Shown: positions 1-53,262 of the stretch, one piece after another
Layout of the letters: each line of letters begins with the position of its first letter
Numbering within the stretch: the stretch's first letter is position 1
Assembly (NCBI GenBank): GCA_016295615.1
Contig: JAEDKW010000001.1
Coordinates: 1 to 53,262 of the forward strand
Source of the DNA: Oscillospiraceae bacterium
GTDB taxonomy: Bacteria > Bacillota > Clostridia > Oscillospirales > Oscillospiraceae
Direction of reading: 5' to 3'
DNA: 53,262 nt
The notes under the pieces: generated by a model
What the model was told of the DNA's origin: nothing
The model's database searches: none
The model's input: the letters and a program-made list of their open reading frames with translations, nothing else
Program-made: the position numbers and the translations under genes

Positions 1-28
1 ATTGAACAAAATAAAAATTTTGTTCAAT
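1..28. repeat. Perfect inverted repeat ATTGAACAAAA-TAAAAA-TTTTGTTCAAT (dif-like, 11-6-11)
   Basis: Bases 1-12 are the exact reverse complement of 17-28. The right arm matches the E. coli dif XerD arm TTATGTTAAAT at 9/11. It lies at the window edge, so it may extend further. Confidence 0.6.
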
Positions 29-280
29 ATAGGGGAGCGGTTTTCCGGAGAAGGGAGAAATTACGGCGTTTTGCCCTTTGCCGGCGGTGCAGATCCTTTT
101 CGCAATGCATCCGGTAAAAATGCACCGCTATACACCGCGAGGTCACAGCGAAATCATTCAGCGCAAAAACACAAGACGACAAGCCGTTCTGCGTGTCTCC
201 TGCGTAATCTCTTTCGGTCTTTTACGTTTCCCATAAAGTGCAGCACGCACAAAACCTTTTTTCGATTGGAGCCGATGCCA

Positions 281-1309
281 ATGCCGGATTACAACACAGA
301 ATCGCCTGCGATCCTGCGCGATTTTCTTTCTTATCATGAAACGATCAAATCGCACTCCAGGCGCACGGTTGACGAGTATTTTTTGGATCTTCGCAACTTT
401 TTCCGCTACCTCAAGCAGGCGCGGGATCCGTCGCTGCGCGACCTGGAGCTCAATGAGATCTCCATCATGGATGTGGACCTCGATTTTGTTAAAAAAGTAA
501 CGATTACGGATGTCTACGGGTACATGTCCTATCTGAGCCGCGATCGTGTGCTGCATCAGAACAGCGATAGTTCCGGCTATGGGCTTAATGCAGCCTCCAG
601 AGCGCGTAAATTGTCTACGATTCGCTCGTTTTACGGCTATTTATGCAACAAAGCGCACCTGTTGGACGTGAATCCGGTCAAGGATCTGGATATGCCGAAG
701 CTCAAAAAGTCGCTGCCGAGATATCTCACGCTGGACGAAAGCATGCAGCTTTTGGATGCGGTTGACGGTCAGAACCGCGAGCGCGACTACTGTATTCTGA
801 CGATTTTTCTCAACTGCGGTCTGCGTATCTCCGAGCTGTGCGGGCTGAATATCCAGGATATTCAGGACGATGCGCTGCGCGTTTTGGGCAAAGGCAACAA
901 GGTTCGCATCGTATATCTCAACGACGCCTGCAAAAACGCGCTGAAGGCATATTTGAATGTCCGCCGACCGATCACGGGTCGTGACAAAGACGCACTGTTT
1001 TTATCGACACGCAACGAGCGGATCAGCCGCTCGACCGTTCACGCATTGGTCAAAAAGCACCTGGGCGCTGCCGGACTGGACGCGTCACAGTACTCCACAC
1101 ATAAGCTTCGCCACACGGCGGCGACGCTGATGCTGCAAAACGGCGTTGATGTCAAGGCTGTCCAGGAGGTTCTCGGTCACGAGCATCTCAACACGACGGA
1201 GATCTACACGCATATCGACAATGAGGCGCTGCGCGTTGCGGCACGGGCCAATCCCCTCTCGCGCGTCAGGCAGAAGAAAAAACCGCTGCCGGAAACCGGG
1301 GATGATTGA
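281..1309 (+). CDS. xerC: Xer-family tyrosine recombinase (clostridial XerC-like)
   Basis: Catalytic set intact: GLRISE (R), GKGNK (K), HKLRH, LGH, TEIY (Y). N-terminal SAM-like domain. Start set at ATG 281 after GGAG at 268-271. Confidence 0.88.
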   Translation: MPDYNTESPAILRDFLSYHETIKSHSRRTVDEYFLDLRNFFRYLKQARDPSLRDLELNEISIMDVDLDFVKKVTITDVYGYMSYLSRDRVLHQNSDSSGYGLNAASRARKLSTIRSFYGYLCNKAHLLDVNPVKDLDMPKLKKSLPRYLTLDESMQLLDAVDGQNRERDYCILTIFLNCGLRISELCGLNIQDIQDDALRVLGKGNKVRIVYLNDACKNALKAYLNVRRPITGRDKDALFLSTRNERISRSTVHALVKKHLGAAGLDASQYSTHKLRHTAATLMLQNGVDVKAVQEVLGHEHLNTTEIYTHIDNEALRVAARANPLSRVRQKKKPLPETGDD

Positions 1310-1321
1310 ACAAAATATTCA

Positions 1322-1351
1322 GGAGAGCTTCGCAGGAAGCTCTCCCTTTTT
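1322..1351 (+). terminator. Intrinsic terminator between convergent xer and amidase genes
   Basis: GGAGAGCTTC-GCAG-GAAGCTCTCC followed by CTTTTT. Confidence 0.8.
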
Positions 1352-1359
1352 GCTGTATT

Positions 1360-1866
1360 TTACAGTCGATATGCGCCTAAAATGTGCAAATAGCGCGCGG
1401 TCACATAGGAATATGTGCTCAAGGGACGGTTGTCGGCATCCTCGGAGTGTGCGGCAAGCAGAATCTCTTCGGGATCTCCCCTCTTCCCCACTGCCACAAC
1501 GACCGGAGAATGCTGAAAGGAGACGCCGTCAAAGGACAGCTGCACGATGTCACCGGGCTCCAGCGCATCGATCCCCTGCTCCTCTGCGATCGGACCGACG
1601 GAACGCTCCGTGCGCGTGAGGAAGTGATAGAGATACGTAACGCCCGTCCATGCAGGTGCCTTCCGGTTGGCGTCAAAATAATACCAGCCGAATGTCGGCG
1701 TGTAGTTCATAACACCGCAGCCGGCATAGATGCACTGTGAAGCGAAATTCGTGCAGTCACCGCCGATATTTTCATAATCGTAGTAATTCGGATTTCTTCC
1801 GTATGCCCAACGGTGCGCGTACGCAACGGCTGCATCGCGGTCGTAGGGCAAAAGCCGGTAAGACAT
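1360..1866 (-). CDS. Putative amidase domain protein (Amidase_6 family)
   Basis: YDRDAAVAYA, GGDCTNFASQ, GDIVQL, H-x-x-VV and AAHS motifs. RBS GAGGGG before ATG 1866. No signal peptide. Confidence 0.8.
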   Translation of the reverse strand: MSYRLLPYDRDAAVAYAHRWAYGRNPNYYDYENIGGDCTNFASQCIYAGCGVMNYTPTFGWYYFDANRKAPAWTGVTYLYHFLTRTERSVGPIAEEQGIDALEPGDIVQLSFDGVSFQHSPVVVAVGKRGDPEEILLAAHSEDADNRPLSTYSYVTARYLHILGAYRL

Positions 1867-1912
1867 AAAAATGCACCCCTCAAACATGATATGCCCGAGG
1901 GGTGCGGAAAGA

Positions 1913-3829
1913 TCAGCGCATGGCGCGCAGAGAATTCAGAATTGCAAGCATGCAGACGCCGACGTCAGCGAAAACAGCCGCCCAGAGCTGTACCATGCCG
2001 AGACTTGACAGCAGCAGGATAATTACCTTTACAGCGATGGAAAATACAATGTTTTCTTTGGCAATGTGCTGCGTTTTGCGTGAGATTTGAATGGCTTTGG
2101 CGATCTTGGAGGGCTCATCGCCCATGATGACAATGTCGGCAGCCTCCATGGCGGCATCCGTGCCGAGACCGCCCATGGCAATGCCAATATCAGCCTCCGC
2201 CAACACCGGCGTATCGTTGATCCCGTCACCGGTGTAAAGTAAAATACCTTGCGGTGATAGGCTGCGCTTGAGTTCCCTGACTTTTGCCAGCTTATCCTCG
2301 GGAAGCAGTGAGGAAAACACCTCGCGGATGCCCACCTCCTTGCCGACGGCTTCCGCCGCGGCTGGGTGGTCTCCGGTGAGCATAACGGTGCGCTTTACGC
2401 CCAGCTCATGCAGCGCCGAAAGCGCCTGCTTTGCATCCTCTTTCGGCATATCCGCCAGCAGGATCGTGCCGCAGAACTGCCTGTCATAGGCGACGCAGAC
2501 CGAAGTGGCGGCATGGGCTGCGGGGGCGGCGCATGGAACTCCGAGTTCGCGCAGATAGCTCTCCCTTCCGACGATCAGTTCTTTTCCGTCAAGCGTTGCT
2601 CTGACGCCGTGACCGGAAAGCTCCTGCACATCGGAAAGGCGGTTTCTGTCGATCTCACCGGAAAAGGTCTTGCAAACGGAACGAGCCAAAGGGTGATCGG
2701 AGTGCGCTTCGCCATAGGCGGCGAGCTCTAAAACCGCTTCACGGCTGAAGCCGTCTGAAGCAAGGATCTCGCTGACGGAGAACTCGCCGCGGGTCAGGGT
2801 ACCGGTTTTGTCAAAAGCGGCAATCTCCGCTCTTGCCAGGGCTTCCAGATGGTTGCTGCCCTTGACCAGAATGCCGTTGTGCGAGGCGCAGCCGATCCCG
2901 GAGAAAAAGGTGAGCGGAATGGAGATGACAAGCGCGCAGGGACAGGAAATGACAAGGAAGTTCAGCGCGCGGTTAAGAAATACAGAGAATGTACCAAGCC
3001 CCAGCAGCGGCGGAAGCACCGCAAGCAGCGCGGCGAGAATAACGACCACCGGCGTATAGACGCGTGCGAAGCGGGTGATAAATTTTTCGCTTTCCGCTTT
3101 GTTTTCCTCTGCATGTTCAACGAGCGCAAGGATCTTGCTGGCGCTGTCTTCGCCGAACGGCGTCGTCACGCGCAGCAGCAGCGTACCGCTCAGATTCACG
3201 CAGCCGGACTTTACCGTATCGCCGATACCGACCTCCTGCGGCAGGGATTCGCCGGTCAGTGCGGCGGTATTGAGCGAAGAACTGCCGCTTTCCACCCTCC
3301 CGTCCAGCGGAATGCGCTCACCGGCATGGACTTCGATCAGGTCGCCGACGCGCACCTCGGCGGCATGGACTTCCCGGACGTTGCCGTTTTCAAAGAGGTT
3401 CGCGGTGTCCGGGCGGATATCCATCAGCGCACGAATGGCGTCGCGCGAGGAATCGACCGCTTTATCCTGCAGAAATTCGCCGAGCTGAAAGAGGATCATG
3501 ACCGCCGCAGCCTCCCCGTATTCGCCGATGCAGATCGCTCCGATGCTGGCGAGCGCCATGAGAAACGTTTCGTCAAACAGTTCGCCGTGCACAAGGTTTT
3601 CCACGGCTTCCTTCAGTATGCCGAAGCCGGCGGCAAGATAGGCGGCAAGAAAAAGCGAGACACTCACTGCGCCCCGGCTCAGCAAGCCGAGGAGAAACAG
3701 GATCGCCGCGGCAGCAAGCCATACAAGACGGGCGGAACCGCTTTTCTCCTCCCCGCCGTGTCCGTGCTCGTGCGCGCAGCAGGCGCAGCTCCGGTCATGA
3801 TGGTGTTCGTGTTCATGAGAATGCGGCAT
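1913..3829 (-). CDS. cadA: Zn/Cd/Pb-exporting P1B-2 ATPase
   Basis: TGES, CPC, DKTGT, HP and GDGIND motifs, TM8 DVG, and a His/Cys-rich N-terminus MPHSHEHEHHHDRSCACC. RBS GGAGGG. Confidence 0.93.
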   Translation of the reverse strand: MPHSHEHEHHHDRSCACCAHEHGHGGEEKSGSARLVWLAAAAILFLLGLLSRGAVSVSLFLAAYLAAGFGILKEAVENLVHGELFDETFLMALASIGAICIGEYGEAAAVMILFQLGEFLQDKAVDSSRDAIRALMDIRPDTANLFENGNVREVHAAEVRVGDLIEVHAGERIPLDGRVESGSSSLNTAALTGESLPQEVGIGDTVKSGCVNLSGTLLLRVTTPFGEDSASKILALVEHAEENKAESEKFITRFARVYTPVVVILAALLAVLPPLLGLGTFSVFLNRALNFLVISCPCALVISIPLTFFSGIGCASHNGILVKGSNHLEALARAEIAAFDKTGTLTRGEFSVSEILASDGFSREAVLELAAYGEAHSDHPLARSVCKTFSGEIDRNRLSDVQELSGHGVRATLDGKELIVGRESYLRELGVPCAAPAAHAATSVCVAYDRQFCGTILLADMPKEDAKQALSALHELGVKRTVMLTGDHPAAAEAVGKEVGIREVFSSLLPEDKLAKVRELKRSLSPQGILLYTGDGINDTPVLAEADIGIAMGGLGTDAAMEAADIVIMGDEPSKIAKAIQISRKTQHIAKENIVFSIAVKVIILLLSSLGMVQLWAAVFADVGVCMLAILNSLRAMR

Positions 3830-3836
3830 AGAACGA

Positions 3837-4208
3837 TCAGCCCTCCATTTCTTCCATAACGTGCTCAAACGCCTTGGCGAAAATGTCGCCAATATGCGAA
3901 TCATCAAGCGAATAATAGACGATCTTGCCCTGCTTGCGGCTTTTGACGAGACGGGACGATTTCAGGATCCGCAGCTGGTGCGAAATGGCAGACTGCGTCA
4001 TGTTCAGCAGCGCCGCAAGGTCGCACACGCACATTTCCTCAATATTCAGCGCACAGATCATGCGTGCGCGCGTGGAGTCGCCAAAGACCTTAAAAAGCTC
4101 CGAGACCTCGTAAATGGGGTCCTCATTGGGCATCTTCTCCCGAACGCGGCGGAGAACGTCCTCGTGAATGACGTTGCTTTCCGTGCAGGACATATCAAAA
4201 GCTTCCAT
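3837..4208 (-). CDS. cadC: ArsR/SmtB (CadC/ZiaR-like) metal-sensing repressor
   Basis: ELFKVFGDSTR, CVC, SAISHQLR and alpha5 site D-x-H...H-x-x-E. Directly upstream of cadA. Confidence 0.9.
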   Translation of the reverse strand: MEAFDMSCTESNVIHEDVLRRVREKMPNEDPIYEVSELFKVFGDSTRARMICALNIEEMCVCDLAALLNMTQSAISHQLRILKSSRLVKSRKQGKIVYYSLDDSHIGDIFAKAFEHVMEEMEG

Positions 4209-4221
4209 CAAAACTCTCCTC

Positions 4222-4283
4222 ATTTGAACGATTGAACAGTTGTTCATATATTCAAATTATAGCGGAAAGATGTGATTTGTCAA
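4222..4283 (-). promoter_or_regulatory. sigmaA promoter of cadCA with SmtB/CadC-type operator
   Basis: Minus-strand TTGACA (4278-4283), 16 nt, TATAAT (4256-4261). Nested dyad ATTTGAA..TGAACA-GT-TGTTCA..TTCAAAT at 4222-4257. Confidence 0.8.
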
Positions 4284-4344
4284 TAGCTCCTGAAAAAAAT
4301 TGACAGAGATTGAAAAAATAGATGCTTTGATAAGCGGCAGGACA

Positions 4345-4373
4345 TTGACTTTACACAACATTTCGTATAGACT
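4345..4373 (+). promoter_or_regulatory. sigmaA promoter of transketolase genes
   Basis: TTGACT-17-TAGACT. Confidence 0.6.
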
Positions 4374-4410
4374 TAGCGTGTTAATAACCAATTATGGTAG
4401 GAGGCATTGT

Positions 4411-5220
4411 ATGACTACGACAGAACTTTCCAAGGTTTGTCTGCAGGTGCGCCGCGATATCATCAATATGACGGCAAATGCCGGCAGCGGACACCCCGGC
4501 GGCTCCCTCTCCTGCGTGGAGCTGATGACCAGCGTGTTTTTTAATCATATGCGTGTGGATCCGGGCAATCCCAAGTGGGAGGATCGCGACCGCTTTGTGC
4601 TCTCCAAGGGTCACGCCGCACCCTGCTACTATGCAGTGCTTGCGGCAAAGGGCTTTTTCTCCCGTGACGAGTATGCGAACTTCCGCCAGCTTCACGGCAT
4701 TCTGCAGGGTCATCCGGACGCGAAGAAGGTCCCCGGTGTGGACGCTTCCACCGGCTCTCTCGGTCAGGGCGTATCCATCGCGGTCGGTATGGCGCTGGGC
4801 GCCAAGCATCTCGGCAAGGACACGAAGGTCTTCGTCCTCGCCGGCGACGGCGAGAGCCAGGAGGGACAGATCTGGGAAGCCTATATGGCCGCTGCTCATT
4901 ATCAGCTGGACAACCTGACCGTCATGATCGATAACAACGGTCTGCAGATCGACGGCACGAATGACGAGGTGATGTCCCTCGGCGATCTGCCTGCCAAGCT
5001 GCGCGCGTTCGGGTTTGAGGTCTTTGAGCTTGCCGACGGTCATGATCTTGACGCGATCGAGGCGGCACTCTCTGCCACCGTTGTGGGAAAGCCGAAGGCG
5101 ATCCTTGCACATACCGTTAAGGGCAAGGGCGTTTCGTTTATGGAAAATCAGGTCGGCTGGCACGGCAAGGCTCCCAACGAGGAGCAGCGTGCGCAGGCGC
5201 TTGAGGAATTGGAGGGTTGA
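4411..5220 (+). CDS. tkt: Transketolase, N-terminal (TPP-binding) subunit
   Basis: SGHPGGSLS, DRFVLSKGHA, TGSLGQG and GDGE..EG..WEA..DNN motifs. RBS GGAGG before ATG 4411. Confidence 0.95.
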   Translation: MTTTELSKVCLQVRRDIINMTANAGSGHPGGSLSCVELMTSVFFNHMRVDPGNPKWEDRDRFVLSKGHAAPCYYAVLAAKGFFSRDEYANFRQLHGILQGHPDAKKVPGVDASTGSLGQGVSIAVGMALGAKHLGKDTKVFVLAGDGESQEGQIWEAYMAAAHYQLDNLTVMIDNNGLQIDGTNDEVMSLGDLPAKLRAFGFEVFELADGHDLDAIEAALSATVVGKPKAILAHTVKGKGVSFMENQVGWHGKAPNEEQRAQALEELEG

Positions 5221-5223
5221 GTC

Positions 5224-6153
5224 ATGAGTGAAAAGAAAGCGACGCGTCAGGCTTATGGCGAAGCCTTGATCGAGCTTGTTGAGAAAAATGATAAGGTCGT
5301 TGTCCTCGACGCCGACCTTGCCAACGCCACACAGACCTGCAAGCTGGCAAAGGCACATCCGGAGAAGTTCTACAACTGCGGCATTGCCGAGGGCAACATG
5401 ATGGACATCGGCGCCGGTCTTTCCACGATGGGTCTTATCCCCTTCTGCTCTACCTTTGCCATGTTTGCCGCCGGCCGCGCCTATGAGCAGATCCGCAATT
5501 CCATTGCCTATCCGCATTTCAACGTCAAGATCTGCGCCACCCATGCCGGCGTCAGCGTCGGTGAGGACGGCGGCAGCCATCAGTGCATCGAGGATATTGC
5601 CCTCATGCGCGTGATCCCCGGCATGACGGTCATCTGCCCGGCTGACGCAAACGAAGCCAAGGCCGCCGTCAACGCGATCGCCGAGCTGGACGGACCTGTC
5701 TATCTGCGTCTTGCCCGCCTTGCAACCCCTGTGTTTGAGGGCGATATGATCAAGCCCTTCACGATCGGCAAGGCAAACGTCCTGCGCGAGGGCAAGGATG
5801 TCGCTCTGTTCGCCACCGGCCTTATGGTCAATGAAGCGCTTGAAGCTGCCAGACTTTTGGAAGCCGACGGTATGGACGCCGCCGTCATTAACGTCCATAC
5901 GATTAAGCCCATCGACGCGGAGTGTGTGACCAGGTACGCTGAAAAATGCGGCAAGGTCGTTACCATTGAGGAGCACAGCGTGATCGGCGGACTCGGCGAC
6001 GCTGTTGCCGATGTTCTTATGGGCAAGGTGAACTGCAGGTTCCGCAAGATCGGCGTGAATGACCGGTTCGGACAGTCCGGCAAGGCGGCCGACGTTCTCC
6101 GTGAGTACGGTTTGACTGCCGACCAGATCGCAGAAGCGGTCAAAAAAGTGTAA
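5224..6153 (+). CDS. tkt: Transketolase, C-terminal subunit
   Basis: GIAEGNM, GEDGGSHQ, IKPID and EEHSVIGGLG motifs. Confidence 0.95.
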   Translation: MSEKKATRQAYGEALIELVEKNDKVVVLDADLANATQTCKLAKAHPEKFYNCGIAEGNMMDIGAGLSTMGLIPFCSTFAMFAAGRAYEQIRNSIAYPHFNVKICATHAGVSVGEDGGSHQCIEDIALMRVIPGMTVICPADANEAKAAVNAIAELDGPVYLRLARLATPVFEGDMIKPFTIGKANVLREGKDVALFATGLMVNEALEAARLLEADGMDAAVINVHTIKPIDAECVTRYAEKCGKVVTIEEHSVIGGLGDAVADVLMGKVNCRFRKIGVNDRFGQSGKAADVLREYGLTADQIAEAVKKV

Positions 6154-6162
6154 AAAAGCGAG

Positions 6163-6203
6163 AAAGAGAGGCTGAAACCGCAAAAAGTTTTGCCTCTCTT
6201 TTC
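6163..6203 (+). terminator. Terminator-like hairpin after tkt
   Basis: AAAGAGAGGC...GCCTCTCTTT stem. Confidence 0.55.
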
Positions 6204-6214
6204 CGTATTTTTGC

Positions 6215-6242
6215 TTGCTATTTTTGAAATCTGTGCTAAAAT
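6215..6242 (+). promoter_or_regulatory. sigmaA promoter of fba-pfk (extended -10)
   Basis: TTGCTA-16-TAAAAT with TGn upstream of the -10. Confidence 0.55.
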
Positions 6243-6310
6243 AGCAAATATAGTCCAATTATTCCATTCGTTCCATACAAGTTATTATTTTGCAAAGGAG
6301 TGCTTTCATT

Positions 6311-7294
6311 ATGGCAATCGTAACTTCAAAGGAAATGTTTCAAAAAGCCTATGACGGCGGGTATGCCATCGGCGCGTTCAATGTCAACAACATGGAGATC
6401 ATCCAGGGCATCTGCGACGCCGCCATCGAGCAGCGCGCACCGCTCATCCTGCAGGTCTCCAAGGGCGCGCGCAAGTACGCCAATCATATCTATCTCATGA
6501 AGCTGATCGAAGCGGCAGTCGAAGATGCGGAGCAGAACGCCGGTTTTGACCTCCCCATCTGCGTTCACCTCGACCACGGCGACAGCTTTGAGCTGTGCAA
6601 AAGCTGCATTGACGGCGGCTTTACCTCCGTCATGATCGACGCCTCCTCCAAGCCGTTTGAAGAGAATATCGCCCTGACCAGGCAGGTCGTCACCTATGCG
6701 CACGACCACGGCGTGGTCGTTGAAGCGGAGCTCGGCACGCTCGCCGGCGTTGAGGATGAAGTCAAGGTATCCGCCGAAGACTCCTCCTATACCCGTCCCG
6801 AAGAGGTCGAGGAATTCGTAACCAGAACCGGCTGCGATTCCCTCGCCATCGCCATCGGCACCTCTCACGGCGCATATAAGTTCACCCCCGAGCAGTGCAC
6901 GCGCAACGAACAGGGCATCCTCGTTCCCCCTCCCCTGCGCTTTGACGTGCTCGAGGAGGTCTCCAGGCGCCTGCCTGGCTTCCCCATCGTGCTGCACGGT
7001 TCTTCCTCCGTGCCGCAGGAGTTTGTCGCCAAGATCAACCGTTTTGGCGGCAAGATGCCCGATGCGGTCGGTATTCCGGAAGAACAGCTGCGCAAGGCGG
7101 CTTCGCTGTCGGTCTGCAAGATCAACATCGACTCCGATCTGCGCCTTGCGATGACCGCCAACATCCGCGAGTATCTCGCCGAGCACCCTGCCGACTTCGA
7201 CCCCAGAGCATACCTCAAGCCCGGTCGCCAGGCGATCAAGGACATGGTCGCGCACAAGATGATCGATGTGCTCGGCTGCAGCGGCAAGGCATAA
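6311..7294 (+). CDS. fba: Class II fructose-1,6-bisphosphate aldolase
   Basis: GAFNVNN, HLDHG, SVMIDAS, EAELG, GTSHG, VLHGSS and KINIDSD motifs. Confidence 0.95.
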   Translation: MAIVTSKEMFQKAYDGGYAIGAFNVNNMEIIQGICDAAIEQRAPLILQVSKGARKYANHIYLMKLIEAAVEDAEQNAGFDLPICVHLDHGDSFELCKSCIDGGFTSVMIDASSKPFEENIALTRQVVTYAHDHGVVVEAELGTLAGVEDEVKVSAEDSSYTRPEEVEEFVTRTGCDSLAIAIGTSHGAYKFTPEQCTRNEQGILVPPPLRFDVLEEVSRRLPGFPIVLHGSSSVPQEFVAKINRFGGKMPDAVGIPEEQLRKAASLSVCKINIDSDLRLAMTANIREYLAEHPADFDPRAYLKPGRQAIKDMVAHKMIDVLGCSGKA

Positions 7295-7321
7295 GGCTTT
7301 ACAGAGTAAGGAGTAACTGCA

Positions 7322-8560
7322 ATGAAAGAATTAAAAGGCGCATGTATCATCGGGCAGTCCGGCGGTCCCACTTCTGTTATCAACGCGAGTGCCTACGGGG
7401 TGATCCGTACCGCGCTTGACAGCGACGTGATCACGAACGTTTACGGCGCGGAGCACGGGATCAAGGGCGTTTTGAACGACCGCCTGTTCGACATGAGCAA
7501 GGAGGATGCCGGGGAGCTGGAGCTTCTCAAGTATACCCCCTCCTCCGCGCTCGGCTCCTGCCGCTATAAGATGAAGGATCCCGATGAGGATGACACGGAC
7601 TACAAGCGCATTCTTGAGGTTTTCAAAAAGCATGACGTTCGTTATTTCTTCTATAACGGCGGGAACGACTCGATGGACACCTGCAACAAGATTTCCAAGT
7701 TCATGCAGAAGTCCGGATACGAGTGCAGGGTCATGGGCGTGCCCAAGACGATCGACAACGACCTGTTCGGCACCGACCACTGCCCCGGCTATGCCTCCGC
7801 CGCCAAGTATATTGCAACGAGCTGCATGGAGGTCTATCAGGACGCGCGCGTCTATGATACCGGCATGATCTGCATCATCGAGATCATGGGACGCCACGCC
7901 GGCTGGCTGACGGCCGCGGCGGCGCTTGCCGCAGAGTACGGCGCAGGTCCCGACCTCATTTATCTGCCCGAAACAGACTTTGATATGGAGCAGTTTCTCT
8001 CCGACGTCGCGCGTGTCTACAAGGAGCGCGGCAACTGCATGGTCGCCGTGTCTGAGGGCATCCATTATGCCGACGGCAGCTTTGTTTCCGAGGCTAAGAC
8101 GAGTGCGACGGACGGCTTCGGTCACGCCCAGCTCGGCGGTCTCGCGGCGCTGCTTGCGAACGTCGTGAAGGAAAAGCTCGGCGTTAAGGTTCGCGGCATT
8201 GAGCTGAGCCTTTTGCAGCGCTGCGGTGCGCATCTCGCCTCCGAGACCGATATTGAGGAATCGTTTATGGCGGGGAAAGCCGCGGTCGAGAATGCCGTCG
8301 CCGGCATGACCGACAAGATGGTCGCGTTTGAGCGCGGCGAGATCAACGGGCATTATGCCTGCAAAACCAAGCTTCTGAACCTCACCGATGTTGCAAACTT
8401 CGAAAAGAAGGTACCGCTTGACTGGATCAACGAGGCGCACAACGGTGTGACGCATGATTTTATCGACTATGCCCTGCCGCTCATTCAGGGCGAGCCGAAG
8501 CTTCCTAAGGAGGATTCCCTCCCCCGCTTCGCCAGGCTTAAAAAGGTCCTGGCAAAGTGA
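7322..8560 (+). CDS. pfp: 6-phosphofructokinase, PPi-dependent type
   Basis: GQSGGPT, GGNDS (Asp at the phosphoryl-donor position), PKTIDND (Lys) and MGR motifs. Confidence 0.85.
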   Translation: MKELKGACIIGQSGGPTSVINASAYGVIRTALDSDVITNVYGAEHGIKGVLNDRLFDMSKEDAGELELLKYTPSSALGSCRYKMKDPDEDDTDYKRILEVFKKHDVRYFFYNGGNDSMDTCNKISKFMQKSGYECRVMGVPKTIDNDLFGTDHCPGYASAAKYIATSCMEVYQDARVYDTGMICIIEIMGRHAGWLTAAAALAAEYGAGPDLIYLPETDFDMEQFLSDVARVYKERGNCMVAVSEGIHYADGSFVSEAKTSATDGFGHAQLGGLAALLANVVKEKLGVKVRGIELSLLQRCGAHLASETDIEESFMAGKAAVENAVAGMTDKMVAFERGEINGHYACKTKLLNLTDVANFEKKVPLDWINEAHNGVTHDFIDYALPLIQGEPKLPKEDSLPRFARLKKVLAK

Positions 8561-8583
8561 CCTGAAAAGGAATATCACTTTAC

Positions 8584-8613
8584 AAAAAAGGACGCCTTAC
8601 GGCGTCCTTTTTT
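8584..8613. terminator. Bidirectional terminator (pfk / spoIVA)
   Basis: AAAAAAGGACGCC-TTAC-GGCGTCCTTTTTT. Confidence 0.9.
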
Positions 8614-8622
8614 GTTTTTGTT

Positions 8623-10104
8623 TTACAGAATAATACAGATGAGTCCGCCGCTTCCCTCGTTGATAATACGCTCGAGCGTCTGGCGAAGCTTGGTGCGGGC
8701 ATCGTCCGGCATGTGCTTGAGCTTTGCCTGCAGATCCTCGTTGACGATCTCGTGGAAGCTGCGTCCGAAAATGTTGGACTGCCAGATTTTCCCGGTATCG
8801 CCCTCGAACTCCTGCAGTAAGTAGTTGACCATGTCTTCGGACTGCTTTTCGTTGCCGACAATGGGCGAGACGGTCGTCTCGATATCGGCGCGAATCATAT
8901 GGATGCTCGGTGCGCTCGCCTTGAGCTTGACGCCGTAGCGTCCGCCCTGCTTCATGATTTCCGGTTCTTCGAGATTCAGCTCGTCAACGCTCGGGACCAC
9001 GATGCCGTAGCCGGTGTCACGCGCATCCTGTACGGCCTGGGCGACCTTGTCGTACTCCGCCTTGACCGAGGAGAGCTGCGTCAGCAGCGACATCAAATCT
9101 CCGTCGTCCTTGACATCGAAGCCGGACTGCTGTGAAAGCGTTTGATAGAACAGCGACCGCGGAAGCTGCAATTCCGCCTGAGCGATACCCGTTCCGAGAT
9201 CGATCGAGAGCGTTTTTGCCGCGCTGATACTCTCGTATGCGCCCATCGCGGCAATCGCGGGCGCGATCTCGCGAATGCAGTGAAGTCCGCTCGAACCTTC
9301 GCGAATCGCCTGATACAGCCCGCATTTGATGGGATGCTCGTTGTCAAGCGCTTCTACCCACGGCGGGAGGAACAAGTCAAGCTCGGAAACCGGGAACTCA
9401 TAGAGGATCGCCTGCAGAATATCCGCAACGGCGGCATCGTCGAGCAGCAGACAGTTGACCGGCAGGCAGGTTACGCCGTAGCGGTCGGAAATATCGTTTG
9501 CGATCGCCTTGACGCGCGCAGAGTCCGGATCCTCGGCATTGAGCAGCACCAAAAACGGCTTGCCGATCTCCTGCAGCTCCCGGATGACGCGTCCCTCCGC
9601 CTCGACATATGCTTCGCGCGGAATGTCGGTGATGCTGCCGTCGGTGGTGATCACGATGCCGATGGTGGAGTGCTCACGGATCACGCGCGAGGTGCCGAGC
9701 TCCGCCGCTTCGCTCATCGTGACCTCATGGTCAAGCCACGGCGTCGTCACCATACGGGGATTCTCGCCCTCCATCGTGCCGGTCGCGCCGGGAACCATGT
9801 ATCCCACGCAGTCGATGAGCCGCACGGAACAGCTTCCGCCCTCGCCGAGCGCAATGTCGACCGCCTCCTCCGGAACGAACTTCGGCTCCGCCGTCATCAC
9901 CATGCGTCCGCTGCCGCTTTGCGGCAGCTCGTCTTTGGCGCGTTCTCTGCGGTAAACATTGTCGATGTTCGGAATGACCTGCGTTTCCATGAAGCGCTTG
10001 ATAAAGGTCGATTTCCCGGCACGCACGGGACCGACAACGCCGATATAGATGTCTCCGGAGGTACGGACGGAAATATCCTGATAGATTTGAGTGTTGGTAT
10101 TCAT
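8623..10104 (-). CDS. spoIVA: Stage IV sporulation protein A (spore coat ATPase)
   Basis: IYIGVVGPVRAGKSTFIKRF, DELPQS, EPKFVP motifs and C-terminal GGLICIIL. Confidence 0.97.
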   Translation of the reverse strand: MNTNTQIYQDISVRTSGDIYIGVVGPVRAGKSTFIKRFMETQVIPNIDNVYRRERAKDELPQSGSGRMVMTAEPKFVPEEAVDIALGEGGSCSVRLIDCVGYMVPGATGTMEGENPRMVTTPWLDHEVTMSEAAELGTSRVIREHSTIGIVITTDGSITDIPREAYVEAEGRVIRELQEIGKPFLVLLNAEDPDSARVKAIANDISDRYGVTCLPVNCLLLDDAAVADILQAILYEFPVSELDLFLPPWVEALDNEHPIKCGLYQAIREGSSGLHCIREIAPAIAAMGAYESISAAKTLSIDLGTGIAQAELQLPRSLFYQTLSQQSGFDVKDDGDLMSLLTQLSSVKAEYDKVAQAVQDARDTGYGIVVPSVDELNLEEPEIMKQGGRYGVKLKASAPSIHMIRADIETTVSPIVGNEKQSEDMVNYLLQEFEGDTGKIWQSNIFGRSFHEIVNEDLQAKLKHMPDDARTKLRQTLERIINEGSGGLICIIL

Positions 10105-10120
10105 CGTCTGACCTCCCTGC

Positions 10121-11662
10121 TCAGCGCTTGCGCGGGATCAGCAGCAGCTGACCGACCTTCGCCGCGGCTTCTTCCGCCATTTCATTTGCCTTGAGAATGT
10201 CTTCGACCGTTGTGCGGTACTGCTTGGCAAGATTCCACAGGGTCTCGCCCGATGACAGGGCGCGCAGCACCAGCGACGGCATGTTGAGCGATGTGTTTTC
10301 CTGCTTTTCCGCACTCAGAGACATCAGACACGGATAGCACGGTGCGGTAGCCGCCGCAACCGTGAACTCGACCGGACAGCGAACCTCGATCCCGCCGGCA
10401 GTCACGCTTGTCATTATGTCGTTTGCGCAGACGCTGCGGACGCTGATCCGTCCGGCTGCGGGGATATCCGTGTCGAGCGAGACCTCCGCACGGCGCTCAC
10501 ACAGCAGCGGACTCCCGTTTTCATCAAGATACAGCACCTTGATGTTGGCAGTCGCGCGCAGCGTGCAGCCGTCGCCGTTTCGCGAGACACTGACATTGCC
10601 GAAGGTAACGTCGGTGCAAAGGATGGTCTGTACGGCAACGCCGGTTTCAAGCTGCTCACGCAGCATTTGCTGGCGCAGGAACAGCTCGGGAGTTTCGGAT
10701 AACGCGATCTGCTCGCTCTTTGCGTTTAAGTCGTAGGCGGTGCTGTAAAGGTCGGCAATGCAGCAGATGCTTTTCGTCTGACGCAGAACAACAAAAGCGC
10801 TGATAAACAGCTTGAGCGATATCGTGTGCGTGTCATCCGGCGCATTGTCGCTGCCGATCCGCATTTCGCAGCCGGTCAGGCGCAGCAGGGCATCGCAATA
10901 GATCGCAGCTCCGGCATCTTCCTTCCCTTCTATGATCTGGGAAAACGGAAGCTCGCTGCTCATCTGCGAAATCACGCCGCTGTCCGTCAGGTACAGAACG
11001 TCCAGACACGCAACGCCCTTTAAAATGAGCTTGTTGCCCACGCTTTTGCACTCCGTTACGCGCAGTCTGCACTGTGAGCGCAGCAGCTCGCGCACGGGTT
11101 CCTTGACGCTCGAGAGCACGATCTCCTCGGAAAAAACAAAGTCCTTTTCCCGAATTCCCTGAATCAGCGAGATATCGTGGTTTTCACAGAGCGTCTCGAT
11201 TTTGTAAGCTTCCTTTTCCGCAATGCCGCCGCAGGTGGTCAGTGTTGTCGGCTCATACAGCGTGAGGCACAGGTCAATGGTGACCCTCGTGAAGATTTTT
11301 CTCGGGTTCAGCATGCGTACATCCGGTGCGCTGATATGTCCCTCCATGCACACTTCGCCGACACCTTTTCCGAAGCGTCCCTCAAGTGCATAGTCAACCG
11401 GTATGGAATAGTCGAGCGAGCGTATCCCCTGCGTATCCTCCGCCATGTAAAGAAGCGTCATTTTTACGGTGCCGGAAACGCCGATCTTCCCCTCTGTGAT
11501 CTCGCGGCTTCGCAGGAAAAGACAACCGCTTGCATCCACGATGCGTGCAATATCCGGACAGTAGTCCGGTACGATCGTTTCCATCGTCTCCTCGTGTGTA
11601 TCGCATAGCTGCGGTAATGCCTGATAACAGGCAAAGTGCTCCTGTTGCAGTTCCAGTTCCAT
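10121..11662 (-). CDS. SPOCS (DUF3794) repeats plus C-terminal LysM coat morphogenetic protein (SipL-like)
   Basis: IVPDYCPDIARI repeat-type domains and C-terminal LysM (GETLWNLAKQYRTTVEDILKAN..GQLLLIP). Adjacent to spoIVA. Confidence 0.85.
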   Translation of the reverse strand: MELELQQEHFACYQALPQLCDTHEETMETIVPDYCPDIARIVDASGCLFLRSREITEGKIGVSGTVKMTLLYMAEDTQGIRSLDYSIPVDYALEGRFGKGVGEVCMEGHISAPDVRMLNPRKIFTRVTIDLCLTLYEPTTLTTCGGIAEKEAYKIETLCENHDISLIQGIREKDFVFSEEIVLSSVKEPVRELLRSQCRLRVTECKSVGNKLILKGVACLDVLYLTDSGVISQMSSELPFSQIIEGKEDAGAAIYCDALLRLTGCEMRIGSDNAPDDTHTISLKLFISAFVVLRQTKSICCIADLYSTAYDLNAKSEQIALSETPELFLRQQMLREQLETGVAVQTILCTDVTFGNVSVSRNGDGCTLRATANIKVLYLDENGSPLLCERRAEVSLDTDIPAAGRISVRSVCANDIMTSVTAGGIEVRCPVEFTVAAATAPCYPCLMSLSAEKQENTSLNMPSLVLRALSSGETLWNLAKQYRTTVEDILKANEMAEEAAAKVGQLLLIPRKR

Positions 11663-11694
11663 GGTAGTCCTCTCCTTTGGCACGGTGTTGCTTC

Positions 11695-11723
11695 ACTTTA
11701 TGCCGCAGGAAAGTTGAATATGC
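11695..11723 (-). promoter_or_regulatory. sigmaE-type promoter of sipL-spoIVA
   Basis: Minus strand GCATATT-14-CATAAAGT, close to the sigmaE consensus. Confidence 0.7.
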
Positions 11724-11731
11724 CAAGCAGT

Positions 11732-11806
11732 TTATTCTTTGATGCCGAACATCCGGCGCAAAACGCCGCGGAGAAACTTCGGTGACTTCCAAATGACGAT
11801 TTTCAT
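11732..11806 (-). CDS. spoVM: Stage V sporulation protein M (24 aa, not in ORF track)
   Basis: MKIVIWKSPKFLRGVLRRMFGIKE resembles B. subtilis SpoVM (MKFYTIKLPKFLGGIVRAMLG), including Pro9. RBS GGGGAG. Position downstream of rsgA is the usual one. Confidence 0.88.
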   Translation of the reverse strand: MKIVIWKSPKFLRGVLRRMFGIKE

Positions 11807-11816
11807 AGACTCCCCC

Positions 11817-11969
11817 CTAAAATCTTTTCATACAGCCGATTCCGCAGAAGATCAGCAAAAATGCCACCAAAAACATCAGCGCACCGACAGGAAAGACAGC
11901 AACGATAAAGATCGCAAGACCGAGCGCGAGTGCGCAAAGTCCTACACAATGCCAGGGATTGCGATACAT
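11817..11969 (-). CDS. 50-aa hydrophobic two-TM microprotein (not in ORF track)
   Basis: MYRNPWHCVGLCALALGLAIFIVAVFPVGALMFLVAFLLIFCGIGCMKRF. Strong RBS GGAGGAAGG. Stop lies 10 nt before the spoVM start. Confidence 0.75.
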   Translation of the reverse strand: MYRNPWHCVGLCALALGLAIFIVAVFPVGALMFLVAFLLIFCGIGCMKRF

Positions 11970-12043
11970 GTTCCCTTCCTCCTCTCCCCGCTTATGTTTT
12001 TGCTATCACAGTATATACACCGACGGCATGACCGGTCACATAA

Positions 12044-12079
12044 GAAAGAGAGCGGATCGATATCGATTCACTCTCTTTC
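12044..12079 (-). terminator. Terminator after rsgA
   Basis: GAAAGAGAG...CTCTCTTTC stem with inner pairing. Confidence 0.65.
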
Positions 12080-12082
12080 GTT

Positions 12083-12958
12083 TCAGTTTTGCCATTCCCT
12101 GAGGTCTTTGAGCTCCTGATAGAGTCTCACATAGCTCTCATGCCGTCCCCTGACGATCTTTCCTGAGCGTACAGCTTCCAGCACGGCACAGCCCTTTTCC
12201 CTGGTGTGGCTGCAGCCGGCAAAGCGGCAGTCATCGAGGTACGGCGCAAATTCGGGAAACGTCTCGGGAAGACGGTGCTTCAGCTCAAGATTCATCTCGT
12301 CCGTTTCAAAGGAAGAGAAACCCGGTGTATCAATGACCTCCGCACCGCCGGCGATGCGGTAAAGCTCCACATGGCGCGTCGTATGGCGGCCGCGGCCGAG
12401 CGCCATACTCACCTCGCCCACCTGAATCTGTATGCCGGGATCGAGCGCATTCAAAATACTGGACTTTCCAACGCCGGAGTTTCCTGTAAAGGCGGAAAGC
12501 TTTCCGGCGATTGCCGCGCGAAGCGCATCCAGACCCTCACCTGTTTCGGCACTGACGCAAAGCGGGGAGAATCCCGCGGCGGTATAGTATGCGCTCAGCT
12601 CCTGCGCGGGATCGAGATCACACTTATTGATGCAAATGAGCACGTCGCAGTTTTTGAGCGCCGCAACTGCGGTCATTCGGTCCACGAGATACGGGTCCGT
12701 CTTCGGTATCGCATGGGAGCAGATGATCACGAGCTGATCAATGTTGGCGACAGACGGACGGTCAAAGAAGTTCCTGCGCGGCAGGATCTCTTCCACGCGT
12801 CCCTCCCCGTTTCCGAGGTCAATGATCTCAACAAAATCGCCGACCAAAGGGGACAGCCCGTCTCTGCGGAATTTTCCGCGCGCCTTACAGCGGATCATGC
12901 GGTCATCGCAATGGACGTAATAGAAGCCGCTGAGCGCCTTATGAATTCTTCCCCTCAC
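12083..12958 (-). CDS. rsgA: Ribosome small subunit-dependent GTPase A
   Basis: Circularly permuted GTPase (NKCD, GNSGVGKS, GRHTT, DTPG) and C-terminal Zn site. Confidence 0.95.
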   Translation of the reverse strand: MRGRIHKALSGFYYVHCDDRMIRCKARGKFRRDGLSPLVGDFVEIIDLGNGEGRVEEILPRRNFFDRPSVANIDQLVIICSHAIPKTDPYLVDRMTAVAALKNCDVLICINKCDLDPAQELSAYYTAAGFSPLCVSAETGEGLDALRAAIAGKLSAFTGNSGVGKSSILNALDPGIQIQVGEVSMALGRGRHTTRHVELYRIAGGAEVIDTPGFSSFETDEMNLELKHRLPETFPEFAPYLDDCRFAGCSHTREKGCAVLEAVRSGKIVRGRHESYVRLYQELKDLREWQN

Positions 12959-14682
12959 GGCGCCACCGGTTCTTTCGACCGGTCAGACGAAGTGTGTCCC
13001 CCGCTGACAACAAGGTCGATCGTTGTGCCGGCAGGAACCGTCTGATTTGCTTCCACGCTTTGATCAATTACAATACCCGCTTCGACGGAAGAGCTGCTGT
13101 CATAGGTGACCTCACCGCAGACAAGACCGAGCTGCACGAGATTCTGCCGCACGGTGTCAATATCGAACCCGGTGCAGGTCGGAACGGTGACCGGCTTCTG
13201 CTCTACGCCCTTGCTGATGACCAGTGTGATCGTGTCACCGGCCTGAATGGTTTCGCCGGAAGCCGGCACGGTTTTAATAATACAGCCGGAAGTGACGGAA
13301 TCGGAATAGTCCTCCGTATTTTCAAATTTCAAATCAAGGTCAAGGTTTTTCAGCTGGATCGTAGCGGAGCGATACTCCTGCCCCACAAGGTTCGGCATAG
13401 GCTCGGTTTTGATACCGGTGCTGACAAAAACAGAGATCACGCGGTCGCCTTTAACGATCTTGCCCTTTTCCGGCGTCTGCTCAATGATCTGCCCGGCGGG
13501 ATACTCGCTGCTTGCGCGCTGACCGATCTGTTCAATGGTAAAAACACTGCTGATCTTGGGATCTGCAAGCACTTCCTCCATGGTTTTGCCCAAAAGGTTA
13601 GGAACAGCAAATTCCGTTTGGACAGGATTTGAAAAGCTGCCAAAAATAAAGTGAAACAGTGCAAAGATAATGGCGGCGGCGGCAAGGATGCCTCCGACGA
13701 GCGCAAGCATTTTACGCGTCTTGCTGCCGCTCACGGCGTCTTCTTCGTCCTCTTCCTCAGCAGAATAAGAGTTGACGGCCTTTACGGCAGGAATATACTG
13801 AGTCGGTTCCGTGTTCACTTCGCGGCGAAGGTCTTCAATCGTAAAATCGAGGTCGACTTCGGGATTCTTGCGGAACTCTTCGAGGTCAGCGAGCATTTCA
13901 TCTGCCGAATGATAGCGTTTTTCCATGTCCGACGCCATTGCCTTCATGCAGATGAGCTCCAGCGCCTCCGGCACCTCCGGGTTGATCTCACGCGGAGAAA
14001 GCGGTACGGAACTCAGGTGCTGGATCGCGACGGAAACGGCGCTGTCGCCCTCAAAGGGCAGCCGGTTGGTCAGAAGCTCATAGAGGACGACGCCGGCGCT
14101 GTAAATGTCAGAGCGCGCATCGATGCGGTCGCCCTTTGCCTGCTCAGGCGAAATATAGTGGACGGAGCCCAGCGCTTCCTGCGTGAGCGTTTGCGCCGAG
14201 TTGGAAAGACAGGCGATGCCGAAGTCAGCCACCTTAACGCTTCCGTCCCGCAGTACCATAATGTTCTGCGGCTTAATGTCACGGTGGATGATGCCGCGGG
14301 AATGCGCGTGGCTGAGCCCCTTCATGATCTGAGTAATAAAATGGAGCGCTTCACGCCAGTTGAGCTGACCGCGCTTTTCCATGTATTGCTTGAGCGTGAT
14401 CCCGTCGATGAGCTCCATGACGATGTATTCCGTTTCGCCGCGGGACACGTCGTAGACCGAGACAATATTCGGATGGGACAGCATAGCAACTGCCTGCGAT
14501 TCGTCACGGAAACGGCGGCGGAAATCGGCATCTTCCGCAAGGTCGCTTTTGAGCACCTTGACGGCAACAAGACGATTCAGCCGGTGGCACTTTGCCTTGT
14601 ACACGACCGCCATGCCGCCGCTGCCGATCACTTCGAGCAGCTCATAGCGATTGTCCAGCATTTTACCAATCATTTTATCCAT
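12955..14682 (-). CDS. prkC: PASTA-domain Ser/Thr kinase (Stk1/PrkC)
   Basis: [18 protein letters not shown] and DFG motifs, one TM helix, about 3 PASTA repeats. Confidence 0.95.
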
Positions 14683-14697
14683 ACCGATCCCCCTTCC

Positions 14698-15429
14698 TTA
14701 CCGGTTTTTCAGCAGAACGGCAGTGACGTTGTCAGGCGCGCCGTGCTGCCGGGCGAGCGCAATGAGGCGCTCCAGCCCCTCGTTCAGGTCATCTGCGCTG
14801 CAAACGGCGCGGCAGATCTCCTCATCTGTCGCCGCCACGACCAGACCGTCCGTGCAGAGCAGCAGCAGATCGCCGTCCTCCAGCGTCATTTCATAGGTGT
14901 CGCAGGGCATGCTGCTCTCGGGTCCGAGCGCGCGGGTGATCAGGTTGCGGTTCGGGTGTGTGCGCGCCTCCTCCGCGGTAATATCGCCGCTTTCCACCAG
15001 ATGCTCCACGACGGAATGGTCGTGCGTAATGCGGCGGATCTCCCCGGCGCGGATGAGGTAGGCGCGGCTGTCGCCGATGTTGCTGATCACGGCGCCGCCC
15101 TGATAGACGATGGCGGACACAAGCGTTGTTCCCATGCCCTGACAGTCCGGATCCTCCAGGGCGCGCCGATGCACGGCGGTATTTGCCTGCGCAACGCAGA
15201 AGGACGAAAGCTCGCGCAGCTGCTGCGGCGCCATATCCTCCTTCAGCATGGTCCTGAGCTGCTCCATATAGGTATCCACGGCAAGCGAACTTGCGGTTTT
15301 TCCGCCGCGCTGACCGCCCATACCGTCACAAACGACGGCAAGGAGGTGCGCAGGAGTTTCCGCGACCGTGAAGGTATCCTGATTTTCCTGGCGATGCAGG
15401 CCGATATCCGTCAAGCCGGAAGCCCTCAT
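14698..15429 (-). CDS. prpC: PP2C Ser/Thr phosphatase (Stp1/PrpC)
   Basis: RQENQD, DGMGG, GMGTT, GDSRAY, DG and DNVT motifs. Confidence 0.95.
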   Translation of the reverse strand: MRASGLTDIGLHRQENQDTFTVAETPAHLLAVVCDGMGGQRGGKTASSLAVDTYMEQLRTMLKEDMAPQQLRELSSFCVAQANTAVHRRALEDPDCQGMGTTLVSAIVYQGGAVISNIGDSRAYLIRAGEIRRITHDHSVVEHLVESGDITAEEARTHPNRNLITRALGPESSMPCDTYEMTLEDGDLLLLCTDGLVVAATDEEICRAVCSADDLNEGLERLIALARQHGAPDNVTAVLLKNR

Positions 15430-16463
15430 GCGGTTACACCCCCTTGTTTCTCCGATTCTTTGCGCCTGAGCTGACCGCAGGACGCATCAATATCCCCGCC
15501 GAGACTGCGGCGGACGGTTGCGGTGATGCCATGCGACTCCAGCCGCTTTTGGAATGCGGCGACGCGCCGGCTGGGCTTGAATTCGCTTTCCGTCACATCG
15601 TTGAGCGGAATCAGATTCACATGACCCGGCATACCCCGTATCTTTTTGGCAAGCAGATCCGCCTGCCAGTCATTGTCGTTTACGCCGTCGATCATCGCAT
15701 ATTCAAACGAGATGCGCCGTCCGGTCTTTTGGAAGTAGCGATGGCAGGCGGCAAACAGCTCCTCTACGTCGTAAGAACGATTGACGGGCATGATGCGGCT
15801 GCGTGTCTCGCTGTCCGGCGCGTGCAGGGAGACCGAAAGCGTCAGCTGCAGATCCTCCTGCGCCAGGGCGTCGATGCCAGGCACGATGCCGCAGGTGGAA
15901 AGCGAGATGTGGCGCATGCCGATATTCAGCCCGTCCGGATGGTTGACAAGCTGCAAAAAACGCAGGACCGTCTCGCGGTTATCAAGCGGCTCACCAATGC
16001 CCATGAGGACGATATTGGAGATCTCCCTGCCGGAGTCAAGCCGGGTAAAGAGCACCTGGTCGAGCATCTCCGAGGCGCGCAGATCGCGCACCTTGCCTGC
16101 GATCGTTGATGCGCAGAACTTACAGCCCATGCGGCAGCCTACCTGTGAGGAAATGCAGACCGTATTTCCGTGGTGATAGGACATAAGTACCGTTTCAATA
16201 CAGTTCCCGTCAGACAGCCGCCAAAGGTATTTCGTTGTGCCGTCGAGCTTGGAAACCTGCTTGCATGCGATCTCGGGAGAAGTGATGTAATACTCCGCAG
16301 CGAGCCTTGCACGCAGATCTTTCGAAAGATCGCTCATTTCGTCGAACGATCTCGCGCCTTTATGAAGCCAGGAGAAAATCTGTTTGCCGCGAAACGCGCT
16401 CTCGCCCATTTCCCTGAGCGCTGCGGTAATTTCTCCCTGCGTCATAGATTTGATATCAGTCAT
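15426..16463 (-). CDS. rlmN: 23S rRNA m2A2503 methyltransferase (radical SAM)
   Basis: CISSQVGCRMGCKFC, MGIGEP and ASCGQL motifs. Confidence 0.95.
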   Translation of the reverse strand: MTDIKSMTQGEITAALREMGESAFRGKQIFSWLHKGARSFDEMSDLSKDLRARLAAEYYITSPEIACKQVSKLDGTTKYLWRLSDGNCIETVLMSYHHGNTVCISSQVGCRMGCKFCASTIAGKVRDLRASEMLDQVLFTRLDSGREISNIVLMGIGEPLDNRETVLRFLQLVNHPDGLNIGMRHISLSTCGIVPGIDALAQEDLQLTLSVSLHAPDSETRSRIMPVNRSYDVEELFAACHRYFQKTGRRISFEYAMIDGVNDNDWQADLLAKKIRGMPGHVNLIPLNDVTESEFKPSRRVAAFQKRLESHGITATVRRSLGGDIDASCGQLRRKESEKQGGVTA

Positions 16464-17787
16464 GCTCTCTCCTTCTCATGCGGCAGATATAAAAGCCGTC
16501 GGTTGCATGTAGCTGCGGCCACATCGTCAGGTGACCGGAAACCTCCCCGACCGGTGCGGGGAAGGTGAATGCTTCGTAACAAAAGTCGGGGTGCGATGCC
16601 AAAAAAACATCTGTTACCTGCTCGTTTTCCTCGGGCAGGATCGTGCAGGTGGAATAGACCAGCGTGCCGCCGGGTCTTACATAGCGGGCGCTGTTCGCGA
16701 GAATCGACGCCTGAATTTCGGGCAGACGGGCAAGCTCGGACGCATCCTTGTAGCGCACGTCGGGCTTTTTGCGAATGATGCCCAGACCGGAGCAGGGCAC
16801 GTCGCAGAGCACGACGTCAAACGTCTCGTTCCACTCCCCGTGAAACACACGCCCGTCCGCTGCAGCTGTTTCAATGCAGGTGATACCGAGCCGCTGCGCG
16901 CCTTCCCGGATCCGCTTCAGCTTATTTTCATGCAGGTCGCACGAGAGGATCGTCCCCTCGTTTTCCATCGAAAACGCCGCAGCGAACGACTTTCCGCCGG
17001 GAGCGGCGCAAACGTCAAGAACGCGGTCTCCGCGCCGGCAGCCGGCGGCGCAGACGGCGAGCTTTGCCGCCGCGTCCTGTACCGTGAAGTATCCCCTGTA
17101 AAAAGCGGGAAGCGTCGTAAGATCGCCGGTGCCGGAAAGCTCCAGACAGTCCGGCACCCACGCGTGCCGCCTTACGCTGACGCCGGCATCCGCGATCTCA
17201 CGCGCCAGCGCCTCCGCTGTGGTTTTGAGCGGGTTGACCTGAACGGTCATGGGTGCGGTCTCGTTGTTCAGACGAAGAAACGCCTCCGTTTGTTCCGCGC
17301 CAAGCAGGTCGAGCAGCCGCTCCACCAGCCACGCAGGATGGCTGTATCGGATCGAAAGCTGCGCTGCGGCTTCCGCCGGCAGCTGCGGCAAATTCGCCTG
17401 ATTCTGTGAAATTTTGCGCAGGACCGCATTCACAAGCCCCGACGCCTGCGCGCGCCCGGCGCTCTTTGCCAGCGTCACCGCCTCATTGACTGCGGCGCGG
17501 TCCGGTACCTTATCCAGAAACAGGATCTGATAGGCGCCGATGCGCAGGATGTCCAGCAGCGGCGGCTGCAGATGGTCGGGCTTTTGTGAGCAATAGGCGC
17601 CGATATAAAAGTCAAGCAGCAGCTTATTCTGCATGACGCCGTAAACGATGCGGCTGCACAGCGCCGCGTCGGGTGCGGAAAGCGTGTTGGTTTTAAGCGC
17701 CGATTTGAGCGCCGCATCCGCCCAGGCATTGTTTTTGCGGCAGGCGATAAGAACCTGCAGGGCGCATTCGCGTGCATTCGCTTTCAT
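16456..17787 (-). CDS. rsmB: 16S rRNA m5C967 methyltransferase
   Basis: NusB-like N-terminus, DVCAAPGGK, DVPCSGLG and YSTCT motifs. Confidence 0.95.
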   Translation of the reverse strand: MKANARECALQVLIACRKNNAWADAALKSALKTNTLSAPDAALCSRIVYGVMQNKLLLDFYIGAYCSQKPDHLQPPLLDILRIGAYQILFLDKVPDRAAVNEAVTLAKSAGRAQASGLVNAVLRKISQNQANLPQLPAEAAAQLSIRYSHPAWLVERLLDLLGAEQTEAFLRLNNETAPMTVQVNPLKTTAEALAREIADAGVSVRRHAWVPDCLELSGTGDLTTLPAFYRGYFTVQDAAAKLAVCAAGCRRGDRVLDVCAAPGGKSFAAAFSMENEGTILSCDLHENKLKRIREGAQRLGITCIETAAADGRVFHGEWNETFDVVLCDVPCSGLGIIRKKPDVRYKDASELARLPEIQASILANSARYVRPGGTLVYSTCTILPEENEQVTDVFLASHPDFCYEAFTFPAPVGEVSGHLTMWPQLHATDGFYICRMRRREHD

Positions 17788-17796
17788 ACCGGCTCC

Positions 17797-18720
17797 TTAG
17801 TTCAGATAAGTTCCGGCAGCGATGCGCCTGCCGTTGAGATATGCGCTTGCCGCCATGCGCTTGCCGCCATCCGGCTGCAGCTCGGTAATGACGACGCTCT
17901 CCCCGTTGCCGCAGGCAACCTCGATGCCGCGCTTGACGACCTTCATTCTGCCGGCAGTCTCATTCGTGGTACCGCCCGTTTCGGCGCGGTAGACTTTGAC
18001 GGTTTTGTCCCCAAGCTGCATCGCGGCGCAGGGCCATGGGATCAGACCGCGGATCTGATCGAGGATCTGCGTGCTTGTCCTGCTCCAGTCGATTGGGGAC
18101 AGGTCGCGTGAGAGCATGGGCGCGTAGGTCGCATTTTCGTGATCCTGCGGCGTGCGGCTTGCCGTGCCGTTTTTGATCTGTTCGATCGCCTCGGAAATGG
18201 CATCGGAGCCGAGCTTTGCCAGCTCAAGGAATAATTCCTCCGCGTTCATCTCCGGCGGAACAGGCATTTTCTTCCTGAGGATCATGTCTCCGGTGTCGCA
18301 CGTTTCCGCCATGTGCATGATGGTGACGCCGGTCTCCTGTTCGCCGTTGAGGATCGCCCAGTTGATCGGCGCTGCGCCGCGATACTTCGGAAGAAGCGAG
18401 GCATGCACGTTGATGCAGCCCAGCGGCGGGACGTCAAGCATCTCCTTCGGAAGAATGCGCCCGTAGGCGGCAACGACGACCAGCTCCGGCTGCAATGCCT
18501 GAAGATCGGCAAGTGCCGTGCCGTCACGCATTTTGACGGGCTGAAAAACGGGGATCCCATGTTCGATCGCGCATTCCTTTACGGGCGACGGTGTGACCCT
18601 GCCGCGGTTTCGGGGCTTGTCCGGCTGCGTAAAAACGCCGCAAAGCGCATGCCCGTCCGCGATCAGCCGCTCGAGAATTGTGCGGGCAAATTCAGGCGTA
18701 CCCATAAAGACGATCCTCAT
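17797..18720 (-). CDS. fmt: Methionyl-tRNA formyltransferase
   Basis: MRIVFMGTPEFA and NVHASLLPKYRGAAP motifs. Confidence 0.97.
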   Translation of the reverse strand: MRIVFMGTPEFARTILERLIADGHALCGVFTQPDKPRNRGRVTPSPVKECAIEHGIPVFQPVKMRDGTALADLQALQPELVVVAAYGRILPKEMLDVPPLGCINVHASLLPKYRGAAPINWAILNGEQETGVTIMHMAETCDTGDMILRKKMPVPPEMNAEELFLELAKLGSDAISEAIEQIKNGTASRTPQDHENATYAPMLSRDLSPIDWSRTSTQILDQIRGLIPWPCAAMQLGDKTVKVYRAETGGTTNETAGRMKVVKRGIEVACGNGESVVITELQPDGGKRMAASAYLNGRRIAAGTYLN

Positions 18721-19217
18721 TCGTCCAGCTCCTTTTCATTCTCCCGAATATACTGCTCCAATTCCTCGTCTGTGAGGACTTTGCAGTGTTCCGTATAAAG
18801 ATGACCGTCCAAATGCTCGATCTCGTGGCAGAAGCAGCGGGCGGTCAGCTCCTCATCCTCCACCTCAAAGGTCGTGCCGAAGCGATCCTGCGCGCGCACG
18901 CGCACGAGCATGGGACGCGTTACGATCCCGTACTTTCCCGGCACGCTCAGGCAGCCCTCCAGACCGGTCTGCTCCCCCTCGGTCTTGATGATCTCGGGAT
19001 TGATCAGCTCGATGATCTCACCCTGCTCGTCCTCGACAATGCACACACGGCGCAGGATCCCGACCTGCGGCGCAGCAAGACCGACGCCGCCCGCCTCTGC
19101 GAGCGTGTCCGCCATATCGTCAAGAAGCTGGTGAAGCCGTGCGTTGAATTCCGTCACCGGACGGCAGACCTTTTCAAGACAGGGATCACCCTTTTCCCGG
19201 ATGGTGCGAATAGCCAT
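18717..19217 (-). CDS. def: Peptide deformylase
   Basis: GVGLAAPQ, EGCLS and HEIEHLDG motifs. Confidence 0.97.
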   Translation of the reverse strand: MAIRTIREKGDPCLEKVCRPVTEFNARLHQLLDDMADTLAEAGGVGLAAPQVGILRRVCIVEDEQGEIIELINPEIIKTEGEQTGLEGCLSVPGKYGIVTRPMLVRVRAQDRFGTTFEVEDEELTARCFCHEIEHLDGHLYTEHCKVLTDEELEQYIRENEKELDE

Positions 19218-19279
19218 AATGTTTTCCTCATTTCTTTCCTTTGTTGTGCTGCGTTTGTTTTCTGTATACTGCAGCGAGC

Positions 19280-21748
19280 CTATTGTAAAGCATTGCAGTC
19301 GGCAAAAATGTCGAGACCGCGGTTTTCCTTGTGCTGATGGAATGCAAGCAGGAACTCAGAGATGAGCCGGCGAAGCGCGCCGCAGTTTTTGCCCGCAAGA
19401 TACACGCGATAGCGGTAGCGGTTGTTGACCTTGATCACCGGCGCGCCGGCAGGACCGAGCACCTCGATCGCGAGCGGCTTGAGCTCCGCTCGCGTCACCG
19501 CGGCGTCAAGCCCGCTTTTGAGCGCCGCAGCGGCGGACTGGACACGGCTTTCGTCCGTACCGCTGACGGTCAGCGCGAACAGGTCGGCAAACGGCGGATA
19601 GCGGCGAAGCCTTCGCATGCGGAGTTCACTTTGATAAAACGCCTCGTAGTCCTGCGCGGCGGCGGCTTTGATGACGGTGTTTTCCGGCGTATAGGTTTGG
19701 ATCACCGCGCGGCCCTGTTTGCTGCCGCGTCCTGCGCGGCCGACGACCTGCGACAAAAGGTCAAAGGTGCGCTCGGCGGCATGGAAGTTATCGATATAGA
19801 GCGACAGATCCGCATCCAGTACGCCGACCAGTGTCACGTTTTCAAAATCCAGTCCCTTGGCGACCATTTGGGTTCCGAGAAGAATGGGAATGTTTTCCTC
19901 TTCAAATTGCTTCAAAAGCGCTTCGTGCCCGTGCGCTGCGCCGACGGTGTCGGTGTCCATACGCAGGACTCTGGTGTGCGGGAACAGCGCCTTTAATTCC
20001 TCCTCCACCTTTTGCGTGCCGCAGCCGATATGCTTCATGATGCCGCCGCAGTTCGGGCAGCGGTCAAAGGCAGGCTCGGAGTGGTTGCAGTAATGGCACA
20101 TCAGCCGCCGGTTGGCGCTGTGATATGTCATCGGCACACTGCAGCGCGGACATTCCGGAACAGCGCCGCATTCACCGCACAGCAGCATCCGCGAGCTGCC
20201 GCGCCGGTTCAGAAACAGGATGCTCTGTTCCCCGCACGCAATGTTTTTCTCCAGCTCCGCCTGCAAAACGGAGCTGATGATACTGCCGTTTCCTTCCTTC
20301 AGCTCCTGCCGCATATCGGCAATGCGCGTGGGGGGAAGGCTTTCGGCATGATAACGCCTGTTAAGTGAAAATACTTGATAGCGACCTTCTTTTCCGTAAT
20401 ACGCGGTCTCAACCGTCGGCGTAGCCGAGCCGAGCAGCAGCAGGGCGTTTTGCTGCGCGCAGCGGAACTGGGCGATGTCATGCGTTTGGTAGCGTGGCGG
20501 GTTTTCCGAGCGATAGGTCGGCTCCTGCTCCTCGTCGATGATGATGAGTCCGAGGTTTGAAATCGGCGCAAACACGGCGCTTCTCGTGCCGAGCACGACC
20601 TTCACTTCGCCGCGCAAAATACGCTTCCACTGATCGTACCGCTCTGTCAGGCGAAGAGCGCTGTGCAGCAGGGCAACATCATTGCCGAAGTAAGCGGTGA
20701 ATTTCCGAAGCATCTGCGGCGTGAGCGCGATCTCCGGGACGAGGATCATCGCGTTTTTCCCGTTCTCGAGCGCCTGCTGGATCAGATGCAGATAGACCTG
20801 CGTTTTGCCGCTCGCCGTTACGCCGTGCAAAAGAGCGGCTTTTCCCTCGCCGCTTTCCATGAGCTGCTTCAAACCGTAAAACGCGGTCTGCTGCTCGTCG
20901 TTCAGCTTGATCGGCGCGGCGTCTGCCGCGGTTTCGTAGTTCGCCACGCGCAGGACTTCCTGCTCGGAAAAGACGAGGAAGCCCGCTTTTTCAAGCGCGC
21001 GCAGCGTCTTCATGCTTGCGCCGGTGTAATAGCACAGTTCAGATGAACTCAGTGTTCCCTCCGTGCAGAGCAGCTCGATCACCGCATATCGCACGGGCGC
21101 GGAGTTCTTTTTCATTTCTGCCGCAGCAAGCGCCTCCTCCGCGCTGATCGCGAGGCTGACCATACGCACGGACCGGTCGCTCACCTGCTGGGAAACGGTC
21201 ACTTCTTTTTTGAGGATCCCCTGCCCGACAAGCGCCTTGAGCGCCTTTTCGGACGCCTCGCCGCAGAGCCGACGCAGCGTGCCGGCTTCCGCCTTGTCCG
21301 AAGAAAGAAACGCGCAGAGGATCTTCTGCTCGGGACTTCCCTCCTCAAACGCTTCAAGCGCCTGCGCCGCGTCGATGCCGTCGCACAGGCGGTAGACCTC
21401 GCGGTAGCGCAGCCAAATGCCGCCCGGCAGGACGGCTTTGATCGCATCATAATAGGTGCAGAAGTAGCGCGCTTTCATCCACTTGATAAGCTTCAAAAAC
21501 TCCTCCTGCATCAGCGGCGCTTCATCAAGCGCGCTGTCAATGGGCTTATAGCCCGGCAGCACTTCGCCGGAAAGCGCGTCCATCACAAAGCCCTCGCTGC
21601 GGCGGTTGCCGCGACCAAAGGGGACAGTAACACGCATCCCGGGGCGAAGCGTTTCACGCAGCGCCTCGGGAATGAGATAGGTATAGAGCTTATCTGCCGC
21701 ATACGGTACGCCGGAGACTGCGATGCGCGCGAGATTATATTCTGCCAT
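19280..21748 (-). CDS. priA: Primosomal protein N' helicase
   Basis: GVTASGKT, DEEQE, SATP, four CxxC pairs and GRAGR. Confidence 0.96.
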   Translation of the reverse strand: MAEYNLARIAVSGVPYAADKLYTYLIPEALRETLRPGMRVTVPFGRGNRRSEGFVMDALSGEVLPGYKPIDSALDEAPLMQEEFLKLIKWMKARYFCTYYDAIKAVLPGGIWLRYREVYRLCDGIDAAQALEAFEEGSPEQKILCAFLSSDKAEAGTLRRLCGEASEKALKALVGQGILKKEVTVSQQVSDRSVRMVSLAISAEEALAAAEMKKNSAPVRYAVIELLCTEGTLSSSELCYYTGASMKTLRALEKAGFLVFSEQEVLRVANYETAADAAPIKLNDEQQTAFYGLKQLMESGEGKAALLHGVTASGKTQVYLHLIQQALENGKNAMILVPEIALTPQMLRKFTAYFGNDVALLHSALRLTERYDQWKRILRGEVKVVLGTRSAVFAPISNLGLIIIDEEQEPTYRSENPPRYQTHDIAQFRCAQQNALLLLGSATPTVETAYYGKEGRYQVFSLNRRYHAESLPPTRIADMRQELKEGNGSIISSVLQAELEKNIACGEQSILFLNRRGSSRMLLCGECGAVPECPRCSVPMTYHSANRRLMCHYCNHSEPAFDRCPNCGGIMKHIGCGTQKVEEELKALFPHTRVLRMDTDTVGAAHGHEALLKQFEEENIPILLGTQMVAKGLDFENVTLVGVLDADLSLYIDNFHAAERTFDLLSQVVGRAGRGSKQGRAVIQTYTPENTVIKAAAAQDYEAFYQSELRMRRLRRYPPFADLFALTVSGTDESRVQSAAAALKSGLDAAVTRAELKPLAIEVLGPAGAPVIKVNNRYRYRVYLAGKNCGALRRLISEFLLAFHQHKENRGLDIFADCNALQ

Positions 21749-21785
21749 GCAGTCTCCTCCCTTCTCGTTTTGCAGCGGCGTATTT

Positions 21786-21998
21786 TTATTTCACGATGGT
21801 CGTGTCGATATTGGCGGTGCTGAGTTTGCCCTCGGCAACTTCATTGATGGCGCTGGTAACGGGCTTTTCGCTCAGGGGAGTCCCCTCCACATCGGCCTTT
21901 TCGGCGATCTGGCGGGCGCGGCGCGCGACCACGTTAACGAGCAGATAGCGGTTTTCAACGTACTTGTTGAGTGTAGACATTGCGGGATAGAGCATCAT
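21786..21998 (-). CDS. rpoZ: RNA polymerase omega subunit
   Basis: NRYLLVNVVARRARQI and KPVTSAINE motifs. Confidence 0.93.
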   Translation of the reverse strand: MMLYPAMSTLNKYVENRYLLVNVVARRARQIAEKADVEGTPLSEKPVTSAINEVAEGKLSTANIDTTIVK

Positions 21999-22039
21999 AA
22001 TGATTACTTCCTTCTGCCGCCTTGACGGCTAAATTTTTA

Positions 22040-22630
22040 TCAGTTCAGAATGTCCATGCGGTCGGAGGGCTTGCAGTGCTCCGCGAGCATGATGGCATTG
22101 ATCTCACGCACAGCCTGTTCGACCGTGTCGTTGATTACGAAATAGTCGTAAGTGTTGGCGTTTTGCAGCTCAACCTTTGCGCGGACCAGGCGTTTTTGGA
22201 TCTTGTCGGCGCTGTCCGTTCCGCGACCGACCAGTCGCTTTTCCAAAGCTTCCCAGGACGGCGGCGCAATGAAAATGCGGACGACCTCGGGACGCTTGCT
22301 CGTGACCTGAATGGCGCCTTGCAGCTCGATATCGAGAATGACGTCTTTGCCCTGCTCCATCGCTTCATCCACGAAGCGTTTCGGCGTGCCGTAAAAGTTT
22401 CCGACATATTCCGCATACTCCAAAAACGCGTCCTCCTGGATCATCTGCCGGAAACGGTCCACATCGATGAAATGATAATGAACGCCGTCGACCTCGCCCT
22501 CGCGCGGCTGGCGCGTGGTGGCGGAGATGGAAAAGTACAGGTCTTCACGATCCCTGAAAAGCTCTCTGAGCACCGTGCTCTTGCCCACTCCGGACGGACC
22601 GGAGATAATAAAAGTTTTTCCCTTTGTCAT
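22040..22630 (-). CDS. gmk: Guanylate kinase
   Basis: GPSGVGKST, TTRQPREGE and YGT motifs. RBS GGAGG before ATG 22630. Confidence 0.96.
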   Translation of the reverse strand: MTKGKTFIISGPSGVGKSTVLRELFRDREDLYFSISATTRQPREGEVDGVHYHFIDVDRFRQMIQEDAFLEYAEYVGNFYGTPKRFVDEAMEQGKDVILDIELQGAIQVTSKRPEVVRIFIAPPSWEALEKRLVGRGTDSADKIQKRLVRAKVELQNANTYDYFVINDTVEQAVREINAIMLAEHCKPSDRMDILN

Positions 22631-22714
22631 AGTAGCCTCCATGCGGCAGCCGCTGTGAAAGCGACAGCTGCCACAGAATAATTTTAATCAAAAATTCCGC
22701 GCGTTATCACAGGA

Positions 22715-22975
22715 TTACGCATCTTCCTCCATGCCGAGAATTTCAATTCCCATGCGGGCTGCCAGCTTTTCCGCGGGAATTGCGGAAAGCACGACATGGT
22801 CGCTGTCCATAATGAAGACCGAGGCGGTCCTGCGACCATAGGTTGCATCGATGAGCATACCGCGCTCGCGGGATTCCTGAATAAGCCGCTTGATCGGCGC
22901 GCTGTCCGGGGAAACGACGGCAAGCATGCGCTCCGCGGACACCATATTGCCGAAACCGATGTTGATAAGCTTCAT
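22715..22975 (-). CDS. remA: RemA/DUF370 regulator
   Basis: [14 protein letters not shown] and DATYGRRT motifs. Confidence 0.93.
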
Positions 22976-22987
22976 CCCTGTCCCCTC

Positions 22988-23866
22988 TTATTCAATATTT
23001 TGAACCTGCTCGCGGATCTTCTCGACCTCCGCCTTGAGCGCTACGACGTCACGCGCGATGGCAATGTCGTTGCACTTGGAGCCGATCGTGTTGCTTTCGC
23101 GGTTGACCTCCTGAATGAGAAAGTCCATCTTGCGGCCCATCGGCTCGTTGGATGCGAGCATGTCCCGCAGCTGGGAAACGTGGGAGCGGAGCCGAACCGT
23201 CTCCTCGTCAACGGCGACCTTGTCGGCATAAATCGCCGCTTCGGTCAGAATACGCGCTTCATCGATCGTCGTCGACTGCAGCACCTCCTGCATGCGGGCG
23301 GTGAGCTTTTCGCGATATTCCTTCACCGTTTCGGGGGAACGCTGTTCCACCTTGCCGGTGAGCAGTTCAATGGTGTCAAGGCGTGCGCCGATGTCCAGCG
23401 CAAGCTTCTCGCCCTCGACCGCGCGCATGGCGTTGTAATTTTTAAGCGCTTGCTCAAGTACCGCGCAGATGTCGGCGGCAATGCTCTCCAGATCCTCCTC
23501 CGCCTTTGTGACGGTCAGGACGTCGGGAAATTTGGCGATCGTCGCGGCGCTGATCTCTTCTTCCGGACCGAACAAACCACTGATCCGGCGCAGCGCCTGA
23601 TGGTAAGCTTTGGCGAGACCTTCGTTCACGGTGACGACCGCCTCATCGGCGCCGGTGGAATCGATCGTCACAAAGACGTCGACCTTGCCGCGTGAAATCG
23701 CCTTCTGTACACGCGCCTTGACGGCGTCCTCGGCAAAGATATAGGCACGCGGCAGCTTGACCGTGCAGTCAAGATAGCGGTTGTTGACGCTGCGAAGCTC
23801 TACCGTTATGCCGCGATTTGATTTGGTTTCTTTGGCTCTTCCGTAGCCGGTCATACTTTTGACCAC
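22988..23866 (-). CDS. yicC: YicC/YloC family endoribonuclease
   Basis: SMTGYG, RSVNNRY, GRKMDF, RESNTIGSK and REQVQNIE motifs. Confidence 0.94.
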   Translation of the reverse strand: MVKSMTGYGRAKETKSNRGITVELRSVNNRYLDCTVKLPRAYIFAEDAVKARVQKAISRGKVDVFVTIDSTGADEAVVTVNEGLAKAYHQALRRISGLFGPEEEISAATIAKFPDVLTVTKAEEDLESIAADICAVLEQALKNYNAMRAVEGEKLALDIGARLDTIELLTGKVEQRSPETVKEYREKLTARMQEVLQSTTIDEARILTEAAIYADKVAVDEETVRLRSHVSQLRDMLASNEPMGRKMDFLIQEVNRESNTIGSKCNDIAIARDVVALKAEVEKIREQVQNIE

Positions 23867-23887
23867 GATACTTCTCCTCCGTCATTT

Positions 23888-24532
23888 TTAAATATAGCAG
23901 GGCAGGCAGTAATATCCGCCGCCGCAAAGTGCGTTCACGCATACCAGCGTCGTGCAAAAGCGGAGGCAGGTAGTGGAATCGAAATTCGCCGTGCCGAAGC
24001 TGCCGAAGCCGCTCGGACGATAGCCCGTGCGGTTCATGGAATCAAGCGCGGTGCGGTACTCCGGATTGTTGGGCTCCATGGAAACGGCAGTTTCGAAATA
24101 GCGTTTTGCCTCGTCCATCCACCCGCGGCGGGAAGCGACGATACCCATCAGGAAGTTCCACTCCGCATCATGCTCCGCTATCGTACTGAGCATCCGCTCG
24201 GCAGCCGTAATATTGCCGCGGTTGATGGCAAGGCGGACCTGCTGCAGCGTCGAATTACCGGAGGAGGACTGGGCATAGCTTCCATAGCTTCCGTAGCTTC
24301 CGTAGCTCCCGTAGGCGCCGCCGCCGGCGGAGCCGGAAGACGATTTACGCTGCTTTTGAATCAGCTCATAGGCTTCGTTGATCTCCTTCATCTTCTCCTG
24401 CGCGAGATCCGCGAGCGGATTGTCGTGATAATTGTCCGGATGATATTTGCGGGCAAGCTCACGATAGGCCTTTTTGACCTCGTCATCAGAAGCGGTCGAA
24501 GGAATATTCAGGACTTTATAGGGGTCTGTCAT
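23888..24532 (-). CDS. J-domain protein with TPR-like region and Cys-rich C-terminal tail
   Basis: [21 protein letters not shown]-domain, GSY repeat linker, TPR-like [19 protein letters not shown], tail [26 protein letters not shown]. Confidence 0.85.
24275..24314. repeat. 9-bp tandem repeat (about 4.5 copies) encoding a YGS/GSY linker
   Basis: atagcttcc atagcttcc gtagcttcc gtagctccc gtag. Confidence 0.85.
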
Positions 24533-25434
24533 ACGGTATCCTCTAATCTCTTGTTTTTTTGTAGCTGATCGGTGCGAACCGGCTTGTGGTAGCTTCCGTC
24601 CAGTACGGCTTTTCCGATGCCGTAAAAGCTTTCGTAAAAAATGCTGTCCAATATCGGCGTCCAAACGCCGTAATCCCAAAGAGCATAAGCACTTGCCATC
24701 TGCTTGATCGACTGGTCAAGCGTTTGAGCAAGCAGAGTCTTGGTCTGCCCGTCCAGCCTGTCAGCCGACAAATGGTAACGATAGCGCAAAGGATTGTACC
24801 TTCCCTCCCGCGCATCCTCGGTGAAATCGTCCGCCGCGTCGATCAGGTAGATCCAGCGGCCGAGATGGTAGAAGATCTGATGGAGAATGCGCCGGCGAAC
24901 CGGAGACTCCACACACTGCGCAATGTCCGCCATCAGCGCGGCAAACGGCTCCGCCGCCTCGTCGAGCGAGGCGCAGCACGCTTTTTCCCGTTCGCTCAGA
25001 TCGTGCAGATGGCGCTGCACAGCCTCGTCAAACTCCGGCGCCAGCTTTCTTGCCTTTTGATAGGCGCGCCGGTACAGCAGTCCCGCCAGACGGTACTTCA
25101 GACCTTTCCAGAAGCCGTGGTCGGCAATATGGTCCCGGAGCTGCCACCAGAAAAGAATGACGCTGCGGTCCGCCGCCAGGTCGAGCGCCTGCCCGGAGCG
25201 CATCGCGCAGCGCGCCTTGCAGGGATGCACCATGCAGCGGCAGCGCTCACAGTCCGGCGCGTCCGGCTGCGAAAGAAGGATCGCCAGAAAGGTGAAATCA
25301 TAGTTGAGGAGAAAGCGGGCGGAAAACCCGTATCGCCTTGCGAGCGTGTGGCACAGACCGCAGTAGACGGATCGGAATCGTTCGATCTCCTCCTCGCTGA
25401 GCCTGTCCAAAGAAGGGCGGATATAACCAAACAT
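24529..25434 (-). CDS. DUF5685 family protein
   Basis: [20 protein letters not shown] and [18 protein letters not shown] motifs. ATGA overlap with the J-domain gene. Confidence 0.75.
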
Positions 25435-25447
25435 GCCGCTTTTCCCC

Positions 25448-25855
25448 TCAGAACAGCCGCACGATGGTAAACTGCATCCCGCCTGTCCGTTTCACGTGGC
25501 GGTCATAGGAAACGGCGGGCAGTACGCCGATGCAGAATGCGGCAATGGCGATCAGATAGCGCAGAGCCTCGCTGTGGATCCCACCCGTGCAGAAATAACC
25601 CAACAGAAACAGCGCAAACGGCAGGATATAGACGATCAGCATGATGTGGAGAAGCTTTTTGGAGCTGCTCTCCACCACGACCTTCTGACCGGCTTGGGCA
25701 TGGATGGGATTCTGCGCCGTGGCATAGACCGCTGTTCCTGTCACGCCGCAGCCTGCGCACTCCTCACAGTCGTGTCCGCAGGCGGATTTGCGCGGAACGG
25801 ATATTTCCGCCGTGCCGTTTTGGAACACTCTTTCTACAGTAGCGATTTGTGTCAT
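25448..25855 (-). CDS. RseC/MucC (SoxR reducing system) family membrane protein
   Basis: SACGHDCEECAGC cluster, YILP motif and two TM helices. Confidence 0.8.
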   Translation of the reverse strand: MTQIATVERVFQNGTAEISVPRKSACGHDCEECAGCGVTGTAVYATAQNPIHAQAGQKVVVESSSKKLLHIMLIVYILPFALFLLGYFCTGGIHSEALRYLIAIAAFCIGVLPAVSYDRHVKRTGGMQFTIVRLF

Positions 25856-25869
25856 TGCGTCTCCTTCTG

Positions 25870-27102
25870 TTATCCGTTTTCGCCGCCGATATGAACGGTC
25901 ACCTCATAGGTCCCGACCGCGCCGATATCGTATTTGTCGACCTGAATGCGCGCGGGGACCGTATAGCTTCCGCTGGCATCGGCAATATCGGTCAGGTCGG
26001 CAACCACATGAACATCCTGAGCGGTAACCTTCGCGATCTCCTCCGGGGTGCCGCGCAGCGTGACGGGCAAGGTGGAAGTAACGATGGAAACAGACCGGCT
26101 CGCGTCGAAATTTTCGTAGCTGAAAAGAGTTGCCTCAATTTCGAGCGTCTGGAAGCTTTGCGAGGATATCTCAAAAGAGGCGCTCGTGATGCCGCTGAGA
26201 TTGTTGATGCCGTCGGGAAGCACGACATCATAGGTGAAGCGTTCGCTTTCAGAGAGCGTCGAAAGCTCAAGCGTATCAAGTACGATTTCATTGATTGCAT
26301 TGACCGCGGCCGCGTCGCCGGAAAGAGTGACGGTCGACGGATCGATCTTGTAATCAAAGCTTGCAAGGCGCACGCCGGGAGATTCCACAAAGTGAACGAC
26401 CAGCGGAACCTCCTTGACCGTCATCACCGGCATGGTGACCTGGATCTGATCGCTGACAGGATGAATATTGGGGTTGTTGATCACCTGATCGTTGAAATCG
26501 TAGAGCTCATAGTCGAGCAGCTCCACGATCGTTGAAGTCGCATGGGAAATGTTGAGCGTTACCTGCGCGTAATTGACCTGCATGATGTCGACCTGCTGTC
26601 CTCGAACTTCCAGCATATCCGGCAGTATTTGGAGCGTGCCGGCAATATAGTTCTCCGCCACGCTGCCGACGACCTTGCAGCGGACTTCAACTTCCTTGCG
26701 GCTCAGCTCGCCGATCTCCACGGAGACCGTGCGCACAGACGGCGAATCGACCGTGACATCACGGGCGGCGATGTTGCTTGGATAGAGGATCGTATAACCA
26801 AGCGACTGCTTGCCCGGAGTCGAAATGGAGGAAAGGTCTGCCACGATCCGGATCTTGTTCGTATCGAACCGGAACATGATATTGCGCGGGACCTGAAGCT
26901 TCAGGTCGACCGTAGTGTTTTCCGAATTGAGGAGCATCAGACCGCGGTCGGCAAGGGTCGTATCTTCGTTGAGGAATTCCACAGGGATCTCATCGACGGA
27001 GATCGTGACGACTACCGAATTGTTAACATAGAACCAGACAAAAGCGGAGATCAGGATCGAGACAACGATATAAAAAATTCTGCGGTCCTTATTTTGTCCC
27101 AT
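25870..27102 (-). CDS. cdaR: CdaR/YbbR domain regulator
   Basis: N-terminal TM anchor and repeated beta-rich YbbR-like domains. Overlaps the end of cdaA. Confidence 0.85.
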   Translation of the reverse strand: MGQNKDRRIFYIVVSILISAFVWFYVNNSVVVTISVDEIPVEFLNEDTTLADRGLMLLNSENTTVDLKLQVPRNIMFRFDTNKIRIVADLSSISTPGKQSLGYTILYPSNIAARDVTVDSPSVRTVSVEIGELSRKEVEVRCKVVGSVAENYIAGTLQILPDMLEVRGQQVDIMQVNYAQVTLNISHATSTIVELLDYELYDFNDQVINNPNIHPVSDQIQVTMPVMTVKEVPLVVHFVESPGVRLASFDYKIDPSTVTLSGDAAAVNAINEIVLDTLELSTLSESERFTYDVVLPDGINNLSGITSASFEISSQSFQTLEIEATLFSYENFDASRSVSIVTSTLPVTLRGTPEEIAKVTAQDVHVVADLTDIADASGSYTVPARIQVDKYDIGAVGTYEVTVHIGGENG

Positions 27103-27979
27103 CTTCGTCACGCTCCTTTCTTTCCTTATGGAAGCTCGGCAGATGCAGACGGAACTTGCTTTCCGCTTCTTCCTCCTGCTGTGGGATCAGTTCCTTCATC
27201 AGAAGCTTTTCAAGCGTTTCCGGCATCAAATGCCGTTTGAGAAGACCGCCGATCGCTACCGAGATCGCGCCCGTCTCTTCAGAGACGATCACCACGACGG
27301 CGTCGGAATTCTCGCTCATGCCGATGCCTGCACGGTGTCGCATGCCGAGGTCGCGGCTGAGATTGACATTTTTGGAAAGCGGGAGCATGCAGCCTCCAGC
27401 GAGTAGACGCCCTTCGCGTATGATGACGGCGCCATCGTGCATTGCGGCTTTCACGAAGAAAATGTTTTTCAGCAGCTCGCTCGAGACCTGTGCATCCACG
27501 ATCGTGCCGGTGCGGGCGATATGATCAAGCAGCATGTCGCGCTCAAATACGATCAGAACGCCGGTGCGTGATTTCGACATTTCCGTACAGGCGAGCACGG
27601 TCTGAGCGATCGCGCTTTCGATCGCCGTGACCTGCTGAGCTTTGGCAAAGGGATTGAACGAGCGCAGTCTGCTCGAGCCGATCTGCTCAAGCAGGCGTCG
27701 GATCTCCGGCTGAAACAGAACGACCAGAGCCAATACGCCGAGTGAGACGACGTGACTGAGGATGAAATAGATCCCGTTGAGATGGAAGATGTGCGAAAGC
27801 CAAAGCGAGAACAAAAAGATGATGACACCCTTGCCAAGACGCTCTACCTTCGTATCCCCCACGAGCTTCAAAAGCCAGTACAGACCATATGCCATCAGCG
27901 CAATGTCGAGATAGTCCGTCAGCTTGAGCGTCAGTACATATCGCAATGTGCCCTCCAGTATTGTCATCACAATTTCCAT
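27089..27979 (-). CDS. cdaA: Diadenylate cyclase CdaA
   Basis: Three TM helices, FQPEIR, HDGA, GMRHRA and SEETG motifs. Confidence 0.95.
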   Translation of the reverse strand: MEIVMTILEGTLRYVLTLKLTDYLDIALMAYGLYWLLKLVGDTKVERLGKGVIIFLFSLWLSHIFHLNGIYFILSHVVSLGVLALVVLFQPEIRRLLEQIGSSRLRSFNPFAKAQQVTAIESAIAQTVLACTEMSKSRTGVLIVFERDMLLDHIARTGTIVDAQVSSELLKNIFFVKAAMHDGAVIIREGRLLAGGCMLPLSKNVNLSRDLGMRHRAGIGMSENSDAVVVIVSEETGAISVAIGGLLKRHLMPETLEKLLMKELIPQQEEEAESKFRLHLPSFHKERKERDEDGTK

Positions 27980-28011
27980 GGCCCATTCCCCTTAAGCAAT
28001 AGTTAATACTA

Positions 28012-28040
28012 ATTCTAATCTAACTATCAAAAAAAAGCAA
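28012..28040 (-). promoter_or_regulatory. sigmaA promoter of cdaA operon
   Basis: Minus strand TTGCTT-17-TAGAAT. Confidence 0.55.
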
Positions 28041-28053
28041 TGGGACGGATGTG

Positions 28054-28079
28054 AATTTTCCGAGAATTCTCGGAAAATT
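28054..28079. repeat. Perfect 26-bp palindrome
   Basis: AATTTTCCGAGAATTCTCGGAAAATT. Confidence 0.85.
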
Positions 28080-28085
28080 TTGCCG

Positions 28086-29204
28086 TCAGCGGGCGATCCG
28101 GCGGAGAGTCCGTGCAAACGCGTCGACCTCTTCGGCGCGGCTGTACGCAGAAAAGCTCAGGCGCACCGTCCCGTCCGGCAGCGTTCCCACCGTGCGGTGT
28201 GCGAACGGCGCGCAATGGAGTCCCGCGCGTACCGCAATACCGTGCCGGGCAAGCGCCTCACTGACGTCAAAGGAGCTTTTTCCCTTCACGCAGAAAGAAA
28301 GGACGCCTGTCTGAAGGGCGGGATCTTTTGCCCGCCAAAACGTGATATCGGGTATTTTTTCCAGATGCCGTACTGTTTTTTTCAGCAGGATCTGCTCGTG
28401 GCGCCGGATCCGGTCTATCCCGGTGCTTTTGATAAACTCCAGTCCCGCGTCCAGCCCTGCGATGCCGGATACGTTGTGCGTGCCTGCTTCGAGCCGGTCC
28501 GGCAGAAAGTCGGGCATCGCCTGCATCAAAGACTCGCTCCCCGTTCCGCCTTCGATCAGCGGTTCGACCTCATGGCTGCACAGCAGCAGCCCTGTCCCCT
28601 GGGGACCGTACAGCCCCTTGTGACCGGGCATGGCAATAAATGCCGCGTCGAGCTGCCGCATATCGAGAGGAAGGATGCCGGCGGACTGGGACGCGTCAAC
28701 GACCAGCGGCACATTCGCCTCGCGGCACAGTGCGGCGATCGCTTCGATCGGCAGAATATAGCCGAAAACATTGGATACATGCGTGCAGATAACGGTCTTC
28801 GCACCGCTTTCAATGGCGCGCGCAAAGCCCCTGACGATTTCCTCCTGATCAAACAGGGGGGCATCGGCTACGACAACCTCCGCGTCAAGCGCATGCAGGG
28901 GCCGCGTTACCGCGTTGTGCTCATAGCCGGAAACAGCCACTCTGCCGCCGGGCTCCACGAGCGTTTTGATCGCAATATTCAGCGCATGCGTTGCGTTCAT
29001 CGTAAATGCGACCTGCTCGGGTGAAGAAAGTCCGAACAGCTCAGACGCCAGTGAGCGGCAGTGAAACAGCATTTCTTCCGCGGCTTCCGCATGCGGATAG
29101 CTCCCCCTGCCGGGGGAGCTCATTGTCTGCATTGCATGAAGCACCGCTTTTCGCACGGTGGGCGGTTTTTGAAACGTGGTCGCGGCGGAGTCGAAATAGA
29201 TCAT
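28086..29204 (-). CDS. Class V PLP enzyme, cysteine desulfurase family (group II)
   Basis: YFDSAAT, EHNA, DASQ, PGHK, EAGT and RAGLHCAP motifs. Confidence 0.88.
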   Translation of the reverse strand: MIYFDSAATTFQKPPTVRKAVLHAMQTMSSPGRGSYPHAEAAEEMLFHCRSLASELFGLSSPEQVAFTMNATHALNIAIKTLVEPGGRVAVSGYEHNAVTRPLHALDAEVVVADAPLFDQEEIVRGFARAIESGAKTVICTHVSNVFGYILPIEAIAALCREANVPLVVDASQSAGILPLDMRQLDAAFIAMPGHKGLYGPQGTGLLLCSHEVEPLIEGGTGSESLMQAMPDFLPDRLEAGTHNVSGIAGLDAGLEFIKSTGIDRIRRHEQILLKKTVRHLEKIPDITFWRAKDPALQTGVLSFCVKGKSSFDVSEALARHGIAVRAGLHCAPFAHRTVGTLPDGTVRLSFSAYSRAEEVDAFARTLRRIAR

Positions 29205-29235
29205 GATTATCCCCCATTCTGTGCCGTGCAGTCAG

Positions 29236-29487
29236 CTACACGGCGACCTCTTGCCGCTTGCCGCCTGAAACGAAGAATACCTTAACAGGTCGCTTTCCGC
29301 TCTCTTTAAGCGCATCGAGCGCCTGCAAAAACCGCGTTTGCGAAATTTCCAGACTATATCCGCAGCCGCGCTCTGTCATATCGCTGCCGGCGCGGCGGAC
29401 CTTTGTATAGATGCCGGACTGCTCGAGTACTTTTGCCATCTCCTGCGCATGCGTGATGGATCTGGCAAGAAACAAATAGAAGCTCAT
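29236..29487 (-). CDS. DUF3343 family small protein (putative S/Se carrier)
   Basis: SITHA and GCGYSL motifs, 83 aa, RBS GGAGG. Confidence 0.7.
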   Translation of the reverse strand: MSFYLFLARSITHAQEMAKVLEQSGIYTKVRRAGSDMTERGCGYSLEISQTRFLQALDALKESGKRPVKVFFVSGGKRQEVAV

Positions 29488-29508
29488 GGTAGAATCCTCC
29501 TCTGCATT

Positions 29509-29535
29509 ATGATATGAGCCGGTCTTGTTATCGGT
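29509..29535 (-). promoter_or_regulatory. sigmaK-like promoter of DUF3343-desulfurase
   Basis: Minus strand AC-17-CATATCAT, downstream of the ispF terminator. Confidence 0.5.
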
Positions 29536-29555
29536 TCCGCCGTCGAAAAGCGCAG

Positions 29556-29584
29556 AAAAAGAGCGCCCGTTTGGAGCGCTCTTC
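29556..29584 (-). terminator. Terminator after ispF
   Basis: Minus strand AAGAGCGCT-CCAAAC-GGGCGCTCTTTTT. Confidence 0.7.
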
Positions 29585-29594
29585 GTCTTTTGAT

Positions 29595-30080
29595 TTATCT
29601 GATTTTCTCCAGCAGAGCGACTGCATGCGCCGCCATGCCAAGCTTTTCGCCTGTAAAGCCAAGTCCCTCCTCCGTCGTCGCTTTCACGCTGACCTGAGCG
29701 ATGCTGATCCCAAGCGTCTGCGCGATATTGCTCCGCATCTGCTCACGGTACGGCGCGATCTTCGGCGCCTGCGCCAGGAGAGTTGCGTCCAGGTTCACCA
29801 CAGCATAGCCCTCGCTTTTGAGCGCTTTCCCGACGCGGAACAAAAGCGTCATACTGGAGATGCCGCTCAGCTCCCCGGCAGTGTCCGGAAACAGCTGCCC
29901 GATATCCCCCAGCGCCGCTGCGCCAAGCAGAGCGTCCATCACCGCATGCACCAGCACGTCGGCATCGGAGTGACCCAAAAGGCCCTTTTCATAGGGAATC
30001 GTTACACCGCCGAGGATCAGCCGCCGGCCGTCTGAGAGGCGATGCACGTCATACCCGTGTCCGATTCTTAAATTCGTCAT
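29595..30080 (-). CDS. ispF: MEcDP synthase
   Basis: GYDVH, GHSDADV, GDIG and KATTEE motifs. Confidence 0.97.
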
Positions 30081-30173
30081 GGCGTCTCCCTCCCGGCTGA
30101 AAAAAAGGATCGGCGATAACGCCGTTGCTCACCATGTGAGATGCAGCGTTGCACATGTTTTGAGTAAAAGCGC

Positions 30174-30902
30174 TCACGATCCCCGATGCTCCAAAATCGT
30201 TTCGGCGATGAAAATGTCTATCGGAGTGGTGATCTTGATATTTTCTTCGCTTCCTTCTGTCAAGTAAACTTCCTTGCCAATCCGCTCTACAGCAGAACAA
30301 TCGTCTGTCAACTGCACTCCGGCAGATAGCGCGGACTGCAGCGCCGCCTTCAAAAGTCCCGCGTCAAACACCTGTGGGGTCTGCACGGCAAAAAGCGTGG
30401 CGCGGTCCGGCGTTTCCCGTACGACGCCGTCTTTTGCCACCTTGATCGTGTCGCGGACAGGAATGGCGGGTGCTGCGGCAAAGCAGTCCTCCGCGGCGCG
30501 AACCGTCCGGTCGATCAGCTCCGGCGTGACAAGGGGACGGGCGCCGTCCTGCACGGCAAGCAGCTCGGCGTCCGGATTCGCCTCGAGCGCAGCGCGCAGC
30601 ACGGATTCCTCCCGTGTGCTTCCGCCGATGATGACCTTCACGGGCTTGGTGATCCCGTACACCTTGCAAAGCTCGGCATATGTCAGAAGGTCGCTTTCAC
30701 GCGCTGCAATGACGATCTCGTCGATCCGTTCCGCGCGGTCGATCGCAAGCAGAGTATGGACGATGACCGGCTTTTCGTCAAGCGGCAGCAGCAGCTTATT
30801 CTCGCAGCCCATGCGGGAAGAACGACCGGCGGCAGCGATCAAAGCGGCGCAGTACGGACGACTGCGTTCTGACTTTTTCAGAAACTTGTTCAGAATGCTC
30901 AT
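30174..30902 (-). CDS. ispD: MEP cytidylyltransferase
   Basis: AAGRSSRM, DGARP, VQTPQ, TDD and NIKITT motifs. Confidence 0.95.
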   Translation of the reverse strand: MSILNKFLKKSERSRPYCAALIAAAGRSSRMGCENKLLLPLDEKPVIVHTLLAIDRAERIDEIVIAARESDLLTYAELCKVYGITKPVKVIIGGSTREESVLRAALEANPDAELLAVQDGARPLVTPELIDRTVRAAEDCFAAAPAIPVRDTIKVAKDGVVRETPDRATLFAVQTPQVFDAGLLKAALQSALSAGVQLTDDCSAVERIGKEVYLTEGSEENIKITTPIDIFIAETILEHRGS

Positions 30903-31393
30903 GACGAGGTCTCCTTTGTCAGCATGGCGGTATTGATGCGTGCTTCCGCGTCGGAATACGCAACATCCTCAGCTAAAACGATCTCAGAGATCAGGATCTG
31001 CTTTGCATTATGAAGCATTTTGCGTTCCCCGTTGGAAAGACCGCGCTCGCTGTCCCGATGCATCAACGCCTTGATCACACCGGCAACCTCAAACAAATCA
31101 CCGCTTTTCAGCCGCTCCATATTTTCACGGTAGCGGTGGTTCCAGTTGGCAGTCATATCAATTCCGAGGCAAGGGATCTTTTTGATCACAGCCTCGATCG
31201 CCTCAGCATCGGAAATCGGACGGACCCCGATCATCTGCGCATTCGCAGTCGGGATCTTCAGCGTCAAACCGGAAATGGGCATTTTAAATACATAGAACTG
31301 GATCAGATTGCCGCTGACTTTTTCTTCCACAATATCTTCGATCATACCGGCGCCGTGCATCGGATGAACGATTTTATCCCCGATTTGAAACAA
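30899..31393 (-). CDS. carD: CarD family transcription factor
   Basis: FQIGDKIVHPMHGAG and WNHRYREN motifs. TTG start after GGAGGT. Confidence 0.9.
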   Translation of the reverse strand: MFQIGDKIVHPMHGAGMIEDIVEEKVSGNLIQFYVFKMPISGLTLKIPTANAQMIGVRPISDAEAIEAVIKKIPCLGIDMTANWNHRYRENMERLKSGDLFEVAGVIKALMHRDSERGLSNGERKMLHNAKQILISEIVLAEDVAYSDAEARINTAMLTKETSS

Positions 31394-31479
31394 TTTATGC
31401 CCACCTCCCTTCTGATAGAATGCATGGACACAATGCAATCATCTAAAATACACACACAAAGGCAATAATAGCCAATTCA

Positions 31480-31508
31480 AGTATAGCGTATTTTCCCCTT
31501 TTTTTCAA
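31480..31508 (-). promoter_or_regulatory. sigmaA promoter of carD-ispD
   Basis: Minus strand TTGAAA-17-TATACT. Confidence 0.7.
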
Positions 31509-31574
31509 GTATTTTTTCTGAAAATCAACTTCTCAAAAAGTCAGAAAAAATTGCTGATTTCCGCTGATTATAAC

Positions 31575-31611
31575 AAAAAAAGGACATTTCCTCTCGGAAA
31601 TGTCCTTTTTT
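31575..31611 (-). terminator. Terminator after CoA-transferase
   Basis: AAAAAAAGGACATTTCC-TCTC-GGAAATGTCCTTTTTT. Confidence 0.9.
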
Positions 31612-31623
31612 CTGATAAGCGGT

Positions 31624-32964
31624 TTACTTGTTGCTGCGGCGCCAAATATGCATTTTTTCCGCATCGGAAATCAGCTGTTCGCGGAAATCGGGATGCGCAA
31701 TGGAGATCAGCGCCTCGGCACGCTCCCAGGTCGAAAGTCCCTTCAGGTTGACCATGCCGTATTCGGTAACAATATAGTGCGTGCAGGAGCGCGGGTCGGT
31801 GCAGATGGAGCCGGGGGTAAGCGTGGGAACGATACGGCTCTTTACGCTGCCGTCTTTGCCGGTGACGGTGGAAGACATGCAGATAAAGCTCTTTCCGCCC
31901 TTGGAAAGATACGCGCCCAGCAGGAAATCGAGCTGACCGCCCGTGCCGGAGATGTGTTTGGTACCGGCGGACTCGGCATTGACCTGACCGAAGAGGTCGC
32001 AGTCGATGGCGTTGTTGATGGAAATGAAGTTGTCGATCTGGGAAATGATGTGAACATCATTGGTATAATCGACCGGAGCGCCCATGACGGCAGGGTTGCG
32101 GTCCATATAATCATAGAGCTTTTTGGAGCCGGCGGCAAAGGCGAAGACCTGGCGGCCCTTGTCAATGTTCTTATACCTGCCGGTGATCTTGCCCGCCATG
32201 GCCATGTCAACGAAACCGTCAACATACATTTCGGTGTGAACGGAAAGATCCTTCAGCTCAGACTGCGCGATCATGGAGCCGATGGTGTTGGGCATACCGC
32301 CGATACCGAGCTGGAGGCATGCGCCGTTGGGGATCTGAGGAACCACAAGATTGGCAACGGCACGGTCGACCTCGGTCGGCTCACCGCCGCCGCCAAGCTG
32401 CGCAACGGGAGGATTCTCCCCCTCAACGACCATATCAACGTCTTCGATATTGATCTCGCAGCCGGTAAGACCGCCGATCCAGGGCATATTCTCGTTGACT
32501 TCAACGATGACCGTCTTCGCGCGCTCCAGCATATCGGCAAGGTGGGAAGCTGCAAGCGCGTAGCTGAAATTGCCGTGCTTGTCCATGGGAGTGACCTGGA
32601 TCATGGCGACATCAACGCTGACATTGCCGTCGCGATAAAAGCGCGGAAGCTCGGAGTAACGCATGGGAGAAAAATAGCCCATGCCTTTGCCGATGATCTT
32701 GCGGTCAATGCCGCTGCAGTGCCAGGAATGCCAGGTAAAGTGCTCGCCGGCGTCCTCATCCGCACAGATCGCCGGCATCCACATGGTCACGCCGCCGCGA
32801 ACCTTGACGTCTTTCAGCTCATTTTTACGCCCGGCAAGCGCCTTATCGAGCGTGTACGGATGGTTCGTGCACCAGCCGTAATCGACCCAGTCGCCGGATT
32901 TGACGACCTTGACGGCTTCGGATGCGGAAGTCAGTTTTTTCTGATAAAGAGCTGCAAAATCCAT
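31624..32964 (-). CDS. but: Butyryl-CoA:acetate CoA-transferase
   Basis: [34 protein letters not shown] and SGTGGQLDF motifs, resembling the gut Clostridia But enzyme. Confidence 0.85.
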
Positions 32965-33045
32965 GGATACTGTTCCCCCTATGTAAAATGAAATGAAATG
33001 CGCATTTCGACCGTGCCGCGACAAAGTGCGGCATACAGTTCTGTC

Positions 33046-33073
33046 AGTATATCACAGAAAGCCCGACTTGCAA
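33046..33073 (-). promoter_or_regulatory. sigmaA promoter of but (extended -10)
   Basis: Minus strand TTGCAA-16-TATACT with TGn. Confidence 0.65.
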
Positions 33074-33095
33074 AGAGGATTTTCCCAAAAGGCAG

Positions 33096-33127
33096 GAAAA
33101 AGGACAGGCACAAGGCCTGTCCTTTTC
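33096..33127 (-). terminator. Terminator after ispH-rpsA
   Basis: AAAAGGACAGGC-5-GCCTGTCCTTTT. Confidence 0.85.
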
Positions 33128-33136
33128 AAAAACAGC

Positions 33137-35128
33137 TTATTCCTCGGTGGGAGCGGCTTCTTCCGCAGCTGCCGGAGCTTCTTCCGCGGTTTCTTCCGCG
33201 GCTTCTTCTGCAGCGGGAGCAAGCAGAGCGCGAATGCTCAGAGAGATCTTTTTCTTTTCTTCGTCGATCGCGGTGATCTTGGCGTCGACCATCTGTCCCT
33301 CAGAGAGGACGTCAGAAGGCTTGTCGATGCGGCGGTCGGCGATCTGGGAGATATGGATCAGACCGTCAACACCGGGGACCACTTCAGCGAAGGCACCGAA
33401 AGTCATGAGCTTAACGATGCGGACGTTGGCAACATCGCCGACGTGATAGGTAGCCATGAAAACATCCCAGGGATTCTGGGTCTTGTCCTTGACGCCGAGA
33501 CTGATCTTGCGCTTTTCAGCGTCGAAGGAAATGACATAGACATCGAGATGATCGCCAATGGCAACGATCTCAGAGGGATGCTTAATGCGGCTCCAGCTCA
33601 GCTCGGAAATATGAACCATACCGTCAACACCGCCGATGTCGACGAACACACCGTAGGAGGTCATGGACTTGACAACGCCGTCATAGTGCTTGCCCACTTC
33701 GATTTCCGCCCAAACGGCAGCCTGAGCAGCCTGACGGGCTTCGTTGGTGACGGACTTGATGGAACCGACAACGCGGCGGCGGGCACGGTTGACCTCAGTG
33801 ATGCGGAGCTGCACCTTCTGCTTGAGCAGCTGGCTCAGATCGGAATCCTTGGGCAGACCGCTCTGAGAAGCGGGAACGAACACACGAACGCCCTTAACGG
33901 AGACGACGATGCCGCCCTTGTTCTCCTCGGTGACGATGCCTTCGAGAACCGTTTTGTTCTCAACGGCGCTTTCAATGTCTTCCCAAAGCTTGACAGCGTC
34001 AAGGCGCTTTTTGGAAAGAGTGGCATAGCCTTCCACATCGTTGACGCGGACGACATAAGCTTCGATCTCATCGCCGACCTTGACGACATCCTCGGGCTTG
34101 ACGTCGGGGTCGTTGCTCAGCTCAGAAACAGGGATATAACCGGCCTGCTTGCAGCCCACGTCAACCTGAACTTCCGTTGCGCCGATCGCGGTAACGACGC
34201 AGGTCACCTTATCTCCTGTATTTAAAGTCTTAAAAGATTTTTCGAGCATTTCTTCGAAGGACTCGTTTCCTTCCATGGTCTTGATTTCTTCCGTCATTGT
34301 TGTTAATACCTCCATAATGATACTCGCAGGAGTGGAGGCGCCGGCCGTCAAACCCGCTGTACGGCATCCGGAAAAGAATTCCGGTGAGAGCTCGTCCGCA
34401 GTTTCGATCTGAAGGACTTTACTGCATCTCTCTCGACAGATTTCGGTTAAATGCCGTGTATTCGCGCTCTTTCGGTCGCCGACTATCACCATGGCGTCAA
34501 CCCTGGCGGCAATATCTGCCGCTTCCGACTGCCGCTTCTGCGTAGCGCTGCATATTGTATCATGAATTTTTAAATTTGTACACTCTTTTTTTAGAAAATT
34601 TACGCAGCTTTCCCAAACTGTACGAATACAGGTGGTCTGCGCCACTAAAATCATGGGCAAACCGGCACGATCCGGGTGGGTCTCAAAGTACCCGCGGACT
34701 TTTTCCGCATCTTCAAAAATCAGCGGCGCCGTACACCAGCCGGCGATCCCGATCACTTCGGGGTGATGGGCTTCTCCGATGATGACGACCTTTCGTCCCT
34801 CCTGCTCTGCCTGAGTGACAAGGCTTTGAATGCGGCACACATTGGGACACGTCGCATAAACGATATCAGCGCCACGCATTGTAAGCGCGTCCAGGGTTTC
34901 TTTGCTTTCTCCGTGCGCGCGAATGAGGACACGCTCCCCTCTCCCGGCTTCCTGCGCAGAGCTGATCTGACGCATGCCGGAGCGCTCCAGCTCCTCGATG
35001 ACGTGGGCGTTATGGACAATACTGCCGAGCATCGCGCCGCCGCCTTTTTCAGCGGTATCCTGCGCAATTCTGACAGCGCGCGCCACTCCGTAGCAAAACC
35101 CCGCTGTTTTTGCGAGAATCACCTGCAT
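33137..35128 (-). CDS. ispH: Bifunctional HMBPP reductase / ribosomal protein S1 fusion
   Basis: IspH Cys motifs GFCYGV, ATCP, TICSAT and TAGASTP, followed by four S1 repeats. Confidence 0.94.
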   Translation of the reverse strand: MQVILAKTAGFCYGVARAVRIAQDTAEKGGGAMLGSIVHNAHVIEELERSGMRQISSAQEAGRGERVLIRAHGESKETLDALTMRGADIVYATCPNVCRIQSLVTQAEQEGRKVVIIGEAHHPEVIGIAGWCTAPLIFEDAEKVRGYFETHPDRAGLPMILVAQTTCIRTVWESCVNFLKKECTNLKIHDTICSATQKRQSEAADIAARVDAMVIVGDRKSANTRHLTEICRERCSKVLQIETADELSPEFFSGCRTAGLTAGASTPASIIMEVLTTMTEEIKTMEGNESFEEMLEKSFKTLNTGDKVTCVVTAIGATEVQVDVGCKQAGYIPVSELSNDPDVKPEDVVKVGDEIEAYVVRVNDVEGYATLSKKRLDAVKLWEDIESAVENKTVLEGIVTEENKGGIVVSVKGVRVFVPASQSGLPKDSDLSQLLKQKVQLRITEVNRARRRVVGSIKSVTNEARQAAQAAVWAEIEVGKHYDGVVKSMTSYGVFVDIGGVDGMVHISELSWSRIKHPSEIVAIGDHLDVYVISFDAEKRKISLGVKDKTQNPWDVFMATYHVGDVANVRIVKLMTFGAFAEVVPGVDGLIHISQIADRRIDKPSDVLSEGQMVDAKITAIDEEKKKISLSIRALLAPAAEEAAEETAEEAPAAAEEAAPTEE
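34554..34601 (-). promoter_or_regulatory. Putative internal sigmaA promoter within the ispH moiety
   Basis: Minus strand AT-rich UP-like tract, TGTACA-17-TACAAT with TGn. An AT-rich island inside a GC-rich CDS. Confidence 0.55.
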
Positions 35129-35769
35129 AGAGGCTTTCCTCCCACTTCCTGCCCGCCGAGGGCATAGGTCATGCGCAGCATCTCGTCAGCGCACTGCTGC
35201 ATTTCTTCCGAGGTGCCGCGGCGACCGGAGAAGACGGGCTGATACGGCGGACCGAAAATGATGCGCGTCTTTTTGAAAAGCTTTTTCTCCTGTCCGGTGA
35301 ACACCGGGATCAGCGCTGCACCCGTGCGCACACCGATCATGACCGCACCGGGATGCGCGTGTGCCGGCAGACCGTCGTAATAGCCGATGCCGTCGTGGAT
35401 CGTCGTCCCCTCGGGGAAGATCATAAGATTGTCCTCCGCACGCAGCACCTGCATCGCCGTTTTGACCGCCTGGATGTCCGTTGTGTCACGGCGCACGGGA
35501 AATGCGCCAAGCTGACGCAGAAACCATCCGCTCAACGGCTTTTGAAACAGCTCCGCCTTTGCCATAAAATGTATCCTTTTCACGATTGGAAGCGGAAGAC
35601 AGCAGCCGATGAGCACAGGGTCGATATCACTGGAGTGATTCGGGCAGAGCAGAACCTTCCCGCCCGGCAGGTTTTCAAGACCCGAAACCTCCACACGGTA
35701 AAGGAGCTTTAAAATGACGCCGGCGGTATAGTACAGGATCGGAAAAATGGCTCTCATCAAAGGCTTCAT
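35119..35769 (-). CDS. plsC: 1-acyl-sn-glycerol-3-phosphate acyltransferase
   Basis: NHSSDID, FMAKAEL and FPEGT motifs. Confidence 0.92.
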   Translation of the reverse strand: MKPLMRAIFPILYYTAGVILKLLYRVEVSGLENLPGGKVLLCPNHSSDIDPVLIGCCLPLPIVKRIHFMAKAELFQKPLSGWFLRQLGAFPVRRDTTDIQAVKTAMQVLRAEDNLMIFPEGTTIHDGIGYYDGLPAHAHPGAVMIGVRTGAALIPVFTGQEKKLFKKTRIIFGPPYQPVFSGRRGTSEEMQQCADEMLRMTYALGGQEVGGKPLCR

Positions 35770-36449
35770 ACCCCGACACGCTCCCGAATAATTGATAGAA
35801 CGGCTTGCTTGCTTTGCTCAAAATCAAGCTCTGTCGTGTCCACGATCACGCTGTCCTCTGCCGGCTTGAGCGGGGCGATGGCGCGGTGCATATCGTTATC
35901 GTCACGCAGCCTTTGCTCCTCGAGAACCTCTTGGTAGGTTTTTCCCGCGCCGCGCGCGGCAAGCTCCAGAAAACGGCGCTTTGCGCGTTCTTCGGCAGAT
36001 GCCGTAAGGTAGATCTTGACCTCGGCGTCCGGCAAAACGACTGTGCCGATGTCGCGTCCGTCCATGATCACACAGTTCCTGCGCGCAAGCTCGCGCTGCA
36101 TTTCCAGCAGGAACGCCCGCACGGCGGGCAAAGCGGATACATCGGATGCGTAAAGCGAAATATTCGGCAGACGGATATCCGCCGTCACATCCTCTCCGTT
36201 TAAGAACATATGCTGCAGACCGTCGTCCTCATATTCCATCCGAATGCTCAGCTCCGGCAGGATCGCCGAAACCTCGGCTTCGTTTTTGGGGTCAAGCCCG
36301 CGTCTGAAGACCTCCAGTCCGATCGTGCGGTAGATCGCGCCGGTATCGACATAGATAATATTCAATTCCCTTGCAAGCGCCTTGGCAAGCGTGCTTTTTC
36401 CCGCGCCGGAAGGACCGTCAACTGCAATGGAATAATGCTCTTTCGCCAT
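35766..36449 (-). CDS. cmk: Cytidylate kinase
   Basis: DGPSGAGKST, DTGAIYR and MDGRDIGTVV motifs. Confidence 0.96.
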   Translation of the reverse strand: MAKEHYSIAVDGPSGAGKSTLAKALARELNIIYVDTGAIYRTIGLEVFRRGLDPKNEAEVSAILPELSIRMEYEDDGLQHMFLNGEDVTADIRLPNISLYASDVSALPAVRAFLLEMQRELARRNCVIMDGRDIGTVVLPDAEVKIYLTASAEERAKRRFLELAARGAGKTYQEVLEEQRLRDDNDMHRAIAPLKPAEDSVIVDTTELDFEQSKQAVLSIIRERVGV

Positions 36450-36492
36450 GATGTTTCTCCGTGTTTTTCTGTAAAGTAGTTCTGCTTTATTG

Positions 36493-37731
36493 TTACTGAC
36501 ATTCCTCTGCCGCTGCTTCGCCGGCTGCCCTTCCGGTCGACCATGCGATCTGAAGATTGAATCCGCCTGTATAGGCGTCCACATCAAGAACCTCACCGGC
36601 AAAGTATAGTCCGCTGATTTTTTTGGAACCCATTGTATGCGGGTCGATCTCCCCCACCTTCACGCCGCCGCAGGTGATGATCGCCTCCTCGACGGGACGA
36701 AGTCCCTTCACCGGGAGCTCGAACGCTTTGAGCGTTTGAAGGAGCCTGCGGCGCTGTTCCTTTGTAATGGAGTGGACCCTGGTTTCTCCGCTGATCCCCG
36801 TTTTCCTGAGCATGACCGGAATCATGCTGCGGTTTACAAGCCCGCCGAGCATTGTGGCGGCATTCTGATTCGCGCGCTCCTCAAAATCACGAAGCAGGCG
36901 TGCTTCAAGCTTTTGTTCGTCAAGCGCAGGCTTGAGATCGATCAGCATGCGGTAGGTATTTTTCTCCCAGTCGCGCATGTGCGCGCTTGCCGACAGCACC
37001 AGCGGACCGGAGACGCCGAAATGCGTGAAGATCATCTCACCGAGCTCGGAGAAAATGACCTTGTTCTTCTGATTTTTCACGGTCAGCGTGACATTTTTCA
37101 GGCTCAGACCCTGCATCTCGGCACAGCAGTCGTCTTCGATCTCGACGGGTACCAATGATGCGCACGGCGCAGCAATGCTGTGCCCGACGCTTTCTGCAAG
37201 ACGGTATCCGTCGCCGGTGGAGCCGGTAGCGGGATAGGACACGCCGCCGGTCGCGATGATCACGGCTTCTGCGCGATAGCTGCCCCTTTCCCCCACAGCG
37301 CCCCGAACGCGGTCTGCGTCTTTTATCAGCTCAACCGCGCGGTCGCGTACCCATTGCACATGAAGCCGCCGGAGTTCGCGTTCAAGCGCGCCGGTAATGT
37401 CGAACGAGCGGTCCGAGACCGGGAAGACGCGCTTGCCGCGCTCGACCTTCAGCGCAACGCCCAGCTCCTCAAAGAATGTCATGGTATCGTGCCCGTCCCA
37501 GCGGGAAAAGGCGCTGTATAAAAACCGGGCGTTTCGCGGAACGTGCGCGAGAAGCTCGTCGCAGGCGGAAGCGTTCGTGACGTTGCAGCGGCCCTTGCCG
37601 GTGATATTCACCTTTTTGCCGAGCCGTTCGTTCGACTCAAGCAGGGTAACGGCGGCTCCTTTGCGCGCCGCGCAAATCGCCGCCATCATGCCGGCGGCGC
37701 CGCCGCCGATCACCAGAACCGTTTTATTCAT
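36493..37731 (-). CDS. HI0933/YtfP-family flavoprotein (RdsA/BaiN-like)
   Basis: GGGAAG, TGKGRCNVTN, TGSTGDG, THFGVSGP and TGGFNLQ motifs. Confidence 0.88.
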   Translation of the reverse strand: MNKTVLVIGGGAAGMMAAICAARKGAAVTLLESNERLGKKVNITGKGRCNVTNASACDELLAHVPRNARFLYSAFSRWDGHDTMTFFEELGVALKVERGKRVFPVSDRSFDITGALERELRRLHVQWVRDRAVELIKDADRVRGAVGERGSYRAEAVIIATGGVSYPATGSTGDGYRLAESVGHSIAAPCASLVPVEIEDDCCAEMQGLSLKNVTLTVKNQKNKVIFSELGEMIFTHFGVSGPLVLSASAHMRDWEKNTYRMLIDLKPALDEQKLEARLLRDFEERANQNAATMLGGLVNRSMIPVMLRKTGISGETRVHSITKEQRRRLLQTLKAFELPVKGLRPVEEAIITCGGVKVGEIDPHTMGSKKISGLYFAGEVLDVDAYTGGFNLQIAWSTGRAAGEAAAEECQ

Positions 37732-38587
37732 CCGCCACCTTGCCGAAGATGCCGAAGCGGTCCCAAACGTGTTCAAGCTCGGTGAAGGTTGCGGAAATAT
37801 CCGCGCCCTTCTTGCGTGCGGCAGCAAGGATCAGCGCGTTGAGCATGCTCATCGGAGCCGCCAGAGAATCCACAAAGGAGATCATCTCGTTGCGGATGAG
37901 CAGCGAGCAGGTCGAAAGCTGATAGATCGGCGACATCTCGCTGTCGGTCAGACCCACGATGGTCGCGCCGCGGTCCTTGGCAAACTGAACCGCCTTAATG
38001 GCAAGCTCGGAATAGCGCGGGAAAGAGATCGTAATGAGAACATCTTCCGGCGCAACGCGGAACAGCTGGTCAAACAGCCCGGCTTCGCCGCCCGTCACAA
38101 GGACGACATTGTCAAAAATCATGCGGAAATAGAAATTCAGATAGCCCGCGAGGAAGGAGGAGGAGCGGAAACCCACAATATAGATCTTGCGTGCGGCAGC
38201 CACTGTGTCCACAACGCGCTCAAAATCGTGCGTATCCGTCTGATCGATCGCGATCCGGATCTTTTCCATGTCGCGCTGAAGCACGTTCGTCAGCAGATCG
38301 GAGCCGGCCAAAGCGCCGTCGGACGCCTCAATACGCTGAAGAGACGTCAGCTTGCCGCGGATCATCTCCTGCAGCGCGCGCTGCATGCTGGGATAACCGT
38401 CATAGCCGAGCTGCGTTGCAAAGCGCACGACCGTGGACTCGCTTACCTGCACGGTCTTGCCAAGCTTGCTTGCCGTCATAAAGGCGGCCTTATCGTAATT
38501 TTCCAGAATAAAATGAGCGATCAGCTTTTGCCCCTTGGAAAAGCCGCTCATGTTTTTTTCAATGGTATGTAAAATATTCTTAGCCAT
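37724..38587 (-). CDS. MurR/RpiR family regulator (HTH + SIS)
   Basis: VSESTVVRFA..LGYDGY and ISFPRYS motifs. Confidence 0.9.
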   Translation of the reverse strand: MAKNILHTIEKNMSGFSKGQKLIAHFILENYDKAAFMTASKLGKTVQVSESTVVRFATQLGYDGYPSMQRALQEMIRGKLTSLQRIEASDGALAGSDLLTNVLQRDMEKIRIAIDQTDTHDFERVVDTVAAARKIYIVGFRSSSFLAGYLNFYFRMIFDNVVLVTGGEAGLFDQLFRVAPEDVLITISFPRYSELAIKAVQFAKDRGATIVGLTDSEMSPIYQLSTCSLLIRNEMISFVDSLAAPMSMLNALILAAARKKGADISATFTELEHVWDRFGIFGKVADE

Positions 38588-38607
38588 CGTTTTAACCTCT
38601 GCATCCG

Positions 38608-39309
38608 TTATTGAAATAAAGAGAGCTCCCGCTCCGTTAAGTCGCGCCATGCGCCGATGGGCAGATCGCCCAGTAAAAGATCGTGTTCCGCCACGCGCCG
38701 CAGTCTTTTCACACACAGCCCGACGGCGGCACACATGCGCCGGATCTGCCTGTTTTTGCCTTCATGAATGGTAAAAGCGAGCTCTGCCGTTTCTCTGCCC
38801 CGGTACAGGATCTCCACCTGCGCCGGGCGGATCGCTTCCCCGTCGATCTGCGTGAGGCGGGAAAGCTTTTTCGCCGCATCCCCGACCTCGCCGGCGACGG
38901 TGACATGATAGGTCTTGTTCACCTCGTACTTTGGATGCAGGATACGCTGCATCCACTCCCCGTCGTTCGTCAAAAGCAGGAGACCTTCCGAATCGAGATC
39001 CAGCCGCCCCACGGGGAAAACGCGCACACCGCAGTCCTTCACAAGCTCCGCAACGGTGGGTCTCCCCTTTTCGTCGGAAAGCGTGCAGACATACCCCCGG
39101 GGCTTGTTGAGCATCAGATACCGCTTTCGGTCGTTCCTGCCGAGCGGCACGCCGTCGACAAGGACCGAATCCAGGCTCAGATCCGCGCAGTCGCCCAAAT
39201 GCGCCTGCCGTCCGTTGACGCTCACACGCCCCTGCGCGATCCACTCCTCGGCTGAGCGCCGCGAACAAAGACCCGCTGCGGCAATCAGTTTTTGCAATCG
39301 TTCCGCCAC
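38608..39309 (-). CDS. rluB: rRNA pseudouridine synthase (RluB/RsuA family)
   Basis: S4 domain RLQK..SRR, NKPRG, GRLD and EGKNRQIRRM motifs. GTG start after GAGGTG. Confidence 0.9.
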   Translation of the reverse strand: MAERLQKLIAAAGLCSRRSAEEWIAQGRVSVNGRQAHLGDCADLSLDSVLVDGVPLGRNDRKRYLMLNKPRGYVCTLSDEKGRPTVAELVKDCGVRVFPVGRLDLDSEGLLLLTNDGEWMQRILHPKYEVNKTYHVTVAGEVGDAAKKLSRLTQIDGEAIRPAQVEILYRGRETAELAFTIHEGKNRQIRRMCAAVGLCVKRLRRVAEHDLLLGDLPIGAWRDLTERELSLFQ

Positions 39310-39319
39310 AGCGAACACC

Positions 39320-40426
39320 TCATTTTGTCAAAAGATTCCACAATTTTTCCGCAAAGCCGACCTTTTTTGCACTTACCGCAGCAATGGTGCTGTCGCTGAC
39401 CAGGTCGATCCTGCCGATCTCCTCGCTGCCGAGCCGCAGCACCAGCTCACCGAGCTTCTGCCCTGCTTCAACGGGCGCCTGCACGCTCCCGGGAAGCTCA
39501 ACACGCGAAAAGACGCTTTCATCCTCCGAAAGCGGGTAGGCAAAGGACTGCGCGCAGAGCGCTTTCACGCTTGTTCCTGCGCCGCCGCGCACTGCGACCG
39601 CCGCGTAATTCTCTCCCCGCTGCACGAGACTTTGATGATGATAGGTCGAAAAGCCGTATTCGTACAGCGCTGCATGGTCGTTCCAGTCATTGCTGTCATG
39701 CAGCGTGACGGCAATGAGCCGCAGTCCGTCCCGCTCAGCGCAGGTCACAAGCGTGCGACCGGCGCTGCTCGTATAGCCGGTCTTCAAACCGATGCAGCCG
39801 GCAAAGCTGCCCAGCAGCTTATTATGATTGCCCATCGTGCGCGTTCCCGCCGTAACGGTTTTCGTTCCGGCAATGCGCGCAAAAGTCGGGTTTTTCATCG
39901 CGTATGCCGCAAGACGCGCCATATCGAGCGCGCAGGAGTAATGTCCGGCTTCATCCAATCCGCTGGGATTGGCAAAGGACGTATGCGTCATGCCAAGCGC
40001 AGAAGCCTTCTCATTCATCCAGGCGACAAAGTTTTCCTTGCCGCTGCCGCAGTAATCGGCAAGGCATTCTGCCGCATCGTTGCCGGAGGGCAAAAGAAGC
40101 CCGTACAAAAGCTCCTCCACCGTCAGCGTCTCGCCCTCGGCGAGGTACATTGACGAGCCTTCCTTCAGATGAGCCTTTTTCACCGTCACAACATCAGATA
40201 AGCGGCAGTGCTCCAGTGCGACGATCGCCGTCATGATCTTTGTCGTGCTGGCAATGCTCTTTTCCTGCGTTTCATTTTGCGCAAGCAGCACCCGCCCACT
40301 GTCCGCATCCATCAGAATGAAGGCTTCGGCAAAGGTTTCCGGAGCCTTCGCCTGACAAGGTATTATACTTGCCAGCATATTTGCTGCAAGAAAAAATGCA
40401 ATCAGTTGGCGCGCAGTGCGCAGCAT
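39320..40426 (-). CDS. dacB: D-alanyl-D-alanine carboxypeptidase (PBP5*/DacB-like)
   Basis: Signal peptide and STTK, SGN, KTG motifs. Confidence 0.88.
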   Translation of the reverse strand: MLRTARQLIAFFLAANMLASIIPCQAKAPETFAEAFILMDADSGRVLLAQNETQEKSIASTTKIMTAIVALEHCRLSDVVTVKKAHLKEGSSMYLAEGETLTVEELLYGLLLPSGNDAAECLADYCGSGKENFVAWMNEKASALGMTHTSFANPSGLDEAGHYSCALDMARLAAYAMKNPTFARIAGTKTVTAGTRTMGNHNKLLGSFAGCIGLKTGYTSSAGRTLVTCAERDGLRLIAVTLHDSNDWNDHAALYEYGFSTYHHQSLVQRGENYAAVAVRGGAGTSVKALCAQSFAYPLSEDESVFSRVELPGSVQAPVEAGQKLGELVLRLGSEEIGRIDLVSDSTIAAVSAKKVGFAEKLWNLLTK

Positions 40427-40472
40427 ACCAAGACCACTTCCTCATATAAGAATGATCTTAGTATGCCCAAAA

Positions 40473-40871
40473 TCAGAAGATTTCCTTCTCTTCTTTCTTT
40501 TTGGCAATCATATTCTCCACGCGATCCATCAGCTCCGGGACCAGCTCCAAAATACGGTCAACCGTCGCTGCGGCGGGAACAGCAACCGGCATCATACGGG
40601 TAATGCCGTCCTTTATGATCAGAAATGCGACCGGATCGATTTTCACACCGGCGCCACCGCCGCCGCCAAACTTCTCCGTGGTCTTGCCATAGTCGCTGCC
40701 GCCGCTGCCGAAGCCGAAGCTGACGCGGGAAACGGGGATCACCGTCACACCGTCAGGCGTCGTGATCGGTTCGCCGATGATGGAATTGGAATCCACCATC
40801 TCGCGGATCTTGGACATCGTGGTGTCCATCAGTTCACTCAGCGGAGCCTTCTTTTCCGTGCTGTTTTCCAT
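40473..40871 (-). CDS. ytfJ: YtfJ/GerW sporulation protein
   Basis: IIGEPI, IPVSRVSFGFGSGG and GGGGAG..PVAFL motifs. Confidence 0.92.
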   Translation of the reverse strand: MENSTEKKAPLSELMDTTMSKIREMVDSNSIIGEPITTPDGVTVIPVSRVSFGFGSGGSDYGKTTEKFGGGGGAGVKIDPVAFLIIKDGITRMMPVAVPAAATVDRILELVPELMDRVENMIAKKKEEKEIF

Positions 40872-40885
40872 CGTTCATTTCCTTT

Positions 40886-41563
40886 CTATGCAGACAGTTT
40901 TTCTGTTGTTTGTTCCGTTGGATTTGTTGACGCTTCTCCGGTTTTTTCCGCCGGTTTCGGGTCGTTTGCATGTGCTTTTTTCAGGCGAAGGAACCATTTG
41001 ATCAGCGGCGCTGCCAAAGCAAAGAGAATGGCAAACGCGTCACAGATGCGCCCTGAGATGCCGACCTTGCCCTCGCACCGCGTCGCTTCCGCCCCGTAAT
41101 CCATTCTCAGGTGAATGGCAGGATCCGGCAGGTAAAAGATCTCCTCCGCTTTTGGCATGACCGAGAAAACAACGGCGTTTGCAATGCCGTAGGCTTCCGC
41201 GACGTCAGCAGGGTCCGCGCCGCCGAAAACGACTGTCACCTCCATCGGATCGATGCGAAGCCGTCTGCACACGCGGCGCAGCGCGGCATGCAGCGCGGAA
41301 ACAAGCTCCGAAACATCCCGAAGCGTTAGTCTGGGCAGTTTATGTGCCCTTTTTCCCTTTTTCTCCTCAGGGGCAGGCTCTTTCTTCGGCTGCTTTTCCT
41401 TTTTTGGCTTTTTCTTCTTTTTTGGCAGAAGTGTCAGCCGGAGCGGTCCGATGCGCAGCTTCACGACCGTTTCTTCGGCGAAGGTGATCGTCGCGCCGAC
41501 GCGCAAAAGACCCAGCAACAGAACGATCAGCAGAAGGATTCCTATGATTTTCAGCGCAGCCAA
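40886..41563 (-). CDS. DUF2953 (YtfI-like) membrane-anchored protein
   Basis: N-terminal TM, Lys-rich linker, DPADVA..YG motif. Upstream of ytfJ. Confidence 0.7.
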   Translation of the reverse strand: MAALKIIGILLLIVLLLGLLRVGATITFAEETVVKLRIGPLRLTLLPKKKKKPKKEKQPKKEPAPEEKKGKRAHKLPRLTLRDVSELVSALHAALRRVCRRLRIDPMEVTVVFGGADPADVAEAYGIANAVVFSVMPKAEEIFYLPDPAIHLRMDYGAEATRCEGKVGISGRICDAFAILFALAAPLIKWFLRLKKAHANDPKPAEKTGEASTNPTEQTTEKLSA

Positions 41564-41599
41564 GCAGACATCACCTCCCCGTCTTCTTCCGCCGTGATT

Positions 41600-42223
41600 T
41601 CAGTTTTCGGACTTGTCCGCGCTTTCTTCCTCCGCAGTGACCTCATGCGGGTCAAGGATCGTGCCGTCCTCCGTCAGGCGGAGCTGCCCTTCCGTTTCAA
41701 GACCGGGCAGCTCGGGAAGCTCCTCCAGAGAACTCAAGTGGAAGTCACGCAGAAACTTTTTGGTCGTCCGGTAGAGATGCGGGCGACCGGGCACCTGCAG
41801 TCTGCCGCACTCCTCGATCATGCCGCGCTCCAGCAGCAGGCTCATCGTGTAGGAGCTGTCCACGCCGCGCACCTGATCGACATAGGCGCGCGTCGTCGGC
41901 TGGTAATAGGCAATGATCGTCAGCACCTCCAGCGCAGGCTGGGAAAGCTTTGCACTCTTGCGGATTTCAAACGCACGGCGGATCGTGTCGGCATAGTCCG
42001 GCGAGGAGCAGAGCTGATAGCTTTCGTCCATCTGCACAAGACGAATGCCGCGGCGCTCATAGGCATAATAGTCGCCGAGGCGCCGGAGCACCTGCTCCGC
42101 CGTCGGGCGGTCCAGCTCGGTCGCCATGCAGATGCGCTCAATACTGACCGGCTCACCGGAGGCAAACAGGATGCCCTCCATAGCAGCCTCGATTTCTTTT
42201 ATATCCAGAGATTCCAAAGACAT
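41600..42223 (-). CDS. scpB: SMC-ScpAB subunit ScpB
   Basis: LSQPALEVL.IIAY.QP, RGV and PGRP..Y.TT motifs. Confidence 0.95.
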   Translation of the reverse strand: MSLESLDIKEIEAAMEGILFASGEPVSIERICMATELDRPTAEQVLRRLGDYYAYERRGIRLVQMDESYQLCSSPDYADTIRRAFEIRKSAKLSQPALEVLTIIAYYQPTTRAYVDQVRGVDSSYTMSLLLERGMIEECGRLQVPGRPHLYRTTKKFLRDFHLSSLEELPELPGLETEGQLRLTEDGTILDPHEVTAEEESADKSEN

Positions 42224-42273
42224 GAAATGATGATTCCTTTCCGCGTTTTCCGATGCGGCAGCGTTTTCCTGCC

Positions 42274-43059
42274 TTACATCGCGATCGTTTCCGGCGCATC
42301 TTTTTCACAGTCCACCGTACAGTCGGTGTCAGAGCCGACCAGCCGGATCACGCGCGCACGGCACAGTTCAAGCACTGCAATAAAGGTCGCCACGATCTCG
42401 CTGCGGCTGCGCGCGCCCTTGAAAAGGAGCAAAAAGCGCGTCATGCCGAAATGTTTAAGACGCTTGACGATCTCACCCGCCTTGTCGGCAACGGGATAAG
42501 GCTCGCGCTTGACGATCTCGCTGAACGCGGCAGAGGGCGGCGGAGCCATCCTTTCGCCGCGGTCGAGCACGGACTGCATCGCAAGAATGAGATCCGCCTT
42601 CTCATGGTCATACTCGTAAACCTTTCCATGCTGCATCGGCTCGGGATTCCTGGTCATGATGCTGCGCCCGAACTCGCCCATCGGTCCGAGCGTCTCCGTC
42701 AGCGTCCTGATGCGCATGTAGGTATCCTTCTGCTGGCGCTCCTTGAGCGATGCGATCAGCTCATCCATCTCGGACTGCGCTTCCTCATCCTCGATCGAGA
42801 GCAGCATGCGCGTCTTGATATACATCAGGTGCGCCGCCATCGTGATAAAATCACTGGCGATGTCGAGATCGAGCTGGCGGCGTTCCTCGAGATAGGCAAG
42901 ATATTGCTCTAAAATGAGAGCGATCGGAATGTCCTGTATTTCAATTTTGTTCTTTGAGAGCAGAAACAAAATGAGGTCAAGCGGACCTTCAAAGTCCTGC
43001 AGGGCTTCCGCACTGCGCTCATGCACCACGCTCTCAAGCTTAAAGATAGGATTGTCCAT
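42274..43059 (-). CDS. scpA: SMC-ScpAB kleisin ScpA
   Basis: FEGPLDL and TFIAVLEL motifs. Confidence 0.95.
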   Translation of the reverse strand: MDNPIFKLESVVHERSAEALQDFEGPLDLILFLLSKNKIEIQDIPIALILEQYLAYLEERRQLDLDIASDFITMAAHLMYIKTRMLLSIEDEEAQSEMDELIASLKERQQKDTYMRIRTLTETLGPMGEFGRSIMTRNPEPMQHGKVYEYDHEKADLILAMQSVLDRGERMAPPPSAAFSEIVKREPYPVADKAGEIVKRLKHFGMTRFLLLFKGARSRSEIVATFIAVLELCRARVIRLVGSDTDCTVDCEKDAPETIAM

Positions 43060-43066
43060 TCTTCCC

Positions 43067-43720
43067 TCAGAAAATCAGATTCAGCAAAAACGTATAAACG
43101 GCGGAAATCATCTGCCCGAGAATATTGTCGCCGATGCCGAGAAAAACCAGCAGCAAAAGCGCCGCCATACCGTAACGCTCATAGCGCATCAGCTTCATGT
43201 AGGCGCTGTCCGGAAGGATCGCAGCAAGCACCTTTGACCCGTCCAGCGGCGGGATGGGGATCAGATTGAAAATGCCCAACCCCACGCTCAAAGCCGCCGT
43301 CCGCATGAAAAAGTAATAAACATAGTCCCAAGCCACGGTATACGGGGCGCAGAGATAAACGCATTTGCCCAAAAGCAGCAGCATGATCGCCAGAAGAAGG
43401 TTTGAGACCGGACCGGCAAGCGCGGTAAGCGCCATTCCCTGCTTCGGCTTTTTGAAGTAGCGCATATCCACCGGCACGGGCTTTGCCCAGCCGAAGCCGA
43501 GCAGCAGCATCGATGCAAAGCCCAGCCAGTCGATGTGGTGCAGCGGATTGAGGCTGAGCCGATGCTCCCGTTTCGCGGTCGGATCGCCCAAAGCATACGC
43601 CGCCAAGCCATGACAGGTCTCATGCACGCTCAGGCAGAGAAACACGCCGACCACGCGGATCAGCGCGGACAAAAGCGCCGAAAAATCCAGAGAGTTCCAA
43701 AGTTCTGAAAAGCTATTCAC
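43067..43720 (-). CDS. Site-2 protease (M50, YwhC-like)
   Basis: HETCH, GWAKPVP, AGP and NLIPIPPLDG motifs. Confidence 0.92.
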   Translation of the reverse strand: MNSFSELWNSLDFSALLSALIRVVGVFLCLSVHETCHGLAAYALGDPTAKREHRLSLNPLHHIDWLGFASMLLLGFGWAKPVPVDMRYFKKPKQGMALTALAGPVSNLLLAIMLLLLGKCVYLCAPYTVAWDYVYYFFMRTAALSVGLGIFNLIPIPPLDGSKVLAAILPDSAYMKLMRYERYGMAALLLLVFLGIGDNILGQMISAVYTFLLNLIF

Positions 43721-43776
43721 GCAATTTCTCCCAAGAAAAGATGCAAAATGAGATCAGCACATAATAAAGTAAGTAT

Positions 43777-43805
43777 ATTATACCAGTTGTTTCCCGATTT
43801 TACAA
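43777..43805 (-). promoter_or_regulatory. sigmaA promoter of S2P-scpAB operon
   Basis: Minus strand TTGTAA-17-TATAAT. Confidence 0.7.
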
Positions 43806-43905
43806 GATTTTTTGCAATCTTTCCTGCAGACATCCTGCAAAAGTTTGCACTGTTTCTGATGATCCCCGCTTTCCGGACACCGGCATTCGGGATTTTTTCG
43901 CAAAC

Positions 43906-43935
43906 AAAAAGACCGCAGACACTCTGCGGTCTTTT
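43906..43935 (-). terminator. Terminator after tsf
   Basis: AAAAGACCGCAGA-3-TCTGCGGTCTTTT. Confidence 0.85.
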
Positions 43936-43954
43936 CTGCTTTTGCAAAAACCGA

Positions 43955-44878
43955 TTAGGCCTTCTTGACCATGGAAGCGATCTCAGCTGCGAAGTTTTCC
44001 TGCTTCTTTTCAATGCCCTCGCCCTTTTCAAAGCGAACGGCCGTCTTGAAGGTGACCTTGCCGCCGAGCTTCTTGGCCGCGTCGGCAATGTAGCTTTCGA
44101 CGCTGCCCTGGAAGATGTCGCCGCGGACGAACTCCTGCTGGAGCAGGCAGTTCTCGGCATAGAACTTGTTGAGCTTGCCGACAACGATCTTTTCCTTGAC
44201 CTGCTCGGGCTTGCCCGCCATCTTGGGATCGTTGTCCATCTGAGCCATCATGATCTGCTTCTCTTCGGCGAGAACGTCATCGCTGACCTGGCTCTTGTCC
44301 CAGAAACGGGGATTGAGCGCGGCGATCTGCATAGCGACGTTGCTGCCGATCTCAGTCGCGTCGCAGCCCTCGACCTCGAGGTTCACGAGCACGCCGATCT
44401 TGCCCTTCATGTGGACATAAGGAACGGAAACGCCGCCTTCGATGCGGAAGAAACGACGGATATTCATATTCTCGCGCAGCGCGAGGAAGAGCTCGTTCTT
44501 GGCGTCCTCCACGGTGCTCTTGCCGTCGACCCAGGTCGCCTTCATGAGGGCGTCAACATCAGCAGGATTCTGCTTGGCAACGACCTCGGCAAGGCTCTTG
44601 ACGAAAGTGACAAACTTCTCGCCGTTGGCAACGAAGTCGGTTTCGCAGTTGACTTCAACGAGAACGCCGACGCCATCGATGACGGCAGCATAAGCCATAC
44701 CTTCAGCGGCAACGCGGTTGGCTTTCTTTGCCTGGGAAGCAAGACCCTTCTCACGCAGTAAAGTGACGGCCTTTTCCATATCGCCGTCGCACTCAACAAG
44801 AGCCTTCTTGCAATCCATAAGACCGCAGCCGGTAGCCTGGCGGAGTTCATTAACGATAGCAGCAGTAATGTTAGCCAT
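43955..44878 (-). CDS. tsf: Elongation factor Ts
   Basis: LRQATG..MDCKKAL and EVNCETDFVA motifs. Confidence 0.97.
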   Translation of the reverse strand: MANITAAIVNELRQATGCGLMDCKKALVECDGDMEKAVTLLREKGLASQAKKANRVAAEGMAYAAVIDGVGVLVEVNCETDFVANGEKFVTFVKSLAEVVAKQNPADVDALMKATWVDGKSTVEDAKNELFLALRENMNIRRFFRIEGGVSVPYVHMKGKIGVLVNLEVEGCDATEIGSNVAMQIAALNPRFWDKSQVSDDVLAEEKQIMMAQMDNDPKMAGKPEQVKEKIVVGKLNKFYAENCLLQQEFVRGDIFQGSVESYIADAAKKLGGKVTFKTAVRFEKGEGIEKKQENFAAEIASMVKKA

Positions 44879-44946
44879 TGATTTATCCTCCAAATTTTTA
44901 TTAAGGACGAGGCGGGGCGCCGCCTCGCCTCGTAAAGTTTTTGAAA

Positions 44947-45690
44947 TCAGGCTTCCGCCTCGGCTTCGCCCTCGGCCTTTTCTGCCGCGGCATCCTCAGT
45001 GACTTCGCCCTGCTTGCCTTCGATCATGGCGTTTGCCATAACGGAAGCAAGGAGCTTGATGGCGCGGATCGCGTCGTCGTTGCCGGGGATGGGATAATCG
45101 ATCTCATCGGGATCGCAGTTGGTGTCCGCGATGGCGACAACGGGAATACCAAGCTTGTGCGCTTCCGCGATGGCGTTGCGCTCCTTGCGGGTATCAACGA
45201 TGAACAGCGCGCCGGGGAGCTTCTTCATCTCCTTGACGCCGCCGAGGTACTTCTCAAGCTTCTCGATCTCGCCGAGGTGCTTCATAACTTCCTTCTTGGG
45301 AAGCATATCGAACGTGCCGTCTTCCTGCATGGCCTTGAGCTGGTTGAGACGATCCACGCGGGTACGCATGGTCTTGAAGTTGGTCATCATGCCGCCGAGC
45401 CAACGGGCGTTGACATAGTAGCCGCCGCAGCGCTGGGCTTCCGTCTTGATGGCTTCCTGCGCCTGCTTCTTGGTGCCGACGAACAGAAGGTTCTGACCGC
45501 TTTCGGAGACGCTGCGGACGAAGTTATAGGCTTCCTCCAGCTTCTTGACGGTCTTCTGCAGATCGATGATGTAGATGCCGTTGCGCTCCGTGTAGATGTA
45601 GGGAGCCATTTTGGGATTCCAGCGGCGGGTCTGATGACCGAAGTGGACGCCTGCTTCGAGCAGGGCTTTCATGGATACGACGTTTGCCAT
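44947..45690 (-). CDS. rpsB: 30S ribosomal protein S2
   Basis: [16 protein letters not shown] and PGNDDAIR motifs. Confidence 0.98.
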
Positions 45691-45721
45691 GTTTTGGGTT
45701 TCTCCTTCAAAATTTAGTTTT

Positions 45722-45795
45722 TACCTCTGAAGCCTTCTTCTCCCCTGCTAACCTTTCGGGCACAGGCAGGGAATCCGACTTCATGCGGAATACCC
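45722..45795 (-). ncRNA. rpsB 5' leader (S2 autoregulatory / t44-like structure)
   Basis: Minus-strand nested stems TGAAGTC/GGCTTCA and CCCTGC/GCAGGG with a GAAA loop, between promoter and rpsB RBS. Confidence 0.6.
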
Positions 45796-45799
45796 GAGC

Positions 45800-45828
45800 A
45801 TTATACCGCTAATATTTCCCAAATGCAA
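45800..45828 (-). promoter_or_regulatory. sigmaA promoter of rpsB-tsf
   Basis: Minus strand TTGCAT-17-TATAAT. Confidence 0.75.
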
Positions 45829-45901
45829 CAACTTTTTGCGAAAAAAGATATGAATTTTTAAGAAGTTTTCAAAAAGCTGCGTTTTTTGCCGTTCCGCACG
45901 C

Positions 45902-46192
45902 TTATCGGCGGCCGCGGCGTCTGCGGCGCTCGTAACGCTCCGGCTCACGGCGTGTGAACGGCTTGTCAATCAAAATGATGTCGTCCCCGATCTGCTTAAT
46001 GCAGTTCCACGGTATGTAAAATTCCTCTCCCCTGCCGAACAATCCGAAAAAGCGGCACGGTCCCGGCACGATGATGGCAGTAAGCTCCCCTTCGGGCAGC
46101 TTACATTCGACATCTCCGACATAGCCGAGACGGCAGCCGTCATTGATATTGATCACCTCTTTGCAGCGCAGCTCGACAAAACGGCAATTCAT
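45902..46192 (-). CDS. ylmC: YlmC/YmxH family sporulation PRC-barrel protein
   Basis: KEVININDG.RLG and IPW..I..IGDDIIL motifs, with an Arg-rich tail. Confidence 0.92.
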   Translation of the reverse strand: MNCRFVELRCKEVININDGCRLGYVGDVECKLPEGELTAIIVPGPCRFFGLFGRGEEFYIPWNCIKQIGDDIILIDKPFTRREPERYERRRRRGRR

Positions 46193-46218
46193 AAGCTCTC
46201 CCTCCTCTTTTTCCTTTC

Positions 46219-46248
46219 ATTCTATGTTTTTCGCAGGTCGTCCCATGC
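46219..46248 (-). promoter_or_regulatory. sigmaE-like promoter of ylmC
   Basis: Minus strand GCATGGG-15-CATAGAAT. Confidence 0.5.
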
Positions 46249-46302
46249 AAAAGCCGCGCAAGAAGTCCATCGAAGAAGCACGAAAAGTAAAAAATAGATT
46301 TC

Positions 46303-46330
46303 GTATGATTCCCACTGTCGCGGAAATACT
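46303..46330 (+). promoter_or_regulatory. sigmaF/sigmaG-type promoter of sigG
   Basis: GTATG-14-GGAAATACT. Confidence 0.6.
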
Positions 46331-46360
46331 GAAAGCATCAGGTTTTCGGGAGGCGTGGAA

Positions 46361-47131
46361 ATGCTTGGAAAGGTAGAGATCTGCGGGGTCAACACGGCAA
46401 AGCTGCCCTCTTTGAGCGCTCAGGAAACGGACGAGCTGCTGCGCCGCGTGAAAGAGGGCGATCAGAGCGCGCGTGAACGGCTGGTCGAAGGGAATCTGAG
46501 ACTGGTCCTTTCCGTGATCCAGCGCTTTTCCAATCGCGGCGAAAATGCGGACGACCTCTTTCAGGTCGGCTGTGTGGGTCTTTTGAAGGCGATCGATAAT
46601 TTTGACGTAAACCTGAATCTGCGCTTCAGCACCTATGGCGTGCCGATGATCCTGGGCGAGATCCGCCGGTATCTTCGCGACAACAGCTCCATCCGGGTTT
46701 CCCGCAGTATGCGCGACACAGCGTACCGCGTGCTTCAGGTACGGGAGAAACTGCAGCGTGAAAACCAGCGGGAACCATGCATCGAAGAAATTGCGCGTGA
46801 ACTGGAGCTTCCGCGCGAGGAGGTCGTTTTTGCGCTCGACGCCATCGTTGATCCCGTGTCCCTGTTTGAGCCCGTCTACTCCGAGGCCGGCGACACCATG
46901 TGCGTGATGGATCAGGTCCGGGACACAAAAAACACGGATGAAGACTGGCTGGAGCACATTGCGCTCAAAGAGGCGATGTCCCATCTCTCGGAGCGCGAGC
47001 GGCGCATCCTTGCCTTGCGCTTTTGCGACGGAAAGACGCAGATGGAGGTCTCCTCCGAGATCGGCATCTCGCAGGCGCAGGTGTCAAGGCTGGAAAAAAA
47101 CGCCATCAAATTCATCCGAAAGGAAATTTAA
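46361..47131 (+). CDS. sigG: Sporulation sigma factor G
   Basis: N-terminal KVEICGVNTAKLP, NLRLVLSVIQRF, DDLFQVGC and SQAQVSRLEK motifs. Confidence 0.95.
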   Translation: MLGKVEICGVNTAKLPSLSAQETDELLRRVKEGDQSARERLVEGNLRLVLSVIQRFSNRGENADDLFQVGCVGLLKAIDNFDVNLNLRFSTYGVPMILGEIRRYLRDNSSIRVSRSMRDTAYRVLQVREKLQRENQREPCIEEIARELELPREEVVFALDAIVDPVSLFEPVYSEAGDTMCVMDQVRDTKNTDEDWLEHIALKEAMSHLSERERRILALRFCDGKTQMEVSSEIGISQAQVSRLEKNAIKFIRKEI

Positions 47132-47162
47132 AAAGGACGCAGCCGCGGCTGCGTCCTTTTTT
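47130..47162 (+). terminator. Terminator after sigG
   Basis: AAAAAGGACGCAGCC-GC-GGCTGCGTCCTTTTTT. Confidence 0.9.
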
Positions 47163-47224
47163 CCATCTTACATATCGCTCATATTTTTGCCTGTTTTACC
47201 GCGGCAAAATACCGGACTGCAACA

Positions 47225-47254
47225 GCAAAAACACGGCTTTCGCCGTGCTTTTGC
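47225..47254 (-). terminator. Terminator after glnS
   Basis: Minus strand GCACGGC-GAAA-GCCGTGTTTTT. Confidence 0.75.
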
Positions 47255-47262
47255 GCATTTTC

Positions 47263-49002
47263 TTACTTATTGAAGCTGTCCTTGAGGGAAACGCTGCGGT
47301 TGAAGACGAGCTTTTCCGCCGTGCAGTCCTTGTTGTCGAGGCAGAAATAGCCAAGACGCATGAACTGGAAGCTCGGCGCGGTCTTGCCCTTCTTTTCAGA
47401 TGCGGCATAAGCCTGCGCAATGTCCTTCATGCGCGCTTCGACCTTGCAGCCGGTGAGAACTTCAAGAGAATTCGGGTTCAGGCAGTCAAGGAAGTTCTTG
47501 TCGGGACCGTCGGGCGCGGCGTCGGCAAAGAGGTAGTCATAAAGGCGTACCTCCGCATCAAGCGCGGTGGCGGCATCGACCCAGTGAAGCGTGGCGCCCT
47601 TGACCTTGCGTCCGTCGGCAGGATCGCCGCCGCGGCTGTCCGGGTCGTAGGTGGCATAGACCTCGGTGACATTGCCGTTTTCATCCTTCCGGCAGCCGGT
47701 GCAGCGAATGAGGTAGGCGCCCTTCAAACGGCACTCGGGACCGTCCGGGAACAGGCGCTTGTACTTCGGCGCAGGGACTTCCATGAAGTCGTCCGCCTCG
47801 ATCCAGCACTCGCGGGAGAAGCTGATCTCATGCGTGCCGGAGTTCGGGTCGGTCGGGTTGTTCTCGACCTCGAAGATCTCGCTTTTGCCCTCGGGATAGT
47901 TTGTGATCACGAGCTTGACAGGGTGCAGCACACCCATCGTGCGCTCGGCATTGGCGTTGAGATCCTCGCGCAGGCAATGCTCGAGGAACCCGTACTCGAT
48001 GGTGCTCGGAGCCTTGGCAACGCCGATGCGCTCGCAGAAATTGCGGATGGAAAACGGCGTGAAGCCGCGGCGGCGGAGACCGCACAGCGTCGGCATGCGC
48101 GGATCATCCCAGCCGGAGACATAGTGCTGCTCCACAAGCTGGCGCAGCTTGCGCTTGGACATGACGGTATAGTTGATGCCAAGGCGCGCAAACTCGATCT
48201 GGCGCGGCTTATGGTACGGAATGGAAACATTGTTCACGACCCAGTCGTAGAGCGGGCGGTGCTCCTCATACTCCAAAGAGCACAAAGAGTGCGTGATGCC
48301 CTCCAGCGCGTCCTGAATGGGGTGGGCAAAATCGTACATCGGGAAAATGCACCACTTCGTGCCCTGACGGTGATGGTTGATATAGCGGATACGGTAGAAC
48401 ACCGGGTCGCGCATATTGAAATTGCCGGAGGCAAGGTCGATCTTGGCGCGCAGCGTGCGGCTGCCCTCGGGGAACTCGCCGTTTTTCATGCGCTCAAAGA
48501 GGTCGAGGTTTTCCTCGATGCTCCTGTCACGATACGGAGAAACGGCGGGCTTGCCGATATCGCCGCGGTACTCCTTAAACTGCTCGGGCGTCAGGTCACA
48601 GACATAAGCAAGACCTTTTTTGATCAGCTCCACCGCATACTCGTAGTCTTTTTCAAAATAATCGCTGCCGTAATAGAAGCGGTCGCCCCAGTCGAAGCCG
48701 AGCCAGTGGATATCCTCCTGGATGGCGTCGACGTATTCGGTATCCTCCTTGGCGGGGTTCGTGTCGTCCATGCGCAGATTGCAGATACCGCCGAACTTTT
48801 CAGCCGTACCGAAGTCGATGATCAGCGCCTTGCAATGACCGATATGAAGATAGCCGTTGGGCTCAGGCGGAAAACGGGTATGCACCTGCTTGCCCTCAAA
48901 CTGACCGCCCGGCGCGATATCCTCCTCGATAAACGTATGGATAAAGTTTTTGACCTCAGGCTCAGTCCCCTCGGTGATCGGGCGTTTGGCTTCCTCTGCC
49001 AT
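47263..49002 (-). CDS. glnS: Glutamine--tRNA ligase
   Basis: RFPPEPNGYLHIGH, MSKRK, GWDDPR and FQFMRLGYF motifs. Confidence 0.96.
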   Translation of the reverse strand: MAEEAKRPITEGTEPEVKNFIHTFIEEDIAPGGQFEGKQVHTRFPPEPNGYLHIGHCKALIIDFGTAEKFGGICNLRMDDTNPAKEDTEYVDAIQEDIHWLGFDWGDRFYYGSDYFEKDYEYAVELIKKGLAYVCDLTPEQFKEYRGDIGKPAVSPYRDRSIEENLDLFERMKNGEFPEGSRTLRAKIDLASGNFNMRDPVFYRIRYINHHRQGTKWCIFPMYDFAHPIQDALEGITHSLCSLEYEEHRPLYDWVVNNVSIPYHKPRQIEFARLGINYTVMSKRKLRQLVEQHYVSGWDDPRMPTLCGLRRRGFTPFSIRNFCERIGVAKAPSTIEYGFLEHCLREDLNANAERTMGVLHPVKLVITNYPEGKSEIFEVENNPTDPNSGTHEISFSRECWIEADDFMEVPAPKYKRLFPDGPECRLKGAYLIRCTGCRKDENGNVTEVYATYDPDSRGGDPADGRKVKGATLHWVDAATALDAEVRLYDYLFADAAPDGPDKNFLDCLNPNSLEVLTGCKVEARMKDIAQAYAASEKKGKTAPSFQFMRLGYFCLDNKDCTAEKLVFNRSVSLKDSFNK

Positions 49003-49059
49003 GGTAGTTCCTCCGTTCGTAGATCGCTGCATGGAAATACAGCAAAAAAATTGTAATAA

Positions 49060-49088
49060 ATTATATCGTGTTGTTCCCCGTTTTGCAA
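49060..49088 (-). promoter_or_regulatory. sigmaA promoter of glnS
   Basis: Minus strand TTGCAA-17-TATAAT. Confidence 0.75.
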
Positions 49089-49098
49089 GGATTTTCTC

Positions 49099-49692
49099 TC
49101 ACAGCTCCCGCTCGAGGAAATCCTTTCTCGTGAAGAGGAGATTGAGCACCTCCAAAAGTGCGTTCGCGCTCAGATGTTCGGGAAGCTCCAGCGCTTTGAT
49201 CAGCGCCCTGCGCTTTTCCGCGCTGCCGTCGCCGACGAGCCCCTTTTCCATCAGGTCAGCCTTCGTGATAGGCTCTCCCCTGCTTTCGCTTTTCTCGCCC
49301 CGGAAACTCGCCCCGGCGCGGCGCAGCGCATCCAGAAGCACCTCCGGACGCATCCCCTCGACGCCGAGCTTTCCCTCTTTGCCGCCGGTCCTCTTGCGCT
49401 TCTCCCTGCCGTAAATATCCGGCGCATAGGCCTGCAGCACCCTGCCCTGCGCGATCTCGCCTTTGAGCCGGTTGCGGATCAGAAAGCCCGCTCCGTCGGG
49501 ATCCGTGAAAAGGATGATCCCTCTCTCCTTTGCGAGCCTGCGCAATAGCGACAGCTTCTGCTTATCGTTGAACACGGCAAAGCCGCCAAGCTCGATGATC
49601 GCCGCGTCAACGACCTGAGAAAGGGTATTTTTGTCATAGCGGCCCTCAACGACGATGACCTCTTCGATCCTTGGCTTTTCCACACTGCTCAC
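49099..49692 (-). CDS. rnmV: Ribonuclease M5 (TOPRIM + DUF4093)
   Basis: IVVEGRYD, FTDPDGAG..IR and LGVE motifs. Confidence 0.85.
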   Translation of the reverse strand: MSSVEKPRIEEVIVVEGRYDKNTLSQVVDAAIIELGGFAVFNDKQKLSLLRRLAKERGIILFTDPDGAGFLIRNRLKGEIAQGRVLQAYAPDIYGREKRKRTGGKEGKLGVEGMRPEVLLDALRRAGASFRGEKSESRGEPITKADLMEKGLVGDGSAEKRRALIKALELPEHLSANALLEVLNLLFTRKDFLEREL

Positions 49693-50732
49693 TTCCTTTG
49701 GGCAAGCTGCATCAGCAGCAGCTTGAGCTCGCCCTCATTGTCGATGCCTTTTTCGCTTTTCATGCGCCTGTCAAGCTTCTGGCAAAGCTTCAGACTCTCC
49801 GCGCACCATTCCTTCGTGGTCTTTTTCGCCGCGTCCAGCAGCAGCCGCGCAGGATAGTCGGAGCGCATCCCCCAAAGCTCCATCAGCCAAAGCTTGTCCT
49901 TGCCGCTCTCGAGCGCAAGCCGCGCGGTGTAAATCTTCCGCAGCTCCCTGCCGATAACGGAGAGGATCATAAACGGCTCCTCCTGCTTTTTGAGAAGCTG
50001 ACCCAGCAGCTCGCTCGCGCGGTCATAATCGCCTTTGGTAACGGCGTTGGTCATATCGAACACCACCGCATCGAGGATCGGATCCGCCACGGCGTTGATA
50101 TCGTCGATCGTTACGCGCCTGCCCCTGGCATAGGCGCCGATCTTCCCGATCTCCGGCACAAGAGCGGTCATCAGACCGCCGCAGGTGAAGATCAAATGCT
50201 CCGCCGCCTGTACGTCGATCTCGCGGTCGAGCGCGCGGAAGCGGCGCATGATCCAGCTGATGAGATCGCTCTTGTCCTGCGCCGCGAATTTGACCTCCGT
50301 CGCGATCCTGCTCAGCGCCTCGTATAGCTTTTTGTAGGTCTTGTTCGGCTTATACTCGAGTTGATCGTAGACAAACACCAGACAGCAGTATTCGGGAAAA
50401 TCCTCCAGCAGGGTCAAAAGCGCCGTCCGCTGCTCGTCGTTGAGCTTGTAGAGGTCGCAGTCCGTCACGACAACGAGCGTGCGCTCCGCCATCATCGGCA
50501 TCGCTTCGATCGCGTCGGTCAAATCCTGCATGCTCAGTCCCCTGCCGGCGAGGGTGTGGAGGTTGAACTCCTCAAACCCCTCGGGAACGAGCTTCTTTTT
50601 CAGCTCGCCCAGGTAGTATTCGCGCAGATAGCTCTCCTCGCCGTAGAAGATATATATTTGCCCGACTGTTTCCTCTTTCAGATCGGTCTTGAGCTTCTGG
50701 TAACCGCTGTCCGGTCGTTTTTTCTCTGCCAT
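49689..50732 (-). CDS. holA: DNA polymerase III delta subunit
   Basis: YIFYGEESYL, FN and PMMAERTLV motifs. Follows comEC. Confidence 0.9.
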   Translation of the reverse strand: MAEKKRPDSGYQKLKTDLKEETVGQIYIFYGEESYLREYYLGELKKKLVPEGFEEFNLHTLAGRGLSMQDLTDAIEAMPMMAERTLVVVTDCDLYKLNDEQRTALLTLLEDFPEYCCLVFVYDQLEYKPNKTYKKLYEALSRIATEVKFAAQDKSDLISWIMRRFRALDREIDVQAAEHLIFTCGGLMTALVPEIGKIGAYARGRRVTIDDINAVADPILDAVVFDMTNAVTKGDYDRASELLGQLLKKQEEPFMILSVIGRELRKIYTARLALESGKDKLWLMELWGMRSDYPARLLLDAAKKTTKEWCAESLKLCQKLDRRMKSEKGIDNEGELKLLLMQLAQRK

Positions 50733-50741
50733 AGTGATTCC

Positions 50742-52982
50742 TCAATTCACGGTAATGTGTATGTTTCCCTGTAGATCCGTTCGATAGACGCTAATGTCTT
50801 CGTCACTGAGCCGGTACAGCGCCGCGTCAGTCGGGTGTCCGTAGCTGTTGGAGCCGACGCTGATGACGGCGATCTCCGGCGTGACTGCCTCGAGAAGCTC
50901 CGTGCTCGTTGCGTACCGGGAGCCGTGATGTCCGACCATGAGCATCTCGATATCCGGCAGGTCATAGCTGTCGATGAGCAGCGTCTCGGTGTCGCTGTCC
51001 ATATCGCCGGTGAGCAGCACATCGAACGTTCCGGCGGTACAGAGAACGGTCAGCCCCTCCTCGTTCGTGCTGCCTTTGCCAAGCGGCGGGTAGACCGTCA
51101 GCGCAGCTTCGCCGAAGGAAAGCCGCTGCGTTTCGGAAACGGAAAGAACATGGATGCGGTACTTTGCGGCAAGCTGTAAAATCTCGTGTTTCTGATCCGA
51201 CGCATCCTCCGTGTCCGGGAGCACCAGGGTATCGACCGCCATGCGGGACAAGAGCGTCTCTACGCCGTTGATATGGTCGGCGTGATAGTGCGACAAAATC
51301 AGATAATCCAGCTCCTGCTCCCCCGCGCTTTGCAGATAGTCCGCCGCCGCGTCTCCGGCGGAAACGAAGGTGTTGCTGCTGCCGCAGTCGACCAGCGCCG
51401 TTTTTCCGTCCGAATGGAGCACAACGCTCTGTCCCTGCCCCACGTCGAGCGCAACAACATGCAGCGAGCCGTCCGCAAACGGCAGCGTGCCCAAATAGAC
51501 CGTCAGCACAAGCGCTGCCGCCGACAGCACGGACGCAGCGAGGTAGCGCCGCTTCCCCTTTTTCGCAGCATAGCATGCGCCGAACATGGCGTAGACATAG
51601 AAAAGCCAGTACTTCAAATAGTCGTTGGAGAAGTAAAGGGCATGATACGGCAGCTTTGTCAGAAGCTTCGACACCGTCAGGATATAAAGCGCACCGAGGT
51701 GCGGAAGATACGCGAGCAGCTGTGCAAGCGGCAGGAAAAGAAAGCCGAGCAGCGTACAGGCAAAGCCGAGGGCAAACGTCGCACTCGCCGCCCAAATGCA
51801 AAGGAGATTGCTGATCGGCGAAATGAGCACGAAGGAATTGAAGTAATACGCGTTGAGCGGGAGCGTAAAGACCAGCGCGCCGGCCGTTGCGGCAAAGGAG
51901 GCAAGCACGAACCGCAAAGCCTTGCGCTTCGTATGAATGGCGGCGTACAGCTTCGGTGTGAGCCAGAGAATACCGGCCATCGCGCCGAACGAGAGCTGCA
52001 GGCTGACACTTGCCGCCGCAAAGGGATTTTGCAGCAGGATCAAAAAAAGCGCGAAGGAAAGCGACGTCGGCGCATCGCTCTCACGCTCGAAAAGCGGCGC
52101 GAGCAGCACCAATATGAGCATCACACAGGCGCGGACAACGGACGGCGACGCGCCGACCATGAGCGCATAAAAGCACAGTACGGGGATCGCGATCGCGGAA
52201 AGCAGCTTTCTGCGGTGCGCGCCGATCAAAAATTTCAGCAGCGACAGCAAAAACGCGCAGTGCAGACCGGAAACGGCGGTAATGTGATAGATGCCCGCTT
52301 CGCTGAGATAGACTTCGTCCTCTTCGCAAAAGCCGCTCCGGTCCCCAAGCAGGATCGCGCGCAGGAACGGCTCCGTCCGCTCCGGGAAAACCGAAGAAAT
52401 GACATGCTTCGTCCGATGCGCCAGCTCCTGCGGGAAATAATGCCACGCCGCGCCGGTTTCTTCGCGGCAGGTTTCCTCCCCGCGGTTGTAAAGCAGCAGA
52501 TAGCAGCCCCTTGCGGTAAAGGTCGTGACGTCGCTTTCGTTGATCCTTGATGCGTCATTGCAGTAAACGGAAACCGTCACGCGCTGCCCGGGCACATACG
52601 CAAGCAGCGATTCCGTACCGTAGTAGATCGCCTTGCCGTGCAGTCCGCGTCCGAGAATGCGGACTTCCGCCTTTGCGCCCTGCGCCGTCTCCTGCGCGTA
52701 ATCGCACAGCTCCAGCGTCATGGTCTCGACCGTTCCGGAAAGCGCCTGATTCGGCGCCTGCACCAGCGCGGCATAAGCGGTATTGTAAACAAGCGACAGC
52801 GCGAGCGACGACAAAATGAGCACCGCGCGCAGACGCTTCTTCTCTTTGAGCGCAAGCTGCGCCGCAAGCGCCAGCACGCCGCAAACTGCCGCCAGCGGCA
52901 GCAGCCATTGCTGCGGCAGAACATACTGCGCTGCAAAAATGCCTGCGGAAAATGCAAGGCAGACCGTTGCCAGCGTTCTCAT
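50742..52982 (-). CDS. comEC: DNA uptake channel ComEC/Rec2
   Basis: HITAVSGLH, SLQLSF, DVGQG, SHYHADH, GHHGS and YGHP motifs. Confidence 0.94.
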   Translation of the reverse strand: MRTLATVCLAFSAGIFAAQYVLPQQWLLPLAAVCGVLALAAQLALKEKKRLRAVLILSSLALSLVYNTAYAALVQAPNQALSGTVETMTLELCDYAQETAQGAKAEVRILGRGLHGKAIYYGTESLLAYVPGQRVTVSVYCNDASRINESDVTTFTARGCYLLLYNRGEETCREETGAAWHYFPQELAHRTKHVISSVFPERTEPFLRAILLGDRSGFCEEDEVYLSEAGIYHITAVSGLHCAFLLSLLKFLIGAHRRKLLSAIAIPVLCFYALMVGASPSVVRACVMLILVLLAPLFERESDAPTSLSFALFLILLQNPFAAASVSLQLSFGAMAGILWLTPKLYAAIHTKRKALRFVLASFAATAGALVFTLPLNAYYFNSFVLISPISNLLCIWAASATFALGFACTLLGFLFLPLAQLLAYLPHLGALYILTVSKLLTKLPYHALYFSNDYLKYWLFYVYAMFGACYAAKKGKRRYLAASVLSAAALVLTVYLGTLPFADGSLHVVALDVGQGQSVVLHSDGKTALVDCGSSNTFVSAGDAAADYLQSAGEQELDYLILSHYHADHINGVETLLSRMAVDTLVLPDTEDASDQKHEILQLAAKYRIHVLSVSETQRLSFGEAALTVYPPLGKGSTNEEGLTVLCTAGTFDVLLTGDMDSDTETLLIDSYDLPDIEMLMVGHHGSRYATSTELLEAVTPEIAVISVGSNSYGHPTDAALYRLSDEDISVYRTDLQGNIHITVN

Positions 52983-53185
52983 TTGGCGGCAGGGTCATCG
53001 GTCAGACCGAGAAGGTAGTCGGTGCTGACATGATAATAGCCGGCAAGCTTTACGATCACCCATACCGGCGTCTCGCGCTCACCGCTCTCATAGCGGCGAT
53101 AAACGCTGCGGTGCATATTGAGAACATCTGCAATTTCCTGCTGTGTCTTATCATGATCTTCCCGCAAATCGCGGATACGTTTCAT
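52979..53185 (-). CDS. Small XRE-family HTH regulator
   Basis: RIRDLRED..TQQEIA..YESG...VSTDYLLG motif. Stop overlaps the comEC ATG (ATGA). Confidence 0.85.
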   Translation of the reverse strand: MKRIRDLREDHDKTQQEIADVLNMHRSVYRRYESGERETPVWVIVKLAGYYHVSTDYLLGLTDDPAAK

Positions 53186-53208
53186 TTCCACATAAATCAC
53201 CCGAGATG

Positions 53209-53259
53209 ATGCTACCATTCGGCAACATTATTTTGAAGAATTGTTCCCATTCGGAGCCA
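53209..53259 (-). promoter_or_regulatory. Promoter of XRE-comEC with two imperfect 18-bp operator-like repeats
   Basis: Minus strand TTCAAA-17-TAGCAT. Repeats tgctaccattcggcaaca (53210-53227) and tgttcccattcggagcca (53242-53259) are 13/18 identical. Confidence 0.5.
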
Positions 53260-53262
53260 TTG

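Follow-up and report, generated by a model that had tools for sequence, protein, structure and literature searches.

The first 28 nucleotides of the window (the whole stretch of 53,262 nucleotides analysed here, which is the entire contig C78 of an Oscillospiraceae genome of 1.2 Mb in 132 contigs, 94.55% complete) very probably constitute the chromosomal dif site. The explanation that best fitted the evidence as a whole, and which is probably correct, was that this site is recombined by the adjacent Xer recombinase acting alone. The original prediction, that the palindrome is the dif site of the neighbouring Xer, was supported by conservation, copy number, position at the terminus and gene linkage. 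A homomeric reaction is the best reading because the site tracked the linked recombinase and not XerD, and because its arms are symmetric and co-vary. For the genome in hand it is somewhat more likely than not that the linked Xer works by itself as a homotetramer; this step is inferred because XerD was kept in all sampled genomes of the genus, because in several families xerD is a neighbour of the linked gene, and because the linked protein is most like XerC.

The palindrome and the linked recombinase gene

The predicted dif-type recombination site occupies positions 1–28 of the window, with no strand assigned, and reads ATTGAACAAAATAAAAATTTTGTTCAAT. It may be divided as 11-6-11, with arms at 1–11 and 18–28 around the centre TAAAAA (12–17), or equally as 12-4-12, with arms at 1–12 and 17–28 (ATTGAACAAAAT-AAAA-ATTTTGTTCAAT), since the first and last bases of the 6-bp centre are complementary as well. 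The 28-bp element with perfectly complementary arms that had been described was thus confirmed. The palindrome pattern matched once in the window and in none of 100 shuffles, and the full 28-bp site was single-copy in the genome; across all 132 contigs, the 12-nt arm was located at C78:1, at C78:17 on the minus strand and at C78:1305, and nowhere else. The G+C content of the palindrome was 4 of 28 (14%), compared with 55–60% in the window. As single-stranded DNA it folded at -9.9 kcal/mol, 8 standard deviations beyond the shuffled sequences (-1.37 ± 1.05; none of 200 folded as well). The right arm matched the XerD arm of E. coli K12 dif at 9 of 11 positions, a figure given in the original prediction and correct against the K12 dif sequence as printed in PMC2731167, and the left arm is the mirror image of the right.

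The palindrome begins at the first base of its contig, and 9 of this genome's 264 contig ends begin directly with a hairpin, where approximately 0.05 would be expected. Both observations would suit an artefact of assembly, in which the sequence folded back at the contig end. Against this, the same 28 bp were found mid-contig in the related locus L051, 259 nt upstream of an ortholog with 94% identity, and near-identical copies were present in 78 of 80 independent assemblies. The artefact was rejected on account of these mid-contig copies, and is scarcely credible.

The linked gene (281–1309, plus strand) is intact from its ATG at 281 to its stop at 1309 and encodes a Xer-family tyrosine recombinase of 342 amino acids. 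It is separated from the site by 252 nt, in agreement with the intact recombinase that had been noted about 250 bp downstream. The protein matched Phage_integrase (PF00589, 146.9 bits) and the SAM-like N-terminal domain (PF02899), and its catalytic positions aligned with those of E. coli XerD (1a0p) as R182, K204, H274, R277, H300 and Y309. It therefore has the SAM-like core-binding domain and the catalytic domain with R-K-H-R-H/W-Y that mark the Xer subgroup, the motif being that given for tyrosine recombinases in Castillo 2017 (PMC5357621). Its best match among the NCBIfam models was XerC (TIGR02224, 234.6 bits, cut-off 335.15), followed by XerD (TIGR02225, 224.4 bits, cut-off 329.6), XerA (NF040815, 200.4 bits, cut-off 220) and XerS (NF003462, 150.3 bits, cut-off 267), so that it passed none of these four curated cut-offs.

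The spacer between site and start codon (29–280, plus strand) presumably contains the promoter and 5' leader of the linked gene; searches of it for a consensus promoter, a terminator or an Rfam family were negative, and its length among orthologs ranged from about 50 to 1000 nt. On the 3' side of the gene, a terminator-like hairpin followed by a run of T (1322–1345, plus strand) has the form of a terminator when read from the minus strand, too.

Conservation of the site among orthologs and relatives

Loci containing orthologs of the recombinase were compared from Oscillibacter, Dysosmobacter, Hominicoprocola and unnamed Oscillospiraceae (n = 80), and a site was called where no more than 3 of the 24 arm positions were mismatched. 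The palindrome was conserved upstream of the gene in 78 of the 80 loci, which bore out the expectation; the two loci without an upstream site were L076 and L098. The site was identical to that of the window in 48 of the 78, while the symmetry of the arms was perfect in 52 and imperfect in 26. The centre was AAAA in 44 sites, TTTT in 21, GATA in 7 and some other sequence in 6; on our reading of these loci, it was self-complementary in none of the 78. The palindrome was also kept in other families of the order, with both arms altered in step, such that TTGAAC was replaced by TTAAAC, TTATAC, TTGCAC or TCAAC; examples are AATTATACAAAAT-N4-ATTTTGTATAATT, AATTAAACAAAAT... and AATTGCACAAAAT....

An 18-bp core (ACAAAAT-N4-ATTTTGT) was present in 25 of 41 relatives, compared with 2 of 41 for a reversed control pattern. 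It occurred once per genome in 23 of these 25 and twice in G026 and G033; together with the single copy in the present genome, this agreed with the uniqueness that had been proposed as a check. The exact core was absent from the other 16 relatives, some of which hold variants differing by one base. An ortholog of the recombinase was found in 37 of the 41, and the remaining four genomes, all incomplete, returned an XerD-like paralog only.

Position at the replication terminus

A dif site generally comprises about 28 bp, with inverted 11-bp arms around a non-palindromic centre of 6–8 bp, and is present in one copy at the skew switch of the terminus. This layout, the single copy and the terminus position were all observed for the site in the window or in its relatives. 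The relative G033 is a single contig of 2,229,578 bp with dnaA at 325, and its site, at 1,146,003, lies at 51.4% of the chromosome counted from dnaA. Across the 80 kb on either side, GC skew passed from +0.077 to -0.100, and long ORFs from 46 plus:12 minus to 9 plus:45 minus; the change in skew and strand fell within the same 5-kb bin as the site. A plus-to-minus change in skew at the site was also seen in eight more relatives (G040, G016, G021, G028, G027, G035, G030 and G026, the last read with only 1.5 kb of right flank), and in G027 the long ORFs changed from 10:3 to 0:13. In G034 the skew went from +0.090 to -0.001, i.e., to about zero, and in G039 there was no clear skew change at the palindrome. 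The site therefore lies at the replication terminus of the chromosome, near the GC-skew switch where it had been expected. The second core match in G033 (1,475,439) and the match in G037 were not taken as dif; they had different arms or were not palindromic, and there was no skew change at either.

Extension of the contig leftward had been suggested as a check, and led to C57 (3.8 kb), which carries amidase_3 and radA in plus orientation. This contig shares synteny with the left flank in L051; its end falls no more than 5 bp from the outer edge of the palindrome, where it abuts C78. GC skew was +0.10 in C57 and -0.028 in the window, where 13 long ORFs lay on the plus strand and 26 on the minus. 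The synteny and the skew fit a terminus; for the genome itself, the evidence of position comes from this C57/C78 junction, to the left of which only 3.7 kb are available.

The site and the gene were 8 kb apart in G033, 100 kb apart in G028 and on different contigs in G027. In all three, the site was still a full palindrome at the plus-to-minus switch despite its distance from the gene, and because it keeps the terminus position under these circumstances, it is not merely an operator or terminator. A mainly regulatory palindrome, whether an operator by which the recombinase itself or some other dimeric protein controls the gene, or a terminator for the radA operon that lies upstream, is very unlikely indeed. 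Such a function would agree with the occurrence of the site upstream of almost every ortholog, and with the speculation in a passage of Le Bourgeois 2007 (PMC1914069) that difSL perhaps overlaps the xerS promoter; the site may have a dual role. It is opposed not just by the sites remote from the gene, but by an A+T-rich stem with no run of T on either side, by the variable distance from site to start codon noted above, and by the radA stop codon, which lies approximately 340 bp to the left of the site in L051. No terminator or promoter was called at 1–28, and no RNA element matched Rfam at E <= 1 within window 1–1500. The original caveat that the palindrome might be just the terminator or operator of a neighbouring gene was thus not borne out. 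A LexA box or other operator had also been considered, since the arms contain GAAC...GTTC. In the LexA motif these elements are spaced by 4 nt; here they are 14 nt apart, and the candidate was dropped after the terminus data.

Distribution of the site, the linked gene and XerD

The genome contains a second Xer. A protein encoded on C97, adjoining a spoIIM-like membrane ORF, passed the XerD equivalog model (362 bits, cut-off 329.6); this XerD and the linked recombinase were the only Xer-like genes of the genome, and FtsK, with its alpha, motor and gamma domains, was encoded on C129. Single-recombinase modules have no second Xer, and the description of the linked gene as a lone Xer was therefore wrong for this genome. 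XerD was found in 24 of 24 sampled genomes of the genus, and xerD lay beside the linked gene in G033, G040, G034, G030 and G037.

The main rival to the one-enzyme reading is consequently a heterotetramer of the linked Xer and XerD. The palindrome would still be dif, but the linked gene would encode a diverged equivalent of XerC or CodV that acts with the C97 XerD under the control of FtsK, and the arms would have been kept alike by a specificity shared between the two proteins or by concerted evolution of the palindrome. This reading, arms included, was considered unlikely but was given appreciable weight. It would account for the canonical XerD of the present genome and its ubiquity in the genus, for the proximity of xerD to the linked gene in the five relatives named, and for the XerC model being the best match of a protein whose gene is the sole other Xer-like gene in the genome. 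The tendency of xerC genes to lie near dif, which is stated in part of Kono 2011, would also suit it. The 26 imperfectly symmetric sites among the 78 count against the one-enzyme reading.

What weighed against two enzymes was the persistence of the site where XerD is missing, along with the arms themselves, both of which resemble the E. coli XerD arm (9 of 11 positions) and co-vary, where classical dif arms differ in their outer halves. When the XerD model was searched (E <= 1e-30) against 16 genomes from other families of the order, eight (G026, G027, G028, G029, G032, G035, G038 and G039, drafts that are 90–100% complete) returned only the ortholog of the linked gene. Six of these eight XerD-less genomes contained the core (G026, G027, G028, G035, G038 and G039), and among the six the skew switch was seen at the site in G027, G028, G035 and, with its short flank, G026. 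The one-enzyme idea gains support from such relatives, which have the recombinase and the site without an XerD/XerC-like gene.

The same pattern was evident in a survey in which the core, the ortholog (E <= 1e-50) and an XerD/XerC-like gene (E <= 1e-75) were scored in the same 301 Clostridia genomes. The 18-bp core was present in 145 and the reversed control in 22 (our own count of the table); the ortholog was found in 216 genomes, representing 120 of 176 genera, and a canonical or near-canonical XerD/XerC-like gene in 170. Sums by family covered the 30 families listed singly (159 genomes) and are family totals, not a per-genome cross-table. On this basis, the core was present in 82 of 120 genomes from families with the ortholog and in 5 of 39 from families without it. 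Families that had the ortholog and no XerD/XerC-like match (f9, f19, f23, f31, f32, f39, f43 and f44) contained the core in 22 of 31 genomes, including 9 of 9 in f44, 3 of 3 in f23 and 6 of 7 in f32. Conversely, f30 and f20, in which XerD was universal (9 of 9 and 4 of 4, respectively) and the ortholog absent, had the core in one genome each. Some families with the ortholog were poor in the exact core (for example f33, 0 of 4, and f26, 3 of 12), and G059, a 100% complete genome of the same family, returned no core, no ortholog and no XerD/XerC-like match. The remaining 41 families, which were pooled, contained the core in 57, the ortholog in 100 and an XerD-like gene in 80 of 141 genomes.

Across genomes, then, the site goes with the linked recombinase rather than with XerD. 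Linkage of gene and site, which is characteristic of single-recombinase modules, was observed at 252 nt in the window, at 78 of 80 orthologous loci and, at a distance of no more than 1.3 kb, in at least 41 genomes belonging to other families of Clostridia. The lack of a second Xer, which is likewise characteristic, was observed in the eight sister-family genomes (of 16) named above and in f23, f32, f43 and f44. With the ortholog in 216 and the core in 145 of the 301 genomes, the module is widespread over Clostridia and is not special to the Oscillospiraceae lineage.

Half-sites around the recombinase gene

A lone half-site (ATTGAACAAAATA, plus strand), which is a copy of window 1–13, is located at 1305–1317 and has the recombinase's TGA stop within it. 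When up to one mismatch was allowed, a half-site was found between -15 and +150 of the recombinase stop in 12 of 81 loci, and in 7 of these 12 it began 2 nt before the stop, in the same phase as in the window. A decayed second arm followed the half-site in L081, L097, L098 and L130, while the stop-codon half-site was absent from the group with 84–86% identity (L052–L070). A mirror-image half-site occurred approximately 2.6 kb to the left of the site (C57:1111), and at the corresponding place in L051, L054–L059 and L063. A further copy within the gene of some orthologs (+382) encodes I-E-Q-N of a conserved motif and was treated as a coding coincidence. The half-sites may be left over from a former second site, may serve for docking, or may result from descent plus chance.

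A full site stands on one side of the gene and a half-site in the same sense on the other, and the decayed second arms in four loci might be remnants of a second full site. It was considered whether these sites delimit a small xer cassette that can move or be excised, or are the scars of an element integrated at dif, with recombination serving mobility. This is very unlikely; the downstream half-site was found in just 12 of the 81 loci, and a moving cassette would not be expected to keep a fixed terminus position across families with one copy per genome.

Comparison with known Xer systems

In its organisation the module is like xerS/difSL, xerH/difH and xerL/dif, and by sequence it is none of these. 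With the xerS/difSL system known from streptococci and lactococci (Le Bourgeois 2007, PMC1914069; reviewed in Castillo 2017) it has in common a gene directly beside a dif-type site at the terminus, its own terminator, the presence of FtsK and the likelihood of a single enzyme. It differs in that the linked protein scored 150.3 bits where the XerS cut-off is 267, in that the site is a symmetric 28 bp whereas difSL is an atypical 31 bp with two imperfect inverted repeats, and in that a canonical XerD coexists in the present genome.

Features shared with the classical XerC/XerD-dif system (E. coli, and CodV/RipX of B. subtilis) are the 28 bp arranged as 11-6-11, the terminus, XerD and FtsK gamma, and an inner core (CAAAAT-N4-ATTTTG) that departs by one base per side from that of E. 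coli dif (CATAAT-N4-ATTATG), as printed in PMC2731167. By model scores the linked protein is nearest to XerC and XerD. Unlike the classical case, its scores lie under both cut-offs, the gene is tied to the site, the site persists without XerD/XerC, and the outer arms are identical and both XerD-like, where the classical outer halves differ between the XerC and XerD sides.

The xerH/difH system of Helicobacter and Campylobacter, according to the section on it in Carnoy and Roten 2009 (PMC2731167), has highly conserved inverted repeats with a variable hexanucleotide between them, usually beside a single recombinase gene. Inverted repeats around a variable hexanucleotide, adjoining the recombinase gene, are found here too, but the similarity of the proteins is weak (72 bits to chain 5jjv, compared with 130 to XerD) and the phylum is another. 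A study by Bebel in 2016 is also said to have concerned xerH/difH. As with xerL/dif of Legionellales (in the portion of Nicholson 2022, PMC9765430, that describes it) and archaeal XerA/dif, the present module is a candidate single-recombinase system found through genomics where the classical pair is not evident, XerA being the third-best model match of the linked protein (200.4 bits, cut-off 220). Those two systems belong to other lineages; the present case is a prediction from sequence, and XerD coexists in half of the sampled Clostridia.

Within the literature searched, no dif-linked single Xer was found in Clostridia, the search having been made without comparison to the predicted dif sequences of Kono 2011 and Le Bourgeois 2007. 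The portions seen of Kono 2011, Le Bourgeois 2007, Castillo 2017, Carnoy and Roten 2009, Smyshlyaev 2021 and Nicholson 2022 contain no description of such a module, and the word stem "Clostridi" is absent from the Castillo 2017 review (PMC5357621). In Kono 2011, dif was predicted for 97 of 100 Firmicutes, and among the Clostridium genomes of that study the prediction failed in only two; Le Bourgeois 2007 (PMC1914069) found a canonical dif in all firmicutes analysed apart from streptococci and lactococci. The clostridial site itself may therefore be on record as an ordinary dif among those predictions, and if the published sequences are these palindromes, only the linked single enzyme is new.

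Proposed mechanism and implications

On the preferred reading of one enzyme, we infer site binding, formation of the homotetramer, dependence on FtsK and the role of XerD, and the reaction may be pictured as follows. A single monomer of the linked recombinase, whose gene starts 252 nt downstream, would occupy each arm of 11–12 bp. Once replication is complete, the pair of dif copies carried by a chromosome dimer would meet at the septum, probably through the action of FtsK, and four identical monomers would exchange strands across the non-palindromic centre TAAAAA, which would set the direction of the reaction; strand exchange at the paired copies would then resolve the dimer. XerD in the present genome may serve another role, such as the unloading of SMC, which XerD is reported to perform at the terminus of B. 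subtilis (part of PMC12322038, citing Karaboja 2021).

More broadly, and tentatively, dimer resolution in much of Clostridia might have passed to a solo, dif-linked Xer, leaving XerD dispensable for recombination, lost from many families and retained in others for a task at the terminus such as SMC unloading. The half-sites at 1305–1317 and C57:1111 might then serve as docking sites for one of these two proteins, organising the terminus without recombining. The unloading of SMC by XerD is reportedly independent of recombination.

Four single-recombinase Xer systems have been described (XerS, XerH, XerA and XerL), and each changed the view of XerC/XerD as universal. If the present reading is true, it would add one more, which extends over a large part of Clostridia and includes many dominant anaerobes of the gut. 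The site would provide a simple sequence marker of the replication terminus in fragmented metagenome assemblies, and is a predicted landing site for mobile elements that lack an integrase. Sister lineages with and without XerD would constitute a natural experiment on the role of XerD when it is not needed for recombination.

The left-hand neighbour of the window and its half-sites

Synteny with L051, the 94%-identical ortholog locus whose site lies mid-contig, identified C57, a 3.8-kb contig of the same genome (G000) carrying amidase_3 and radA, as the left-hand neighbour of the window; by the same comparison, its end (G000:C57:3762) lay no more than 5 bp from the outer edge of the 28-bp dif-type palindrome at window position 1. 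The site was flanked on both sides by single-arm copies. To the right, a half-site at 1305-1317, comprising 13 nt identical to the site's first 13 bases, overlapped the recombinase stop codon; this was found again in 12 of 81 ortholog loci, some of which also had a second, decayed arm. To the left, a mirror-image half-site, TTTTGTTCAAT, was located about 2.6 kb from dif (G000:C57:1111, minus sense), and was conserved in L051 (position 224), as well as in L054-L059 and L063 (at about 330-550). A TATAAT-like box immediately followed this left half-site, and both elements were upstream of the amidase_3/radA pair.

In some orthologs the half-site sequence was present within the gene itself as well, near position +382, as codons for I-E-Q-N (L010, L011, L013, L016, L020, L074, L078, L081, L082, L092 and L129); the window recombinase gene used different codons at this position. 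The site itself was 600-1000 nt from the recombinase gene in a few relatives (L067/L008, -824; L069/L009, -1002; L099, -617), against 50-400 nt in the others. To the right of the recombinase gene, the window contained, between 1360 and 6153, a putative amidase (Amidase_6) on the minus strand, together with a 664-aa ORF whose translation resembles a heavy-metal P-type ATPase, an accompanying ORF that appears ArsR-like, and what appears in translation to be a split transketolase pair.

Contig ends and hairpins

Of the 264 contig ends in G000, nine coincided exactly with the start of a hairpin, where about 0.05 were expected (C17, C43, C51, C54, C76, C78, which is the window itself, C101, C102 and C114). 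The majority of these had the appearance of intrinsic terminators, and the assembly seems to break at hairpins. In independent assemblies of relatives, contigs likewise terminated at the site or within about 150 bp of it (L075, position 2; L068, position 26; L125, position 107; L052, position 153). These ends could be an effect of the hairpin or of variation between strains at dif, for example inserted elements.

Canonical xerD and a genome with no match to the system

In G000, a segment of another contig (G000:C97:5152-6838) carried the canonical xerD, with an ORF of 255 aa immediately upstream that would encode a multi-pass membrane protein and resembles spoIIM. G059, a 100% complete genome from another genus of the same family, produced no recombinase ortholog at E <= 1e-50, no XerD/XerC-like match at E <= 1e-75 and no instance of the core pattern ACAAAAT-N4-ATTTTGT; its system may have diverged, or it may have none at all.
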